A program made the translations under genes and the position numbers. The notes beneath the pieces were generated by a model. That model saw nothing but the letters and a program-made list of their open reading frames with translations, had not been told where the DNA came from and did no database searches. Below, piece after piece: positions 1 to 64,000 of a stretch of 64,000 bases of DNA (positions are counted from its first letter, which is position 1; the number at the start of each line of letters is the position of its first letter). Origin of the DNA: Gammaproteobacteria bacterium (GTDB lineage Bacteria > Pseudomonadota > Gammaproteobacteria > Ga0077536); assembly GCA_963662545.2 (NCBI GenBank), contig CAXXLL010000002.1:1184001-1248000 (forward strand), read 5' to 3'.

Positions 1-209
1 AACGCGATGAATTGGTCGTGCGATCGCCAATACATCTCGGGCAGCGGCGGTGCGTCCTTCATGCCGCCCCAGGGTGTTTCGCGGCTGGTCGGTATATGGC
101 TGTGCTCCGGAAACCAGACGGATTCGAAGCCGCGTGCTTCAAGTTCTTTCGCCAACTCGATCGGCTGGATCGATTGGTCCGTGGGGAAAATGACGACACC
201 TATGTCCAC
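1..209 (-). CDS. LLM-class (probably F420-dependent, Rv2161c-like) oxidoreductase, N-terminal part; runs off window start
   Basis: Manual translation from GTG at 209: MDIGVVIFPTDQSIQPIELAKELEARGFESVWFPEHSHIP...; GGAGAA RBS upstream; not in the ORF track because it is open-ended. Confidence 0.8.
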   Translation of the reverse strand, partial: MDIGVVIFPTDQSIQPIELAKELEARGFESVWFPEHSHIPTSRETPWGGMKDAPPLPEMYWRSHDQFIA

Positions 210-423
210 AGGCGTTCTCCTTTTTTTGATGAAACCAGTAATGATGGTCGGTGCGTCCCGTGATGCGGAGCGCGCCGTTCGCAGAAGGCAGGGTCCGAGT
301 ATCGCCGAGGTTCCCGCGGCGGCGTCGATAACTCGCCGGAAATTCGTTACGGTCGACCCGGGCAGCCTGCCGCTCGGCATGCTATCAAACATTCGAATGG
401 ATTATTCGAATTGAGCGCCGCCG

Positions 424-1392
424 TCACCTGCCCCATACGTCCTGGAGCACCCGCACCCAGTTCTCGCCCATCACCTTGCGGATCTTCTGCTCCGCCCATC
501 CCGTACGCTCCATCGCGGCGGTGAGATTCGGAAATTCCCCGATGGTGCGCATCCCTTCGGGATTGATGATGTCGCCGAACTCAATCAGCTTGCGGCCGTA
601 GCCCTTGTCGCGCGTGATCCATTCGAAAAAGTCCGCTCCATGCCCCTGGGTGAAATCGGTGCCAATGCCGACCGCGTCTTCTCCGACCTGGTCGATGACG
701 TAGTCGATCGCCTCCACGTAATCGTCGACGGTGGACGCCGGCCCTCTTTTCAGAAATGGGGGAAACATGGTCACGCCGACGAAACCGCCGTGATCGACGA
801 TGAAACGGAGTTGCTCGTCGGTCTTGTTGCGCGGGTGTTGTTTCAGCCCCGCCGGCAGGCAGTGGGAATAGGCGACCGGCTTGTCCGAGGCCTCGATGGC
901 GTCCCTGGACGTGTTGGGCCCAACGTGGCTCAGATCGATCAAGATACCGGCCCGATTCATTTCGGCCACCACCTCGTGTCCATAGCCGCTCAGGCCGCCG
1001 TCCTCTTCGTAGCATCCCGTGCCAATCAAGTTCTGGGTGTTGTAGGTCAATTGCACGATACCGACCCCCAGTTGCTTGAACAACTCGATATAACCGAGGT
1101 TCTCGCCGAAGGCGGTTGCGTTCTGAAATCCCAGGATGATGCCAGTCTTGTGCTCGTCTTTCGCGCGTTCAATGTCCGCGATCGTACGGACTTCCAGCAG
1201 CAGATCGGCATTGTCGCGGAAGTGCTTCTTCCAGGTCGCGAGATTGTTCATCGTCGCGCGGAAGTCTTCCCACACCGAGCAGGTGCAGTTGGCCGCCGTG
1301 ACGCCGCCGCGGCGCATGTCTTCGAAAATCTCACGAGAGAAGTTGGCGACGATGAGGCCGTCGAGAACGGTGATGTCGTCGTGCAGCGTCAT
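424..1392 (-). CDS. Membrane dipeptidase (M19) family protein
   Basis: 322 aa; QLTYN, IDLSH, YSH and GIGTDF motifs. Confidence 0.85.
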   Translation of the reverse strand: MTLHDDITVLDGLIVANFSREIFEDMRRGGVTAANCTCSVWEDFRATMNNLATWKKHFRDNADLLLEVRTIADIERAKDEHKTGIILGFQNATAFGENLGYIELFKQLGVGIVQLTYNTQNLIGTGCYEEDGGLSGYGHEVVAEMNRAGILIDLSHVGPNTSRDAIEASDKPVAYSHCLPAGLKQHPRNKTDEQLRFIVDHGGFVGVTMFPPFLKRGPASTVDDYVEAIDYVIDQVGEDAVGIGTDFTQGHGADFFEWITRDKGYGRKLIEFGDIINPEGMRTIGEFPNLTAAMERTGWAEQKIRKVMGENWVRVLQDVWGR

Positions 1393-1408
1393 GATCGTTG
1401 ATGTGCGG

Positions 1409-2689
1409 CTAGTTCGCCGATTCCCATTCGAATGCCTCGAGCGACACGTCTTCGAGATTCTCTTGGGGCGTTATAATAGACACGGCCTTGACGTTCTGCG
1501 CCGAGGGTTCGAGCCCTGGAGGCGTAATCCCCTCCAGATTTGCGGCGACGGCCTCGAGCAGGGCCTTGCGTGTTCGAACGATTCCGTAGTCGCTCGACAC
1601 GAGCTGCTCGCGGCTGCGATCAGAGATAGGGCCCTGGCTTTCCTGCACGGCGGTGTCCTGCATCGCGAAGCTCGGGATCCCAGTGAAGCTCTCGCCGCGC
1701 TGCTGCCGGCCGATGTCTCTCAAGTAGTCGTTGTCGCGGTTAGCCGCGCCATGATGGGTCCCTGCAACGAATTTGACGTGCAGACCGCCACCTTGTCGCA
1801 TGTAGTCGCGCTCCTGTTCCGAAAGCGGCTTGTCGCGATAATAGTTAACCGCCCACGACCAGCAGTTGTAGTCGTCCATCGGGACCCAGGCCTGGGCATT
1901 CAGGCTCAGGTCCCCGAACGGAGCAATGAGATTGAAACACGGCAGCACGAACTGCGTGATACGCCAGTAGTAGCGTCCTTCGCCGGCATGGCGGCGCGCG
2001 CCCAGCAATAGGCCGCCATCGGTCGCGATGGTTTGGAACCGCGGGCTGCGATCGGCCGCCATGATCTCGATGATGCGGGAATCCTTCCCCAAGCCACTCA
2101 TTCCCATGATCGGATCGTCAATCAACGAACCCTGGTGCAGCCAGGAAAGGTGGCTCGAATCGAGGCCGCCCTCCATGACCTGAAAATAATTGCACTCCTG
2201 CAGCCGCCGCGATACGAAGAGGTTTTCTTCCGACAGCAACGCCCATTCCAGTGCCGGCGGCGGCGGACTTTCGCCGTCGCCGAGATACGTCCAGATGACG
2301 CCGCCGCGCTCGATGGCGGGGTAGGACTTCAGTTTGATGCGGGCCTTGATCTTGCTGTCCGTCCCTTCCGAGGGGATGTCGAGACATCGCCCTTCGATAT
2401 CGAAATGCCAGCCGTGGTAGGCACACCGGATTCCGCACTGTTCACTGCGGCCGAAATAGAGCGAAGCCTGGCGGTGCGGACAGGCTTCGTCGACGATGCC
2501 GACCCGGCCCTCGCTGTTGCGAAACGCGAGCAGCTTTTGACCCAGGATGGGCAGCCGCACGGGTGGGCAGTCCGGATAGGGCAGCTCGTTGGTCGTCAGC
2601 GCCGGCAGCCAGTAGCGGCGGAACAATGCCCCCATGGGTGTACCGTCGCCGGTGCAGGTCAGGGTTTCGTTGTCGCTCGGTTTCATCAT
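1409..2689 (-). CDS. Rieske non-heme iron oxygenase alpha subunit (phthalate dioxygenase/O-demethylase-like)
   Basis: CPH...CAYH Rieske motif and DSSHLSWLH mononuclear iron motif; start trimmed to MMKPSDNE. Confidence 0.85.
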   Translation of the reverse strand: MMKPSDNETLTCTGDGTPMGALFRRYWLPALTTNELPYPDCPPVRLPILGQKLLAFRNSEGRVGIVDEACPHRQASLYFGRSEQCGIRCAYHGWHFDIEGRCLDIPSEGTDSKIKARIKLKSYPAIERGGVIWTYLGDGESPPPPALEWALLSEENLFVSRRLQECNYFQVMEGGLDSSHLSWLHQGSLIDDPIMGMSGLGKDSRIIEIMAADRSPRFQTIATDGGLLLGARRHAGEGRYYWRITQFVLPCFNLIAPFGDLSLNAQAWVPMDDYNCWSWAVNYYRDKPLSEQERDYMRQGGGLHVKFVAGTHHGAANRDNDYLRDIGRQQRGESFTGIPSFAMQDTAVQESQGPISDRSREQLVSSDYGIVRTRKALLEAVAANLEGITPPGLEPSAQNVKAVSIITPQENLEDVSLEAFEWESAN

Positions 2690-2819
2690 GAGACGGAATC
2701 TCCCCGATCCGTGTGCAAGCACGTCAGCGGTGCGAATCGAAAAGAGTAAAAACCCATTATCATGAATCGAGGGACCCATTCGCAATCCGGGATTGTCGCC
2801 GCCGCACCGACCGTATGAA

Positions 2820-3221
2820 ATGAGCAACATAACACGCAAGCTGATCGCGGTGGCCGCCCTCGTGCCCATTGCCGCCGGCGCGTGGTGGGCCACGCGCGTC
2901 ACCGATGGGCCGCCGTCCCCGCATGCCCTGTGGCGCAATGGCGTTGTCATCCATGTGCGGGGCTGCGACCATCCGGGCGACGAAACGACACTGCTTACTT
3001 GTGCTGGTCTTTATTGCGCGAAGTCGGTGACCGAGATGCTGACCAATGCGCAGCAGGCAGGATTGAGCGTGATCGTGCGCGAACGCGACGGCGGCGCGAT
3101 TCGCATTGTCGGCTCCATCGATCAATACCTAAACGCGCGGACTCTGCCGACTGGATTCGAGTGCAACATGCGGGACTATCGACGCGCCGTGCCGAAGTTG
3201 TTCGTCGCCGGACAGCGGTGA
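2820..3221 (+). CDS. Hypothetical exported/membrane-anchored protein
   Basis: N-terminal hydrophobic segment, four Cys; fills the gap between flanking genes. Confidence 0.5.
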   Translation: MSNITRKLIAVAALVPIAAGAWWATRVTDGPPSPHALWRNGVVIHVRGCDHPGDETTLLTCAGLYCAKSVTEMLTNAQQAGLSVIVRERDGGAIRIVGSIDQYLNARTLPTGFECNMRDYRRAVPKLFVAGQR

Positions 3222-3294
3222 AGCGTTGATCATTTCGAGGGTTCCGCATCTATCCTCGGATTCGGTCCCGTTCACATAAATCGAGGAGGACTGC

Positions 3295-4335
3295 ATGAAA
3301 GGCGTCCTAGTCAAGGAATGGACGACCTTCGATCGACTCGAACTCGTCGAGGTGCCGGTGTCTGAAACCGGCGTCGACGAGGTCGGGATCCAGATCGAAG
3401 CCGCGGGCGTGAGTTTCGCAACCAGCCTGGTGGTGCAGGGCAAATACCAGCGCCGACCGCCACTGCCGTTCGTGCCCGGTACCGAAGTCGCCGGTATCGT
3501 CACCGAGGTCGGGCGCGATGCGAAGCGTTTTTCGGCGGGTGACAGGGTCTGCGCTGTCCTCGACTGGGGCGGTTTGGCAGAAGCGACGAGCGCAAGTGAG
3601 GTCAACGTATTCGCCCTGCCAGACGAACTCGAGTTCGCGCGGGCGATTGCCTTCACCAATTCTTACGCAACGTCGGCCGCGGCCTTGACCTGGCCGCATC
3701 TGCTCAACGTTAAATCCGGCGACTGGCTGCTCGTGCACGGCGCGAGCGGGGGCGTCGGCATGGCCGCCGTCGAAATCGGTAAGTTACAAAAAGCGACGGT
3801 CATTGCAACGGCGGGTTCGACCGAGAAACTCGAGCTGGCACGCGCACACGGGGCGGATCACCTGATCAATTACCGTGCATCGGATTTTCGCGAGGCGGTA
3901 CTCGAGCTCACGGCGGGGCGGGGCGTGGACGCGGTGTTCGACCCAGTCGGCGGCGAAGTCTTCACCCAGTCGCTGCGATGTATCGCGCCGGAAGGACGCA
4001 TCATGCCGGTCGGTTTCGCCAGTGGCGAGATCCCGCAGATCCCGGCCAACCTGCTGCTCATCAAGAACATCACGGTGTGCGGCTTGAACATGGGGCTTTA
4101 TTACGGATGGACGCCGAAGGATATGCGTTACGAATACGAAGACCGTATGCGCACCCATATGGACCGACTGTTCGAATGGTTTCTGCAGGGGTACCTCGAC
4201 CCGGTCGTTGCCAAGACCTATCCCCTGCCGCAGTTTCGCGAGGCGATGGACGACATCCTGGAAAGACGTGCTGTCGGACGCATTGCGGTCGTGATGGGCG
4301 AGGAGGCCCGTCGGCTGGGGCATGAGTCCGGCTAG
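3295..4335 (+). CDS. NADPH:quinone oxidoreductase (MDR/zeta-crystallin family)
   Basis: PFVPGTE, HGASGGVG and DPVGG motifs; GAGGAGG RBS. Confidence 0.9.
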   Translation: MKGVLVKEWTTFDRLELVEVPVSETGVDEVGIQIEAAGVSFATSLVVQGKYQRRPPLPFVPGTEVAGIVTEVGRDAKRFSAGDRVCAVLDWGGLAEATSASEVNVFALPDELEFARAIAFTNSYATSAAALTWPHLLNVKSGDWLLVHGASGGVGMAAVEIGKLQKATVIATAGSTEKLELARAHGADHLINYRASDFREAVLELTAGRGVDAVFDPVGGEVFTQSLRCIAPEGRIMPVGFASGEIPQIPANLLLIKNITVCGLNMGLYYGWTPKDMRYEYEDRMRTHMDRLFEWFLQGYLDPVVAKTYPLPQFREAMDDILERRAVGRIAVVMGEEARRLGHESG

Positions 4336-4366
4336 GAATTGCTGTCCGGATGTCAGAGGTATTTTG

Positions 4367-4449
4367 ATTCGCCCGCAAGTGGGCTCCTACGGGTGCCGGT
4401 CGCGTAACATGGGTACCGTCATCAGGTAGGGACCCGCTTGCGGGCGAAT
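4367..4449. repeat. GTAG-type REP doublet (REPIN-like)
   Basis: TTCGCCCGCAAGTGGGCTCCTAC ... GTAGGGACCCGCTTGCGGGCGAA inverted pair, intergenic. Confidence 0.8.
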
Positions 4450-4511
4450 AACATAACTTAATATCCGACATTGCTATCGGCATAAGGTAGAAAGCAGAAA
4501 GCAGGAACAAC

Positions 4512-5429
4512 ATGAACGATAAAAAGATTCGTTTCGGAACGACGCTCCGCTCACCCTACGACGTCGCCCAGTCGTCACGCGAGATCGAGGCGCTCGGTTT
4601 CGACGTGCTCGGTTGCGGCGAACACGTCAGTTTTCACGGCGACACGGCGAACGGGTTTATTTCGCTATCGGTGGCCGCGGGCGCGACGAAGGATATTCAG
4701 TTGATGAGCGCGATCACATTGATCCCGCTCTACCCGGCGGCGCTCCTGGCCAAGATGGGTGCGGCACTGGATGTTGCCTCGAATGGGCGATTTATACTCG
4801 GCGTTGGTGTCGGGGGTGAGTTTCCCAAGGAGTTTGAAGCTTGCGGCGTGCCGTTGAACCAGCGAGGGTCACGCACCGACGATGCGCTCGAAGTCATTCA
4901 ACGGACCTGGACGGAAACCAACGTCACCTATCACGGGCGTTACACGACTTTGAACGAATTCAGTCTGAAGCCGCTTCCAATTCAGAAGCCGCGCCCGCCG
5001 ATCTGGGTGTCGGGAAGAAAGGACGTAGCGATGAAACGCGCCGCCCGCTACGGCGACGGTTGGATCCCCTACATGTATACCCCGGAGCAACTCGCCGACA
5101 GTGTTCAGAAAATCGAACGATACGGCGACGATTTCGAGCGCGACCTGTCCGGTTTTACTCACGGTATGTATATCTTCACCGCCGTCCATGAACACGGTGA
5201 CACGGCGGTCGAAATGGCGGCGGAGAAACTCGGACGGCAGTATGACCAGGATTTCAGCAAACTGGTTCACAAATACGTCCTCGCGGGGGATCCGGACTAT
5301 TGTAAGGCGCGGCTGAACGAATACATCGATGCCGGCGCGCGTTTCTTGTTCCTGTCGGCGGCGTGCCCGGATGACTACATCGATCAAAACCTGGCGATGA
5401 TCGCCTCGGAGGTCATGTCGGCTTATTGA
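4512..5429 (+). CDS. LLM-class flavin-dependent oxidoreductase
   Basis: GEH, LDVASNGRFILGVGVG, PLPIQKPRPPIW and AARYGDGW motifs. Confidence 0.9.
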   Translation: MNDKKIRFGTTLRSPYDVAQSSREIEALGFDVLGCGEHVSFHGDTANGFISLSVAAGATKDIQLMSAITLIPLYPAALLAKMGAALDVASNGRFILGVGVGGEFPKEFEACGVPLNQRGSRTDDALEVIQRTWTETNVTYHGRYTTLNEFSLKPLPIQKPRPPIWVSGRKDVAMKRAARYGDGWIPYMYTPEQLADSVQKIERYGDDFERDLSGFTHGMYIFTAVHEHGDTAVEMAAEKLGRQYDQDFSKLVHKYVLAGDPDYCKARLNEYIDAGARFLFLSAACPDDYIDQNLAMIASEVMSAY

Positions 5430-5520
5430 ACAGCGGAATTCCGGAATCGGTTCGCGGGCGAGTTACCGGAACCGAAGTTCTGCTTCGTTTAGACTCAAGC
5501 CTCTTTCAACCACCACAGAC

Positions 5521-6303
5521 GTGATGGCATTGCGTAGTTTCATTCGCCTTTTGCTCGTCTGCCTTGTGTGCAAGGTATCGATGGGTACGGCCACGGCGGC
5601 GACGTTTACACTGTTCGACGATACCGCAGGTACCTTGCCCGGCCTGCAGCCGTGGTTGTTTTATGCAGCCCTCGGCGGCGTCGCCTCACAAGCCGTGCTC
5701 CCGGGCGTCGGCGCAGGACTGACGACGGATGACGCCGTAGCGGCCGGATACAGCAATACGATCCCCCTGATCAACGTGATCAAGAATGGCGCATTCCCGG
5801 CGCTGGACCGTGCGACAGGATTCAGCCTGGATTTCGAACTCCAGATCCTGGTCGAGTCACACAACAACGCTAACCGCGCAGGATTCAGTGTGGTCCTCCT
5901 GGCAGATGACAATCTCGGCATCGAGATTGCATTCTGGGAAGACGAGATCTGGGCCCAGAACGACGTCTTTGTCCACGACGAAGGCGTGAGCTTCGATACG
6001 ACGGCGATCGAAATCCAATACTCACTGGCGATTCACGATGCGGGGTATACGCTCTCGGCAAACGATACCGAAATTCTCAACGGCGATCTGCGGGAGGACT
6101 ATTCGGTGTCCAAGCCGATTGCACCCTATACGTTGTCCAATTTCCTGTTCCTCGGGGACGATACGAGCAATGCCCAGGCGGATATCGCGCTGGGCCTCGT
6201 AGAGCTACGAACCTTGACCGCCGTTCCGATCCCGCCTGCCTTTGTGTTGTTCTTTACGCCGTTTGCCGCGACGATGATCGCTGTCCGAAGAAGGCGCTCG
6301 TGA
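5521..6303 (+). CDS. Secreted protein with VPLPA-type exosortase sorting signal
   Basis: Signal peptide; C-terminal AVPIPPA + hydrophobic helix + RRRR. Confidence 0.75.
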   Translation: MMALRSFIRLLLVCLVCKVSMGTATAATFTLFDDTAGTLPGLQPWLFYAALGGVASQAVLPGVGAGLTTDDAVAAGYSNTIPLINVIKNGAFPALDRATGFSLDFELQILVESHNNANRAGFSVVLLADDNLGIEIAFWEDEIWAQNDVFVHDEGVSFDTTAIEIQYSLAIHDAGYTLSANDTEILNGDLREDYSVSKPIAPYTLSNFLFLGDDTSNAQADIALGLVELRTLTAVPIPPAFVLFFTPFAATMIAVRRRRS

Positions 6304-6359
6304 AGCCAGTGCTTGCTCGCCACTGACAACGCCCGCTAGACGGCGATCGATGGTGAGCT

Positions 6360-7685
6360 TCAGGCGGGTTCCGGCGCTCCCCCGGCCCGTTCGCGCACAT
6401 GTGCGCGCACGTCGGCCGCGATCTTGAGCACGATCAGCAACATCAGCGCGGGCAGGGTCGAATCCAGCGCCATTACCAAGAATCCCCCGAAGATGATGGT
6501 CACATGCATGACCATGATGCGCTTGTAGGGCTCACCCATCTGCCGCGCTATCTGGCGTCCCGCATATTCCCGACGGCCGATGAAATTCAGATAGAAAGAG
6601 AGGGCGTGGCTCATAAATAATGCCGCCAAGGCCGGCCACAGGATCACGAAATCGGCGGCGACTTGCGAAAGCGGGATCGCACTGCCGGCGCCGGCGCCTT
6701 CGATGAAAAAGCCATAGATGAACAGTAGGTGGACGATCATGAACCCGCCGAAATGCCCGAGGAAAAAGGGGCCGATGAACAAGATTGCCCATTTACCGAT
6801 CACGGCCATCTTGAGCAGGTTAAACACGCCGATGATGGCGCTCTCCGCCCAGTAGAGAACCATGATTCGGCCCATGTCCCAGCCGAAAAGAATGACGCCG
6901 ACGAGCGGTACGAGATTGGCCGCGAACAATGCGATGGTCGACGGTGAAAATAAGCTGGGCGGCGATTCATGCCGGATTGTATGGGATGGTTCCGGGTCAA
7001 GCGGCTTCGATGGAATGCGAGCGTCACTTGCCGGTGGATCGCCCGCCCCGACGACGGCTTCCGGCGCCGGACCGTCCGGGATCGGTGTCCCCAACGCCCC
7101 GCGTATACCGAAAAGTAGTTCACCGGCCCGCGCTTCGAGGATATTGGAGCCGAAATCCACGGGCACTCCCAGGTAATCGAAGGCCAGGTGCGCACCGCGC
7201 CAGCCGGTCCCCGCACGTTCATCCGGCTCGGCCGTGCGCAGATTGTGCATGCGTGCGGCGCTGCATTCGCCGCTGACGCCGATGCCGAGGATCTCGATGC
7301 GGATGATCATCATGCCGGATTTCACAATCACCACTTCGCGACCGAACAGCAAGCCGAGAAAGAACACGCCGATGAAGGCCACGCCGACGGACCATCCGAG
7401 AAGCTAAAAGGCGCTGAACAGCTTGGATGTCAGCGAGAACAAATCACCACCGCCCTCGAACTCGGTCGATCCACCGACCGTGAACAAGGGAATGCAGAAC
7501 ACCCCCAACATGACACCGGCGATGATGGTCGCGGCCCAGGACCGCTTGAACGGAAACACCAGGCGAAGCTCACTGGCGCGCTCCCGCGGCCCTTCAATAC
7601 CGAAACGGATCTTCGGAGCAAGCGGGCCCAGTGCGCGCAATCGCGCCGTGGTCAATGCGCCTTGCTCGCTCGAGATCGTTGACAT
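6360..7685 (-). pseudogene. Integral membrane protein (DUF6498-like C-terminal domain) interrupted by an in-frame TAG at 7404-7406
   Basis: ORFs 7404-7685 and 6360-7382 are in the same frame: ...FSAF*LLGWSVGVAF...; YWAES and PYKRIMVMH motifs. Confidence 0.65.
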
Positions 7686-7772
7686 GGCGGCGGGGTCTAT
7701 TGGTTCATTCGGTACGGGCCCACTTGCGCGCGAATCAAAAAACGCGGCGGCACGCCAAGCAGACGTCGAAAA

Positions 7773-9209
7773 TCAGGTACAGACCGCGGGCTTGCGATCC
7801 AGCCACGGGCGCGCTGCTTCGATCTGAGCGCCGATCCGGATCAAAGTTGCCTCATCGCAGTCTCGCCCGACGAACTGCACGCCGATCGGCAGCCCGTCGT
7901 CCGACCAGTTCATCGGCACCGTGATCGCGGGCGAGCCCGAGGCGTTAAAGGGCGCAGTGAAGCAGCAGTCTGGGCCCATGAGCGTGTCGTCGTAGGTTTC
8001 GACGTCGAGCGACATGTCGTAGTAGCCGTGCGTGCGTGGCAGCATCGGCACGGTCGGCATGAGCCAGGCGTCATACGCCGCCATCTCACCGAGGAAAGCG
8101 CGGCACGTCTGTCGCATGGTTTCGATGTCGTTTGAATGATCGACGCCGGCAACTCGGCGGCCTTTTTCGATCATCGACCAATACAGCGGCGCCATATCGG
8201 CCGCCGTCGCGTTTCGGCCCACGGCTTCGGCCATGCCGGCGAAAAACGCGGCAGTCTGCACAGCGATGATCGACGTGTAAGTTTTATAAAGCGGCCAGTA
8301 TTCGTAGGGCACCGGACGCGGCTCGACTGCGTGACCGAGATCTTCCAATAGCGTTCCGGCGTCGAGTACGGCCTGCTTCACCTGCCCGTCGACAGGCGAC
8401 CCGTGATCGGGTGTGTCCGTGACCATTGCAATCCGGAGCTTGCCGGGATCCGTGCCGACTTCTTTGGCATAGGGTCGCGCGGGTGCGGGTGCTTGATATG
8501 GTTCGCCCGCAAGATGTCCGCCCGTGATATCAAGCAACAGGGCCGTGTCGCGAACGGTGCGCGAGACGCAGAAAAAGGTCGCGCCACCGTACCAGAAATC
8601 GACCACCGCGGGCGCGAGGGTGATGCGCCCGCGCGCGGGTTTGAGACCGACCAGTCCGCAGTTCGATGCCGGGACACGGATTGATCCGCCGCCGTCAGAA
8701 CCTTCCGCCATCGGCACGACGCGCGCGATCACCGCCGCCGCCGAGCCGCCACTCGATCCGCCCGGCGTACGCTCGAGATTCCACGGATTGCGCGTGATGC
8801 CGTGCATGGACGATTCGGTCGAAAGGGCCCAGCCCTGCTCGGGCGACGTAGCTTTGGCGAAGGGCAGCATCCCGGCCGCCTTCATGCGCCGGATGAGTTC
8901 CGAATCGCCAGGTGCGACGATGTCCTTCAGGTAGGGGCAGCAGTTCGTGATCGGATGGCCCTCCCAGGCGCTCGCGAGTTCTTTCATCAGCCACGGCACG
9001 CCCTTGAGCGGACCGTCGGGCAGGGCGGGATCGTCGGCCGCCGTGCGTGCTGCTTCGTAGGCCCGGTGCGTCAAGAAATTGAGTTGGGGATCAATGGTCT
9101 CAGCGCGCTCGATTGCTGCGTCGACGACTTCCCGCGCGCTAACCTGGTTCGCGCGCACCAGTTCTGCCAGGCCGACACCGTCATAATCACCGTATTCTTT
9201 GAAAGCCAT
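7773..9209 (-). CDS. Amidase (amidase-signature family)
   Basis: GGSSGGSAAAV and GSDGGGSIRVPAS motifs; start MAFKEY with GGAG RBS; divergent from nitrile hydratase. Confidence 0.9.
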   Translation of the reverse strand: MAFKEYGDYDGVGLAELVRANQVSAREVVDAAIERAETIDPQLNFLTHRAYEAARTAADDPALPDGPLKGVPWLMKELASAWEGHPITNCCPYLKDIVAPGDSELIRRMKAAGMLPFAKATSPEQGWALSTESSMHGITRNPWNLERTPGGSSGGSAAAVIARVVPMAEGSDGGGSIRVPASNCGLVGLKPARGRITLAPAVVDFWYGGATFFCVSRTVRDTALLLDITGGHLAGEPYQAPAPARPYAKEVGTDPGKLRIAMVTDTPDHGSPVDGQVKQAVLDAGTLLEDLGHAVEPRPVPYEYWPLYKTYTSIIAVQTAAFFAGMAEAVGRNATAADMAPLYWSMIEKGRRVAGVDHSNDIETMRQTCRAFLGEMAAYDAWLMPTVPMLPRTHGYYDMSLDVETYDDTLMGPDCCFTAPFNASGSPAITVPMNWSDDGLPIGVQFVGRDCDEATLIRIGAQIEAARPWLDRKPAVCT

Positions 9210-9466
9210 TGCAGATCTCCGGCCGGGTGTCTGATTGAGTATGGAACGTTTTCGCTTGCGAGGGAACGCGGCGGGCTGAATAGCTGGTCCCAATATTTCA
9301 ATGCGATTCGAGTCGCCCGCTTGCGGGCGAATGGTAAGCCTCGTTGCCTGCGACAAAGCGTGCCTTTGTTCGGAAAACCCATTCAGCCGGCAGTCAACGG
9401 GTCGCCTGAGAAAGGAGGCTTGGGTCCTGCTAGGATCACTTGCAATTCAATGCAGGGAGGGATGCG

Positions 9467-10099
9467 ATGAACGGCATCCACGATCTCGGGGGATTGACAT
9501 GCTTCGGCCCGGTCGAGCGTGAAGTTGACGAACCGAAATTCCATGAAGAATGGGAGCGCCGCGTTTTCGCCCTGACGCTGGCAAGTCTGGGCGGCGGTTT
9601 GGGTCCGGTCGATGCGTTTCGCCATGCGGTCGAACGCATGGATCCGGTGCAATATCTCAAGACGAGCTACTACGAACATTGGCTGGAGGCCCTCGAAACC
9701 CGGGTCGCCGATCGCGATCTGGTAGCTGCCGCGGTCGGCGACGAACCGCTTACGCCCGACGTCGTCAATGCCGTCATCGCCCAGGGTGTCGACCCGATTC
9801 GCGATACGGAGTCCTTTGCGCCCCGTTTCGCAGTGGGTGATGCAGTGAGGGCGAAAAACCGCAACCCCAGCGGGCATACGCGCCTGCCGCGTTACGCGCG
9901 CGGACGCCGGGGAAAGATCGCGATGATTCATGGCAATCATGTCTATCCCGACACCTACGCCCACGACCAGGGCGAAAATGCGCAGCCGCTCTACTCGGTC
10001 AAGTTCTCCGCGCGCGAACTGTGGGGCGAGGAGGCACCCGGGCACGACCATCTTTTCATTGATCTTTGGGAGTCCTATCTGGAACCGGTGACAACATGA
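9467..10099 (+). CDS. nthB: Nitrile hydratase beta subunit
   Basis: MNGIHDLGG start, FHEEWE, SYYEHW and GHTRLPRY motifs. Confidence 0.95.
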
Positions 10100-10737
10100 G
10101 CGAGCAACACGACCATCATTCCGCCCCGAGGAACCCGTACCTGGAAAAGCGCCGCACTGGCGAGGAAACGATAAAGCTCGAACAGCGTGCCGCGGCTATC
10201 GAGGAACTGCTCATCTCGAAGGGACTGGTGACGCAAGAAGCGCTCGACCGCCTGGTCGAGATCTACGAACACGATCTGGGACCGATGAACGGCGCCAAGG
10301 CCGTCGCGCGCGCCTGGGTTGACGAAGATTACAAACGGCGCCTGCTCGATAACGCCACCGATGCGATGCGCGAGCTCGGATTCGGAGGCATGCAGGGCGA
10401 GCACATGGTCGCTGTTGAAAATACGCCGAATGTACACAACGTCGTGGTCTGCACGCTGTGCTCCTGCTACCCGTGGCCGGTGCTCGGATTACCCCCTGGG
10501 TGGTACAAGGACCCACCATACCGGTCGCGCATCGTGATCGAGCCCCGCAGCGTGCTCAGGGAATTCGGTCTCGATCTCGATGAGCATGTCGAGATCCGAG
10601 TGTGGGACAGCAGTGCCGAGATGCGTTACGTGGTCTTGCCGGAACGTCCCGCTGGCACTGAGACGTTCCATGAGGCCGAACTCGCCGCGCTGGTCTCACG
10701 CGACGCGATGATCGGCGTGACTCATGTCACCGTCTGA
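10096..10737 (+). CDS. nthA: Nitrile hydratase alpha subunit, cobalt type
   Basis: [10 protein letters not shown] metal-binding motif (Thr/Tyr indicates Co type); ATGA overlap with nthB. Confidence 0.95.
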
Positions 10738-11062
10738 CCGGTTGAGTACAGTGCCGCTGCAAAGCCGACCCGAGATCGCCCAGATGGAAAGCACGGCCGC
10801 CCTGCCGCGCCGCAGCGGCGAACTCGTGTTTCACGACGCCTGGGAACGCCGAGCGTTCGCCCTGGCGGTCGCGCTGTGCGAGAACGGACACTTTTCGTGG
10901 GACATGTTTCGAAATCATTTGATCCACGAGATCGACGCCATCGGAGAAACGGCAGCGCATCCGCGGCCGGATGCCCCCGGTTATTACGAGCACTGGCTGC
11001 GCTCGCTCGAAAAGGTGTTGGTCGAGCAGGGCGTATGCCCGGCGGAGACGTTCGAGCGTTAA
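10724..11062 (+). CDS. Nitrile hydratase accessory/activator protein (P14K-like)
   Basis: [14 protein letters not shown] and YYEHWL motifs; follows nthA. Confidence 0.85.
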
Positions 11063-11081
11063 CCGATCGTTCACCGTTACG

Positions 11082-11143
11082 TTCGCCGGCAAGCGGGCTC
11101 CTACGATCGGAATGACGTCCGTAGGAGCCCGCTTGCCGGCGAA
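11082..11143. repeat. GTAG-type REP doublet (REPIN-like)
   Basis: Perfect 24-bp inverted repeat TTCGCCGGCAAGCGGGCTCCTACG / CGTAGGAGCCCGCTTGCCGGCGAA. Confidence 0.9.
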
Positions 11144-11167
11144 TAACCTATCTGAACCCTATCGATC

Positions 11168-13465
11168 ATGAACGCCTTGTTTGACGCCTACCTCGCTTGG
11201 CTGAGTCGGCATTACCGCCTGACGACGGTCGTCGTTTCCGTGCTATTCGTCGCACTCGGCGCGGGCATGAGCGGCCTGTCGGTCACCAATGACATGCGTG
11301 CGTACTTCAGCGAAGACAATCCGCAGTTACTCGCGTTCGAGCGGCTCGAGGCCATCTTCGATCGTCAGGACGTGCTGTTCTTCATCGTCGTACCGCGTGA
11401 CGGTGATGTTTTCGATCGCGGTATTTTGTCTCTGGTTTACGAGTTGACCGAAGGCGGCTGGCAGATGCCGTACTCACGCCGCGTGTCGTCGCTGGCAAAT
11501 TATCAGCATACGCGCGCCGAAGGCGACGCACTCATCGTTGCGAACCTGATCCCCTCACCCGACGAATTGAGCGACGAACAGATAGAGACGATCCGGCGAA
11601 TCGCGCTCAGCGAACCCGATCTCCTCGGGGCCTCGGTCGCGCCGGCCGGCAGCGCGATAGCCATTCAGGTCCGGCTGACCCTGCCGGACGGCAAGCTCGA
11701 TGCGAATGATGAAGTGATGGCGTGGGTGCTCGAATTCATCGAGCCGCTGCGCGCGGCGCACCCCGAGGTCGAGATTCATATCGGTGGGACGGTAGTTGGT
11801 GACGTCGATCTCGGGCGCGCGGTGGCGCGCGACGTCTCGGAACTGGTCTCCTTGAGTTACCTCGTCATTCTCCTCGGGCTGATCGTGCTGCTGCGCCATG
11901 CGCTGGGCACGGCCGCTACCTTGCTGATCATCACGTTTGCCATCAGCGGCACGATGGGCATTTACGGGTGGCTCGGACTCACGCTCGAAGCCGTATCCGG
12001 ATTCGTGCCGAGCATCGTTATGACGATTGCGGTGGCAGACAGCGTGCACGTTATGACCAGCTATTATCACGAAGTGAATGCCGGCCGGCATAAGTTCGAC
12101 GCGGTTCGAGAGGCCTTGAGAGTCAATCTGAAACCCGTTTTCGTCACCAGCGTCACTACCGCCATCGGCGTGTTGATGCTGAACTTCAGCGACTCTCCTC
12201 CTTACCACGATCTCGGCAACATGGTGGCCATCGGGGTCATGTTCGCCTGGTTTCTTTCGATGACCTTGCTCCCGGGGCTCTTGATGTGGTTCCCTGCGCC
12301 CCGCGTTTCTTATTCGGCACGTCTCGCGGACCGCATCGTCGCCTTGGGCGAATGGGTCATACGCAAGCGGCGTCTCTTGCTCGTCGTGTTTGGCGTGGCC
12401 GGCCTCATCGTGGCGAGTTTCATACCGCGTAATGAATTGACCGAGGACTGGAACAGCTATTTCGATGAGACCTTCGAGGTGCGCCGCGCGTCCAATGCGC
12501 TCGATGCGCATTTCGGCTCAATCCACCAGTTGCAATACATTATCGATTCCGGCGTCGAACACGGCATCGACGATCCGGCGTACATCGCCGAGCTCGAGGC
12601 TTTGACAAAATGGCTGCGGGAGCAGCCCGAAGTGCAGCATGTGTCCTCGGTTTCGGATCTGCTGGAGCGGCTCAATATGAACCTGCACGGCGACGATCCC
12701 GCATGGCGCAAAGTGCCGGACGAGCGCGGCATGGTGGCGCAATACCTGCTGCTTTACGAAATGTCTCTGCCTATCGGCCAGGGGCTGGAAGACACCATCA
12801 ATGTGGATCGCTCAGCCACCCAACTCGCCGCCTCCCTCGCGCACAGCGACTCGGAAAATCTCCTGGCCTTCGATCGCCGGGTACAGGCCTGGCTTGCCGA
12901 ACACGCGCCGCACATACGACCGGTCGAGGCGACCGGTATCGACATGGTGTTTGCGCATATGAATCACCGCAACATTCGCGACATACTGCGCGGCGTGGCC
13001 GTCGGCATCCTCGGTATTGCGGTGGTGCTGATCTTCGCGCTGCAGTCGCTGCGCCTCGGGCTGTTGAGCCTGATGACCAACCTCGCGCCCGCGGCGCTGG
13101 CCTACGGGACCTGGGGCTTGTTCGTCGGGCAGATCGACATGTCCGCCTCGATCGTCATGTGCATGAGTCTCGGCATCGTAGTCGACGACACCGTGCATTT
13201 TTTAAGCAAGTACCGCTATGTGCGCACGCTCGATGGAGGGACAGTCGAAGACGGTTTGCGTTATGCGTTCAAAACGGTCGGCCTCGCCCTCGTGGTAACG
13301 ACCGTCGTGCTCGTCAGCGGCTTCGCGGTGTTGAGTGCGTCCCACTTCAGCCCGACGGTGCGGACCGGCACCTTGATGGCCATCACCATGAGCTATGCGC
13401 TGCTGATCGATTTTTTCGTGCTGCCGCCCCTCTTGATCATGGTCGAACGGCGTTTCGATGACTAG
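11168..13465 (+). CDS. MMPL/RND-family transporter
   Basis: 765 aa, two repeats of TM bundle plus periplasmic loop; IAVADSVH and GIVVDDTVHF motifs. Confidence 0.9.
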   Translation: MNALFDAYLAWLSRHYRLTTVVVSVLFVALGAGMSGLSVTNDMRAYFSEDNPQLLAFERLEAIFDRQDVLFFIVVPRDGDVFDRGILSLVYELTEGGWQMPYSRRVSSLANYQHTRAEGDALIVANLIPSPDELSDEQIETIRRIALSEPDLLGASVAPAGSAIAIQVRLTLPDGKLDANDEVMAWVLEFIEPLRAAHPEVEIHIGGTVVGDVDLGRAVARDVSELVSLSYLVILLGLIVLLRHALGTAATLLIITFAISGTMGIYGWLGLTLEAVSGFVPSIVMTIAVADSVHVMTSYYHEVNAGRHKFDAVREALRVNLKPVFVTSVTTAIGVLMLNFSDSPPYHDLGNMVAIGVMFAWFLSMTLLPGLLMWFPAPRVSYSARLADRIVALGEWVIRKRRLLLVVFGVAGLIVASFIPRNELTEDWNSYFDETFEVRRASNALDAHFGSIHQLQYIIDSGVEHGIDDPAYIAELEALTKWLREQPEVQHVSSVSDLLERLNMNLHGDDPAWRKVPDERGMVAQYLLLYEMSLPIGQGLEDTINVDRSATQLAASLAHSDSENLLAFDRRVQAWLAEHAPHIRPVEATGIDMVFAHMNHRNIRDILRGVAVGILGIAVVLIFALQSLRLGLLSLMTNLAPAALAYGTWGLFVGQIDMSASIVMCMSLGIVVDDTVHFLSKYRYVRTLDGGTVEDGLRYAFKTVGLALVVTTVVLVSGFAVLSASHFSPTVRTGTLMAITMSYALLIDFFVLPPLLIMVERRFDD

Positions 13466-13516
13466 TCTGCGGCGCAACCTATTGTGTGAAAGACGCGCTT
13501 GAAGCGCGCGCCCGGA

Positions 13517-13861
13517 TCAACCGACGAGTACTTCGCGGTATTGATCTTCGTTGAAGCCGACCAGGAGCGTCTTCCCGACCTTTACAACAGGCGCGCGCAG
13601 GTTGCCGGTCGGGCCGAGCATGGCGTCGACCACCTCATCCGCCGGCGCGCCCTTGGTCTTGAAGGTCGAGACCTTCTTGCCTTTCGACACGACGACTTTG
13701 TTGGCGGCGGACGCCAGATCGCGTGCGTCGCTACGGCCGAGCTTACGCGATGCGAGCACCGTTTCTTTGGGCACCAGCCCGTTGGCATCCATGAACTTGG
13801 ATGCTCTGCCGCAGCTGGTTCAGCCCTTGCGGTAGTAATACCAATTGATCTGACGGCTCAT
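13517..13861 (-). CDS. ArsC/Spx-like thioredoxin-fold selenoprotein (U14, UxxC)
   Basis: MSRQINWYYYRKG-TGA(13820-13822)-TSCGRASKF joins in frame to the 91-aa ORF containing GNLRAP...LLVGFN; SECIS-like hairpin 13785-13804. Confidence 0.85.
13785..13804 (-). promoter_or_regulatory. Putative SECIS element of the ArsC-like selenoprotein
   Basis: GCAUCCA-AGUUCA-UGGAUGC perfect 7-bp stem; loop begins 22 nt after the UGA. Confidence 0.75.
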
Positions 13862-14242
13862 CGGACATGCCCTGAAGTCGATTGCGGACGCCGGTGGCCC
13901 GGCGCACCTGCAGTTTATCATTGGCGCCTGGACAAACGCGGTCTCGACCGCGATTAACGAGAAAAAAATGCGACTTCGAGCGCTTTCGTCAGGCGGAATT
14001 CGCCGAGCGGGCTCTGGGGGCTAAGCGGCGGTATCGTGGTTGAGGTGGGCCGTTCGTCCGTGGACCGCGTCCACACCCGGATTTGAGCTGGAAGCTAATG
14101 GCGACAGGTTTCTCGAATTCAATAATTCATTACATATTATGTATAACTATATAATATATATAAATATATATAGGGTACATAAAGTTGATTCTAGTTTGCG
14201 ACAAGCCGGATTGTCCGTGCGAACGGGTTCGAGCGTGATCCG

Positions 14243-14977
14243 ATGACCGCGCCGGTTCTATACGAATTTCCGCATTCCCACTTTTGTGAAGTCGCCCGCT
14301 GGGCACTGGAGTACAAGGGCATCGAATATCGGTCCGTCTGCCTCCTGCCCGGGTTTCACGTTCAAAAAATGAAACGCCTGGCAACCGATTCCAGCGTACC
14401 CGTGCTGGTCGACGGCGGAGACGTCATTCAGGGCTCAGCCCGTATCGTCGACTATCTCGAACAGGTTCATCCGGATCGGCCCCTGACCCCGGCCGATGCC
14501 GGCGCGGTCGAGGAACTCGAGCGCGAGATCGCCGAGACCATCGGCGTACCGCTCCGACGGCTTTGCTACTATCATTTATTGCCGCACGCGGACCTCGTGC
14601 GCTATTTCTTCATGCATCGCGCAGGCAGGCTTGCGAATCTCGCGTTCAGAATGACCTACGGTGTTCTACGGAAAAAGATAACCGAGATCTATGACTGCAC
14701 GGAGAGCGGCGCTGAATCGGCCAAGGTGGAACTGGCGCGCGCGATCGATGCCTTCGATCGGCGCCTGGCTGAACGACCTTTTCTTGTGGGCGATGGGTTT
14801 TCCAGAGTCGACCTGACGTTCGCATCGCTCCTCGTGTTCTTGGTGATGCCGCCCGAATATCCAGTCAATTGGCCGCGCGAACTGGCCGGGAACGAGCTTG
14901 CGCAATGGTTCGACACCTTCCGCGACTCCAGAAGCTGTCGGCAGGTCGAATTTCTTTACGCCAACTATCGGCGCTAG
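14243..14977 (+). CDS. Glutathione S-transferase family protein
   Basis: SHFCEVARWAL, VPVL, QGSARI and FLVGDGFSRVDL motifs. Confidence 0.9.
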   Translation: MTAPVLYEFPHSHFCEVARWALEYKGIEYRSVCLLPGFHVQKMKRLATDSSVPVLVDGGDVIQGSARIVDYLEQVHPDRPLTPADAGAVEELEREIAETIGVPLRRLCYYHLLPHADLVRYFFMHRAGRLANLAFRMTYGVLRKKITEIYDCTESGAESAKVELARAIDAFDRRLAERPFLVGDGFSRVDLTFASLLVFLVMPPEYPVNWPRELAGNELAQWFDTFRDSRSCRQVEFLYANYRR

Positions 14978-15011
14978 GAAAACAAGGGAAAGAAAAATTT
15001 GACCTTGTCGT

Positions 15012-15806
15012 TCACCCGAGCCACTCGTCGATCAAGCCATTGATCTTCTCGGGATGGGTCTCCATGAACCAGTGCGCGCCGCCGGCGATACATTCGCTGC
15101 GTCCGGAAGTCGCATCGAGGATTTCGAGCCAGCGATCGGAATGAAACATCAGGGGTTTGTTGCCACCGTAAATAAACAGGATCGGACAAGCTGGCTTGTA
15201 ATAACCGAGCAACTTCCGGCGCGCCGACGGCAGCACAATGCCGCGCCACAGGTAGAAGTAGGGATAGTTGCACCGGGAACGCACACGACCCGCTTGCAGC
15301 CCTGGGACGCGTAGAAGGGCGGCGAATTTTCTCGTCAACCAGTTACCGAACGGCGGAATGACGCCACCGACCACCCAGCAACCGATCAAAACCCACTGGT
15401 ATCCGGCCATCATTAAGGCGTCTCTCGCGGACGCCGGCTTGACGTGACCGCCGATATCGAGGGTCACCATCTTGCGCACCCGTTCCGGGTGCTTTTTTTC
15501 ATACATATAGCCGAGGTAAGCGCCCCAGTCGTGCGTCACGAGCGCAACGGGTGCAGCGTCCGCTTGAACACGATCGATCGTCCGCGCGAGCCTGTCGACC
15601 AGGTCCGCGAAATCGCAGCCGCCAGACAGATCCGCCGTCGCGCCGAAGTTGGGCAGGGTGACGCTCACGCAGCGGAATTTTTGCTTGAGCGCCGCGACTT
15701 GCAGGCGCCAGAGGGTGGCATCGTCCGGCCAGCCGTGGACGAAGACGATTGTATTGCCCGTGTCCTCGCCTTCAACTTCATAGCTCAGTTCGGTCTGGTT
15801 ATTCAT
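15012..15806 (-). CDS. Alpha/beta hydrolase (epoxide hydrolase-like)
   Basis: HGWPD, HDWGA and AHW motifs; start taken at MNNQTELSY. Confidence 0.85.
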   Translation of the reverse strand: MNNQTELSYEVEGEDTGNTIVFVHGWPDDATLWRLQVAALKQKFRCVSVTLPNFGATADLSGGCDFADLVDRLARTIDRVQADAAPVALVTHDWGAYLGYMYEKKHPERVRKMVTLDIGGHVKPASARDALMMAGYQWVLIGCWVVGGVIPPFGNWLTRKFAALLRVPGLQAGRVRSRCNYPYFYLWRGIVLPSARRKLLGYYKPACPILFIYGGNKPLMFHSDRWLEILDATSGRSECIAGGAHWFMETHPEKINGLIDEWLG

Positions 15807-15916
15807 TACATTGCGAACACCGCAGGAAAACGCAGCATAGGAGTATAGGGCGAACAAAGCCTATCCATCGAGTATTCAAGCGAGAATGGAAGACCTGCGC
15901 TGCCGGGTGTCGCGGT

Positions 15917-15985
15917 GGGAAAAGGAGAAAAGGGGATGCACTTATTTAGGCGAGCCAGAAAAATAAGCGCTTCCCCCTTATTCCT
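15917..15985. repeat. Intergenic palindrome (REP-like or terminator)
   Basis: GGGGATGCACTTATTT ... AAATAAGCGCTTCCCC, 14/16 matching. Confidence 0.5.
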
Positions 15986-16016
15986 AATCTTCTGATCTAC
16001 CGCGATTAGAATATGT

Positions 16017-18089
16017 TCATTGTGCCGGGGTAATGGCAACGCGGTTGTCATGGAATGCCGCTCCGCCGGCGGGCCCTGCGGGATCGGCCCCGGTCAATAC
16101 ATTGATGCCGAGACCGGTCTTGAAGGCGTCGTTCGGCCACACGCTTTCAGCCACGACTACCCCTGGTTGAAGCCCGTCGAACAACTCCGCGTGGAGTTCG
16201 AGTGCGCCGCGTGCATTGCTGATTCGGATCGGGTCGCCGTCAGCAATCGACAAGCGTGCTGCATCGGCCGAGTGCATCATCAGCGTTGGCCGTCGTTCGC
16301 GGCGTTTGGAGGTTGGCGTTTCATTGAAGGTTGAATTGAGAAAATTGCGTGCGGGCGCGGTAACGAGGCGGAAGGGCAGTTCTTCGTTCGCCGTTTCGAT
16401 CGCATTCCAATGATCGGGTAGACGCGGCATTGCGTCCATCGTGGCGGGGCTAACGAAACCCTGCGGACCCATCGACGGCCAATTGGCCGCGAAGTGCCAG
16501 CGCTTATCCACGTGGCCAAAACCGTTTATAAAATGGGCTTCATCGAAGTCAGGTTGCGCATCCAGCCAACGTTGGCGTTCGAGATTTTCGAGATTTCCCC
16601 AGCCGGAGGCGTTGAGCGTCCAATCGATAATCTCACGCGGGTTCATGTTGAAGCCCCGGTGTTCCGCGCCAACGCGTTTGGCCAAAGCACAAATCACCTC
16701 GTGGTTAGAGCGGCATTCGCCAGGCGGCTCAACGATCTTCGGTCCGAATAGGATGTGCTGGTGGCCGCCGCTTTGGTAAAGGTCATCGTGTTCGAGAAAC
16801 ATTGTCGCCGGCAGCACGATATCCGCCATTTTTGCGGTTTCGGTCATAAATTGTTCATGCACGCAGGTAAATAGATCGGTGCGCGCGAATCCTCGTTGCA
16901 CGGTGGTGAGGTCCGGCGCTACGGACATCGGGTTGGTATTCTGAACTAGCAGCGCCGTAACCGGAGGCCCGTTGCCGAGCGCGAATTCTTCGCCAGTCAG
17001 TACCGCGCCGATGCGTGATTGATCAAGCAAACGTATTGTGGGGTCGCGGGCATCGAGCCCATCAATGAGCGTACGGTCCCAGTGATAGATTGCGCCATTG
17101 TTATGCAGTGCGCCTCCACCTAAATGCTGCCAGGACCCAGTGACAGCGGCAATCGAAGCCGCCGCATGCATGTTGACTGCGCCATTGCGCTGTCTAGCGA
17201 AGCCGTAGCCTAGGCGTAGAAATGTTTTGGGGTGTTGCCCTATCAGCGCGGCGAAACGTTCAATAGTCGCCGTCGGCACACCGCAGATGGCGCTCGCCCA
17301 CGCAGGTGTACGGGATGTGAGATGCGCTTCGAGATCTTCCGCGCAGTCCGTATAGCGGGCGAGGTAGGTGCGATCTGCATAGCCATCGCGAAATAGAACG
17401 TGCATGACTGCGCATGCGAGCGCGCCGTCAGTGCCCGGTTTTACGCATACGAAGAGGTCGGCTTGCTTCGCCGTGGCGTTACGATAAATGTCGATGACCA
17501 CAATTTTGGCGCCATGCTCGCGCCGCGCAGCCAAGGCATGAGCCATGACATTGATCTGCGTGGCGGCCGCATTGGTACCCCAGATCACGATGACATCGGA
17601 ATGCGCCATCTCGCGCGGGTCGACACCGCTGATGCGTCCGGCACCGGCAGCGTAACCGCTCCAGGCGAGCGTAGTGCAGATGGTTGCGTGTTCGCCGGAG
17701 TAGCGTTTGGTGTGCCGCAGTCGGTTTATACCGTCGCGCATCACCATGCCCATCGTACCGGCGTAGAAATACGGCCATACAGACTCCGATCCGTATGCCT
17801 GCTCGGCGGTGAGGAAGGCTTCAGCAACTTCGTCTAAGGCTGCGTCCCAGCTGATCGGCTCGAATTCTGCTGATCCTTTTTCGCCGCGCCGTTTAAGTGG
17901 TCGGGTGAGGCGATCCGGGTGATGAATGCGCTCGGCATAACGCGCTACTTTGCTGCAGATAACCCCGGCGGTGTAGCTATTGTCCCGTGCACCGCGCACT
18001 CGGCCAATGCGTTCAGGTGTGAGACGCTCGACTTCGAGCGCGCAGGTCGACGGGCAATCATGCGGGCAGGCGCTATAGAGGTAAGTCAT
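16017..18089 (-). CDS. Molybdopterin oxidoreductase family protein
   Basis: CPHDCPSTC...C Fe-S motif, WGTN, ETAKMADIVLPA, FLNSTF and C-terminal molybdopterin dinucleotide domain. Confidence 0.9.
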   Translation of the reverse strand: MTYLYSACPHDCPSTCALEVERLTPERIGRVRGARDNSYTAGVICSKVARYAERIHHPDRLTRPLKRRGEKGSAEFEPISWDAALDEVAEAFLTAEQAYGSESVWPYFYAGTMGMVMRDGINRLRHTKRYSGEHATICTTLAWSGYAAGAGRISGVDPREMAHSDVIVIWGTNAAATQINVMAHALAARREHGAKIVVIDIYRNATAKQADLFVCVKPGTDGALACAVMHVLFRDGYADRTYLARYTDCAEDLEAHLTSRTPAWASAICGVPTATIERFAALIGQHPKTFLRLGYGFARQRNGAVNMHAAASIAAVTGSWQHLGGGALHNNGAIYHWDRTLIDGLDARDPTIRLLDQSRIGAVLTGEEFALGNGPPVTALLVQNTNPMSVAPDLTTVQRGFARTDLFTCVHEQFMTETAKMADIVLPATMFLEHDDLYQSGGHQHILFGPKIVEPPGECRSNHEVICALAKRVGAEHRGFNMNPREIIDWTLNASGWGNLENLERQRWLDAQPDFDEAHFINGFGHVDKRWHFAANWPSMGPQGFVSPATMDAMPRLPDHWNAIETANEELPFRLVTAPARNFLNSTFNETPTSKRRERRPTLMMHSADAARLSIADGDPIRISNARGALELHAELFDGLQPGVVVAESVWPNDAFKTGLGINVLTGADPAGPAGGAAFHDNRVAITPAQ

Positions 18090-18424
18090 GGTAAATGTTT
18101 TATACGGTAGTTACGTCGATTATAAGCGTGTCGCCAGGCCGCCGCCCGTACGGCAGCGTTGTTGACGAACAAATGTGATTGGCCAGATTATGGTGTCGGA
18201 TTCTCGGATCCCACAGAATGTCCCGAGAAGTTAACGTGACATTACCCGGCCGAACCATGCAAATTTAATAGGTTTCCCATGTCCGCAGCGCCCGAGAATT
18301 GGCGGCACTTACCGCACGAATATTGCCGTAAGCGCTTGGCGCTGATTAAGTGGACGCGATAGTTCGAACTATTACAGCGTGCCTGAGCACTAAGCGCACA
18401 ATTTTTCTAGTGGCAGACTAATTA

Positions 18425-20121
18425 GTGTGCATCCCTAAACGCGATGCGGTTGAAATAAAAAGGAAAATTTGTCGCTTAAGGGATCGAAACCTCCGGTAGG
18501 TCGTGATCTAATGGAACTTCAAACCTCTGATTTTCCACACAATCATCGACACCACAGGAGGGGGAATGCGTCAGAAACGCACGGCCCAAGCGAGTATATA
18601 CGAGCTGTTTGCTGACCATGACCTGGGGCGAGAGCTGCAGGGCATGTCCGAGTGGCTCGATGCTCACCCCAAGGTCCTCACGCCGGTCATGAACGATCTG
18701 TGTCGGCGGGGTTTGAAGCCCACCGGTCGACGCGGACTGTCGGCGGAGTCGGTGCTGCGCTGCGCGGTGCTCAAGCAGCACCGGCAATTGAGTTACGAGG
18801 AGCTGGCCTTTCACCTGCAGGACTCGGCGAGCTTTCAGGCCTTCGCCCGGTTGCCGGGTAATGAACGTCCGAAGAAGTCTGCCTTACAGCGGGTGGTCTC
18901 GGCGATCCAGGTATCGACGTGGGAGTCTATTCATCGCGCCCTGCTGGCGACGGCGAAAGAGACGCGCATTGAGCCGGCACAGCGTGTACGGATTGATAGC
19001 ACGGTAACGGACAGTGCCATCCACGCGCCGAGCGACAGTCATCTGCTGTGGGATGGCGTGCGTGTTGTGGTTCGTCTGCTCGCACAGGCGCGCGAGTTGC
19101 CTGGCGCGCCGGAGTTGTGCTTCGTGAACCACACTCGATTGGCGAAGAAGCGTGCGCGGGCGCTGTGGTATGCGCGTGGTGCGAAGCAACGCCAACGTCT
19201 GTATCGCGATTTGATTGGGGCGACGCGTTCAACCTTGGAAGCGGTAGCGAGGGTACGTGAGCAGCTGCTGAGCCCGGGCGTCACCGGCGTTGAACTGCCG
19301 GACTGGCTAGCGCAGGTAGCGCACTACGAAACACTTGTTCTGCAGGTGATTTCGCAAACTGAGCGGCGGGTGTTCGGCGGTGAGAAGGTCCCCGCGAGCG
19401 AGAAGTGCGTGAGCTTGTTCGAGCCGCATACCGACATCATCATAAAGGGTGCGCGCGACGTTCAGTACGGACACAAAATCAATCTGGCTTCGGGGCGCAG
19501 TGGCCTCATCCTCGACGTGGTCATCGAGCGAGGCAATCCGGTCGATAGTCAGCGCTTCATGCCGATGCTCGAACGGCATCGAACACACTACGGGACGATG
19601 CCACGACAGGTCGCCGCCGATGGCGGCTATGCGAGCCTCGACAATCTCCGGGCGGCGAAAGCAGAAGGCATCGAAGACGTTGCCTTCCACAAGAAGCGCG
19701 GGCTCGCGATCGCCGACATGGTCAAGAGTCAGTGGGTCTATCGACGCTTGCGCAACTTCCGCGCCGGCATCGAGGCCGGTATCTCCTGCCTGAAGCGTGC
19801 ATACGGATTGGCACGTTGCACCTGGAAGAGCCTGCCGCACTTCGAAGCCTACGTGTGGTCTTCTGTGGTCGCCTACAACCTCAGCCTGCTCGCGCGCTAT
19901 CAACTCGAATAGCGACGTTCACTCGCACTAACTGACCTCCTCGATATCGTCGAACGGGCGACTTTGGGTTGCAGCGCTCTGCGGCCGGCGAACGTACTCA
20001 CAATTACGCTCGAAGAGCCCTTCGACCCCCACCGAACCGCCGCTACCGCTCCAACAACCTACTTTCAACACCTCGATTTCTCCGTGCCCATCGAAGAAAA
20101 TGCCTGTTTATGGACGGACAC
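18425..20121 (+). mobile_element. Insertion sequence (ISNCY/IS5-like DDE), 1697 bp, with 6-bp TSD TAATTA
   Basis: Ends GTGTGCATCCCTAAAC / GTTTATGGACGGACAC (imperfect IR); TAATTA at 18419-18424 and 20122-20127. Confidence 0.85.
18566..19912 (+). CDS. DDE transposase (ISNCY/IS5-like)
   Basis: RIDSTV, ADGGY and RAGIEAGISCLKR motifs. Confidence 0.9.
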   Translation: MRQKRTAQASIYELFADHDLGRELQGMSEWLDAHPKVLTPVMNDLCRRGLKPTGRRGLSAESVLRCAVLKQHRQLSYEELAFHLQDSASFQAFARLPGNERPKKSALQRVVSAIQVSTWESIHRALLATAKETRIEPAQRVRIDSTVTDSAIHAPSDSHLLWDGVRVVVRLLAQARELPGAPELCFVNHTRLAKKRARALWYARGAKQRQRLYRDLIGATRSTLEAVARVREQLLSPGVTGVELPDWLAQVAHYETLVLQVISQTERRVFGGEKVPASEKCVSLFEPHTDIIIKGARDVQYGHKINLASGRSGLILDVVIERGNPVDSQRFMPMLERHRTHYGTMPRQVAADGGYASLDNLRAAKAEGIEDVAFHKKRGLAIADMVKSQWVYRRLRNFRAGIEAGISCLKRAYGLARCTWKSLPHFEAYVWSSVVAYNLSLLARYQLE

Positions 20122-21386
20122 TAATTAAGCGGATGCAATCGCACCGGTAGTTCGCTGTAACCGCGAATAAAATTCGAGCATAGCCGTACCGGTTTCCCGA
20201 CGAGCTCGACATAGCGGAATCGTCGCATGATTTCCTCCCAGGTAAGTCTAAGCTGCATCTCGGCCACGCGGTTGCCCATGCAGCGATGAATGCCAAACCC
20301 GAAGGAAAGGTGGTGGCGTGCCCCTTCGCGATCGATGATCAAGTTATTAGGATCGCGAATAACCTCCGCGTCGCGGTTACCCGATATGTACCACATCACG
20401 ACTTTCTCATCTTTGCCGATGCGCTGGCCGCCGAGTTCAGTATCCCGCGTCGCACGGCGGCGCATGTGCACTATAGGAGTCTGCCAGCGAATCATTTCAG
20501 AGACCATATTCGGGATGAGTGAGGGATTGTCTCGCAGCTTTTCGTATTCGGCGGGAAACTGGTTCAGCGCGACAACGCCACCGGAAATTGAATTTCGCGT
20601 GGTGTCGTTACCGCCGACAATGAGGAGAATAAGCGTGCCCAAAAAGTCCATCGGCCGTGTAATCAGATCGCGTGTGCCCTCGGCATGGGCGAGCATTGAG
20701 ATGAGGTCGTTAGTGGGAGGCCGGTCGGCGCGTTCTTGCCACAGTGCGGCGAATGTTTCAATGCACTCGCCGAGCTCAATGCGCCGCTGTTCCTCGGTAA
20801 TTTTGAATGATCCTGTTAGTTCGGGCGTTGCGATCGCGATGTCGGACCAGTGGGTCAGTTTGCGTCTGTCTTCGAACGGAAAGTCGAACAAGGTCGCCAG
20901 CATTTGTGTAGTCAGTTCGATCGAGACGCGGTCGACCCAATCAAAGGTCTCCCCGAGTGGTAAATCGTCGAGGATCAATTGCACTCTTTCGCGGATGACC
21001 GGCTCCAGCGCCTTGAGATTCATCGGAGCGACCACGCCCTGGACGGCACCGCGTTCTCTTTCGTGGCGCGGCGGATCCATGGCTATGAAACTTTGAAGTT
21101 CGAAGTCCTCCGGCTGATCGGACAGCAAAATATTGGGTTCTGAGGAAAATATTTCATGGTTCTTCTCGACCTCGACAATGTCGTTAAACCGAGTCACGGA
21201 CCAGTAAGGCCCGAACGTACTATCGGCACAATAGTGCACGGGCGCTTCAGCACGCAGGCGCGCAAAAAACGGCCAGTGAGCATCGTTCTCATACAATTCC
21301 GCCTGGCTAACATCGATTTGAGCGAGCGGTACCTGACTGGGGTCGAGGTCAATCATGCGTGGCTTATTGTCGGCAAGTGCACCCAT
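20121..21386 (-). CDS. Cytochrome P450, CYP153-like
   Basis: FGPYWSVT, FIAMDPP, GGNDTT, EMIRWQTP and FGFGIHRCMG motifs. Confidence 0.9.
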   Translation of the reverse strand: MGALADNKPRMIDLDPSQVPLAQIDVSQAELYENDAHWPFFARLRAEAPVHYCADSTFGPYWSVTRFNDIVEVEKNHEIFSSEPNILLSDQPEDFELQSFIAMDPPRHERERGAVQGVVAPMNLKALEPVIRERVQLILDDLPLGETFDWVDRVSIELTTQMLATLFDFPFEDRRKLTHWSDIAIATPELTGSFKITEEQRRIELGECIETFAALWQERADRPPTNDLISMLAHAEGTRDLITRPMDFLGTLILLIVGGNDTTRNSISGGVVALNQFPAEYEKLRDNPSLIPNMVSEMIRWQTPIVHMRRRATRDTELGGQRIGKDEKVVMWYISGNRDAEVIRDPNNLIIDREGARHHLSFGFGIHRCMGNRVAEMQLRLTWEEIMRRFRYVELVGKPVRLCSNFIRGYSELPVRLHPLN

Positions 21387-21432
21387 GTAAATTACTCCGG
21401 GTCGTGCATCCTATTTGAAATATGGTCAGTGA

Positions 21433-21753
21433 TTACATTTGAAATTCGGGTAGACGCGCGACGAGGCCATCCAATTCGCCGCGTATCTCAATTTGGCAGG
21501 CGAGGCGGGAGGTCGGCGCTCGCTCGGGCGTGAGTTCGAGCATCGATCCCTCGGACGTACTGGGTTCGCCAACCTTGTCGTACCATTCCTCGGCGACAAT
21601 GATATGACAGGTGGCACAGGAACATTCGCCGCCGCAATCGGCATCGATCCCAGGCACCCCATTGTTAACGGCGGCCTGCATCAGCGACAAGCCGTTCTCG
21701 GCTTCAACTGCGTGTTCACTACCATCGTGTTCGATGAAAAGAATCTGCGTCAT
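21433..21753 (-). CDS. 2Fe-2S ferredoxin (putidaredoxin type)
   Basis: DADCGGECSCATCH and SRLACQI motifs; upstream of the P450. Confidence 0.95.
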   Translation of the reverse strand: MTQILFIEHDGSEHAVEAENGLSLMQAAVNNGVPGIDADCGGECSCATCHIIVAEEWYDKVGEPSTSEGSMLELTPERAPTSRLACQIEIRGELDGLVARLPEFQM

Positions 21754-22164
21754 AGCTGATATTTCTCTCGGGTATGGTGAAGCCGATGTAGGCGATATTT
21801 TAGAGGTGAATCGCAATGCAGGCCAAATTTGTGGCCGTCCCAATGATTCACTACATTGAATCGCCGAAGCGTTCCCAGTCGCTTCCATCTCGACGCTACT
21901 TAAGCGTTCATGCAGCGGCCCAGACTGGGCGACGGCGGACCGTTGATCGCGGCTGTGCCCATACCCGGCGCCCGGCCGTTATTTGGCAGCGTTTTGGCTA
22001 TATCGGGGTCGTACATCGGCAAAGGAAGGTTGACGCAAATAGTCGATAAGCTGCCGCCGGCACCCGAACGGTGCGCAGCCGACTCCCGGATTCCGCTCCG
22101 CTTCATCCGGGCTACGCGAGATGGACCGTATCCTTGCGGATCGAATTGCTATGATTGATACGCG

Positions 22165-23457
22165 ATGGCCAAACAGATCCATCTTTCTGCGTTCAATCAT
22201 TTTTCTCCGGCACCGCACATGCCGTTGTCGTGGATCTATCCGCGCGAGAAGATCACGCATTACTGGTATGAACCGGAATACTGGGAATCGGTCGCCCGTA
22301 CGCTAGAACGCGGCCGCTTCGACATGCTTTTTTTCGCCGATAGCCTGCACGGTGGCGCCTCCGACGATCAGATCCGGTACGCCATTCAATTTCCAACCCA
22401 TGATCCCGTGTCGCTGATAACCTACTTGTCCGGTATCGCCAAAACGCTCGGCTTTGCGGTGACGATGTCGACGACGTTCTACCCGCCGTTTTTCCTGGCG
22501 CGAACGTTAGCAACGCTCGATCACCTCACCAAGGGACGCATCGGTTGGAATATCGTGTCCTCGCATTCGTCAGGCGAAGCGCGAAATTTCGGCATGGACG
22601 AACTGCCGGCCCATGACGAGCGTTATGACCGCGCGGACGAGTACATGGAAGCCTGTTATGCGCTCTGGAACAGTTGGGAAGACGACGCGGTAGTCATGGA
22701 CATGGAAGGCAAGGTGTTCGCCGATCCGGCGAAGGTGCACCGCGTTGATTTCGTGGGGAAGTGGTACAAGACACAGGGGCCCTTTACGGTCATCCCGTCA
22801 CCGCGGCGCCGTCCGTTTCTGTTTCAAGCCGGCCAATCCGAGCGCGGCAAAGCGTTCGCCGCCCGCCATGCCGAGGGAATTTTCGGCGCTGCCCGGGGCA
22901 CGAAACAGATGCGTGCCTACTGCGAGGATCTAGCGGCACGCCGGGAGGCGCTCGGCCGCGATCCAGCCGAGATCCCTATTTTCTGGGCCGGACAACCGAT
23001 CGTCGCCGCAACCGAGGCCGAAGCGCGCGATCGCTACGCCGAGATCCGCGCGCGTATCCCGCTCGAAGCCTCGCTGGCGCAGATGTCCATGCACTGGGGC
23101 ATCGAATGCGCGGACTACGATATCGATCTGCCCGTCACCGATCTGGAAGTCCCCGGCACTCGGGGCCTGTTCGAAATTTATCAAAAGTCCGATCCCAAGA
23201 TCACGTTGCGCGATATTGCCAAGAGTTATCTCTCCGGCAGCGACAAGAATCCGCTCATTGGCACCCCGGACCAGGTCGCCGATGCGATGCAATATCTCTT
23301 GGAGGAGGGCGGCGGCAATGGATTTCAAATCTCGCCGCCGTACTATGCGCCGGACTATTATGCGGATCTGGTGGATCAACTCATCCCGGTCCTGCAAAAA
23401 CGCGGTATCTACCGTGATGATTACAATGGCAGTACTTTGCGAGAACACCTCGCATAA
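22165..23457 (+). CDS. NtaA/DmoA/DszA-family FMN-dependent monooxygenase
   Basis: LERGRFDMLFFAD, LDHLTKGRIGWNIV and FQAGQS motifs. Confidence 0.9.
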   Translation: MAKQIHLSAFNHFSPAPHMPLSWIYPREKITHYWYEPEYWESVARTLERGRFDMLFFADSLHGGASDDQIRYAIQFPTHDPVSLITYLSGIAKTLGFAVTMSTTFYPPFFLARTLATLDHLTKGRIGWNIVSSHSSGEARNFGMDELPAHDERYDRADEYMEACYALWNSWEDDAVVMDMEGKVFADPAKVHRVDFVGKWYKTQGPFTVIPSPRRRPFLFQAGQSERGKAFAARHAEGIFGAARGTKQMRAYCEDLAARREALGRDPAEIPIFWAGQPIVAATEAEARDRYAEIRARIPLEASLAQMSMHWGIECADYDIDLPVTDLEVPGTRGLFEIYQKSDPKITLRDIAKSYLSGSDKNPLIGTPDQVADAMQYLLEEGGGNGFQISPPYYAPDYYADLVDQLIPVLQKRGIYRDDYNGSTLREHLA

Positions 23458-23476
23458 ATAACAAGAGCACGTCCCA

Positions 23477-25564
23477 ATGGCGAGAATAGGTGTAGATGTC
23501 GGCGGCACGTTTACCGATTTGATCCTCGAGTCCGGTGCGAAAAATGATCGCGCCGTATTCGTTCACAAGGTTCCGAGCACCACAAGCGATCAATCGATCG
23601 GCGTCGTGCAGGGCATCCTGGAGCTGTGCGAAATCGGTGGGATTAAGCCTGGCGACATCGACCTCATCGTGCACGGCACGACCATCGCGACCAACATCGT
23701 GATCGAACATGCGGGCGCTGAAGTCGGCATGCTGACGACGCGCGGCTACCGTGACATCCTGCATCTCGCCCGCCACAAACGGCCGCATAATTTTTCGCTT
23801 CAATTCGAATTGCCGTGGCAGAAACATCCGCTGGTCAAGCGCCGTAACCGGATCCCCATTACCGAACGCGTGATGCCGCCGGATGGCCGCATCGAAGTGC
23901 CGCTCGCCGAGGACGAGGTCCGTAGCGCCGCAGAGCTGTTGAAAACGCGTAACGTCGATGCCGTAATCGTCGGTTTCTTATTCTCGTTTCTCAACGACGC
24001 GCACGAACAGCGCGCCAAGGCCATTGTGCAGGAAATTCTGCCGGATACTTATGTCAATTGCTCGTCGGAGGTAGTGAACGTACTGCGCGAATACGAACGC
24101 TTTTCAACCGCGGCCATGAACGGCTACATCGGACCGAGCACCGCGCGCTATCTACGCAACCTCGAGCGAACCCTCAGCAGTCGCGATATCACCGCGCCTC
24201 TGCGTCTCATGCAATCGAACGGCGGTATTGCGACGGTCGCCACCGGTTCGGATAAACCTGTGACGATTTTGATGTCGGGTCCCGCCGGTGGTGTGATCGG
24301 CGGTAAATGGGCTGGCGAGCGCGCCCAAGAGACGAACCTCATCACCGTCGACATCGGCGGCACCTCGGCCGATATCAGTGTCATTCCCGAGGGCCGGTTA
24401 CGCGTCAAAAATCCGCGCGATACCGAGGTCAACGGCTATCCGGTATTGGTCCCCATGATCGACATTACGACCATTGGCGCCGGTGGCGGATCGATCGCCT
24501 ACATCGACGAAGGGGGCGCGTTTCGCGTCGGCCCGCGCTCGGCCGGCGCGGATCCCGGGCCCGCCTGCTATGCGCGCGGCGGCTCCTTGCCGACGGTCAC
24601 CGATGCCCAGGTCGCGCTCGGGCGCTTGGATCCCGAACATTTTCTCGGCGGCGATCTGCACATCGACGCGGCGCTTGCGACGGCGGCGATCAAGGATCAT
24701 CTATGCGCCAAACTCGATATGTCGGTGCTTGACGCGGCGCTCGGGGTCATTCGCGTGATCAACTCGAACATGGCGCTGGCGATCCGCGCGAATTCCGTCG
24801 CCCGCGGCATCGATCCCCGCGAGTTCGCCTTGATGCCGTTTGGCGGCGCCGGCCCCTTGCATGCGGTCGCCTTGGCGAGCGCGGTCGCGGCGCGCGAGAT
24901 CATCGTGCCGCCCGCCCCCGGCATCACGGCGGCCATGGGACTATTAGCCGCGGACATGCAGTATGAATTCACGCGCTCGACGCTCGCTGTGCTGACTGAC
25001 GGGGATGCAGACGATCTAGCGCGATTGAACCAAAATTTTGACGACCTCTTAGCGCAGGCGCGCGCGGCACTCGCCGCTGATGGCGTGCCCGATGAGCAAC
25101 AGCGTTTTCAACGCCTCGTCGAGTGCCGTTACCAAGGCCAGGGGTTTGAACTGCGCGCCGAAGTGCCCGACGCGGTCATTTCGGTGGATAACTTACAAGT
25201 GATCGTCGATAATTTTCACGCCGCGCACCGAGCGGATTACGGACATAGTTTCGAGTCCACCCCGATTGAAGTGATCACTTTACGGGTCGTCGGTTACGCG
25301 CCCAGCGATCGATTGTCGTGGCCCGATAGGACAAATAGCGGCGGCGATGTGGCTGACGCATTGCTGTATACGCGCCCGACGACCTTCGACAATGGCCAGA
25401 CGCTCGATACCCCGCGCTACGAACGCGCACGACTGAGCGCCGGGCAGACCATCGTGGGCCCCGCCATTATCGTGCAGCACAATTCAACCTCGCTGATCCC
25501 GCCGGGTTACGACGCGTCTGTGAAGGCAAGCGACAACATCCACATTCTCGAGAAGAGGGTTTAG
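23477..25564 (+). CDS. Hydantoinase A / oxoprolinase family subunit
   Basis: DVGGTFTD, HGTT, MSGPAGG, DIGGTS and GAGGGS motifs. Confidence 0.95.
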   Translation: MARIGVDVGGTFTDLILESGAKNDRAVFVHKVPSTTSDQSIGVVQGILELCEIGGIKPGDIDLIVHGTTIATNIVIEHAGAEVGMLTTRGYRDILHLARHKRPHNFSLQFELPWQKHPLVKRRNRIPITERVMPPDGRIEVPLAEDEVRSAAELLKTRNVDAVIVGFLFSFLNDAHEQRAKAIVQEILPDTYVNCSSEVVNVLREYERFSTAAMNGYIGPSTARYLRNLERTLSSRDITAPLRLMQSNGGIATVATGSDKPVTILMSGPAGGVIGGKWAGERAQETNLITVDIGGTSADISVIPEGRLRVKNPRDTEVNGYPVLVPMIDITTIGAGGGSIAYIDEGGAFRVGPRSAGADPGPACYARGGSLPTVTDAQVALGRLDPEHFLGGDLHIDAALATAAIKDHLCAKLDMSVLDAALGVIRVINSNMALAIRANSVARGIDPREFALMPFGGAGPLHAVALASAVAAREIIVPPAPGITAAMGLLAADMQYEFTRSTLAVLTDGDADDLARLNQNFDDLLAQARAALAADGVPDEQQRFQRLVECRYQGQGFELRAEVPDAVISVDNLQVIVDNFHAAHRADYGHSFESTPIEVITLRVVGYAPSDRLSWPDRTNSGGDVADALLYTRPTTFDNGQTLDTPRYERARLSAGQTIVGPAIIVQHNSTSLIPPGYDASVKASDNIHILEKRV

Positions 25565-25567
25565 GCA

Positions 25568-27334
25568 ATGACAGTTAGTGACATCGATCCCATCACCCTG
25601 CAAGTCATTGGTGGTGCTTTGGATACCATTGCCAAGGAAATGGGGCACGTGCTCTACCGCATGTCCTATTCGTCGATCATTCGTGAATCGCAGGATCTCG
25701 GCGCCGGCCTGTTCGACGCCGATTTCAATACGCTGTGTGAATCGGATTCGACGCCGATGCACATCGGTTCATTGCCCGGTTACCTGCGCGGCATCAAAGA
25801 CACTTTGCACGGCGACTGGCGCCCCGGCGATATCGTGATCCATAACCATCCCTATCACGGCGCCAGCCACTCGCCGGACATCGCCATCGTCGCACCGGTA
25901 TTCTTTGATGGTGAACTCGTCGCATTCTCAGCCAACACGGCGCATCACGTTGACATCGGCGCCGCAACGCCGGGCCTCATCATCGACGTGCCGGACGTCT
26001 ATGGCGAAGGCATGTTGTTCAAGGGTTTGAAACTCTATGATGAAGGCAAACTTAACCGTGCACTGTGGCAGTTCATTGAGACCAATACACGCGCACCCGG
26101 ACAGGTGATGGGTGATCTGGAAGCCCAAATCGCTTCAGCTGAGCTCGGCGTGCGTCGCTTTAATGAAATGCTCGAAACCTACGGTAAGGACACCGTGACA
26201 ACGGCGTGTAATCAACTGATGGACTACTCGGAGACCATGCTACGCCGCCAGATCGCGGCCATTCCGGACGGCGAATATACCGCCGAAGGCTTTCTCGATG
26301 ACGATGGGCGTAATCGCGGCGTGACTTTACCGTTGAAGGTCACCGTGCGCGTCAAAGGGGATGGGGTGGAAGTCGATCTGACCGGATCGGCGGATCAAAC
26401 GCCGACCGCTTTCAACGTGCCGTTTGAAGGCTCGACCAAGGTCGCCTGTTATTACGCGTTTCGCGCCCTCCTGCTCGATACCTACACAACGCCGGAATAC
26501 ATTCCCCAAAATGAAGGGTCGTTTCGCCCGATAAAGGTCACGGCGCCCAAGGGCAGCATCTTTAATCCGATCTTTCCGGTCGCCGCTGAAGCACGGTTTG
26601 CGCCCATCCAGCGGGTCGTCGATTGCATCATCAAGGCCTTAGCGCCCGTCGTGCCGAACAACGTGACCGCCGGCAATTCGGCTTCACTATCGTTCGGCGC
26701 GTATTCCGGATTGCGGGAGAACGGCGACATCTGGGTCTTTCTCGAGGTCAACGAGGGGTCTTATGGCGGCCGCCCGGCATCCGACGGTCCGGATTCCATC
26801 GACAACCTGCTCGCGAATACCCGCAACAATCCGATCGAAGATCTCGGCATGCATTTGCCGCTGATCTGCGACCGCTACGAATTGCGCGACGACGTGCTAC
26901 CCGCGCCCGGTAAGTTCCGCGGTGGTATCGGGGTCGTGAAAACACAGCGGTTTATCCACGGCGGCGTCATGACCCACGAGGCCGACCGTCACGAGGATCG
27001 GCCTTGGGGGATTCATGCGGGACATGCCGGTCACGGCGGCCGCGTGTTTCGTTATAACGTTGACAGTCCAGACGAACGTGAGGCCTTACCCGCAAAATTC
27101 TCCGGACTCATTACGGTAAGCGGCGACTGCATCGAGATCCATACGCCCTGCGGCGGTGGTTTCGGCGATCCGCTCGACCGCGACCCGGAAAGCGTGCGCG
27201 CGGATGTACTCGATGATTTCTCCACTGTCGAGCAGGCGTTCGACGCCTACGGCGTGGTGCTGGATGATGCCCTCAACGTCGATGAGGCCGAAACCGAAGC
27301 GCGTCGCGCTGAGCTTAAACGGCGCGTGGCTTAG
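25568..27334 (+). CDS. Hydantoinase B / oxoprolinase family subunit
   Basis: HNHPYHGASHSPD, HHVDIG and TPCGGGFGDP motifs. Confidence 0.95.
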   Translation: MTVSDIDPITLQVIGGALDTIAKEMGHVLYRMSYSSIIRESQDLGAGLFDADFNTLCESDSTPMHIGSLPGYLRGIKDTLHGDWRPGDIVIHNHPYHGASHSPDIAIVAPVFFDGELVAFSANTAHHVDIGAATPGLIIDVPDVYGEGMLFKGLKLYDEGKLNRALWQFIETNTRAPGQVMGDLEAQIASAELGVRRFNEMLETYGKDTVTTACNQLMDYSETMLRRQIAAIPDGEYTAEGFLDDDGRNRGVTLPLKVTVRVKGDGVEVDLTGSADQTPTAFNVPFEGSTKVACYYAFRALLLDTYTTPEYIPQNEGSFRPIKVTAPKGSIFNPIFPVAAEARFAPIQRVVDCIIKALAPVVPNNVTAGNSASLSFGAYSGLRENGDIWVFLEVNEGSYGGRPASDGPDSIDNLLANTRNNPIEDLGMHLPLICDRYELRDDVLPAPGKFRGGIGVVKTQRFIHGGVMTHEADRHEDRPWGIHAGHAGHGGRVFRYNVDSPDEREALPAKFSGLITVSGDCIEIHTPCGGGFGDPLDRDPESVRADVLDDFSTVEQAFDAYGVVLDDALNVDEAETEARRAELKRRVA

Positions 27335-28187
27335 AAGAAATGCGGGATGGAGGGTAAAAAGTTCCGGGTTTATTTTCCCTGCCCCGCCGAGCGATGAAGC
27401 CCAGACCGGCAATGGCCGACATGAAGAGCGGGAGCGCTGCGGGGATGGGGATAGGAGAAGCGTTGAGAAACTGGTCGGCTGTCAGGATGACATCGGAGAT
27501 ACGGAGTTCGTCAAGAAGACCGACGTACTTAAAGCTCGAATTGGCGCGAGACCCAATGAACAAGGTGGCGTCAAGGAAGGACGGAAATCCGCCGGGTGAG
27601 CCTACGCTAAGGTATGTACCTACATCAGCCCCATCGACGAAGAGTGTAATTCGGTCTGTAAAGCTCTCGGACCCATCGATCGTCACAGCGATATGGTGCC
27701 ATTCGTCATCGAGGACATCGGTGGTTGATTTTTCGAGATAAGCTTGTAAAGCCGCTCCCGTACGTTGATATCCCTCTATGACATTCGGCGCACCGAAGGT
27801 ATCGTTGATGGCGGAGCCGAAGCTTCCGGCTACATTGGTAAGTCCGTGTTCCACAACAATAGCAAGAGAGGACTGCGTCGACTTTATGAACCACTCGACC
27901 GTTAGGTCTGTCAATCCACTCAGATCCAACGTGGCAGTCGTGCTGAACAGGTGGGCCCCGTTGAAGCTGGCGCTGCCAACGCCCGGCGCATTGGTGGCGA
28001 CATCACCCGACGATGCGACTCCCGAGTTGGTTAGCGAATTGGAACCGGCAGAGTCGACTGTGACCGCCCCTGGTTCGAACTGCCAGTACGCGACCACGGC
28101 TGCGCTGGCCACTCTCGGTGCAAGGGTAACCATCGCGAGGAGGATTATGCGGCCCGTTAGCCGAATTAGGTGACGATGATTGGTCAT
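27315..28187 (-). CDS. LamG/concanavalin-like jelly-roll protein with VPLPA-type sorting signal
   Basis: Signal peptide, WHHIAVT, GLLDELRIS, C-terminal PIPIPAALPLF...ARR. Confidence 0.8.
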   Translation of the reverse strand: MTNHRHLIRLTGRIILLAMVTLAPRVASAAVVAYWQFEPGAVTVDSAGSNSLTNSGVASSGDVATNAPGVGSASFNGAHLFSTTATLDLSGLTDLTVEWFIKSTQSSLAIVVEHGLTNVAGSFGSAINDTFGAPNVIEGYQRTGAALQAYLEKSTTDVLDDEWHHIAVTIDGSESFTDRITLFVDGADVGTYLSVGSPGGFPSFLDATLFIGSRANSSFKYVGLLDELRISDVILTADQFLNASPIPIPAALPLFMSAIAGLGFIARRGRENKPGTFYPPSRISSKPRAV

Positions 28188-28300
28188 AGCTCCACCTACC
28201 CAGTGTACGTATTTTGCTTCCTTGTCGGCCAGAATTCTAATCAGGCTGAAGTGTACATCAAGCGCTGTTCGTCGAGGCCTGGCCTAAACGAAACGGGGTG

Positions 28301-28355
28301 AGGAACCGGGGTCAGATCTTGCCTTTTGCTGACGCAAGATCTGACCCCGATTCCT
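28301..28355. repeat. Long intergenic palindrome (REP-like)
   Basis: GGGGTCAGATCTTGC-11 nt-GCAAGATCTGACCCC perfect 15-bp stem, extended by AGGAA/TTCCT. Confidence 0.8.
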
Positions 28356-28439
28356 GACCGGCTGCAAGTGGGTCGATTCCTCTGTATTGTCTCGAACCGT
28401 TCAGGCGAACTTCTTACTTTCCAATCCTCTTAAGCCACC

Positions 28440-29636
28440 ATGAACGACGCGCACGAAAAGACCCGGATCAAGCCGCTGCACGGCCTGCGGGTACTCGACA
28501 TCGCGACCTTTATCGCCGCGCCGTTCGCCGCCACGGTCCTCGGCGAGTTTGGTGCCGATGTCATCAAGATCGAACACCCCGACGGGGGTGATCCCATGCG
28601 GCAACTCGGAACCCCGACCGACGAACCCGACCTGAGCCTGGCCTGGTTGAGCGAAGCGCGCAACAAGCGCTCTGTCACCCTCGACCTCAAGTCCCCATCC
28701 GGCGTGCGCGATTTCAAGGAACTGGTGCGCCGCTCAGACGTGGTGTGCGAGAATTTCCGGCCGGGCACCCTGGAGCGCTGGGGATTGGGTTGGGACGTAC
28801 TGTCCGCATTGAATCCTGCGCTGGTGATGCTCCGAATCAGCGGTTACGGCCAAGACGGTCCCTACCGTGACCGTCCGCTCTTCGCCCGCATCGCGCATGC
28901 GGTTGGCGGTCTGACCTATCTCGCGGGGATGCCCGACGGCCCCCCCGTGACGCCCGGGTCGACTTCGCTCGCCGATTATATTTCGGGTCTGTACGGCGCG
29001 GTTGGCATCTTGATGGCCTTGCGCGTCGCGGAACGCACGGGCGCGGGACAGGTCATCGATGTTGCACTCTATGAATCCATCTTCCGCGTCCTCGACGAAC
29101 TCGCGCCGGCGTATGCGAAATTCGGGATCGTGCGTGAACGTGAAGGAACGGGGACGCGCCATGCGTGTCCGCACGGACATTTTCCCTGTGCCGACGGGCG
29201 CTGGGTTGCGATCGCCTGTACCAGCGATCGCATCTGGGCGCGGATGGCGGGCGAGGTGCTGGGTCGTCCGGATCTGATCGATAGCCACCCGGCGACGGCC
29301 GACCGTGTCGCCGATCGCATGCTGATCGACGGGATCGTGGAAGCGTTCACAAATTCCCTGCCGCTGTCCGATGTCGTTGCGCGTTGCGAATCCGGGCAGG
29401 TGCCCTGCGGTGCGATCAACACGATCGCCGACATCTTCAGCGATCCGCAATTCGAGGCTCGCGGTGTGTTGGCGAAAGTCGTGCATGAAGCGCTCGGCGA
29501 AATCGTCATCCCCAATCTGTTGCCGCGGCTATCACTTACGCCGGGTGAAATTACTTCACTCGGCCCCGGACTCGGCGATGCCAACGAGGATGTTCTTAAG
29601 GACTTGATCAACGACGACGCCGAGGTTCGGCGATGA
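28440..29636 (+). CDS. Family III CoA-transferase (CaiB/BaiF)
   Basis: GADVIKIE, RNKRSVTLDLK, ENFRPG and ISGYGQDGPY motifs. Confidence 0.95.
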   Translation: MNDAHEKTRIKPLHGLRVLDIATFIAAPFAATVLGEFGADVIKIEHPDGGDPMRQLGTPTDEPDLSLAWLSEARNKRSVTLDLKSPSGVRDFKELVRRSDVVCENFRPGTLERWGLGWDVLSALNPALVMLRISGYGQDGPYRDRPLFARIAHAVGGLTYLAGMPDGPPVTPGSTSLADYISGLYGAVGILMALRVAERTGAGQVIDVALYESIFRVLDELAPAYAKFGIVREREGTGTRHACPHGHFPCADGRWVAIACTSDRIWARMAGEVLGRPDLIDSHPATADRVADRMLIDGIVEAFTNSLPLSDVVARCESGQVPCGAINTIADIFSDPQFEARGVLAKVVHEALGEIVIPNLLPRLSLTPGEITSLGPGLGDANEDVLKDLINDDAEVRR

Positions 29637-29637
29637 G

Positions 29638-30495
29638 ATGCGCTCCGTGACGATTGAAGCCAGACCGCTCAGCGATTCATTCGCGGCTGAAATCATCGGC
29701 ATCGATTTGAGCGACGATCACGGGCCAGGTGTCATCGACGAAATCAAGGCGCTGTGGTGGCAATACGAAATTCTCCTGTTTCGCGGCCAGTCGATGTCGG
29801 AAACCGACGAGGCCCGTTTCAGCGCCAAGCTCGGGCCGCTCGAGATCCACCTGCGCCACGAATACCTGTCGCGGGAGACGCCCGAAATCCTCTATATCTC
29901 GAACATCGTCGAAGACGGCCGTGAGATCGGCATTCTGTCTAACAATGACGTCGGCTGGCATTACGATCAAATTTACCTGCCGAAGCCTGCGGTCGGTTCG
30001 CTTTTGTACGCGGTAGAGCTGCCGCAGAGCGCCGGCGCCACCTATTTTGCGGACATGATCTGCGCGTTCGAACGCCTGCCGGCGGACGTCAAGGCCAGAC
30101 TCGAGGGCAAACGCGCGATTCAATCCTACGCGGCCTTCAATCGCCTCTACAGCGTGCCGACCGATGAGGAGCAGACGAAGCAAACCCAAGACATCGATCA
30201 ACCCGTGATCCGAACCCATCCATATTCGGGCAGGAAATCGCTTTACATCTGCGCGGGAATGACCACCCGGATCCTCGACCTGCCGCAAAGCGAAAGCGAC
30301 GAACTGCTCGCCTATCTTTTCGAGTGGTGCGTGCGGCCCGAATTCGTTTACCGGCACGAATGGCAGCTGGGCGACGCCATCCTGTGGGATAACGCCTCGA
30401 CCATCCACCGCCGCGATCCGTTCGACACGAACGAACGGCGATTGATGAAGCGCACGACCATACTGCCGCTGCCCGCGGTGGCCGTTCCCGTCTGA
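29638..30495 (+). CDS. TauD/TfdA family Fe(II)/2-oxoglutarate dioxygenase
   Basis: WHYD (HxD), TYFADM and WDN...H.R motifs. Confidence 0.9.
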   Translation: MRSVTIEARPLSDSFAAEIIGIDLSDDHGPGVIDEIKALWWQYEILLFRGQSMSETDEARFSAKLGPLEIHLRHEYLSRETPEILYISNIVEDGREIGILSNNDVGWHYDQIYLPKPAVGSLLYAVELPQSAGATYFADMICAFERLPADVKARLEGKRAIQSYAAFNRLYSVPTDEEQTKQTQDIDQPVIRTHPYSGRKSLYICAGMTTRILDLPQSESDELLAYLFEWCVRPEFVYRHEWQLGDAILWDNASTIHRRDPFDTNERRLMKRTTILPLPAVAVPV

Positions 30496-30511
30496 TCACC
30501 GTGCGGTCGAA

Positions 30512-31387
30512 TCAGGCCTGCGCCGCGACCGCCTGCGCGACCTCGACGACGCGCTGAGCCTTTTCGACGATCGGATAGTCGACGAAATAGCCATCTACCT
30601 GGATCGAGGCGGAGCCTTGGGCTTCCGCCTCGTCGAAACTCGTGATGATCTTTTTCGCCCAGGCGAGTTCATCGTCGCTCGGCGTGTAGACGCCATTGGC
30701 GATCGGGATCTGGTCAGGATGAATGCAGAGCTTGCCCTGGAAACCAAATTCCTGCCCCAGGCGCGCCGACTTTTCGAAGGCTTCGTGTTCACGGATGTGG
30801 ATGAAGACGGTGTCGATGGGCGGCTCGATTTCCGCGAGCCGCGAGGCGAGTACGATCTCGGATCGCGCTGCCGCGATTTCCTTTTCTTCTAAAGTCCAGC
30901 GCAGGCCGAGATCGCGGGTGTAATCGCCAGCGCCGAAGGACATTCGTTTCAAACGTCCGCCACTGGCCGCAATCTCCCTGATCGCGCCCATGCCTTTCGC
31001 GGTTTCAATGATCGGCAGCAGATCGATCGAGTGCGGCTCGAGCCCGAGACGGCGTTCTAGATTGTCCATCATCCAGTCGACCATCTGGAGATCGGCGGCG
31101 CGTTCCACTTTCGGCAGCATCAGGCCGTCCAGCCATGGCCCCACGGTCGCCTCGATATCTCCGAAGCAATACGCCGTGTCGACGCTGTTGACCCGCACGT
31201 ATCCGCGGCAGCGGCGCGGTTTCTTCAAAGCCTCGACGACGACGTTGCGGGTCGCTTCTTTTTCCGCGACGGCAATGGCATCTTCGAGATCCAGAATGAC
31301 GACGTCGCAGCCGGAATCGAATACTTTCTCGACTTTTCGGGGATGATTGCCGGGTGCGAAAAGGCAGCTGCGATTGAGTTCCAACAT
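30512..31387 (-). CDS. CitE/HpcH-family CoA-ester lyase
   Basis: ILDLEDA, YVRVN, IIETA, FGAGD and GKLCIHPDQ motifs. Confidence 0.9.
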   Translation of the reverse strand: MLELNRSCLFAPGNHPRKVEKVFDSGCDVVILDLEDAIAVAEKEATRNVVVEALKKPRRCRGYVRVNSVDTAYCFGDIEATVGPWLDGLMLPKVERAADLQMVDWMMDNLERRLGLEPHSIDLLPIIETAKGMGAIREIAASGGRLKRMSFGAGDYTRDLGLRWTLEEKEIAAARSEIVLASRLAEIEPPIDTVFIHIREHEAFEKSARLGQEFGFQGKLCIHPDQIPIANGVYTPSDDELAWAKKIITSFDEAEAQGSASIQVDGYFVDYPIVEKAQRVVEVAQAVAAQA

Positions 31388-31577
31388 AGAGAGTGCTGAA
31401 TATACAAGCCTTAGTGACTGACCACCGAATTCTAACAGCCTGGTGATAACGCTGGATTCCCGTCAATTTGCGTTCGCCCGGAGGCGGTCGAGCGACCCGT
31501 CCCGCTATAGTGCTAAAGGTGTTCTATCATTCGTGGCACCCCGTTAGCCCCAAACATCAAGCAATCTCGGAACTCAC

Positions 31578-32906
31578 GTGACCGCATCCAGACAACTCCG
31601 ACTCGGCGCCTTCATGCGCCCGGTCAGCATCCACACTGCCGCATGGCGCTACCCGGGCGCCTTGGTGGACGCAAATTTCAATTTCCCACACTACAAGCGA
31701 TTCATCCAGGCACTAGAACGGGGACGCTTCGACGCTTTCTTCATGGCAGATCACCTCGCGGTACTCAACATGCCGATGCCGGCCTTGAAGCGGAGTGCTA
31801 CGGTGACTTCTTTCGATCCCATGACCTTGCTACCCGCACTCGCCACCGTCACCGAACACATCGGGCTCATCGCCACGGCGTCGACCACCTACAATGATCC
31901 CTATCACGTGGCGCGAAAATTTGCGTCGCTCGATCACATCAGCGGGGGCCGCGCCGGCTGGAACGTGGTCACCTCGGCGAATCCGGACGAGGCGCTGAAT
32001 TTCGGGCGCGAGCAACACATGGAGCACGACGCGCGCTACGGTCGCGCGCGCGAGTTCTACGATGTCGTTACGGGCTTGTGGGACAGTTGGGCGGACGATG
32101 CTTTCATCCGCGACGTCGATTCGGGCGTCTACTTCGACCCGGACAAGATGCACGTGCTCGATCACAAGGGGCCGCACTTTTCCGTCAGGGGACCGTTGAA
32201 CGTGGCCCGCCCGGTCCAGGGCTGGCCGGTGATCGTGCAGGCCGGCGCATCGGAAGCGGGTCGGCAGCTGGCGGCGGAGACGGCGGAAGTCGTCTTCTCG
32301 GGTGTCAACAATCTTGAGGACGCCAAGGCCTTTTATGATGACCTTAAGCGCCGGATGGCAGCGTGCGGCCGCGACGGCGAATCGCTCAAGATCTTGCCGG
32401 GCGCCTTCGTCGTGATCGGGGACACCGTGGCCGAAGCATGTCAGAAAAAGGCGCGACTCGATGGCCTGGTGCACCACGATAGCGGTCTCGCTACGCTGTC
32501 CGTACTGCTCGGCACCGATGTCTCCGGCATGGATCTAGACGGCCCGCTGCCCGATATCCCGGAGAGCAACGCCAGCCGCACGGGACGTCAGAAGCTGGTT
32601 GACATGGCCCGGCAGGACGACATGACGGTTCGCCAGCTCGCCCAGTACGTCGGCGGCAGTTTCAGCAGTCTCGAGATCATCGGCACACCGGAAACGATCG
32701 CCGAGAAGATGGAAGAATGGCTCCATGAGCGGGGCTGTGACGGGTTCAACGTCATGTTCCCCTATCTTCCCGGTGGACTCGACGAGTTCGTCGATCAAGT
32801 GGTGCCGGAGCTGCAGCGCAGGGGCCTCTTTCGGCGCGAATACGAAGGCGAAACCTTGCGCGAAAACCTCGGACTGCCGCGGCCCGGGAACCGGTTTTAT
32901 CAATAG
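31578..32906 (+). CDS. NtaA/SnaA/DszA-family monooxygenase
   Basis: FDAFFMADHL, LDHISGGRAGWNVVT and VQAGAS motifs. Confidence 0.9.
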   Translation: MTASRQLRLGAFMRPVSIHTAAWRYPGALVDANFNFPHYKRFIQALERGRFDAFFMADHLAVLNMPMPALKRSATVTSFDPMTLLPALATVTEHIGLIATASTTYNDPYHVARKFASLDHISGGRAGWNVVTSANPDEALNFGREQHMEHDARYGRAREFYDVVTGLWDSWADDAFIRDVDSGVYFDPDKMHVLDHKGPHFSVRGPLNVARPVQGWPVIVQAGASEAGRQLAAETAEVVFSGVNNLEDAKAFYDDLKRRMAACGRDGESLKILPGAFVVIGDTVAEACQKKARLDGLVHHDSGLATLSVLLGTDVSGMDLDGPLPDIPESNASRTGRQKLVDMARQDDMTVRQLAQYVGGSFSSLEIIGTPETIAEKMEEWLHERGCDGFNVMFPYLPGGLDEFVDQVVPELQRRGLFRREYEGETLRENLGLPRPGNRFYQ

Positions 32907-33082
32907 GATGTTGTGTAAAAACTTGGACTCGTTCTTACAGATTGGCATCCTGGAATCGACCTGACTTAACGAGTGCCGTCGCATAAACACAGCACTCTGC
33001 AATCGGGCTTTACGAGATGCGGGTCCGCTATACCGCCGTAAGCAGCCACGCCATGCTGCACTGCACGAGTCCGGAGTCGACC

Positions 33083-33242
33083 CAGACTGTGTGAAAACTC
33101 AATAATACGACGTCGAAAGTAAAAAATTCCCCACCAGCATAGTAGTTAAGCACCATGAAAAGGGATCAGCACATCGCATTAATACACTTCCGAGTGTCGG
33201 TTCCCCACTTTTGAAAAACGCAAATAGTTTTCACACAGTCTG
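33083..33242. mobile_element. 160-bp MITE (IS1182-like ends) with 4-bp TSD GACC
   Basis: CAGACTGTGTGAAAACT ... AGTTTTCACACAGTCTG perfect 17-bp IR; GACC on both sides; no ORF. Confidence 0.8.
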
Positions 33243-33481
33243 GACCCACAGCGGACCTTCGCAAATATCGAACCGTGTGGGGCTTTCGGTTGTTCCTCGA
33301 CAGTAGACGGCGAATGGAAGAAAGTTTGTTAGAAGTTCAATAAACAGCTAAAACCCGTCCATGCCCGCGGTGTAAGTTACCATTGATAAAGTTCGCTTTC
33401 CGCAATTGTCATTTGACTTAATCGTTGCGGCAGTGGAACGCCAGTCAGGTTAAGAACGTGATCGAGAGAGAGGCTTGAGTT

Positions 33482-33970
33482 GTGCTGAAAAAAATCCTGT
33501 TGGGCTTGGGTGTGTTGGCAGTCGTTATCGGAGTAATTATTGGAGTTGGGTTGGGGCGATTTTTCGGTGAGGTTGATTTTGAGCCGGGGCATCCAAAAAC
33601 CAGCGGGCAGCAAATCGAGGAGGCCCTCATATATAAAGTCCTGCAAATCGACGCAGAGCGAATTAACCAACAGTTGCCGACCATGAAAAACGAATTTACG
33701 CGTCATGAGAAGGTAACGCTGGGTCCAGGGCTGCAAGGGGTTTTACACTTTACGGTTATCGGTTATTCGCCAAGTGATGGTGAACTAGCCGACGTCAGAG
33801 CCAACACTATAAAGACAGCATGTTCCGACAAAACTATCAAAGAATCCCTGCAACACGACATGAAATGGATCTATTCCTATTCGGGAGAAGACGCGGATGA
33901 AATTCTTCGTTTCGAAGTTAATCGGGATATATGCGGTTATCCAAAAGAGCTACCCATGTATGCCGATTGA
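33482..33970 (+). CDS. Hypothetical membrane-anchored protein (AT-richer than its neighbours)
   Basis: 162 aa, N-terminal TM helix, two Cys. Confidence 0.65.
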   Translation: MLKKILLGLGVLAVVIGVIIGVGLGRFFGEVDFEPGHPKTSGQQIEEALIYKVLQIDAERINQQLPTMKNEFTRHEKVTLGPGLQGVLHFTVIGYSPSDGELADVRANTIKTACSDKTIKESLQHDMKWIYSYSGEDADEILRFEVNRDICGYPKELPMYAD

Positions 33971-34037
33971 CAATCATCCGCGCCGGATGCGGTTACTAAT
34001 TTGCGTCAGATTATGGCGTTCTACGCGACCAGGAAGG

Positions 34038-34107
34038 GTCCGCTTGTGGCTGATTGCTGCCGAAATCGTCACCTCAAAGTTTGGCCGGAATACCTTCGAT
34101 AGCGGAC
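34038..34107. repeat. 70-bp GTCCGCT...AGCGGAC site (partner at 33023-33256)
   Basis: Terminal 7-bp inverted repeat with internal arm-spacer-arm structure. Confidence 0.55.
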
Positions 34108-34511
34108 ATCAAATCATGTGGCGGAACTGTCCGAGCAAGTCTGAACTCCGCTTATAGTCTGTCAGATCGAGTCTGAGTTTTTAAAGATTTGGCGACGGGG
34201 ACGCTGGACCGCATCGGGTCGCGCGCATGCGGGCTTCTGATCAATCACTCCGTGCCTGCCATCCATGGCGGTACCTCAACCGATTATTGGTACATGCCAT
34301 CCCTGGCGGAACTCAAGTGCCTTCGTTTGGCCCCAGCCCGGCCATCCGTGGCCGGGCGCTCACCGGGAGAAAGCCACGTTAAGTGGCTTTCTCTTTTTCC
34401 GGCTCGCCTACTTGCGGGCGAATTGACTAACTCAGCGCAAAAGAAAAGGCGCCGCGATCGTTCACGTATCACCACAATCTCATATAATCTGCCGGCGCAC
34501 TCGGAGAATAA

Positions 34512-34991
34512 TTAAAGCAAGGCATTAAGCTGCGCCTCGATCTCCTCGGGCGTCGTGCGCGGTTCGAAGCGTTTGACGACTTCACCTTTGGCGTTGACCA
34601 GGAACTTGGTGAAATTCCAGGTCACCTTGGTGCTGCCGTCGTCGTTGGGCTGGGCCGCCTTCAGGATCTCGTACAGTTCGCAGGCGCCGTCGCCGTTCAC
34701 CTCAATCTTGGAGAACATGGGGAAGTTGACATCGTACTTCGATGTCGCGAATTCCGAGATCTCCTCGTTCGTTCCCGGTTCCTGTGCGCCGAACTGATTG
34801 CAGGGGAAGCCTAAGACCGAGAAATTTTTGCCGCTGTTATTCTCATGTAGGGTACGCAGACCTGCGTACTGAGGTGTCATGCCTCATTGGCTAGCGAGAT
34901 TCACGATCAACAGCGCTTGATCCCGGTATCCCGACAAAGCGACGGGTTCGCCTGTAATCGAGTCCATGCTCAGGTCATAGATATCCGCCAT
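34512..34991 (-). CDS. Selenocysteine-containing glutathione peroxidase (U36)
   Basis: IVNLASQ-TGA(34884-34886)-GMTPQY in frame; FPCNQF and WNFTKFL motifs; AAGGAG RBS; SECIS at 34852-34869. Confidence 0.92.
34852..34869 (-). promoter_or_regulatory. Putative SECIS element of the Sec glutathione peroxidase
   Basis: GUACGCA-GGUC-UGCGUAC; the apical GCAGGUCUGC matches the E. coli fdhF SECIS tip as recalled. Confidence 0.85.
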
Positions 34992-35216
34992 GGGGTTCTC
35001 CTTTTCGATCAGTTCCGATGTATCGTGAGTAGCCATTTTACTTCGCCGGAGAGGGTCCGCCACAGCCCATTTTTGGCACCTTGCCGGACCGGGCATTCCT
35101 TGCCAGGGCAATTCCGTCTATTCTGCGGCTAACCAACTTCGGAAAGCGACAGGGAATCGTTTTTCGGTAGCCTGCTAACCAGGCAGTCGTCGCATGACTT
35201 GAAGAGGACTGAACCA

Positions 35217-36098
35217 ATGACCGTGGAGTACATCGCTTCGATCTCCGAACGCTATCAACAGCTCGGGTATGATCCGTATCGCTGGTTCAAGGCCGAAGAT
35301 CTCTCGGCCTTCACGCCGCTGGAAAAGCCCTTGTCGGCATCGCGACTCGGAGTCCTGACCACATCCGGGGCCTATGTCGTCGGTCAGGTCGCGTTCTATT
35401 ACAAGGACGACACCTCCATCCGTTCGATCCCCAAGGATACGCCGATCGATCGAATCCACTTCTCGCACATCACTGAGAATTACCTGACGGATCCACGCAA
35501 GGATCCGAATTGCATCCTGCCAATCGAAGCGTTGCGGGAAGCGGAGGAGAATGGCCGCATCGGCGAACTCGGACCGGAAATCTTCTCCTGCATGGGCGGG
35601 GTCTATTCCCAGCGTCGCGTGCGGGAAGAAATGATCCCGGATTTAGAGGCGCGGTTTAAGGCGCAGGCAGTCGACGCCGTGCTCCTTGTCCCGATGTGAC
35701 CCGTCTGCCATCAGACCGTGAGTCTGATAGCCCGGCACCTCGAAGCACACGGCACGCCGACCCTGTGCATGGCGAGTGCGCTCGACATCATCGAAGCGGG
35801 ACGTCCGCCGCGCGCGGTGTTCCTGGACTACCCGCTTGGGCATACCGCGGGGCGGCCCTTCGATCGCGATGATCAACGCGCCATCCTGGGCGATGCACTG
35901 AACGCGTTTGAAGCGATTGAAACACCCGCTACGATAGAACGGCTGGAATATCGCTGGTCGGATTCCGACGATTGGGAGCAACAAGATGCGGACGCGAGTA
36001 CGGGCGATTCTCGCGCGCCACGCGGCATGGAGCCACAGTACCAAACGGAGGCGGATCGCACCGCGGCCGAGACCACGCAAGCATCGATGAGGCCATAA
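35217..36098 (+). CDS. PrdB/GrdB-like (glycine/proline reductase selenoprotein B family) selenoprotein (U161, UxxC)
   Basis: DAVLLVPM-TGA(35697-35699)-PVCHQTVSLIARHLEAHG in frame; KPLSASRLGVLTTSG, DPNCILP and PPRAVFLDYPLG motifs; SECIS at 35710-35728. Confidence 0.88.
35710..35728 (+). promoter_or_regulatory. Putative SECIS element of the PrdB-like selenoprotein
   Basis: AUCAGAC-CGUGA-GUCUGAU perfect 7-bp stem; loop begins 17 nt after the UGA. Confidence 0.75.
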
Positions 36099-36137
36099 GC
36101 CGATCGAGCGTTTCGGTTCGCCCGCCAGCGGGCGAAA

Positions 36138-37436
36138 TCAAGCGGCCGCGCGTACCGGCAGCTTGGAATACCCAGACACGTGCGTGTTCGCGATCCGGCT
36201 ACTTTCCCCGGCCAGTTCGAACTCAGGCAGGAACGGAATGAGCGCTTTCATCATGGACGTGAGTTCGGCCCGTGCCAGGTTGGTACCGATGCAGAAATGC
36301 GCACCGTACCCGAAGGTCAGGTATTCATTCGGCGTGCGTTCGATATCGAAGCGGTAGGGATTCTCGAAGACTGTATCGTCGCGGTTGGCGGACGGGTAGA
36401 ACATGCAGACGGTCTCGCCTTCGCGAATCTTCGTACCGCTCAGATCGAAATCCCGAGTCGCTGTTCTGAGGAAGCTGATCACTGGGGTCGTCCATCTGAG
36501 TACCTCGTCCGTCGTCGTCGGGAGGAGATCGGGATTTTCAACCAGGCGGTCGCGCTGTTCGGGGTGTTCCAGTAGCGCTGCGAAGCCGCCTGCGGTCGCG
36601 TTGCGCGTCGTGTCATTGCCGGCACCGATCAGCACGAACAGATAGCCGATCAACTGCTGGTCGTTCATGGGCTGGCCCTGTACCTGGGCGTCGACCAAAC
36701 GATTCACGAAGGACGAAGGTCCGCCGCCCGGCACCCGGTGCTCGTGGATCAGGTCTTCCAGGTAGCCACGGAACTCGTTCATGTTGCGCCTTGCGGCTTG
36801 CATCGTCGTCTCGCCCTCGAGGATGTGCTCGGGTTCGACTTCACCGATGATCGCGTTGGACCAGATCAGGAGCCGGCGCCAGTCATCCGGTGGCAGTTCC
36901 ATGATCTCGCCGACCGCGGCGAGCGGTAGCTTGCACGCAAACTCCTTCACGAAATCACAGGTCTCACCGCGTGCTGTCGCCACCTTTACGGATGCGGAAA
37001 ATTCGGCGGCGAAGCCCTCGGCGAGTTCGTCGAAATGTTTCGCCATCCCGCGCATGCAGCCCTGCGTAAAGGCCCAGCTCGACGCTTTGCGCACGTGGCG
37101 ATGGCGCGGGTTGTCCATGAAAACCAGGTCCGGGGGCTCATCGGGATCCCATCCCCGCGAGGTACCGAAATCGTCGAGGCCCTCGCGCAATATTTCCACT
37201 TCTCCCATGAGGGTTAGGCGCAGCCGCGGCCCGCCGTTGATAAATACATCGGGATGCCCCGAGATGGTCATCACGTCGGCGTAGCGGGTAACCGCCCAGA
37301 ACGGTTCTATGTCGTCGCGCTCGTACCAGAAGATCGGGGCTTCGCGGCGCAGCAGATCCCATTCTTCCCACGGAAATCCTTGTGCCGCATAACGTTGGGG
37401 AGTATGGATATCGATGGTTGCTAGGGACAGAGTCAT
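36138..37436 (-). CDS. Cytochrome P450
   Basis: AGNDTT, EVLR and FGYGAHFCIG motifs. Confidence 0.92.
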   Translation of the reverse strand: MTLSLATIDIHTPQRYAAQGFPWEEWDLLRREAPIFWYERDDIEPFWAVTRYADVMTISGHPDVFINGGPRLRLTLMGEVEILREGLDDFGTSRGWDPDEPPDLVFMDNPRHRHVRKASSWAFTQGCMRGMAKHFDELAEGFAAEFSASVKVATARGETCDFVKEFACKLPLAAVGEIMELPPDDWRRLLIWSNAIIGEVEPEHILEGETTMQAARRNMNEFRGYLEDLIHEHRVPGGGPSSFVNRLVDAQVQGQPMNDQQLIGYLFVLIGAGNDTTRNATAGGFAALLEHPEQRDRLVENPDLLPTTTDEVLRWTTPVISFLRTATRDFDLSGTKIREGETVCMFYPSANRDDTVFENPYRFDIERTPNEYLTFGYGAHFCIGTNLARAELTSMMKALIPFLPEFELAGESSRIANTHVSGYSKLPVRAAA

Positions 37437-37775
37437 GGGATCGATGCCTCTTCTTGATGGCCGGAACGACCAGCTTGCGGAGATCCAATATTCGCATCAT
37501 TCCATACAGATCGGTACCACGCCTAAAGGGCTCCTTCGGGCCAAGATGCGTCAATCAAGCCATGCGAATGCTTCTCATTAAAAAAACGTTTCCGCTGAAA
37601 CATAATGTACTGGCCAGCACCGAACGGTCGGACTCGTGCCCCGGGAACGAATCCTAATGCGCCATTTGACTCATAGAGCGGCCCGATTTATTGTCCACGC
37701 CGCAAAAGCGTATGGGCAGGCTCTATTCACACGGATGCCTCGGCCCCTGAGCCTCAATCAACGAAAAGGTAAATC

Positions 37776-39596
37776 GTGGCTACGAGCATCAATGAATTAA
37801 TGGACCCCTCCCGTCTGGATTTTGATCCGGACGCTTTGCGCGCGAAATATCGCGAGGAACGCGATAAGCGCGTTCGTGCAGATGGTAACGAGCAATACTA
37901 TGAAGTTGTCGGTGACTTCTCCCGGTATGTAGACGATCCTTACGTGGACCGGGGTTTTGCGCGAGAACCTATCACCGACGATATTGAAGTCGCCATCATC
38001 GGCGGCGGTTTCGGTGGTCTGCTGGCTGGCGCGCGTCTGCGCGAGGCCGGGGTCGAAGACCTGCGGATCATCGAGAAAGGCGGCGATTTCGGTGGTACCT
38101 GGTATTGGAATCGCTACCCGGGCGCGATGTGCGACATCGAGTCCTATATCTACTTTCCCCTGTTAGATGAACTCAATTACGTACCGACGGAAAAATACGC
38201 GCATGCCCCCGAGATCCTGGCCTACGCCCGACGGATCGCCGAACACTATGATCTTTACACCAAGGCCTGTCTGCAGACCGAAGTGACCGATATGCGCTGG
38301 GACGACAGCATCCGGCGCTGGATACTCTCGACCAACCGCGGCGATCGGATCCAGGCTCGTTTCGTGGCGATGTCAAATGGCCCGCTCAACCGGCCGAAGC
38401 TACCGGGTATTCCCGGCATCGAGTCCTTCGAAGGCCATACTTTTCACACCAGTCGCTGGGATTACGCCTACACCGGGGGAGATACGAACGGAAACCTGGC
38501 CGGTCTAGATGGCAAACGGGTTGGCATCATCGGCACCGGCGCAACGGCCATCCAATGCCTGCCGCATCTGGGGCTTGCTGCCGACCATCTGTACGTCTTC
38601 CAGCGCACACCCTCATCCATCGATGTGCGCGATAACCGTCCCACCGATCCGGCCTGGGCAGCCGGTCTCGAACCCGGCTGGCAGCAAGAGCGCATGGACA
38701 ATTTCAACATCCTTATCAGCGGTGGCTACCAGGACGAAGACATGGTCGGCGATGGTTGGACCGAAATCTTCCGTAATCTCGGTGGTTTCGTGCCGCCGGC
38801 GGGTTTCGAAACACTGTCGCCGCGAGAGATGGCCGCTGCCGTTGAAATGCTCGACTTCCAGAAGATGGAAAAGGTTCGCTCGCGCGTCGATTCCATCGTC
38901 AAAGATGCGGTGACAGCGGAGGCCCTCAAACCGTATTACCGCCAGTTCTGCAAACGCCCGTGTTTTCACGATGAGTATCTCGACACCTACAACCTCTCCA
39001 ACGTCAAGCTCGTCGATACGCAGGGCCAGGGCGTCGAGCGGATCACGCAGAATGGAGTCGTCGTCGATGGAAAAGAGTACGAAATCGACTGTCTGATCTT
39101 TGCAACCGGCTTTGAGGTCGGCACCGCCTACACGCGCCGTGCGGGCTATGACATCGTTGGGCGCGACGGCTTGAAGTTGAGTGAGAAGTGGGCTGATGGG
39201 AAGTCGACCTTTCATGGTCTTCACAGCCACGGCTTTCCTAATTGTTATTTCATGGGACTCGTACAAAGCGTATTGATCCCGAATTTTCCCCATCTGCTGA
39301 ACGAGCAAAGCAAACACATTGCGTACGTGATCAAACACGCACGTGAGCACGACATCACGGTTGTCGAAGCGGAGATGGAAGCGGAAGCGGAATGGGTCGA
39401 CACCATCAGACGGCTCGCACGCCTTGGCGAGCGCTTCTTCGCAGAATGCACGCCCGGCTACTACAACAACGAAGGAAATCCCGATCCGCGTCACGGATTC
39501 TTATCCGACGCATACGGTGGCGGCCCAGTCGAATTCTTCCAGATCTTGAAAACCTGGCGTGACGAAAATACCCTGCAAGGGCTCAGGATGAATTGA
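37776..39596 (+). CDS. Baeyer-Villiger monooxygenase (type I)
   Basis: GGGFGG, GGTWYWNRYPG, FEGHTFHTSRW fingerprint and GTGATA motifs. Confidence 0.93.
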   Translation: MATSINELMDPSRLDFDPDALRAKYREERDKRVRADGNEQYYEVVGDFSRYVDDPYVDRGFAREPITDDIEVAIIGGGFGGLLAGARLREAGVEDLRIIEKGGDFGGTWYWNRYPGAMCDIESYIYFPLLDELNYVPTEKYAHAPEILAYARRIAEHYDLYTKACLQTEVTDMRWDDSIRRWILSTNRGDRIQARFVAMSNGPLNRPKLPGIPGIESFEGHTFHTSRWDYAYTGGDTNGNLAGLDGKRVGIIGTGATAIQCLPHLGLAADHLYVFQRTPSSIDVRDNRPTDPAWAAGLEPGWQQERMDNFNILISGGYQDEDMVGDGWTEIFRNLGGFVPPAGFETLSPREMAAAVEMLDFQKMEKVRSRVDSIVKDAVTAEALKPYYRQFCKRPCFHDEYLDTYNLSNVKLVDTQGQGVERITQNGVVVDGKEYEIDCLIFATGFEVGTAYTRRAGYDIVGRDGLKLSEKWADGKSTFHGLHSHGFPNCYFMGLVQSVLIPNFPHLLNEQSKHIAYVIKHAREHDITVVEAEMEAEAEWVDTIRRLARLGERFFAECTPGYYNNEGNPDPRHGFLSDAYGGGPVEFFQILKTWRDENTLQGLRMN

Positions 39597-39658
39597 CGGG
39601 CTTCAGCACGGACTCGATGCCCTTCTGAATATCATGCGGGTAGGGCAGGGCGGCGGTT

Positions 39659-40129
39659 CTAATTGACGATTTCGTCGGCACCGTTCGGGTGATCGAGAAC
39701 GTATAACCACGAACCGTCCGGCTGCCTCTCCATGACCTCGATACCGCTGCCTTTGATTTCAAGCGGGCTGCCGTCTTCTGATTTTCCGGTGACGCGCCAG
39801 ATCGAACGCAGTAGTGCATGATGTTTCGACTTGAGCTCGAAGGCCGTCTCCACGGTGATTTCGTCCGAGGTCTCCATTAACTCTGCAAAGTTTTCACAGA
39901 TCGCCTTCCTGCCAACCAGAGGCGGCTTGTCCTCGTTATAAACGACGGCGTCGTCCGCATAGAGCGCGCAGAGTTGTTCGATGTTCTTGTCATTAAATGC
40001 GACGACGAACAATTCGTGTCCCATCGCCGGAGTCATGGTCTTGATCGGAGGCGGTGCTGGATCTTCCGCTGCGAGTGCCGTGTGACTTGTCACCATGATT
40101 GACAGTAATAATAAGGTCCTTCTTAGCAT
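39659..40129 (-). CDS. Exported NTF2/SnoaL-like (YybH/DUF4440) protein
   Basis: Signal peptide, LYADDAV and RQPDGSWLYVLDHP motifs. Confidence 0.8.
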   Translation of the reverse strand: MLRRTLLLLSIMVTSHTALAAEDPAPPPIKTMTPAMGHELFVVAFNDKNIEQLCALYADDAVVYNEDKPPLVGRKAICENFAELMETSDEITVETAFELKSKHHALLRSIWRVTGKSEDGSPLEIKGSGIEVMERQPDGSWLYVLDHPNGADEIVN

Positions 40130-40520
40130 GTCAGGTGCCCTCTCTTTCTAAATATCAACAAAAACCCGCCGATCGAGCGCGATCGACTGACAGTGCACAT
40201 ACTGTGGATGTTATATCAAGGCCTTCTATTTGAGATAGGGTCAAACACGTCCGACCCAGGTTCCGTTTGCCGAGCTCGCCATTCGCCGCCTTAAACCTTA
40301 GTCTGTGTTGGTCCTATCGTTTTGTACATTGCCGGAATGCCGCGGGCACGACGTGTGTTGGGAACATTAAGCAGGTTTTGGACTGGCAGCTAAAAGAGCA
40401 GCGGCTACCCGAGTAATGCGGTGGGACGGGGCGAAAGCGCCGGGCTAAGCCCGTGCAAGGATCGAATCCTAGCGCACCATCCGAAATATTCATCCAGCGC
40501 AACGAACAGGAGGATCAACA

Positions 40521-40970
40521 ATGAAAAAACAAGCGCTCAATCCCGACAACGTGTGGAAGCCGGAAGATTATTTCAATCTCTATCACTCGCGAGAACTACC
40601 GCGGGTCCCTCCCGAAAAATCCGGCTGGGAGCAGTCCGTCACATATGGCAACTGGTTATTCATCTCGGGTCAGACGCCGACGACCCCGGAAGGCAAGACA
40701 GTCGCGACCGACATGCATGCGCAAGTGCGCCAGGCTTTGGAAAACACGAAGAACATCGTGGAAGCGGCGGGCGGAACGACCGACGACATCGTTCAGATTC
40801 GCTATTATTTCAAGGCCGGCTACATGGAAGAGGGCCTGGCCGCCCTGCGTGATTTCGGCGGCGAATACTTCAACAGCCCGTTCCCATCGACGACCTGCGT
40901 GGAGGTCGTGCGGGTCGCGTGGCCCGATCACCACCTCGAAATCGAGGGGGTCGCCATCATCGGCGACTGA
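40521..40970 (+). CDS. RidA/YjgF family protein
   Basis: LFISGQ, FPSTTCVEV and LEIEGVA motifs; AGGAGG RBS. Confidence 0.85.
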   Translation: MKKQALNPDNVWKPEDYFNLYHSRELPRVPPEKSGWEQSVTYGNWLFISGQTPTTPEGKTVATDMHAQVRQALENTKNIVEAAGGTTDDIVQIRYYFKAGYMEEGLAALRDFGGEYFNSPFPSTTCVEVVRVAWPDHHLEIEGVAIIGD

Positions 40971-41061
40971 ATCGGAACAACTATTGGGTGACCGGCCGCG
41001 CACTGCGGTCTAAATTACCGGGAAACCATGACGGCGCATCGCTGAGCCGGGAGGGCGGAGC

Positions 41062-41595
41062 ATGAAAGTGAAAACAGTGAGACGGTTGGTGACGGGTCAC
41101 GACGAGAACGGCAAGTCCAGGATCATCATGGACGGTCCGGCGGAAAGCGTCCTCGTCATGGAGAAGATGGGGGATCTGACGGTGACCGATTTTTGGGAAA
41201 CCACTGACGCGCCGGCGGGAAACACCGGAGATGAGGACAATGCCGACCGTCCCATTCACCTAGAACCCACACCCACCGGGACGATCTACCGCATCGTTGA
41301 TTTTCCGCCCGATTCGGCCTGGAAAGACGGCGTCGATGGAGCCGAAGCCTTTGCCCAGCTGCAGGCCGCGCACGCGGCTGACCGCGATGCGGCGGATCCG
41401 GCCATGCACAAAACTGCTACGGTCGATTACGCCATGGTGCTAGCCGGCGAAATCTGGGCCGTCATGGACACCGAGGAACGCCTCATGAAAGCAGGCGATG
41501 TGCTCATCCAGCGCGGCACCAATCACGCCTGGGCCAACAAGACCGACGAGTTCTGCCGCATGATGTTCGTGCTCTGCGGCGCTAAGCCCGTTTAG
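41062..41595 (+). CDS. Cupin-domain protein
   Basis: VRRLVTGHD, MHKTATVDY and QRGTNHAWAN motifs. Confidence 0.88.
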   Translation: MKVKTVRRLVTGHDENGKSRIIMDGPAESVLVMEKMGDLTVTDFWETTDAPAGNTGDEDNADRPIHLEPTPTGTIYRIVDFPPDSAWKDGVDGAEAFAQLQAAHAADRDAADPAMHKTATVDYAMVLAGEIWAVMDTEERLMKAGDVLIQRGTNHAWANKTDEFCRMMFVLCGAKPV

Positions 41596-41604
41596 ATAAA
41601 CGAA

Positions 41605-42063
41605 CTACAGTTTCGCGGGGCCGTTGGAATTCGCCCAGCCTTGCGCCAAGGGCACGAAATAAAACATCTCGACGCGTCGGGATGTGAATTTCCACTCGCC
41701 GTCGGCTTTCTCATAGGTGTCGTGCAGGCGTCCGGCGCCGATCCAGCTTTCACCGTCGCGGGTCGCGCGGTTCTCGAGCGAGCAGGTCCCGGTCGCATGA
41801 TCGCCGTCGATGTGGATCACGTGATTGGTGAAGAAGGGTTTCACCTTTAGCGGCCAGGTCGACGTGTAGAACGCCTTGATATCATCGTGGCCCGTCATCA
41901 CGCCGCGCCCGAGTGAGCTGAAGTCGATCGAGGCGTCGCCCGTGAACAGGCTCGCCATGCGTTCGGCATCCTGATCTTCGATCGCCAGCCCGTAGGCGTA
42001 GGTCAGCTCTTTGATTTTTTCGCGGTCCCAGAGTTCGAGGACCATTTCCTCGTGAGTCATCAT
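41605..42063 (-). CDS. SnoaL-like NTF2 family protein
   Basis: DREKIKEL..Y, LFTGDA and GEWKF motifs. Confidence 0.85.
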   Translation of the reverse strand: MMTHEEMVLELWDREKIKELTYAYGLAIEDQDAERMASLFTGDASIDFSSLGRGVMTGHDDIKAFYTSTWPLKVKPFFTNHVIHIDGDHATGTCSLENRATRDGESWIGAGRLHDTYEKADGEWKFTSRRVEMFYFVPLAQGWANSNGPAKL

Positions 42064-42183
42064 GCATTCCCTCTTCTAGCCACGATTATCCAGCACGCGC
42101 CCCACCGGGTTCGCAGGGGGTATTTCGGAATCCGATGGGAATCTTTCAGGCGGCTGGTCCGAATACCTGTTCCCAGGCGACAC

Positions 42184-42432
42184 TTAACCGCCCTCGATCT
42201 TCGGCAGAAAATAGACCTCGCTGTTCGCTTCTATGGCTTCCAGATAAGGTTCCTGAAAGATCTCCCCGTCGATGGCGACTGCGGTTCGCGTGCGCAGACG
42301 CTCACCCATCCCGGGATATTGCCGGTCGAGCGCCGCGATGAGTTGACGGACGTTATCCGCTTCGACTTCTAATTGCGTGACACCGTCGGTGAAGCTGTTA
42401 GCGAGCTCCGTCTGCAAGACCACCTTCGCCAT
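42184..42432 (-). CDS. MoaD/ThiS family sulfur carrier
   Basis: 82 aa ending in IEGG. Confidence 0.85.
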   Translation of the reverse strand: MAKVVLQTELANSFTDGVTQLEVEADNVRQLIAALDRQYPGMGERLRTRTAVAIDGEIFQEPYLEAIEANSEVYFLPKIEGG

Positions 42433-42447
42433 TGGAGCGAAGGCTGA

Positions 42448-44733
42448 TTACTTAGCCGCGTCGATCGCTGCCAGCAGGCGCGGCGGTGAGATCGGCAGAT
42501 CGGTCATGCGCAGACCTGTGGCATCGGCGATCGCATTCGCGACCGCTGCGAGCGGCGGAATGATCGGCACTTCGCCGACGCCGCGTACACCGTAGGGGTG
42601 GCCCGGATTCGGCACTTCGACCAGGACGGTGTCGATCATCGGCACGTCGGAAGCAACCGGTACACGGTAGTCGAGGAAGCCCGAGTTTTCGAGCCGGCCG
42701 TCCGCGTCGTAGATGTATTCTTCGTTGATCGCCCAGCCGATGCCCTGTACGGCGCCGCCCTGCAACTGGCCCTCGACATAGCTTGGATGGATCGCTGTGC
42801 CCACGTCCTGAATTGCGGTATAGCGGATCACCGTGACGCGCCCGGTCTCCTTGTCGACCTCGACGTCGCAGATGTGCGTACCAAAGCCCGGACCGGCGCC
42901 CGAGGCGTTGATATTGGCCTTGCCACTGATGGGGCCGCCGGTCTTGCCGGCCATGCCCGCGATGTCGGCGACCGACAGCGGTTGGTGCTTGTCGGTCTCG
43001 ATAGCGACGGCCTTGCCGTCCCGCCATTCGACCTGGTCGACGTCGACCTCCCAGATCTTCGCCGCTCGTTCCTTCATGTCGCGGACCGCGTCCTGCGCCG
43101 CTTCGATCACGGCCTTGCCGGTCGCAAAGGTCACCCGGCTGCCGCCGGTAAGGTCGCTGTAGGGCACGGACTCGGTGTCGGCAACCTGAGGTTTGATTTT
43201 GGCGATATCGACGCCCAGGACTTCCGCCGCCATCAGTGCCATCGACGCACGCGAGCCGCCGATATCTGGGTTGCCGGTGGCGACGATGACCGTACCGTCC
43301 TCGTTGATCATCACCGACGCACTCGAATTGCCGCCGATGTTGAACCAGAATCCCGACGCGATGCCGCGCCCCTGATCAGGGCCGAGCGGCGCGGACCAGT
43401 GCGGGTGATTCTTCGCCGCGGTCAGCGTCTCCTCGAAACCAATGCGTTTGAATTTCGGACCGTAGGCGGCCTGCGTACCTTCTTTCGCAGCATTGTTCTC
43501 GCGCAGTGCGATCGGATCCATACCGAGCTTTCTCGCGAGGACATCGAGGGTCGATTCGACGGCGAAGGCGGCGACCGGTGCGCCCGGCGCACGATAGGCT
43601 GCAGACTTGGGGCGATTCACGACGACGTCGTAACCCACTATCGACACGTTTTCCAGGTCGTAGGGCGCAAAACCCGTCATGCAGCCGAGGGCGACCGGCG
43701 AGCCATCGAAGGCGCCGGCCTCGTATTCGAGTTGCAGTGAGGCAGCCGTGATGGTGCCGTCCTTCTTGGCGCCTATCTTGCAGTGCGCGTGGCCGCCCGA
43801 CGTCGGCCCGGTCGCGCGGAATACCTCGTCGCGGGTCATCACCATTTTGACGGGACGCCCGGCGCGCCGGGCCAGCTCCACCGCCAGGGGTTCTAGATAG
43901 ATAGTGGTCTTGCCGCCGAAGCCGCCGCCGATCTCGGACGGCACGACCTTGATCTTCGCGACTTCCATGCCGCATACCCGCGCCGTGTACGCGCGCACCA
44001 TGAACTGGCCCTGGCTGCTGCACCAGATGCTCGCCATGCCGTCCTCGGTAATGGTGGCTACGCAGGCATGGGGTTCTATGTAACCTTGGTGCACGGTTTC
44101 CGTATTGAATTCGTGCTCGACGACGACGTCGGCCGCAGCGAAGCCTGTGTCCACGTCGCCCAGGGTGAACGCGACACGCTTGGAAACGTTCGATGGCGTC
44201 GTCGGCTTGGGTTCGACGCCCGCGGTGAACATGTCTTCATGGAGCAGGGGTGCGTCGGGCTTCATCGCGTCGAGCGCTTTCATTACGTGCGGCAGCAGTT
44301 CGTAGTCGACTTCAATCAGCTCGGCCGCTTGTGCGGCGATCGCGACTGTGGTCGCGGCGACGGCGGCGACCGCATGGCCATCGTAGAGCACCTTATCGCG
44401 CGCAATGACGTTGCGCGACAGGTCGTAGAAGCTAAGGGGGGCGACACCCGGAATCCTGTCGGAAGGACTGAGCATAGGAAAATCCGCGCCGGTGACGACG
44501 GCTTTCACGCCCGGCAGGGCTGTCGCTTTGTCGACATTGATCGATTTGATCCGGGCATGCGCATGCGGGCTGCGCACGACGCTGCCGTGGATCATGTCGG
44601 CGAGTTTGAGATCGGCCCCGAAGTTCGCTCGCCCCGTGACCTTGTCGACGCCGTCCGGGCGCACCGGCCGGGTGCCGATGTAGCGGTATTTGCCCTTGTC
44701 GAGCGCCTTGAGCTGCTGTTCTTCCTTACCCAT
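42448..44733 (-). CDS. Xanthine dehydrogenase-family Mo-binding large subunit
   Basis: GGGFGGK, AYRAPG, GQLQGG and RGVGE motifs. Confidence 0.93.
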   Translation of the reverse strand: MGKEEQQLKALDKGKYRYIGTRPVRPDGVDKVTGRANFGADLKLADMIHGSVVRSPHAHARIKSINVDKATALPGVKAVVTGADFPMLSPSDRIPGVAPLSFYDLSRNVIARDKVLYDGHAVAAVAATTVAIAAQAAELIEVDYELLPHVMKALDAMKPDAPLLHEDMFTAGVEPKPTTPSNVSKRVAFTLGDVDTGFAAADVVVEHEFNTETVHQGYIEPHACVATITEDGMASIWCSSQGQFMVRAYTARVCGMEVAKIKVVPSEIGGGFGGKTTIYLEPLAVELARRAGRPVKMVMTRDEVFRATGPTSGGHAHCKIGAKKDGTITAASLQLEYEAGAFDGSPVALGCMTGFAPYDLENVSIVGYDVVVNRPKSAAYRAPGAPVAAFAVESTLDVLARKLGMDPIALRENNAAKEGTQAAYGPKFKRIGFEETLTAAKNHPHWSAPLGPDQGRGIASGFWFNIGGNSSASVMINEDGTVIVATGNPDIGGSRASMALMAAEVLGVDIAKIKPQVADTESVPYSDLTGGSRVTFATGKAVIEAAQDAVRDMKERAAKIWEVDVDQVEWRDGKAVAIETDKHQPLSVADIAGMAGKTGGPISGKANINASGAGPGFGTHICDVEVDKETGRVTVIRYTAIQDVGTAIHPSYVEGQLQGGAVQGIGWAINEEYIYDADGRLENSGFLDYRVPVASDVPMIDTVLVEVPNPGHPYGVRGVGEVPIIPPLAAVANAIADATGLRMTDLPISPPRLLAAIDAAK

Positions 44734-44736
44734 GTT

Positions 44737-45213
44737 TCATGCTCCGCGCATTTCTTCGGCGGCATTCATGACCGCCTTGATGATCTTGTCGTAGCCTGTG
44801 CAGCGGCAGAGGTTGCCGGCCAACCAGTAACGGGCCTCGGTTTCGGTGGGGTCGGGATTGCGCTCCAATAGTGCTTTCGCCGCGACGATGACCCCCGGGG
44901 TGCACACGCCGCACTGCAGTGCGGCGTCTTCCAGAAACGTTTTCTGCAGCGGGTGCAGCTTCTCGCCCTGCGCGACGCCTTCGATCGTTTCGATATTCCG
45001 ACCCTCTGCTTCAACGCCGAGCACGAGGCAGGCGCACACGAGACGATTATCGACCATGACGCTGCAGGCGCCGCAATCGCCCGAGCCGCAACCTTCTTTG
45101 CTCCCCGTGAGATTCAATTCATCGCGCAGTACATCGAGCAGGGTCTGCCGGGTTTCGCACAGGAATTCAACCGGATCGCCGTTGACGGTGGCGCTTACGT
45201 GGTGCTTGCCCAT
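44737..45213 (-). CDS. Mo-hydroxylase small (2Fe-2S) subunit
   Basis: GCGSGDCGAC, QCGVCTPG and GNLCRCTGY motifs. Confidence 0.95.
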   Translation of the reverse strand: MGKHHVSATVNGDPVEFLCETRQTLLDVLRDELNLTGSKEGCGSGDCGACSVMVDNRLVCACLVLGVEAEGRNIETIEGVAQGEKLHPLQKTFLEDAALQCGVCTPGVIVAAKALLERNPDPTETEARYWLAGNLCRCTGYDKIIKAVMNAAEEMRGA

Positions 45214-46082
45214 CAATTAGCCCTCGCGCGTTCGAGCGCAATCGCGGCTGCGCGGCGAGTGAGTACGCCCGCGACCTTGGTTCGATACGCCACCGTGCCG
45301 CGTTTGTCGTCGATCGGATCGCAGGCGGCGCTGGCGGCGGCGCCCAGTTTCTCCAGCACCGTGTCGTCGAGCCGGGTGCCGATGATGACTGCGGCAGCGT
45401 CCTCAACCAGGAGCAGCCGCGGGGCGACCGCGCCCAGACTGACACGCGCAGCGGTGCACACGCCTTCGTCGTCGAGCGTCAGGCTGACGCCTGCGCCCAC
45501 CACCGCGATGTCCATTTCCGTGCGCGGGATGAAGCGCAGGTAGGCGTCGCCCGCATGCGGTGGACGCGGCGGCAGAAAAAAACTCACGACGAACTCGTCA
45601 ATCGCCAGCGACGTCTGTCCGGGTCCGGTCACGATATCTTCGACCGGAGCTTCGCGCTGACCGTCCGGGCCTGCGATAGTGCAGATCGTAGCCGCCGCGA
45701 TCATCGCCGGCACGCTGTCCGCCGCGGGCGAACCGTTGCACAGGTTCCCGCCAAGCGACGCGCGGCTCTGAATCTGCGCGGACCCGATCAATTCGAGCGC
45801 TTCGACCACGCCAGGCCAGGCGCGGCGGACATCCGGATGCTCGCCGAGCTCGGCTCCAGACACCGCGGCACCTACGCGAAAACCACCGTCTTCGATCGTG
45901 ATGGTGCGAACTTCGGGGATGTGCTTTATGTCAACAATGGTGTCGGCGGCGAGGTGGCCCGCTCTGAGTTGAACGAGCAGATCCGTACCGCCCGCGAGAA
46001 TCTTGGCGCCGCCGTTCGCGTCGGCCAGGCATTTGACCGCGTCGGCGACGGTGCCGGGTGCGGCGAATTGAATCTGGGTCAC
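45213..46082 (-). CDS. Mo-hydroxylase medium (FAD) subunit
   Basis: LAGGTDL, SLGGNLCNGSPAAD and PIDDKRG motifs. Confidence 0.93.
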   Translation of the reverse strand: MTQIQFAAPGTVADAVKCLADANGGAKILAGGTDLLVQLRAGHLAADTIVDIKHIPEVRTITIEDGGFRVGAAVSGAELGEHPDVRRAWPGVVEALELIGSAQIQSRASLGGNLCNGSPAADSVPAMIAAATICTIAGPDGQREAPVEDIVTGPGQTSLAIDEFVVSFFLPPRPPHAGDAYLRFIPRTEMDIAVVGAGVSLTLDDEGVCTAARVSLGAVAPRLLLVEDAAAVIIGTRLDDTVLEKLGAAASAACDPIDDKRGTVAYRTKVAGVLTRRAAAIALERARAN

Positions 46083-46391
46083 TTTTGCTCCGGGTTTGGG
46101 TCAAACGGGACGCGCATTGTCCCATCTTCGCGGGGTCAGAGTCGATTATAAAATGAGGTTCGTTCAAGGTGCGTACATGCCTATCGATCCGCACTGGCTG
46201 GTCTATCGCAATTGTCCGTCCGCCGTGGACATGAGATGCAGGCTCGATAAACGGTCGTTTGGGTGTGCTACGCTCGAAAATCACCCGTCTATCGGGGAGA
46301 TCCCGTTGAATTAAGGCCCGATGAATCCTGCCGCTACAGACATTATGCCTGGCTTCAGAGAGATGCTTACGTGATCGTCGCAACTTTCTGG

Positions 46392-47417
46392 ATGCCCCCA
46401 TTGAACAACTGCAAAGTCTGTTCGGCTGTGCTGTTCTGCATACTTTTCACGACGCAATTGGCCTACGGCTTGACCGTCAATTTCAATGGATCCCTTGGGA
46501 CTCTAGCGGATGCGGCGCTCGATCGAGCCGCTGCACAGTGGACCTCACGGATCAGCGATCCAATCATGGTGACCATCGATGTCAGTTTCGCCACGTTCGC
46601 GCCCAACATCATCGGCCAGGCGTCGTCGGTCACGCTGACGACGACGAATGACGGCTTCGACTTCGTGCGTGGCGCACTCATAACCGATGCCGCGGGCGAA
46701 GCGGACGATACAATCGTTGCTTCGTTGCCGACGGCCGCGCAATTCACACCCTCAGTACTCATGCCGGCCGGGATCACCTTTAATGGCGAATTGCTCGGTT
46801 CGAAGGCTAATTTCAAGGCGCTCGAGATCCCGGGACTGGATCTCGATGGCCCGTTCGGTTTGAGCGACGGCACAATTCAGTTCAACGATTTATTCAACTT
46901 CGATTTTGACAACATCAACGGTGTGAGTGGGACGGACTTCGAAACCGTTGCCGCGCATGAAATCGGGCACATCCTCGGATTCCAATCGGCGGTGGATGCC
47001 ATCGATTCAGCCGTAGACCAGGGCCTGACCGGCACGATCGGTGTCTTCATGCTCGATCTCTTCCGGTTCGGTAGCGGGAGTGCGCCCACCACTGCCGCGG
47101 CGTTCACGACCACCGGTCGTGAATTGAGGCCGAATGCCGAAGCCGTGTTCGGTGACACGGACGATAACTACCGGCTTTCCACCGGCGCCTTCACGGGCGA
47201 TGGACGGCAGGCGAGCCACTTCAAGGACGATTCATTACTGGGTATTCATCTGGGCATAATGGACCCGACGCTAGCCAACAACGTCTCCTTCGATGTGACT
47301 GAGGCGGATCTGCGCGTGCTCGATTTGATCGGTTGGGACGTCGCCCCCATCCCGTTGCCGCCCGCTTTCCTGCTGTTCGGATCGGCCTGTGGGCTACTCG
47401 TGTTCCTTCGGATTTAG
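46392..47417 (+). CDS. Secreted zinc metalloprotease with VPLPA-type sorting signal
   Basis: HEIGHILGF, QASHFKD, IMDPT and C-terminal PIPLPPAFLLFGSA; start uncertain. Confidence 0.8.
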   Translation: MPPLNNCKVCSAVLFCILFTTQLAYGLTVNFNGSLGTLADAALDRAAAQWTSRISDPIMVTIDVSFATFAPNIIGQASSVTLTTTNDGFDFVRGALITDAAGEADDTIVASLPTAAQFTPSVLMPAGITFNGELLGSKANFKALEIPGLDLDGPFGLSDGTIQFNDLFNFDFDNINGVSGTDFETVAAHEIGHILGFQSAVDAIDSAVDQGLTGTIGVFMLDLFRFGSGSAPTTAAAFTTTGRELRPNAEAVFGDTDDNYRLSTGAFTGDGRQASHFKDDSLLGIHLGIMDPTLANNVSFDVTEADLRVLDLIGWDVAPIPLPPAFLLFGSACGLLVFLRI

Positions 47418-47445
47418 CAAATTAAACGCAAACCCTAGTGCGACG

Positions 47446-47760
47446 AGGTTCGGGTGCCGGAGTTGACTTAATTGACTAAATTTGGCATTTGCCGCCGCGC
47501 CCTCTTGTTATAGGATCGTCTGCACCGACACCAAGGCCCATGAAGGAGGCAAGGATGCCTCAAAAACCTCGTCTACATGTTCCGGGGGGGATCTATCACG
47601 CGATACTGCGCGGCAATAATCGCGGCCCCCTGTTCTTCGACGCTGGCGAGCGAGATACGCTAGAGACGCTGCTCGCCGAAGGGCGGGTGCGCTGTCGGCG
47701 CCGCATTCTTGCATAGCGTTGGATGACGAACCATTTGGACCTGGCGGCGCAGGTGAATGA
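47446..47760 (+). pseudogene. Truncated, decayed copy of the RAYT-like element left end and gene 5' part
   Basis: Near-identical to 48512-48827; TAC changed to TAG at 47714-47716; HUH motif mutated to HLDL. Confidence 0.85.
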
Positions 47761-47765
47761 GTCGA

Positions 47766-48059
47766 TTAAGCTGCATGTTCTACGGGTTGGACCCCTAAAT
47801 CTTTCCGGCTCTGTTTGACTTTCCAAAGGTCATAGGCATTTTGCAACCGTAACCAATGCGATGCATCGGGTTTTCCGAATGCGGCTTCCAATCGCATTGC
47901 CATTTCGGCGGTTACGGCGCCGTCTCCTTTTAAAATCCGATGTAAGGTATTGCGACTTACACCAAGGTATTCGGCTGTTTCACTTACTGTCAAACCCATC
48001 GGGACGATGGCTAATTCTTTAAGGATCTCTCCCGGATGGGCAGGATTGTGCATGCTCAA
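47766..48059 (-). CDS. higA: HigA family antitoxin
   Basis: MHNPAHPGEIL, HTH and WLRLQNAYDLW motifs. Confidence 0.92.
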   Translation of the reverse strand: MSMHNPAHPGEILKELAIVPMGLTVSETAEYLGVSRNTLHRILKGDGAVTAEMAMRLEAAFGKPDASHWLRLQNAYDLWKVKQSRKDLGVQPVEHAA

Positions 48060-48070
48060 AACTTGTTACC

Positions 48071-48349
48071 TCAATGATAATCTTCATAATCGACTAATTC
48101 GGCATCGTGCCGAACGAATCGAAACGTGATACGCCAACTTCGATTTACTTTTACTGCCCACATATTCTTTCGCTTTCCTTTCAGCGGGTGTAAAGCCAAT
48201 CCGGTTAAGTCCATATCGTCTGGCTTTTCCGCCACATCGAGATTGGTCAGTATCAACCTAAGCTTATTTGCATGGCTCGATCGAATACCGGATGTTTTAC
48301 CCGTCTTAAAGAATCTTTCTATTCCCTTGTGCAGAAAGCTCTTTATCAT
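48071..48349 (-). CDS. higB: HigB (RelE-family) toxin
   Basis: MIKSFLHKG, LHPLKG, WRITFRF and DYEDYH motifs; toxin-first order. Confidence 0.92.
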   Translation of the reverse strand: MIKSFLHKGIERFFKTGKTSGIRSSHANKLRLILTNLDVAEKPDDMDLTGLALHPLKGKRKNMWAVKVNRSWRITFRFVRHDAELVDYEDYH

Positions 48350-48358
48350 AAAAGTGAT

Positions 48359-48377
48359 TGTAATATATCATATTACA
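48359..48377. promoter_or_regulatory. Putative higBA operator palindrome
   Basis: TGTAATAT-ATC-ATATTACA just upstream of the higB start. Confidence 0.55.
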
Positions 48378-48511
48378 CGTTGCAATAATATAGATTACAT
48401 AACGATTTCCCACGCCTGGTCTCGGTCCACTGCTGTCTGTCTCGTTTGAATCGATATTGACCGTGACTCCGGTGCCTTTAGCTACCAGGTTCGGGCAGGT
48501 TCGGGTGCCGC

Positions 48512-49540
48512 AGGTTCGGGTGCCGGAGTTGACTTAATTGACTAAATTTAGCATTTGCCGCCGCGCCCTCTTGTTATAGGATTGTCTGCACCGACACCAA
48601 GGACCCATGAAGGAGGCAAGGATGTCTCGAAAACCTCGTCTACATGTTCCGGGCGGGATCTATCACGCGATACTGCGCGGCAATAATCGCGGCCCCCTGT
48701 TCTTCGACGCTGCCGACCGAGATACTTTAGAGGCGCTGCTCGCCGAGGGGTTGGTGCGCTATCGGTGCCGCGTTCATGCCTACTGTTGGATGACGAACCA
48801 TTTGCACCTGGCGGTGCAGGTGGACGATGCGCCACTCGGGCACGTCATTCAGTGGGTCGGGTCAAACTTCGCAAGGACATTGAATCGACGCTATGGGCGG
48901 AGCGGCCATGTGTTCGACCGCCGCCACCGGGCGATTCTAGTCAGCAATGACCTACAGCTTCTCGCCTTGATACGCTATATCCACCAGAATCCGGTGGTCG
49001 CGAATCTCGTCAACGGACCGGCGGATTACCGATGGTCCAGCCATCGCGCTTATCTCGGTCGGGTGCGGGTGGCGTGGCTGACCACTCGTTTAGTTCTCGA
49101 CATGTTCGGTGATTCGGGGCGCTGCGCACGCGCGAATTACCGTGCATTCATGAGTGAGAAACCCGATTCAGCGCTCGAGGAGGGCTTGGAGAACGGTAGC
49201 GAGGACGATCCGCGCTTAGCCAGTAGTTCAGTGCTCGACCCGCCCATCGATGCGCTGCCCGTCTCGCACAGGGCATATCGAACGCTTGATGAGATCGTGG
49301 CAACCACTTGTGAGGTTTATGGGATCCGGGAAACAGCGCTGCGCTCGGCGGGACGCAGCCGGCGTTACGCGGCGATCCGCACCGAGATCGCCGCATTCGC
49401 GTTGGATGAAGGTGCTGCGAGTCTCAGCGAGGTGGCGCGCCGATTTGGACGCTGCGAGTCGGTCCTGTGCCGCGCGCTTTCACGATTCCGACGGCAGACC
49501 CGCGGTGTTTAGTCAAATAAGTCAACTCCGGCACCCAACC
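48512..49540 (+). mobile_element. RAYT-like element bounded by about 33-bp terminal inverted repeats
   Basis: Left GGTTCGGGTGCCGGAGTTGACTTAATTGACTAAA; right TTTAGTCAAATAAGTCAACTCCGGCACCCAACC. Confidence 0.75.
48622..49512 (+). CDS. HUH/Y1 tyrosine transposase (RAYT/IS200-like) with C-terminal HTH
   Basis: YHAILRGNN, YCWMTNHLHL (HUH), RYIHQNP and WSS motifs; C-terminal SLSEVARRFGR HTH. Confidence 0.88.
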   Translation: MSRKPRLHVPGGIYHAILRGNNRGPLFFDAADRDTLEALLAEGLVRYRCRVHAYCWMTNHLHLAVQVDDAPLGHVIQWVGSNFARTLNRRYGRSGHVFDRRHRAILVSNDLQLLALIRYIHQNPVVANLVNGPADYRWSSHRAYLGRVRVAWLTTRLVLDMFGDSGRCARANYRAFMSEKPDSALEEGLENGSEDDPRLASSSVLDPPIDALPVSHRAYRTLDEIVATTCEVYGIRETALRSAGRSRRYAAIRTEIAAFALDEGAASLSEVARRFGRCESVLCRALSRFRRQTRGV

Positions 49541-49547
49541 CCCTTGT

Positions 49548-49578
49548 AAAAAAAAAGGCCCGCTTCGCGGGGCTTTTT
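49548..49578. terminator. Probable bidirectional intrinsic terminator
   Basis: A-run, GGCCCGC-TTC-GCGGGGC stem with one mismatch, T-run; lies between convergent genes. Confidence 0.6.
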
Positions 49579-49602
49579 CTGGAGTTGTAAGTTGACTGAA
49601 GC

Positions 49603-50196
49603 TCAGACGCGACGTCGGGCTGCGAAACCCAGCAGCCCAAGCCCCATCAATGCGATCGTGCCGGGTTCGGGAATCTGCGCATGCAGGCTCCACTGAATGA
49701 GCAACGACTCATTTGTGAAACCTGTTTGATCCGCAAACGTCAGGTCCCAGGTTCCGCCCCAGAGCTCGCCGTCAAATGCAGAAAGTGCCTCAAAAGGACT
49801 GAAACTACCGACCGTAGTTCCGCCGCCTGATTGCGTCTGTATCGAAGTACCCGCCTCGTCGTCAAAGATGACGTCCAGAAGCCCCCCTGAGTTAGCAGAA
49901 GTCACAAAGTTGAACAACCTTACGACGGTACCGGTATTAACGTGTTCCAGATCTATATCAAGGTCTGCCCAATGGTTCGTGCCGTTGTTGGTTGTAGTAA
50001 TGATGAGATCCACGTCCAGATCTTCGATGCTACCGCTACCCGGCGGCAGGAACGGGTTAAAAAGGGAAACCGTGACCGATGCACCAGGGTCCAGAACGAC
50101 TTGTAAGTCCTGCTGAATGTTCCACACCATGAAACCAGCCTGCGCTGCCCCGGCAACACACATCAGCGCCATCAAAACAAGTAGTTTTCTACACAT
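49603..50196 (-). CDS. PEP-CTERM protein (proprotein-convertase P-domain-like)
   Basis: Signal peptide, HWADLDIDL, LSAFDGE..GTWDL and C-terminal IPEPGTIALMGLGLLGFAARRR. Confidence 0.88.
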   Translation of the reverse strand: MCRKLLVLMALMCVAGAAQAGFMVWNIQQDLQVVLDPGASVTVSLFNPFLPPGSGSIEDLDVDLIITTTNNGTNHWADLDIDLEHVNTGTVVRLFNFVTSANSGGLLDVIFDDEAGTSIQTQSGGGTTVGSFSPFEALSAFDGELWGGTWDLTFADQTGFTNESLLIQWSLHAQIPEPGTIALMGLGLLGFAARRRV

Positions 50197-50265
50197 CTTT
50201 ATTCTCTCCGTTGTTGCGCACAGTCAGCCCGGTATCGACCGCGCCATTGAACCTGCAGAGATCTA

Positions 50266-50282
50266 TGCAATCCTGGTGCCAA
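50266..50282 (-). promoter_or_regulatory. Sigma-54 promoter of the PEP-CTERM gene
   Basis: TTGGCAC-CAGGA-TTGCA, exact -24/-12 spacing. Confidence 0.75.
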
Positions 50283-50931
50283 TTTATGTACCTCATTGTT
50301 TTTAATGATCTAATTGAAATCAGCGACGAATTACGGGTAGCGAAACGGGCATTTTTGTAAAGTTTTTAAGAATCCGCGCCGATCCGGACCCCGGAAACAG
50401 GCGAGATCGGCAAGAAGATCCGACATCCGGCCGTTCGCTCAACGCATCTGCCGGCCTCAAATCGAAGCCGCAGCGCATTCAAGCTGTAGCGCGCGGGAGG
50501 TTTGCCAGAGACCGTCAACTTTTCGCGAACTTGTCGAATATCTTTTTGTATTTCAATGTATTAACGCGACGTTCGTACTGGATACCGGCGCTGAATTCGG
50601 CGCCGAAACGGGGCGCCAGATGCCGAAATTTGCAATTTTCAGGCGTATCGAGACGACGAATTTTTGACCGATGGCCGCCCGCCGGGCTCAGTGTAAAATT
50701 TATTGACAACTGACCGCTGGAAAAGTGGCAAAAGGCGCGGTGGATTCTCGGTTTTTCGGGTTGCTTGGGTAGGTAAACGACATCGCCCTTTTGATCCGTG
50801 TCAGATGTTTTCTCATGAATTTAGGTGGTTAACCGATTATCGGGATTCTGGACGGCCGCCGGATACGCCGGAGTGTAAAGATTCTTGACACGTGATGGCG
50901 GCGTATAGGGAAAAACGGCCCTTTTTCGCGC

Positions 50932-51118
50932 GGGTTGGGGTCCCGGAGTTGACCTATTTGACTATATTTGGCATTGGTTGCCGCGCCGTATCGTGGAAGA
51001 GGCGCCCATAATCCGTTCAACTGTAAGCACCTGAATGGAATGAGTTTCAGCGTTTCGGGTTTATGGGTGTCCCGAAACGCCGTGTTTAGTCAAATAAGTC
51101 AACTCCCGAACCCCAACC
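50932..51118. mobile_element. Non-autonomous MITE-like derivative of the RAYT-like element
   Basis: Both IR ends plus subterminal sequence, about 187 bp, no transposase. Confidence 0.7.
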
Positions 51119-51127
51119 GCCCAAACC

Positions 51128-51220
51128 TTTTAATTCCCGACACGATTCAAACCACTGTCAGCCAAGCTGATAACCACGCCCGGCGAGACACGTGGACCAC
51201 GCGCGCCGGTATTCCTGACC
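51128..51220. repeat. About 93-bp direct repeat of 51558-51649 (3' end of the glycine-zipper gene)
   Basis: GCCAAGCTGATAACCACGCCCGGCGAGACACGTGGACCA is shared by both copies. Confidence 0.85.
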
Positions 51221-51335
51221 TGGGGTCGGGTGTCGGAGTTGACTTATTTGACTTATCTCGATCGGGTGAGTTCGGGTGTCGGAGTCGACCTGCTTGACTA
51301 AATTTGGCATTTTTTGCCGCGCCCTATTGTTATAG

Positions 51336-51545
51336 GGGGATGAGCGCGGCGAGGCGTGCTATCAGGTACTCCGGGCGTCCTGCCTTTCGCCCCTGCGGGG
51401 CCAGCCTGCGGCTGTTCAAAATCGCTCCCGGCGATTTTGTCGAGCGGCTCTAAGAACACCTGGGTAGTGCCATCGCGATAAGGAATTTTTTTGAGAGCGT
51501 GTCGCACGAGGCACTGCGAGGTGCGTGACAACCGCTGCTCTGAGA
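51336..51545 (-). pseudogene. IS91/ISCR-type rolling-circle transposase fragment interrupted by a palindromic insert
   Basis: EQRLS...LKKIPYRDGTTQVFLEPLD [insert about 51366-51440] LIARLAALIP. Confidence 0.7.
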
Positions 51546-51586
51546 GCGTCGATCGACCTTAATTCCCGATGCGATTCACACTCATG

Positions 51587-52279
51587 TTAGCCAAGCTGAT
51601 AACCACGCCCGGCGAGACACGTGGACCATGCGCGCCGGTAGTCCTGACCCGCGCCATCGTCTGCGACCGGATAGACCGTCGTTGCGGTCGGAGCCTGATT
51701 ATTGTTGGCTTGCCCAATCAGCCCGGCAAGCAGGCCCACGGCGGCGCCAACCGCGGCGCCGACACCCAGATCGCCCGCTAAGGCGCCACCCGCGGCACCC
51801 AGGGCGGCGCCACCCACGATACCGGTCACCGGATCATCGGGCAGTCCGTCCGGTGGCGGCGGAACACTTACGACCGTGCTTGCCCCAGTGCCGCGACCAG
51901 TCGGATCGTAGCTCGTTTGCTGCACTGCCCAGCGGTGGCATTCAAATTCATCTTGCGCCTGCTGCTCGACACCCTGGCCGCGTTGCGGATAGACGAAAAG
52001 GCGTTGCGCCTCAGGTTCGGCCTGCGCCGCCACGATTACGCTGCGTCCACGATAGGGCCAGTAATCATAGCCGTACCCATATCCAAAATGCGGATAATGA
52101 TGGCCGGAAAAAATCGATATTGATGGTCCGTAGTGGTGTCCGCCATGCCATCCATGATGATAGCCGCGGGCATTTGCGGCACCCGCGACGATCATCAGTA
52201 CACTTGCGACAAGGCCGATCAGTGGGGCTTTAAGGCGGCTGGCGTATGATTTAGAGCGCTCGAATGTATCCATAAGCAT
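51587..52279 (-). CDS. Exported glycine-zipper domain protein
   Basis: VYPQRGQ..QQAQDEFECHRWA, GAALGAAGGA zipper and CLAGRGY motifs. Confidence 0.8.
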   Translation of the reverse strand: MLMDTFERSKSYASRLKAPLIGLVASVLMIVAGAANARGYHHGWHGGHHYGPSISIFSGHHYPHFGYGYGYDYWPYRGRSVIVAAQAEPEAQRLFVYPQRGQGVEQQAQDEFECHRWAVQQTSYDPTGRGTGASTVVSVPPPPDGLPDDPVTGIVGGAALGAAGGALAGDLGVGAAVGAAVGLLAGLIGQANNNQAPTATTVYPVADDGAGQDYRRAWSTCLAGRGYQLG

Positions 52280-52363
52280 CTCCTTATAGCGATTATTACA
52301 ACTGCGCTTATCCGAAGCCTACGAGCTTGGACCGCGCGGCGGTTCTAATGCGCATTACATAGA

Positions 52364-52813
52364 CTATTCCTCGGGCCTGAAATTGCGATGGCGGTGCGCC
52401 ATTTTCTCGCGTTGCTCAGGCGTCAAAAGCTGCTCGATTTCGTAGCGCTTACGCGCATGCAGGATCATCATTTCCGTGAGCACCCCGCTTTGGTTTTCGA
52501 CCGCCTCGCGGACAGCGGCCTCATCAAATTCGTCGGCCTCGATCAATTCGCGCATGGATTTGTGCCCTTCCTTCATTTGTTGCACGTAAGGCTGAATCCT
52601 TTTGCGGTTGTCATCGGCAATGCGTTCGAGATCGCTACGCTGCAGCTCGCTAAGACCGAGTTCGGTGGCCATGCGTTCGATGTAGCGCGAACCGCCACCG
52701 AATCCGCCGCCAAAGTGCGGGGGGGCGGCCCATGCGATACCCGCTCCAGTCAGGATCACACCGGCCACGAACAATGGGCTAAGCAGCGTGGATCGATTTA
52801 TCCTATATGCCAT
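52364..52813 (-). CDS. Spy/CpxP family periplasmic chaperone
   Basis: Signal peptide, LGLSELQ and LLTPEQ motifs; divergent from a two-component pair. Confidence 0.85.
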   Translation of the reverse strand: MAYRINRSTLLSPLFVAGVILTGAGIAWAAPPHFGGGFGGGSRYIERMATELGLSELQRSDLERIADDNRKRIQPYVQQMKEGHKSMRELIEADEFDEAAVREAVENQSGVLTEMMILHARKRYEIEQLLTPEQREKMAHRHRNFRPEE

Positions 52814-53060
52814 TATGAGACTCCCGAGTGCGACTAACGTTCCGGAACCCACCTTGTCCCAAACTGTTTCAAGCATAGTGGTCTGAAATCTGGGAGTAAA
52901 TATGAAGGGGCCAGGTCGCGACACCTGATCGCGCACGCGGCGGATGACCGGAATGTGTAGAAACTGTGCAGATTCTGAGTAGATCGTGAAAATTCCTTGA
53001 TCGCACAGCGGTCCGTAACGCACCATCGCGCTTGGTTTATGACAATAAGGATACGCGCCA

Positions 53061-54465
53061 ATGCGCGTCAGACTATTTCACAAACTGTTTGCCGCCATCG
53101 TCATCGCGAGCCTGGCCAGCATAGGCTTTCTCGCCGTCACCGTGCGTTGGCATCTGGATAGCGGCTTTGAACGGTATCTCAACTACGAGCGTAACCTCCA
53201 CCTTGCAGAACTTGCGGCGCAACTCGTTCGGCACTATGAGCGGCACGGCAATTGGATGGCTTTCCACAATGCGCCCGACACCTGGCGCTGGATCGTGTTC
53301 GGATCACATCGCAAAGCGCTCGACCGCGATGACGAAAGCGCGTCGCGTGGCCCTTCTTCGTTTCATCTGCAACGATTACTGGGGACGAGGAAATTTACGC
53401 TTTACGATACCGACCATGTAATAGTTGCGGGTGGCTTACGCTTTACCGAAAGCGCCCGAGTACTGCCCATTGAGTTTGGCAACCGCACGGTCGGCTGGCT
53501 CGGAGCGCCACCGTATGCCGGGCCCGTGTCTGCACGCGATGTCCGCTTCGTGCAGCGCCAGGTCCAACTCCTCTCGACGGGGGCTGGCATTGCGTGCGTC
53601 CTGTCGATTGGAGTTGCGTTCTTCACGGCTCGACGTCTCGCCGCGCCAATCGAGCAGATTGGCCACGGTGCACGCCAACTCGCCGACGGCGATTTCGAAA
53701 CCCGCCTACCACCGTTAGGCCGTGACGAGATCGGTCAACTCGCCGATGACTTCAATGTTCTTGCCCGCACGCTACAGCACAACGAGTCGGAACGCAGGCG
53801 ATGGTTCGCCGATATCTCACACGAGCTGCGTACCCCCCCTCGCCATCATGCGTGGTGAAATCGATGCGGTGCATGACGGTGTACGGCCGAACGATCAACG
53901 ATTGATAGAATCACTCGGACATGAAACGCAGCGCCTTGAGCAGCTTATAGAGGACCTTTACCACCTCGCGCGTGCCGACCTAGGCACGCTCGATTATGAG
54001 TTTGCCCCGTGTTCGCCAGGCGCCATTATTACGCAGGCCCTGAACAGCTTCGCGCACCGCTTTGAGCAGACCGGGCTGAGCTACAATTACGATATCGATT
54101 CGCGCCTCGAGATCACCGGGGACAGCCGTCGCTTGTCGCAATTAGTCGACAATATTCTGGAAAATTGCTGCCGCTACGTCACTACACCCGGCCAGATCCA
54201 GGTTACGTTAAGCCGCATCGACGACGCGGCTGAAATACGCATCGAAGACAGCGGCCCGGGCGTTGCCGCCGATGAGTTCGACGATTTATTCAAGCCGTTC
54301 ACCCGCATTGAAAGCTCGCGCAACCGTTGCTTCGGTGGTTCGGGGCTCGGCCTCGCGATATGTCAACGCGTCGTCACCGCGCACGGTGGCAACATTACCG
54401 CCGCGCGCTCGGACTTTGGGGGCCTGGCGCTCATCATCCGTCTCCCACTTAGCGACGTAAACTAA
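53061..54465 (+). pseudogene. BaeS/CpxA-like sensor histidine kinase with a +1 frameshift in a C7 run (53833-53839)
   Basis: HAMP, DISHELRTP|LAIMRGE split across frames, N-box, DSGPG and GGSGLGLAI motifs. Confidence 0.8.
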
Positions 54466-54467
54466 TC

Positions 54468-55139
54468 ATGCATATACTCATCGTCGAAGACGAGGCCAAG
54501 ATTGCCGATCTACTCGCTGACTACCTCAAAGCCGCCGGTATGCGCACCACTATCATCAACGACGGTGCGGCCGCTACCGACGCAATCCGAGATCACCAGC
54601 CCGATCTCGTTCTGCTCGACGTCATGCTGCCGCACAAGGACGGCATGTCGGTCTGTCGTGAGGTGCGCGCCAAGAGCAATGTGCCCATCATCATGTTGAC
54701 TGCGCGCGGGGAGGAAATCGATCGGCTGCTCGGCCTCGAACTCGGCGCTGACGACTATGTCTGCAAGCCGTTTAGCCCGCGTGAAGTGGTTGCCCGAGTC
54801 AAAGCGATCCTGCGCCGGGTTGGGAAGGCAGCGCAGGATAACACTACGACGCCGCTGATCGAAATTGACGATTTCCGCATGCGCGTTGAACTCAACGGCG
54901 CACGCGTCGACCTGACTCCAGTTGAATTCAAACTATTGCAGGCGCTCGCGCGCCATGTGGGCCGCGTTTATCGCCGTGACGAGTTACTCGACGTAATTTA
55001 CGATGACTTTCGCGACGTCTCCGATCGCACCGTCGACAGCCACATCAAAAACCTGCGCCGAAAACTCGGCCAAGCGCTGCCGAGCCATCCGCTCATCCAT
55101 TCCGTCTACGGTATTGGCTATAAGCTTGAACTAAACTAA
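54468..55139 (+). CDS. OmpR-family response regulator (BaeR-like)
   Basis: LLDVMLP, GADDYVCKPFSPRE, RTVDSHIKNLRRK and VYGIGY motifs. Confidence 0.93.
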   Translation: MHILIVEDEAKIADLLADYLKAAGMRTTIINDGAAATDAIRDHQPDLVLLDVMLPHKDGMSVCREVRAKSNVPIIMLTARGEEIDRLLGLELGADDYVCKPFSPREVVARVKAILRRVGKAAQDNTTTPLIEIDDFRMRVELNGARVDLTPVEFKLLQALARHVGRVYRRDELLDVIYDDFRDVSDRTVDSHIKNLRRKLGQALPSHPLIHSVYGIGYKLELN

Positions 55140-55147
55140 GGTACCTC

Positions 55148-55222
55148 GAGGAAAAGGAGGAAAAAGGACGAGGAAAAAGGGACGGAGGGATTAAAAATTA
55201 ATCCCTCCGTCCCTTTTTCCTC
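55148..55222. repeat. Perfect 25-bp palindrome with stuttered left arm
   Basis: GAGGAAAAAGGGACGGAGGGATTAA-AAA-TTAATCCCTCCGTCCCTTTTTCCTC, preceded by GAGGAAAAG and GAGGAAAAAGGAC. Confidence 0.85.
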
Positions 55223-55275
55223 TTTTCCATCGAATTACGTAACCGGGACAGCATAGACCTCGAGGTCCGAATCGC

Positions 55276-57597
55276 TCAAGCGCCCGGCAGCCGCAGCACG
55301 TGCTTCGCGAGAATATTTCGTTGGATCTCGTTCGAGCCGGCGTATATCGTCGCCGGCCGCGCGTTGTAGAACTGGCTCAGGACGTCGATCTCGGCGCCGT
55401 TAAAATCGATCTTGCCCACGGTCGCGCCGCCGGATCCGGCGGCGTCCAGCATCAATTCACTCAGTCGCGCGAACGTTTCCGTCGCCCAGATCTTGAGCAG
55501 TGATACATCGGGCCCCAGCGTCTCACCGCGCCGCACGATGTCGGCGAAGTGCTTATAGGTCGTCTCCAGATCGAGCACGTCGAGCTTGAGGCGATTGAGC
55601 TTGTCCGTAAACGCGGCGTTCTCGTAAAGTCCACAGGCCATCGCCATCGCCTCCAAGCGGTTGAGCACGTACTGGGACTGCTTGGGGCTGCCCAGGAAGA
55701 TGCGCTCGAATCCGAGCAGCGCCTTAGCGATCGTCCAGCCCTGATTGATCTCTCCGACCAGGCAGTCCGCGGCCACGCGCACGTCGTCCAGGAAAACCTC
55801 GCAGAACTCCTCGTGTCCCGCGAGATTGCGGATGGGACGTATCGTCACGCCCGGCTGGTTGAGATCGATTAAGAAGAAGCTGATCCCTTCCTGTTGCTTG
55901 CCTTCCTTGGATGTGCGTACGAGGCAGAACATGTGGGTCGCGTCCTGCGCGAGCGTCGTCCAGGTCTTCTGGCCGTTGACCACGAACTCGTCGCCGTCGC
56001 GCACTGCCTCGGTCTTGAGGCTGGCGAGATCCGATCCTGCGTTCGGTTCTGAATAACCCTGACACCAGATCTCCTCGCCCGCGAGGATCGTCGGCAGGAA
56101 ACGCGCGCACTGCTCGGATGTCCCGTGGTTGATCAACAACGGGCCCACCATCTGGATCCCCATATCCGGCGCGCGTGCGATCCCGAGGCGTTCCTGTTCT
56201 TCGTAATAGATGAGGAGTTTCGTCGGTGACAAGCCCATGCCGCCGTGTTCGACGGGCCAGGCGGGCGCAACCCAGCCTTTCGCCGATAGCTTTAAGTACC
56301 AGGGCTTGATCTCGTGCCAGCGTGGCCGCCGCGAGGGATGGCGCATGTCGGCGGGGTATTCACTTTCGAACCAGCGGCGCACGAGGGCGCGAAAGGCGTC
56401 GTCCGAGAGGGCATTCCAATCGCTGTCGGGGGGGTCGACGACGACGGTACCGGGTGCGGACTGATCTTCGCGCCGGTCGTCCGCCTTGACGAGGTCGCCG
56501 AGGCGCCGGCAGTGAAACGTCCCGTTGCCATAGCGCGCCGCAAGCACCAACGCACGATTGAGATACAGGCCGACGTCGCATTCATCGGTATAACCGATCC
56601 CGCCGTGCATCTGCACGGCCTGCCGCGCGATCTGGAGCGCTGCTTCACCCGCACGGTATTTGGCACGGCTCGCGGCGCGGGCGCGCGTTGCGTCGTCGGT
56701 GGCGCCATCGAATAAGGTGAGACATTCCTCGATGACCGACTGGGCCATCGTTTTCTGGATGTAGAGATCGACGGCCCGGTGCTGCAGCGCTTGGAAGCTG
56801 CCGATGGCGTGGCCAAATTGTTCGCGCGTGCGGAGATACTCGAGTGTTATCTCCAACAACGCCTCAGCCAATCCGACGAGGTAAGCACTGGCGGCGAGCC
56901 GCGCCGATTCGCGAGTGCGCGCGATTGCAATATCTGCTTCTGCACCGCGTATCAAGACGTCCGCGAGGTCGCATGTCGCGCCTGCGAAGACGACATCGCC
57001 GGATGTGCTGCCATCGGCGAGCGTCCGCGACGCAACGCGGACGCCGCTTGTCCCGGCGGCGATGTATACGATCGCGGGTTCGTCGTCGATCTGGACGGGC
57101 ACGATGAATCCGTCTGCATCAGGCGCGAAGGGGAGATCGTTCGCCGTGCCATCGAGGCGCAAGCCCCGCCCTTCAGCAACGGCCTGAATGCCCTTCGTCG
57201 TGCCGGATGGGGCTTCTCCGCTTTCCATCAGGGCGAGCGTGACGAGCGCCGCACCGCTTACGACCCGCGCGAGAATTTCATCGCTACCTGGCGTTGCGGC
57301 CATCGCTAGGAGCGCCGCGGACGCGGATGATTCGATCATCGGCTCGGGCGCAACCACGCGCCCGAGCTGGCGACAGATGGCCCCGAGCGCGGCGGTGCCG
57401 AGTCCCAGACCCTGTGCATTTTCGGGAACGGTCACCGATGCCCATCCGAGACCGCACATATCGCGCCAGGCGTTTCCATCGAAGGCGGGCGCCGCGCCGC
57501 GGAGCGCCCGCAGGCGTCCGACGTCGAGCGAGCGCCGGCAGAAGTCTTCCGCGCTGTCGCGGAGCATGTCGATGGTTTGCTGATCGGTTGTGCTCAT
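55276..57597 (-). CDS. Two-domain (fused) acyl-CoA dehydrogenase
   Basis: First domain REQFGHAIGSFQALQH and HGGIGYT; second domain WCQGYSEPNAGSDLA and TIYAGSNEIQRN; start MSTTDQ. Confidence 0.9.
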   Translation of the reverse strand: MSTTDQQTIDMLRDSAEDFCRRSLDVGRLRALRGAAPAFDGNAWRDMCGLGWASVTVPENAQGLGLGTAALGAICRQLGRVVAPEPMIESSASAALLAMAATPGSDEILARVVSGAALVTLALMESGEAPSGTTKGIQAVAEGRGLRLDGTANDLPFAPDADGFIVPVQIDDEPAIVYIAAGTSGVRVASRTLADGSTSGDVVFAGATCDLADVLIRGAEADIAIARTRESARLAASAYLVGLAEALLEITLEYLRTREQFGHAIGSFQALQHRAVDLYIQKTMAQSVIEECLTLFDGATDDATRARAASRAKYRAGEAALQIARQAVQMHGGIGYTDECDVGLYLNRALVLAARYGNGTFHCRRLGDLVKADDRREDQSAPGTVVVDPPDSDWNALSDDAFRALVRRWFESEYPADMRHPSRRPRWHEIKPWYLKLSAKGWVAPAWPVEHGGMGLSPTKLLIYYEEQERLGIARAPDMGIQMVGPLLINHGTSEQCARFLPTILAGEEIWCQGYSEPNAGSDLASLKTEAVRDGDEFVVNGQKTWTTLAQDATHMFCLVRTSKEGKQQEGISFFLIDLNQPGVTIRPIRNLAGHEEFCEVFLDDVRVAADCLVGEINQGWTIAKALLGFERIFLGSPKQSQYVLNRLEAMAMACGLYENAAFTDKLNRLKLDVLDLETTYKHFADIVRRGETLGPDVSLLKIWATETFARLSELMLDAAGSGGATVGKIDFNGAEIDVLSQFYNARPATIYAGSNEIQRNILAKHVLRLPGA

Positions 57598-57636
57598 GTC
57601 TTCTGCTTGATCATTCTCTTGTGACTCGAAATCCGG

Positions 57637-57697
57637 TTCGCGCGCAAGCGCGCTCCTACGGTGGCTCCCGTCGGGTAGGAGCGCGCTTGCGCGCAAA
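57637..57697. repeat. GTAG-type REP doublet (REPIN-like)
   Basis: TTCGCGCGCAAGCGCGCTCCTAC ... GTAGGAGCGCGCTTGCGCGCAAA. Confidence 0.85.
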
Positions 57698-57889
57698 TAA
57701 GCCATTTGTTGTGATCGCCCGCGTCGATATCCCCTCGTTGTTTCTAAAGACAATAATGCCTGCCCGCAATCAAGTAAATGCCTGTCCGTGGCGAATGGCG
57801 CGGTGCCACACCGAAGATTTGTTAGCATTACCGGGCCCGCCACGAGGCATGCGGAATGGCCCAGGGCACCGCAGCCAGGAGAAACAAGC

Positions 57890-58666
57890 TTGAACCCGGA
57901 ATTCGTCAAACTCGACCTCATCGAGGACTTCATCGCACTCGTTCAATTCGCCAACCCGCCGGTTAATGCGCACAGCCAACCGTTGCTTGAGGAGATCACC
58001 GCGACCTTCGATACGGTCAGTGACCGTGACGATATCCGTGTCGTCGTGTTGAGCGGGGAGGGCAAGGTGTTCTGTGCCGGAGCCGACATTAAGGAACGGG
58101 TCGGCACCGAGCCGCAGCACGGCGATCACTGGCATCGCAGCCGACGCGCGCGAGAGGCCTACCACAGCATCATGGAATGCAGAAAGCCGGTCATCGGTGC
58201 GCTCAACGGGCCGGCACTCGGCGGCGGGCTGGCGTTCGCGGCGTCCTGCGACATCCTGATAGCGAGCGAAAGCGGTTGCCTCGGGCTTCCGGAAATCGAC
58301 GTGGGGCTCCTCGGCGGCGGGCGCCATGCGCAGCGCCTGTTCGGCCATTCACGGTTGCGGCGCATGATGTTGACGGGGATGCGCGTCTACGGCCCGGATT
58401 TATATCGGCTCGGTATAGTTGAAGCCTGTGTGCCGCCCGAAGATCTCATGGATGCCGCGCTTGGCATCGCACGGGAGATCGCCGCCAAGAGCCCGCTGGC
58501 AGTCAAGCTCGCCAAGCACGCGCTCAATCAGATCGAGGAAATGAGCCTGCGCGACGGCTATCGGTTTGAACAGACCATGACCGGTGAGCTCGGCCAGACG
58601 GAAGATTCGAAAGAGGCGATGCGCGCGTTCGTAGAGAAGCGTGCGCCGGTGTATACCGGGCGGTGA
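57890..58666 (+). CDS. Enoyl-CoA hydratase/isomerase
   Basis: FCAGADI, ALGGG, LPEIDVG and AFVEKRAP motifs; TTG start with AGGAG RBS. Confidence 0.9.
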   Translation: MNPEFVKLDLIEDFIALVQFANPPVNAHSQPLLEEITATFDTVSDRDDIRVVVLSGEGKVFCAGADIKERVGTEPQHGDHWHRSRRAREAYHSIMECRKPVIGALNGPALGGGLAFAASCDILIASESGCLGLPEIDVGLLGGGRHAQRLFGHSRLRRMMLTGMRVYGPDLYRLGIVEACVPPEDLMDAALGIAREIAAKSPLAVKLAKHALNQIEEMSLRDGYRFEQTMTGELGQTEDSKEAMRAFVEKRAPVYTGR

Positions 58667-58746
58667 TCGAATAGCGGGAGCGCCTGCGCCCGCCTCGCCA
58701 ACAGGCTTATAATCGGACCGTCGTTCAGGCGAAATGGAGGCGTCTA

Positions 58747-59838
58747 ATGGCCAGCCTGTATCACGATTCACTGTATCCGGTACGCGATAAGCTCGACGAA
58801 GCCCATCGTGACATCGTCGTATCGTTGTCGCGGCCCGGCACGTGGTGGTCGGGCGCGGAGCGCGCCGCTCTCGCAGAAAGCGTGCGCAAGGCGCGGCGCG
58901 ATGCCGGTATTCAGGACGATGCGCCGGAACCTGCGAGCGAGCTTGCTGAGGTGCCGGATAGCGCGCGCCGTGTGGTGAGCAAGATCGCGGTTTCGCCGGA
59001 AACCATCGATCGCTCGTTGCTCGACGACGCCCTGGCCGATGGTCTCGGCGAGGAAGCTTACGTGGAAGCAGTTGCTATTGCCGTACGCCTTTCGAACGTC
59101 GACGATTTCGCGCGCGGCCTCGGGGTCGAAGCGCCCGCCTTGCCACCCGTCGTAGCAGGTGAACCGTCGCGGGTGCGGCCCGCCGAAGCGGTCGACGAAG
59201 GTGCGTGGCTGCCGACGATCCCGAGCGGCGAGGCGGGCGGCGAGACGGGTAAGCGCCTATACGGGAAGGAATGGGCCGCGAACATATTGCGTGCGCTGAG
59301 CCTGGTGCCAGACGAATGCGCATCGATCATCGCGTTGGAGGACGTCCAGTACCGCTCCGTGAAGACGATCATGGACTTCGATTTTACCCACGATCCCGCC
59401 ATAGCGCGCTCCCAGGTCGAGCTCGTCGCCGCGCGGGTGTCCGCGCTGAACACCTGTTTCTACTGAACCAGCTGGCACGTGATGCTGCTCCGGGAGAGCG
59501 GCCAGGCGAAGGCAAAGCACTATGAACTCCAAGGCGTTACCGATCGATCGCTCGAAACGGGAGTAGAAAACGAAGATGTCCTGCTTGCATACGCCGAAGC
59601 ATTCTGGAACAAAGACCGTGGCGTACTCGACCGCGCGCGCGCGGCGCTTGCCGAACGAATGGGCGCGGGCGCTGTCGTCGAGGCGGCGATCACGGTCGCC
59701 AATTTCGGCATGGTGGACCGAATTGCCAATTCGATCGGGATCCCGCTCGACGCCATGGCTGTTTCGGCCACCAGCGATTTCCGCGCCGTACTCGGCATTG
59801 ATCAGTTCCCTTCCGCGCGCAATACGCTACCAGCGTAA
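58747..59838 (+). CDS. AhpD/CMD-like selenoprotein (U240, CxxU), directly upstream of selA
   Basis: RSQVELVAARVSALNTCFY-TGA(59464-59466)-TSWHVMLLRESG in frame with the downstream helical domain; SECIS-like hairpin 59484-59502. Confidence 0.8.
59484..59502 (+). promoter_or_regulatory. Putative SECIS element of the AhpD-like selenoprotein
   Basis: GCUGCUC-CGGGA-GAGCGGC stem with one G-U pair; loop begins 24 nt after the UGA. Confidence 0.65.
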
Positions 59839-59895
59839 ACCTGACGGCGACGGTCGCGGTACGCGGCGGCAGATTCACGCCGTGACAGTGGGCCT

Positions 59896-61326
59896 ATGAG
59901 CATGAACCGCACGAAAAACGAATTGCTGCGGGCGGTGCCTTCGATCGACGAACTGCTGCGCATCGAGCCCGGCGAAGCGCTGGCGGAACGCTACGGTCGC
60001 GAACTGACGACCAGCGTGCTGCGCGAGGTGGCCGATAACGTGCGTGCGGCGCTCGTCAAGCGCGGCGAAGCAGAGCTTGACGAGGCGGCACCGGAAGCGA
60101 TGGTCGAAGCCGCTGCCGACCGGATTGTCGTGCTACTCGAACCCCGTCTCAAACCGGTTTTCAACCTCACCGGCACGGTGCTGCATACCAATCTCGGCCG
60201 CGCGCCGCTGCCGGTCGAAGCGATCGCGGCGATGACGACAGTCGCGCGCGGCGGTAGCAACCTTGAATACGATCTCGACACTGGACGCCGCGGCGATCGC
60301 GACACGCACCTCGAAGACTGGATCTGCCGCCTGACGGGAGCCGAGGCGGCGACCGTGGTCAACAACAACGCGGCGGCTGTGTTGCTGCTGCTGAATACAC
60401 TCGCGCGCCGCAAAGAGGTGCCAGTGTCGCGCGGCGAACTGGTGGAGATCGGCGGCGCATTTCGGATCCCCGACGTCATGGCGCGCGCCGGTTCAAAATT
60501 GGTGGAAGTCGGCTCGACCAACCGCACCCACCTGGCCGATTACGACCACGCGCTGAATGATCGCACGGCACTGGTGATGAAAGTGCACACGAGCAACTAC
60601 GTCATCGAGGGATTCACTGCCGAGGTCACGGTGAAGGATCTGGCGGCTCGGGCGCATGCCCATGACATTCCCATGGCCGTCGATCTCGGCAGCGGCACTT
60701 TGGTTGACCTCACCCGCTACGGTCTGCCACGAGAGCCCACGGTAGTCGAGACCCTGGCCGACGGCGCCGATCTCGTGACCTTCAGCGGTGACAAGCTGTT
60801 GGGTGGACCGCAATCCGGCATCATCGCGGGGCGCCGTGACCTCGTTCGCCGCATCAAGCGGAACCCGATGAAGCGCGCACTGCGTGTCGACAAGTTGACC
60901 ATCGCGGCGCTGGCGGCGGTCTTGCGACTGTACGCAGATCCCGCGCGCTTAACCGAGCGCCTGCCGGCGCTGCGTTTGCTGACACGGACCGCCGACGAAA
61001 TCGAGACGCTTGCCCGGCATCTCGTGCCGGTCCTCCAAATCGCGGTTGGCGACAAAGCAAAGGTCAACGCCGTTCCCTGCAAGAGCCAGATCGGTAGTGG
61101 TGCCCTGCCGGTCGATCTCTTAGCGAGCTTTGCATTGCGGGTCGAACTGCCCGCCGCCCGCGGCCGCGCGATCGAACGCCTGGCACAAGCGTTTCGCCGC
61201 CTGCCCATACCCGTGATCGGCCGCATCGACGATGGCGCTTTCGTCATGGATCTCCGCTGTCTCGATGATGAGCGCCGCTTCATCGAGCAACTGCGCGACG
61301 TGAGCCACTCGAACCCGCTCGCATGA
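59896..61326 (+). CDS. selA: L-seryl-tRNA(Sec) selenium transferase
   Basis: [38 protein letters not shown] and [11 protein letters not shown] motifs. Confidence 0.97.
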
Positions 61327-63242
61327 TCATCACGACCGCTGGACACGTCGACCATGGCAAGACGCTGCTGGTCAAGGCGCTGACTGGCGTCGATACCGAT
61401 CGCCTCCCCGAAGAAAAGAAGCGCGGGTTGACGATCGAACTCGGCTTTGCCTATCGCGATCTCGGCGATGGCGAGACCACCGGCTTTATCGACGTGCCCG
61501 GCCACGAGCGGTTCATTCGTACCATGGTGGCGGGCGTTAGCGGGATCGACGTCGTGCTCTTCGTCATCGCGGCCGACGACGGTCCCATGCCGCAGACGGC
61601 CGAGCACCTGGCGATCCTCGATCTGCTGGATGTCCGCCGGGGTGTTGTCGCGCTAAGCAAGATCGATCGAGTGGATAGCGAACGCGTCGACGAGGTGTCT
61701 GATGCGATGCGCGAGATGATGGAGCCCACAGGACTTGCCGGGAGTCCCATCGTGCCGGTGTCTGCGATGAAGGGTACGGGCGTAGATGCATTGCGCGCGG
61801 CGATCCTCGATCTCAAAAAGGATCTACCGGCGCGTTCCCAGGACGGCAATTTTCGGCTGGCCATCGATCGCAGTTTCCTGCTCAAGGGCACGGGACGCGT
61901 AGTTACGGGCACGGTTTTTTCGGGCAAGCTCAGCGTGGGTGGATCGGTCCACCACGTACCGAGCGGCGGCGAGCTCAGGGTGCGCGCCATCCACGCGCAG
62001 AACAGTGATGCCGATGCGGCCCTCAACGGGCAGCGTTGTGCGCTCAACATCACGGGAGCCGGGTTGCGCGAGGCGGAGATCCATCGCGGCGACTGGATCG
62101 TGGCGGCGGGCGCCGCGTTCGCGACCAAACGTTTCGACGCGAACATCCACGTGCTCGAAAGTGAAGCGCGCGCGTTGCGCAATCGTACGCCCGTGCACGT
62201 TCACGTAGGCGCGACCGATACCATTGGCCGCGTCGTCACCTTGGACGGCAATGCCATACAAGCGGGCGGAGAAGGGCGGGTGCAGATCATGCTCGAGCGC
62301 GAGATCCACGCCGTGCGCGGCGATGCCGTTATTCTCCGCGACCAGTCCGCGCGCCGCACGATGGGCGGCGGCCGCGTCCTCGACCCGCTCCCGATCGTGC
62401 GGGGACGCACGCGCGCCGTGCGCATGGCCTATCTCGATGCGATGGCGTTGGAGAATGCCGGCGCTGCTGCCCGGCGCAGCCTCGATTGCCTGCCGGAAGG
62501 CATCGAACTCGAGCGGTTCGCGCATTCATGGAACCTGACGGCCGGGCAGGCGGGCGAACTCTTCGACGGGTTGCCGATGATGTCAATCAGGTCGTCCGCC
62601 GGCACCGTCGGCATACCGGCTGAGCGGTGGCAATCCTTGAAGTCCGGCGTGCTGGACGCGCTGCAAGCCATGCATGAGGAAGCGCCCGATCACAAGGGCG
62701 CGACCGAAGCCTCGCTCGCCCGGGCACTGCCAATGCCGCCTTCCGCGGACCTCTTGAACGCTGTCCTCGCCGAGTTGATCGAAGACCGCGCGATCGTGCG
62801 CGAAGCCGGCGCGTTCCGCCTGCCAGGCTATACGCCGACGCGCTCGCCGCAGGACGAAGCGCTGTGGCAACGGATTCATCCTCTGCTCGATCCATCTGAC
62901 CTGAAGGTGCCGGTGGTGCACGACATGCTGGATTCGCTGGGCATGAAGTTCGAAGACTTGCGGGACTTTCTCGACCGCTCCGCGCAGCAGGCTTACCTGG
63001 TCAAGGTGAACGCCAAGCGCTATTTTCTACCGGCGACGATGAAACGCCTGGTGGCGATCGTTCGTGATCTCGTGCAGGCTAATCCTGATGGCGTGTTCAG
63101 TGTTGCCGACTACCGCAACCTGTCGGGGATCGGGCGTAACGCCGTGGTCGATATCCTCGAATACTTCGATCGCATCGGGTACACGCGCCGGCACGGACCG
63201 GTGAGAAAAATACTCGATCCTTCGCGCGTCGACGGCGGTTGA
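61323..63242 (+). CDS. selB: Selenocysteine-specific elongation factor
   Basis: [34 protein letters not shown] and C-terminal winged helix [12 protein letters not shown]; ATGA overlap with selA. Confidence 0.97.
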
Positions 63243-63290
63243 ACGGCTGCCGATGCCCGGCGTCGCCTTGAGCACCCTTGGGGAGAACGA

Positions 63291-64000
63291 ATGAGTCGGA
63301 CTATTTCGGTAGATACCACAGCCGGACCGGTCGCGGGCACCTGTGATACGCGCTTCGCAGCGGTATCGGAAACCTTCATCGAAAACTTCGAAAAGCGCGA
63401 CGAGATCGGCGCCAGTGTTTCGATCACCCTCGACGACCGGAAGGTGGTCGATCTGTGGGGCGGCCGGAAGACCCCGGACGGGGACCCCTGGCAGGAAGAC
63501 ACGGTGTGTACTGTGTTTTCATCGACCAAGGGCGCGATGTCGCTCTGCGCACACCTGCTGGCGGATCGCGGCGTGCTCGATCTCGACGCCCCGGTGACCG
63601 ATTACTGGCCCGAGTTCGCGGCCGGCGGCAAGGAAGGCACGCTGGTGTCGATGACGCTCGATCACAGCGCGGGCGTCCCGCACTTGCGAGAGCCCGTGCG
63701 CGCAGGCGGTTTCTACGACTACGCTTATATGGTCGAGCGCGTAGCCAACGAGTCGGCTTTTTGGACGCCCGGTACGCGCATCGGCTACCACGGCTTTACG
63801 ATGGCGTGGACCGTGGGAGAGGTCATTCACCGCGCGGCTAAAGAGCGCCTGGGCGCGTTTTTCCAAGAGCAACTTGCGGGTCCCCTCGGCCTCGAATTCT
63901 GGATCGGCTTGCCGGCTGTCTTCGAATCCCGGGTGGCACCGATGATTCAGGCCGAGCCGGACGAGCCCTGGATGGCGACGCGCTTCATCCAGGCAGCGCT
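63291..64000 (+). CDS. Serine hydrolase (beta-lactamase class C/EstA-like esterase), runs off window end
   Basis: Manual translation: VVDLWGG, VFSSTKG (SxxK), YWPEF and GYHG motifs; GGGAG RBS. Confidence 0.85.
   Translation, partial: MSRTISVDTTAGPVAGTCDTRFAAVSETFIENFEKRDEIGASVSITLDDRKVVDLWGGRKTPDGDPWQEDTVCTVFSSTKGAMSLCAHLLADRGVLDLDAPVTDYWPEFAAGGKEGTLVSMTLDHSAGVPHLREPVRAGGFYDYAYMVERVANESAFWTPGTRIGYHGFTMAWTVGEVIHRAAKERLGAFFQEQLAGPLGLEFWIGLPAVFESRVAPMIQAEPDEPWMATRFIQAA

Follow-up and report, generated by a model that had tools for sequence, protein, structure and literature searches.

A predicted AhpD-like selenoprotein of family NF041238 encoded ahead of selA and selB in a gammaproteobacterial genome

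The 64,000-nucleotide stretch of a Gammaproteobacteria genome analyzed here (the window) very probably encodes one 363-residue, AhpD-like selenoprotein of the NCBIfam family NF041238, set in a lineage-specific selenium gene cluster, where the gene is probably co-transcribed with the selenocysteine (Sec) genes selA and selB. Selenoprotein genes are known to tend to travel and stay with the genes for Sec decoding, which would be the simplest reason for this placement; we consider a role bound specifically to SelA or SelB less likely. The gene provides a clear case of a real selenoprotein cut at UGA by ordinary gene calling, and the redox selenoproteome of this genome, comprising at least nine genes, would largely go missing in the same way. 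The family itself is already known, NF041238 being curated as 'alkylhydroperoxidase-related (seleno)protein'. To this knowledge our analysis adds an active-site assignment that puts Sec at the AhpD Cys133 position inside a complete relay, a predicted Sestrin-like two-lobe architecture, and a conserved locus where selAB is headed by one or two selenoprotein genes, overlap-chained in some genera.

Gene structure and layout of the locus

The features of the locus, in window coordinates, are the following.

57788..58666, + strand: enoyl-CoA hydratase family gene (PF00378, NF005073; start codon uncertain), left border of the conserved locus
58708..58713, + strand: TATAAT hexamer read from the sequence, weak and a possible -10 element only
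58736..58740, + strand: Shine-Dalgarno-like GGAGG read from the sequence, 6 nt upstream of the ATG at 58747
58747..59838, + strand: AhpD_rel_CFYUT (seleno)protein gene, translated as 363 codons, one of them for Sec, and a TAA stop
59464..59466, + strand: predicted Sec codon UGA (U240, second residue of the redox pair C237-x-x-U240), with a homologous TGA in relatives
59484..59502, + strand: candidate SECIS hairpin from minimum free energy fold and alignment, stem 59484-59490 paired with 59496-59502, apical loop CGGGA (59491-59495)
59839..59895, + strand: 57-nt spacer to selA, folding as a hairpin (-20.8 kcal/mol)
59896..61326, + strand: selA, L-seryl-tRNA(Sec) selenium transferase (TIGR00474, 587 bits against a cut-off of 268; PF03841)
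61323..63242, + strand: selB, Sec-specific elongation factor (TIGR00475, 417.5 bits against a cut-off of 242), its start overlapping the selA stop by 4 nt
63291..63998, + strand: beta-lactamase-fold esterase gene (LipL-like, PF00144; cut by the window end), right border of the conserved locus

The preliminary description had joined two open reading frames, 58747-59466 (239 aa) and 59479-59838 (119 aa), through a TGA into one gene, had recognized in C-F-Y-U-T-S-W-H the AhpD signature CxxC-x3-H with Sec as second residue, and had noted that no clear ribosome-binding site serves the downstream half and that selA begins 57 nt further on. Each of these readings is borne out. The two open reading frames share one frame, and translation of 58747-59838 with TGA read as Sec yields 363 residues in which U240, in the context NTCFYUTSWH, is the sole recoded codon. 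Read by eye, the sequence upstream of GTG 59479 contains no purine-rich, Shine-Dalgarno-like stretch, and the gene closes with the TAA at 59836-59838, 57 nt ahead of the selA ATG at 59896.

The selenoprotein gene, selA and selB share one strand with spacings of 57 nt and -4 nt, and a terminator scan finds no terminator-like site between them, a layout from which we judge that the selenoprotein gene is probably co-transcribed with selAB. Upstream, the TATAAT hexamer sits in the 80-nt gap that separates the enoyl-CoA hydratase gene from the selenoprotein gene; a consensus scan calls no promoter there because the -35 region is poor. Over 58600-59900, the only site of any kind returned by the promoter and terminator scan, a terminator-like one (59356-59375), lies inside the gene and is within chance expectation. 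The spacer before selA lacks the T-run of a terminator. The 3' arm of its hairpin covers GGGCC immediately ahead of the selA ATG, and the spacer is not conserved among the genomes G000, G001 and G002 (42 nt in G001, 30 nt in G002).

Predicted selenocysteine decoding

Evidence for recoding comes from comparison with homologues. Among 43 homologous loci, drawn from several phyla, 41 carry TGA at exactly the same codon, within C-x-[YF]-U-x3-H, while L027 and L043 end ahead of the motif, and the frame stays open for more than 100 codons past the TGA in all 40 loci checked. A survey of 41 related genomes gave 24 matches over the family cut-off, 23 of them with an in-frame TGA and the last a fragment that stops before the Sec position. 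The preliminary description had proposed this alignment, naming a downstream part out of frame or a SECIS stem without conservation as observations that would refute its reading; the frame proved continuous and the stem covaries.

The hairpin has a 7-bp stem that begins 17 nt after the UGA. Across 44 aligned sequences 90.7% of its cells are paired, against 32-54% in slid controls, and its covariation score (0.271, against 0.03-0.16 in controls) was reached by none of 500 shuffles. Double changes occur at four of the seven pairs, with 14 cells changed on both sides, and the loop reads CGGGA or CGUGN with an invariant G at loop position 2 (column 29). The case for the hairpin is based on these alignment pair counts. 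Folded as a single sequence, the region does no better than its shuffles (z -0.20), RNAalifold gives a weak consensus that keeps five pairs (-1.04 kcal/mol), and 16 of 43 sequences leave the outermost pair open. Independent support comes from the outer pairs only, because the inner ones coincide with the conserved L-L-R-x-S codons. An Rfam scan of 58000-64000 at E <= 1 returned no SECIS family, its only match being a chance one to the snoRNA sR51 (E 0.31).

The genome contains adjacent selA and selB, a tRNA-Sec (62 bits, C2:1267634) and selD (283 bits, C2:1272288), with selC and selD about 20-25 kb away; ARAGORN finds no tRNA within the window, the tRNA-Sec being outside it. SelB carrying Sec-tRNA(Sec) would bind the hairpin at 59484-59502 and decode the UGA at 59464-59466 as Sec.

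Profile matches support membership in the family. An HMM search gives 352 bits for NF041238, well above its cut-off of 175 (E 4e-105), and the match runs unbroken across both halves, from residues 12-355 to positions 1-356 of the 357 in the profile. The Pfam CMD domain PF02627 matches residues 211-261 with 29.3 bits (gathering score 23), and CFYUT at residues 237-241 is the family motif C-F-Y-U/C-T. These matches, with the CxxU-x3-H motif, support the earlier view of one gene that contains Sec and belongs to the AhpD/CMD superfamily. The window protein shares with NF041238 the C-F-Y-U-T motif, the length of about 360 aa, the two-part architecture and a full-length match above cut-off; most members have an extra N-terminal CxxC (R-x-A-x-x-C-x-L-C) that is absent from the window protein and its close relatives, and we see no essential difference between the two. 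The suspicion that homologues are often mis-annotated was also well founded: 119 of the best 120 database homologues are N-terminal pieces of 230-286 aa that cover 61-66% of the query, and the two such fragments that were retrieved both stop at the TGA, ending in ...CFY. A full-length Cys form, P0018 (CFYCTSAH), exists among the database homologues.

The same prevalence of fragments, together with the way in which standard gene callers split or truncate the gene and with a third paralogue in the genome that has an additional TGA in place of an Arg codon, perhaps a real defect, is what could be said for two separate genes, or for a gene broken by a nonsense mutation or sequencing error; this reading is already contradicted and can practically be dismissed, given a TGA shared across phyla with an open frame behind it, a single HMM match that spans it, the conserved hairpin downstream, the complete Sec machinery, the missing ribosome-binding site of the downstream half, and the recovery of all sampled 31-mers of the stretch in six runs from three studies.

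The selenoprotein is not the sole client of the Sec machinery, because the genome contains at least nine Sec genes, namely three copies of the AhpD_rel_CFYUT family, two of them far from selAB, and six further candidates. A first, permissive filter had yielded 568 selenoprotein candidates, and 13 were scanned after a hairpin filter was added. Four candidates (L084, joining PaaD and PaaE, L086, L088 and L089) were rejected as false joins of ordinary genes, and L085, L090, L092 and L093 gave no family match. None of the 13 molybdopterin-oxidoreductase matches in the genome has an in-frame stop.

Predicted fold and active site

The structure model (pLDDT 93.3, pTM 0.93) predicts an all-helical, two-lobed AhpD/CMD fold that would form a Sestrin2-like internal pseudo-dimer. 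The best VIA-align match is human Sestrin2 (5cuf_A, Z 17.9, rmsd 3.3 over 248 residues of model 1-333, 9% identity), and single AhpD-like chains reach Z 10-12.5. A Foldseek search of the PDB returned nothing at E <= 0.001, with AhpD-like chains ranked top. Over the whole chain, Sestrin2 (5cuf/5dj4), which has two AhpD-like lobes per polypeptide, is the best structural match; no Sestrin Pfam family matches at E <= 0.01, so that the likeness is one of fold and not of sequence. Sestrin2 has its redox-active Cys in the N-terminal lobe, whereas the active pair of the window protein is in the C-terminal one.

A profile built from 32 members matches solved AhpD-like proteins over positions 192-338 (6k40, E 7e-16; 3c1l, 2pfx and 2oyo), and its positions 225-263 align without gaps to residues 111-149 of the M. 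tuberculosis AhpD chain 1gu9. In this alignment the E, C, U and H of the family fall on Glu118, Cys130, Cys133 and His137, with U240 at Cys133, and E225, C237, Y239, U240 and H244 are invariant in the 32 members. The proton relay is described as Glu118-Cys130-His132-Cys133-His137 in M. tuberculosis AhpD and as Glu36-Cys48-Tyr50-Cys51-His55 in PA0269 (PMC3141380). By alignment, the corresponding relay E225-C237-Y239-U240-H244, borne in the model by the C-terminal lobe, is complete, with Sec at the position of the second Cys. The window protein resembles M. tuberculosis AhpD (1gu9/1knc) and P. aeruginosa PA0269 (2o4d/2ijc) in its helical fold (class matches of Z 7.7 and Z 10.2) and in the identical spacing of the relay, Glu-x11-Cys-x-(His/Tyr)-Cys-x3-His; it differs from them in having Sec for the second Cys, a chain twice as long and a degenerate second lobe.

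The protein would most likely cycle between a thiol/selenol form and a C237-U240 selenenylsulfide and, by analogy, may act as an AhpD-type reductase or peroxidase, either on a peroxiredoxin-like partner or directly on hydroperoxides. A role in reducing AhpC can be proposed by analogy only, because the score against the profile for AhpD proper (TIGR00777) is 19.1 bits, far below the subfamily cut-off of 191.95, and because a Pfam search finds no ahpC-like gene flanking the selenoprotein gene, whose neighbors are the enoyl-CoA hydratase gene and selA.

Placement before selAB and comparison with known systems

Synteny with selAB holds in part. Adjacency is not a property of the whole family: it is seen in one of the 43 loci sampled across phyla, and outside this bacterial family selA and selB are absent from the fetched flanks of the other 42. 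Within the bacterial family, the order selenoprotein gene, selA, selB is kept in six genomes of three genera (G000, G001, G002, G005, G006 and G020). We compared 19 selA loci, the window and 18 fetched from relatives, and found a selenoprotein gene upstream of selA on the same strand in 11. The gene is AhpD_rel_CFYUT in the six genomes just named, while in five others (G009, G011, G017, G019 and G023), representing sister genera, a UGSC selenoprotein gene and a partner gene occupy the same slot; G006 contains both cassettes. In seven loci selA is not preceded by a selenoprotein gene, and in one (G007) that gene is divergent. The junction from UGSC to partner is an ATGA overlap in five of six loci, and that from partner to selA, read by eye in L070, L073 and L074, is a TTGA, GTGA or ATGA overlap. 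Among the 18 fetched loci the enoyl-CoA hydratase gene is syntenic in 10 and the esterase gene in 8, which together with the selenoprotein cassette, selA and selB make up a lineage-specific selenium gene cluster. Across the NF041238 family no gene neighbor is conserved, the best being common to 5 of 41 loci, and gene context therefore offers no clue to the substrate; ABC-transport, SDR, CoA-transferase and TauD genes recur as neighbors in closely related loci.

A tree computed without row G016_a separates the copies linked to selA from the 12 unlinked paralogues found in this bacterial family. The linked copies may constitute one orthologous lineage of a single origin. Independent recruitment of the gene to selA was considered and found unsupported: the tree needs two changes, the starred branches force only one, and 28% of bootstrap trees give one.

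An alternative to simple co-maintenance is that the selenoprotein frame acts as a leader through which expression of the machinery tracks selenium supply by positive feedback. When Sec-tRNA(Sec) or SelB is limiting, ribosomes would stop at UGA-240 and leave 372 nt untranslated; this stretch and the spacer hairpin would then lower selA and selB expression through Rho polarity or lost translational coupling. The leader would be AhpD_rel_CFYUT in some genera, UGSC with its partner in others, and both in one. The 11 of 19 selA loci with a selenoprotein gene ahead agree with such gating, as do the overlapping stop and start codons that chain the UGSC versions into selA and the hairpin that, in the window, covers the region immediately before the selA start; a spacing of -4 is said in a review to couple translation most efficiently (PMC12548453). 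Against it, eight of the 19 loci have no same-strand selenoprotein gene ahead, the +57 nt spacing of the window falls in a range for which the review reports weak coupling, the spacer is not conserved among G000, G001 and G002, and the sequence after the UGA has no C-over-G bias for Rho loading save in the final ~90 nt. Stop and start codons that overlap are, by the same source, frequent in operons at large (PMC12548453), and the pattern could reflect one ancestral cluster with differential loss and not repeated selection, since the selA-linked copies may share one origin. We regard gating as unlikely on this balance. A literature search did not find a proposal of UGA-leader control of selAB among the papers it listed, which is weak evidence of absence; the locus makes testable this unexplored idea, in which the Sec machinery would be expressed only as far as Sec is successfully decoded ahead of it. 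If true, ribosomes would arrive at selA efficiently only once Sec had been inserted at the preceding UGA, and the arrangement would amount to a translation-level positive-feedback switch fitting synthesis of the machinery to selenium supply.

Even less probable is a dedicated redox partner of the Sec machinery, kept beside selAB for selenium handling, for example by holding selenide, a persulfide or perselenide carrier, or SelD or SelA reduced. Adjacency persists across three genera between which protein identity falls to 41%, the linked copies cluster apart from the 12 unlinked paralogues, and a thiol/selenol pair would suit selenium trafficking. Such a role fits poorly with the absence of selA and selB beside all 42 loci beyond this bacterial family, with the two distant copies in the same genome and with the occupation of the same slot by UGSC, a different selenoprotein, in sister genera. 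The family was likewise not seen beside selA in 8 of the 14 related genomes that have it, a count in which adjacency cannot be taken as excluded for several genomes because their assemblies are fragmented.

A selenoprotein gene that has stayed with the Sec-decoding genes, our preferred reading, has precedents in both its parts. The literature has included AhpD-like CxxU selenoproteins since 2005, in sets from marine metagenomes that include the subgroups 'AhpD-like 1' and 'AhpD-like 2' (Zhang, Fomenko and Gladyshev 2005, PMC1088965; Zhang and Gladyshev 2008, PMC2398784). As far as these reports describe them, they share with the window protein the CxxU motif, the COG2128/PF02627 type and a bacterial SECIS with a conserved apical G. 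For the placement, fdhA is reported in or beside selABC operons and explained by co-transfer (Zhang et al. 2006, PMC1794560). The fdhA-selA-selB-selC clusters of Proteobacteria likewise have a selenoprotein gene in or beside a Sec-decoding operon, with co-transfer and co-maintenance (PMC1794560; Mukai 2021, PMC8124441), and the layout of the window fits this type in its single strand, short spacers, lack of a terminator and order kept in six genomes. The linked gene differs, being an AhpD-like thiol oxidoreductase here, and UGSC in sister genera, instead of a formate dehydrogenase.

The selAB operon of E. coli offers the closest comparison for regulation. Its 5' leader is described as containing a SECIS-like element, recognized by SelB, that ties expression to Sec-tRNA status (bioRxiv 10.64898/2026.03.03.709296; PMC8124441), and in the window, too, the transcript of selA is predicted to carry upstream an RNA element that SelB recognizes. 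According to the same sources, the E. coli element does not code for protein and represses initiation from a position 3 nt away from the Shine-Dalgarno sequence of selA. The SECIS of the window, by contrast, is predicted to be a functional one and forms part of a coding sequence, some 390 nt upstream of selA; any putative effect on selA would need termination at the UGA. Gating, were it true, would follow a principle different from that of the SECIS-like repressor element of E. coli selAB.

An in-frame UGA codon in a catalogued selenoprotein family

Translation of positions 58747-59838 with TGA read as selenocysteine (Sec) joins two open reading frames (ORF) that share one frame, 58747-59466 and 59479-59838, into a protein of 363 residues with a sole recoded codon (59464-59466), embedded in N-T-C-F-Y-U-T-S-W-H. 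A GGAGG element lies 6 nt 5′ of the ATG at 58747, and reading the upstream sequence by eye revealed nothing similar ahead of the GTG at 59479. The preliminary description had accurately reported this joining, the CxxU motif and the selA-selB genes that follow:

58747-59838, + strand, selenoprotein gene
59896-61326, + strand, selA, 3′ of the selenoprotein gene
61323-63242, + strand, selB, 3′ of selA

The read-through protein matches NCBIfam NF041238 (AhpD_rel_CFYUT, alkylhydroperoxidase-related (seleno)protein) at 352 bits (cut-off 175) in one unbroken stretch, residues 12-355; Pfam reports the CMD domain alone (211-261). The family had thus been curated before, under a name that contains the motif first spotted in the sequence. 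AhpD-like CxxU selenoproteins are known from the Sargasso Sea and GOS metagenomes (PMC1088965; PMC2398784) and are included in the list of a 2026 review (PMC13188914).

A homologue scan restricted to one genome per species yielded 43 related loci spanning, according to record titles, Pseudomonadota, Acidimicrobiia and other Actinomycetota, Binatia, Acidobacteriota and Myxococcota. TGA occupies the homologous codon, within C-x-[YF]-U-x3-H, at 41 of them, the remaining two stopping before the motif, and the frame stays open for more than 100 codons past TGA in all 40 loci inspected for continuity. Among 41 related genomes, 23 of 24 NF041238 matches over the cut-off carry an in-frame TGA, the other being a fragment short of the site. 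When 44 sequences are aligned without gaps from the TGA onward, a 7-bp SECIS stem falls at +21..+27 with +33..+39, capped by an apical loop C-G-U/G-G-N in which the G at position 2 is invariant. The stem is paired in 90.7% of cells, versus 32-54% with the 3′ arm slid, scores 0.271 for covariation versus 0.03-0.16, shows both-side changes in four pairs and has values attained by 0 of 500 shuffles, but its inner pairs coincide with conserved Leu-Leu-Arg-x-Ser codons, which limits the hairpin evidence. Sixteen of 43 sequences do not form the outermost pair, the RNAalifold consensus holds five pairs only, and the single-sequence fold is unremarkable.

The window's genome (G000) encodes tRNA-Sec (62 bits, C2:1267634-1267725) and also selD, and sampled 31-mers of the gene stretch were all found in 6 runs from 3 studies. 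Together with the conserved TGA, frame and stem, these observations rule out a pseudogene or sequencing error for practical purposes. The initial assignment of the gene as a selenoprotein gene is upheld, and it is an ordinary, already catalogued one. Its homologues are indeed mis-annotated, as had been anticipated: among the best 120 matches from a collection of 5.8 billion proteins, 119 have lengths of 230-286 aa and a query coverage of 61-66%, and the two that were retrieved terminate at ...CFY. The sole full-length protein among these 120, P0018 (367 aa), is a Cys form (CFYCTSAH).

A predicted pair of AhpD-fold lobes

A profile built from 32 NF041238 members matches solved AhpD-like proteins at positions 192-338 (6k40, E 7e-16), and its positions 225-263 match residues 111-149 of the M. 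tuberculosis AhpD chain without gaps. Counted along this alignment, the family Glu, Cys, Sec and His fall on Glu118, Cys130, Cys133 and His137; the relays described are Glu118-Cys130-His132-Cys133-His137 in that enzyme and Glu36-Cys48-Tyr50-Cys51-His55 in PA0269 (PMC3141380). The equivalents in the window protein (E225, C237, Y239, U240 and H244) do not vary across the family alignment. Its AlphaFold model is all-helical and confident (pLDDT 93.3, pTM 0.93), with human Sestrin2 as the top whole-chain structural match (Z 17.9, rmsd 3.3, 248 residues, model 1-333) and single-domain AhpD-like proteins matching the C-terminal part (Z 10-12.5). Foldseek ranked the same proteins first, yet with E-values above its threshold.

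From the structure and profile matches, we read the modelled protein as two AhpD-fold lobes fused in one chain, in which the C-terminal lobe is predicted to be catalytic and the N-terminal lobe appears degenerate yet conserved (P-G-T-W-W-S-G-A-E-R). By analogy, the chemistry would most likely be an AhpD-type cycle, with thiol/selenol passing to selenenylsulfide. A family-wide neighbourhood comparison found no common gene neighbour that would hint at a substrate. Most NF041238 members carry an extra N-terminal C-x-x-C (R-x-A-x-x-C-x-L-C-x-x-R-K-A-A-L-S-P; alignment A2, columns 88-100), which the window protein, that of its 93%-identical relative (L001) and the actinobacterial members lack.

Selenoprotein genes beside selA

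Synteny with selAB does not extend across phyla, where selA and selB lie within the fetched flanks, some ending at contig ends, at one of 43 loci (L001); it does recur within the window's bacterial family. Of 41 genomes sampled there, 22 have selA and 14 NF041238. Comparison of 18 fetched selA loci with the window (19 in total) revealed a recurring backbone of enoyl-CoA hydratase, a slot, selA, selB and esterase; 10 of the fetched loci carry the hydratase marker and 8 the esterase marker. AhpD_rel_CFYUT fills the slot in six genomes of three genera (G000, G001 and G002; G005 and G020; G006), and a gene of another selenoprotein family, UGSC (NF041046), does so in G009, G011, G019, G023 and G017; G006 has both cassettes in series. 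A selenoprotein gene thus lies 5′ of selA on the same strand at 11 of 19 loci, is divergent in one (G007) and is absent in seven. In a maximum-likelihood tree, selA-linked NF041238 copies fall into two groups, both well supported, that meet a clade of 12 unlinked paralogues at a node left unresolved, and the linkage pattern may come from a single ancestral cluster.

Two neighbouring observations concern relatives. The selA of the 93%-identical relative (G002:C67:16750-18120, L064) is interrupted by an in-frame TAG; either the assembly may be in error there or the gene may be broken in that MAG. In G004, the ORF directly 5′ of selA (L068:5620-6144, - strand) encodes a 174-aa rhodanese-domain protein weakly similar to rhodanese-type selenoprotein families, with a 4Fe-4S protein gene nearby.

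The slot UGSC gene encodes 175 aa with U95 (…AYGH-U-GSCTSG…) and scores 108-119 bits, just below the cut-off of 125; its SECIS region has a CGUGC apical loop, as in the AhpD-like gene. A conserved ~352-aa partner, 68-80% identical between genera, with the motifs CTDGLPVVIPT, EMQCTTH and SWCAGPHGN and no Pfam or NCBIfam match, always follows this gene; within the bacterial family, 23 of 24 genomes have paralogues of the partner.

UGSC genes in the sister-genus slot and 3′ partner genes (orthologues of the L066 partner)
L066: UGSC gene 867-1391, + strand; partner gene 1391-2455, + strand
L069: UGSC gene 6784-7335, - strand; partner gene 5720-6781, - strand
L070: UGSC gene 6822-7346, - strand
L073: UGSC gene 6487-7011, - strand; partner gene 5429-6484, - strand
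L074: UGSC gene 1913-2437, + strand; partner gene 2437-3498, + strand
L080: UGSC gene 7340-7864, - strand; partner gene 6270-7337, - strand

Reading the printed junctions by eye, the UGSC stop and partner start overlap as ATGA at five of six loci, and the partner stop and selA start overlap (TTGA, GTGA or ATGA) at three.

The window's genome holds two further NF041238 copies. In the third paralogue (G000:C3:2095565-2096602, - strand, L046), the N-terminal lobe contains an additional in-frame TGA at a position that encodes Arg in both other copies; this copy may be a pseudogene or contain an assembly error, or the codon may be a second site of recoding. An Acidimicrobiia locus (L040) carries tandem NF041238 genes (5995-7194 and ~7250-8400), each with an in-frame TGA (CFYUTNGH and CFYUAVGH).

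Other Sec-related genes of G000
Window 13520-13921, - strand, ArsC-family (seleno)protein gene with in-frame TGA (…YRKG-U-TSCG…); NF041106 at 109 bits (cut-off 85), Pfam ArsC also matching
C2:936107-937243, - strand, probable Sec gene, WAxxUGC ResA-like protein (294.8 bits, cut-off 300)
C2:938684-939148, + strand, probable Sec gene, peroxiredoxin-like W-U-P-x-C (UxxC) protein
C2:1605087-1605728, - strand, probable Sec gene, second such peroxiredoxin-like protein
C2:919625-920251, - strand, probable Sec gene, short YciW/AhpD-like C-H-L-U (CxxU) protein
C3:2104976-2105557, - strand, probable Sec gene, UGSC protein (139 bits, cut-off 125), with a paralogue of the 352-aa partner ahead of it
C2:1272177-1274462 (L095:1678-3963), - strand, selD, one 761-aa ORF

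This ORF joins SelD to a pyridine-nucleotide-disulfide oxidoreductase domain at the N-terminal end, an arrangement that PMC2398784 mentions as the Ndh-SelD fusion type, and tRNA-Sec lies ~4.5 kb from it.

Proposed explanations: co-maintenance, partnership and polarity

Selenoprotein genes inside Sec-machinery operons have been explained by co-transfer and co-maintenance, as worked out on fdhA-selABC (PMC1794560; PMC8124441). This explanation covers the window locus, whose gene order adds a new case to a tendency already known. Since G000 has further NF041238 copies and further Sec genes, the window protein is not the machinery's only client; the suggestion that it is a dedicated partner is unproven.

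Also unproven is the proposal that Sec decoding in the upstream selenoprotein gene governs selAB expression through polarity, an attractive, testable regulatory hypothesis carried by the local gene order. It draws some support from the overlapping-codon chains of sister genera, as translational coupling is most efficient at -4 spacing (PMC12548453). However, the +57 spacing in the window is unfavourable to coupling, a leader selenoprotein gene is missing from 7 of 19 selA loci, Rho-site composition was looked for after the UGA and not seen, and a single ancestral cluster may account for the pattern. The 57-nt spacer itself folds as a hairpin over the bases preceding the selA ATG, yielded no terminator in a promoter/terminator scan, and lacks conservation in both G001 and G002.

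Polarity from a UGA-containing leader would work differently from selAB control in E. coli, where SelB binds a SECIS-like element beside the selA ribosome-binding site (bioRxiv 10.64898/2026.03.03.709296; PMC8124441); among the literature matches listed, none proposes UGA-leader control of selAB. None of the 13 molybdopterin-oxidoreductase matches of G000 contains an in-frame stop. Compared with fdhA-selABC, the window locus and its sister genera have thiol-oxidoreductase selenoproteins instead of FdhA.
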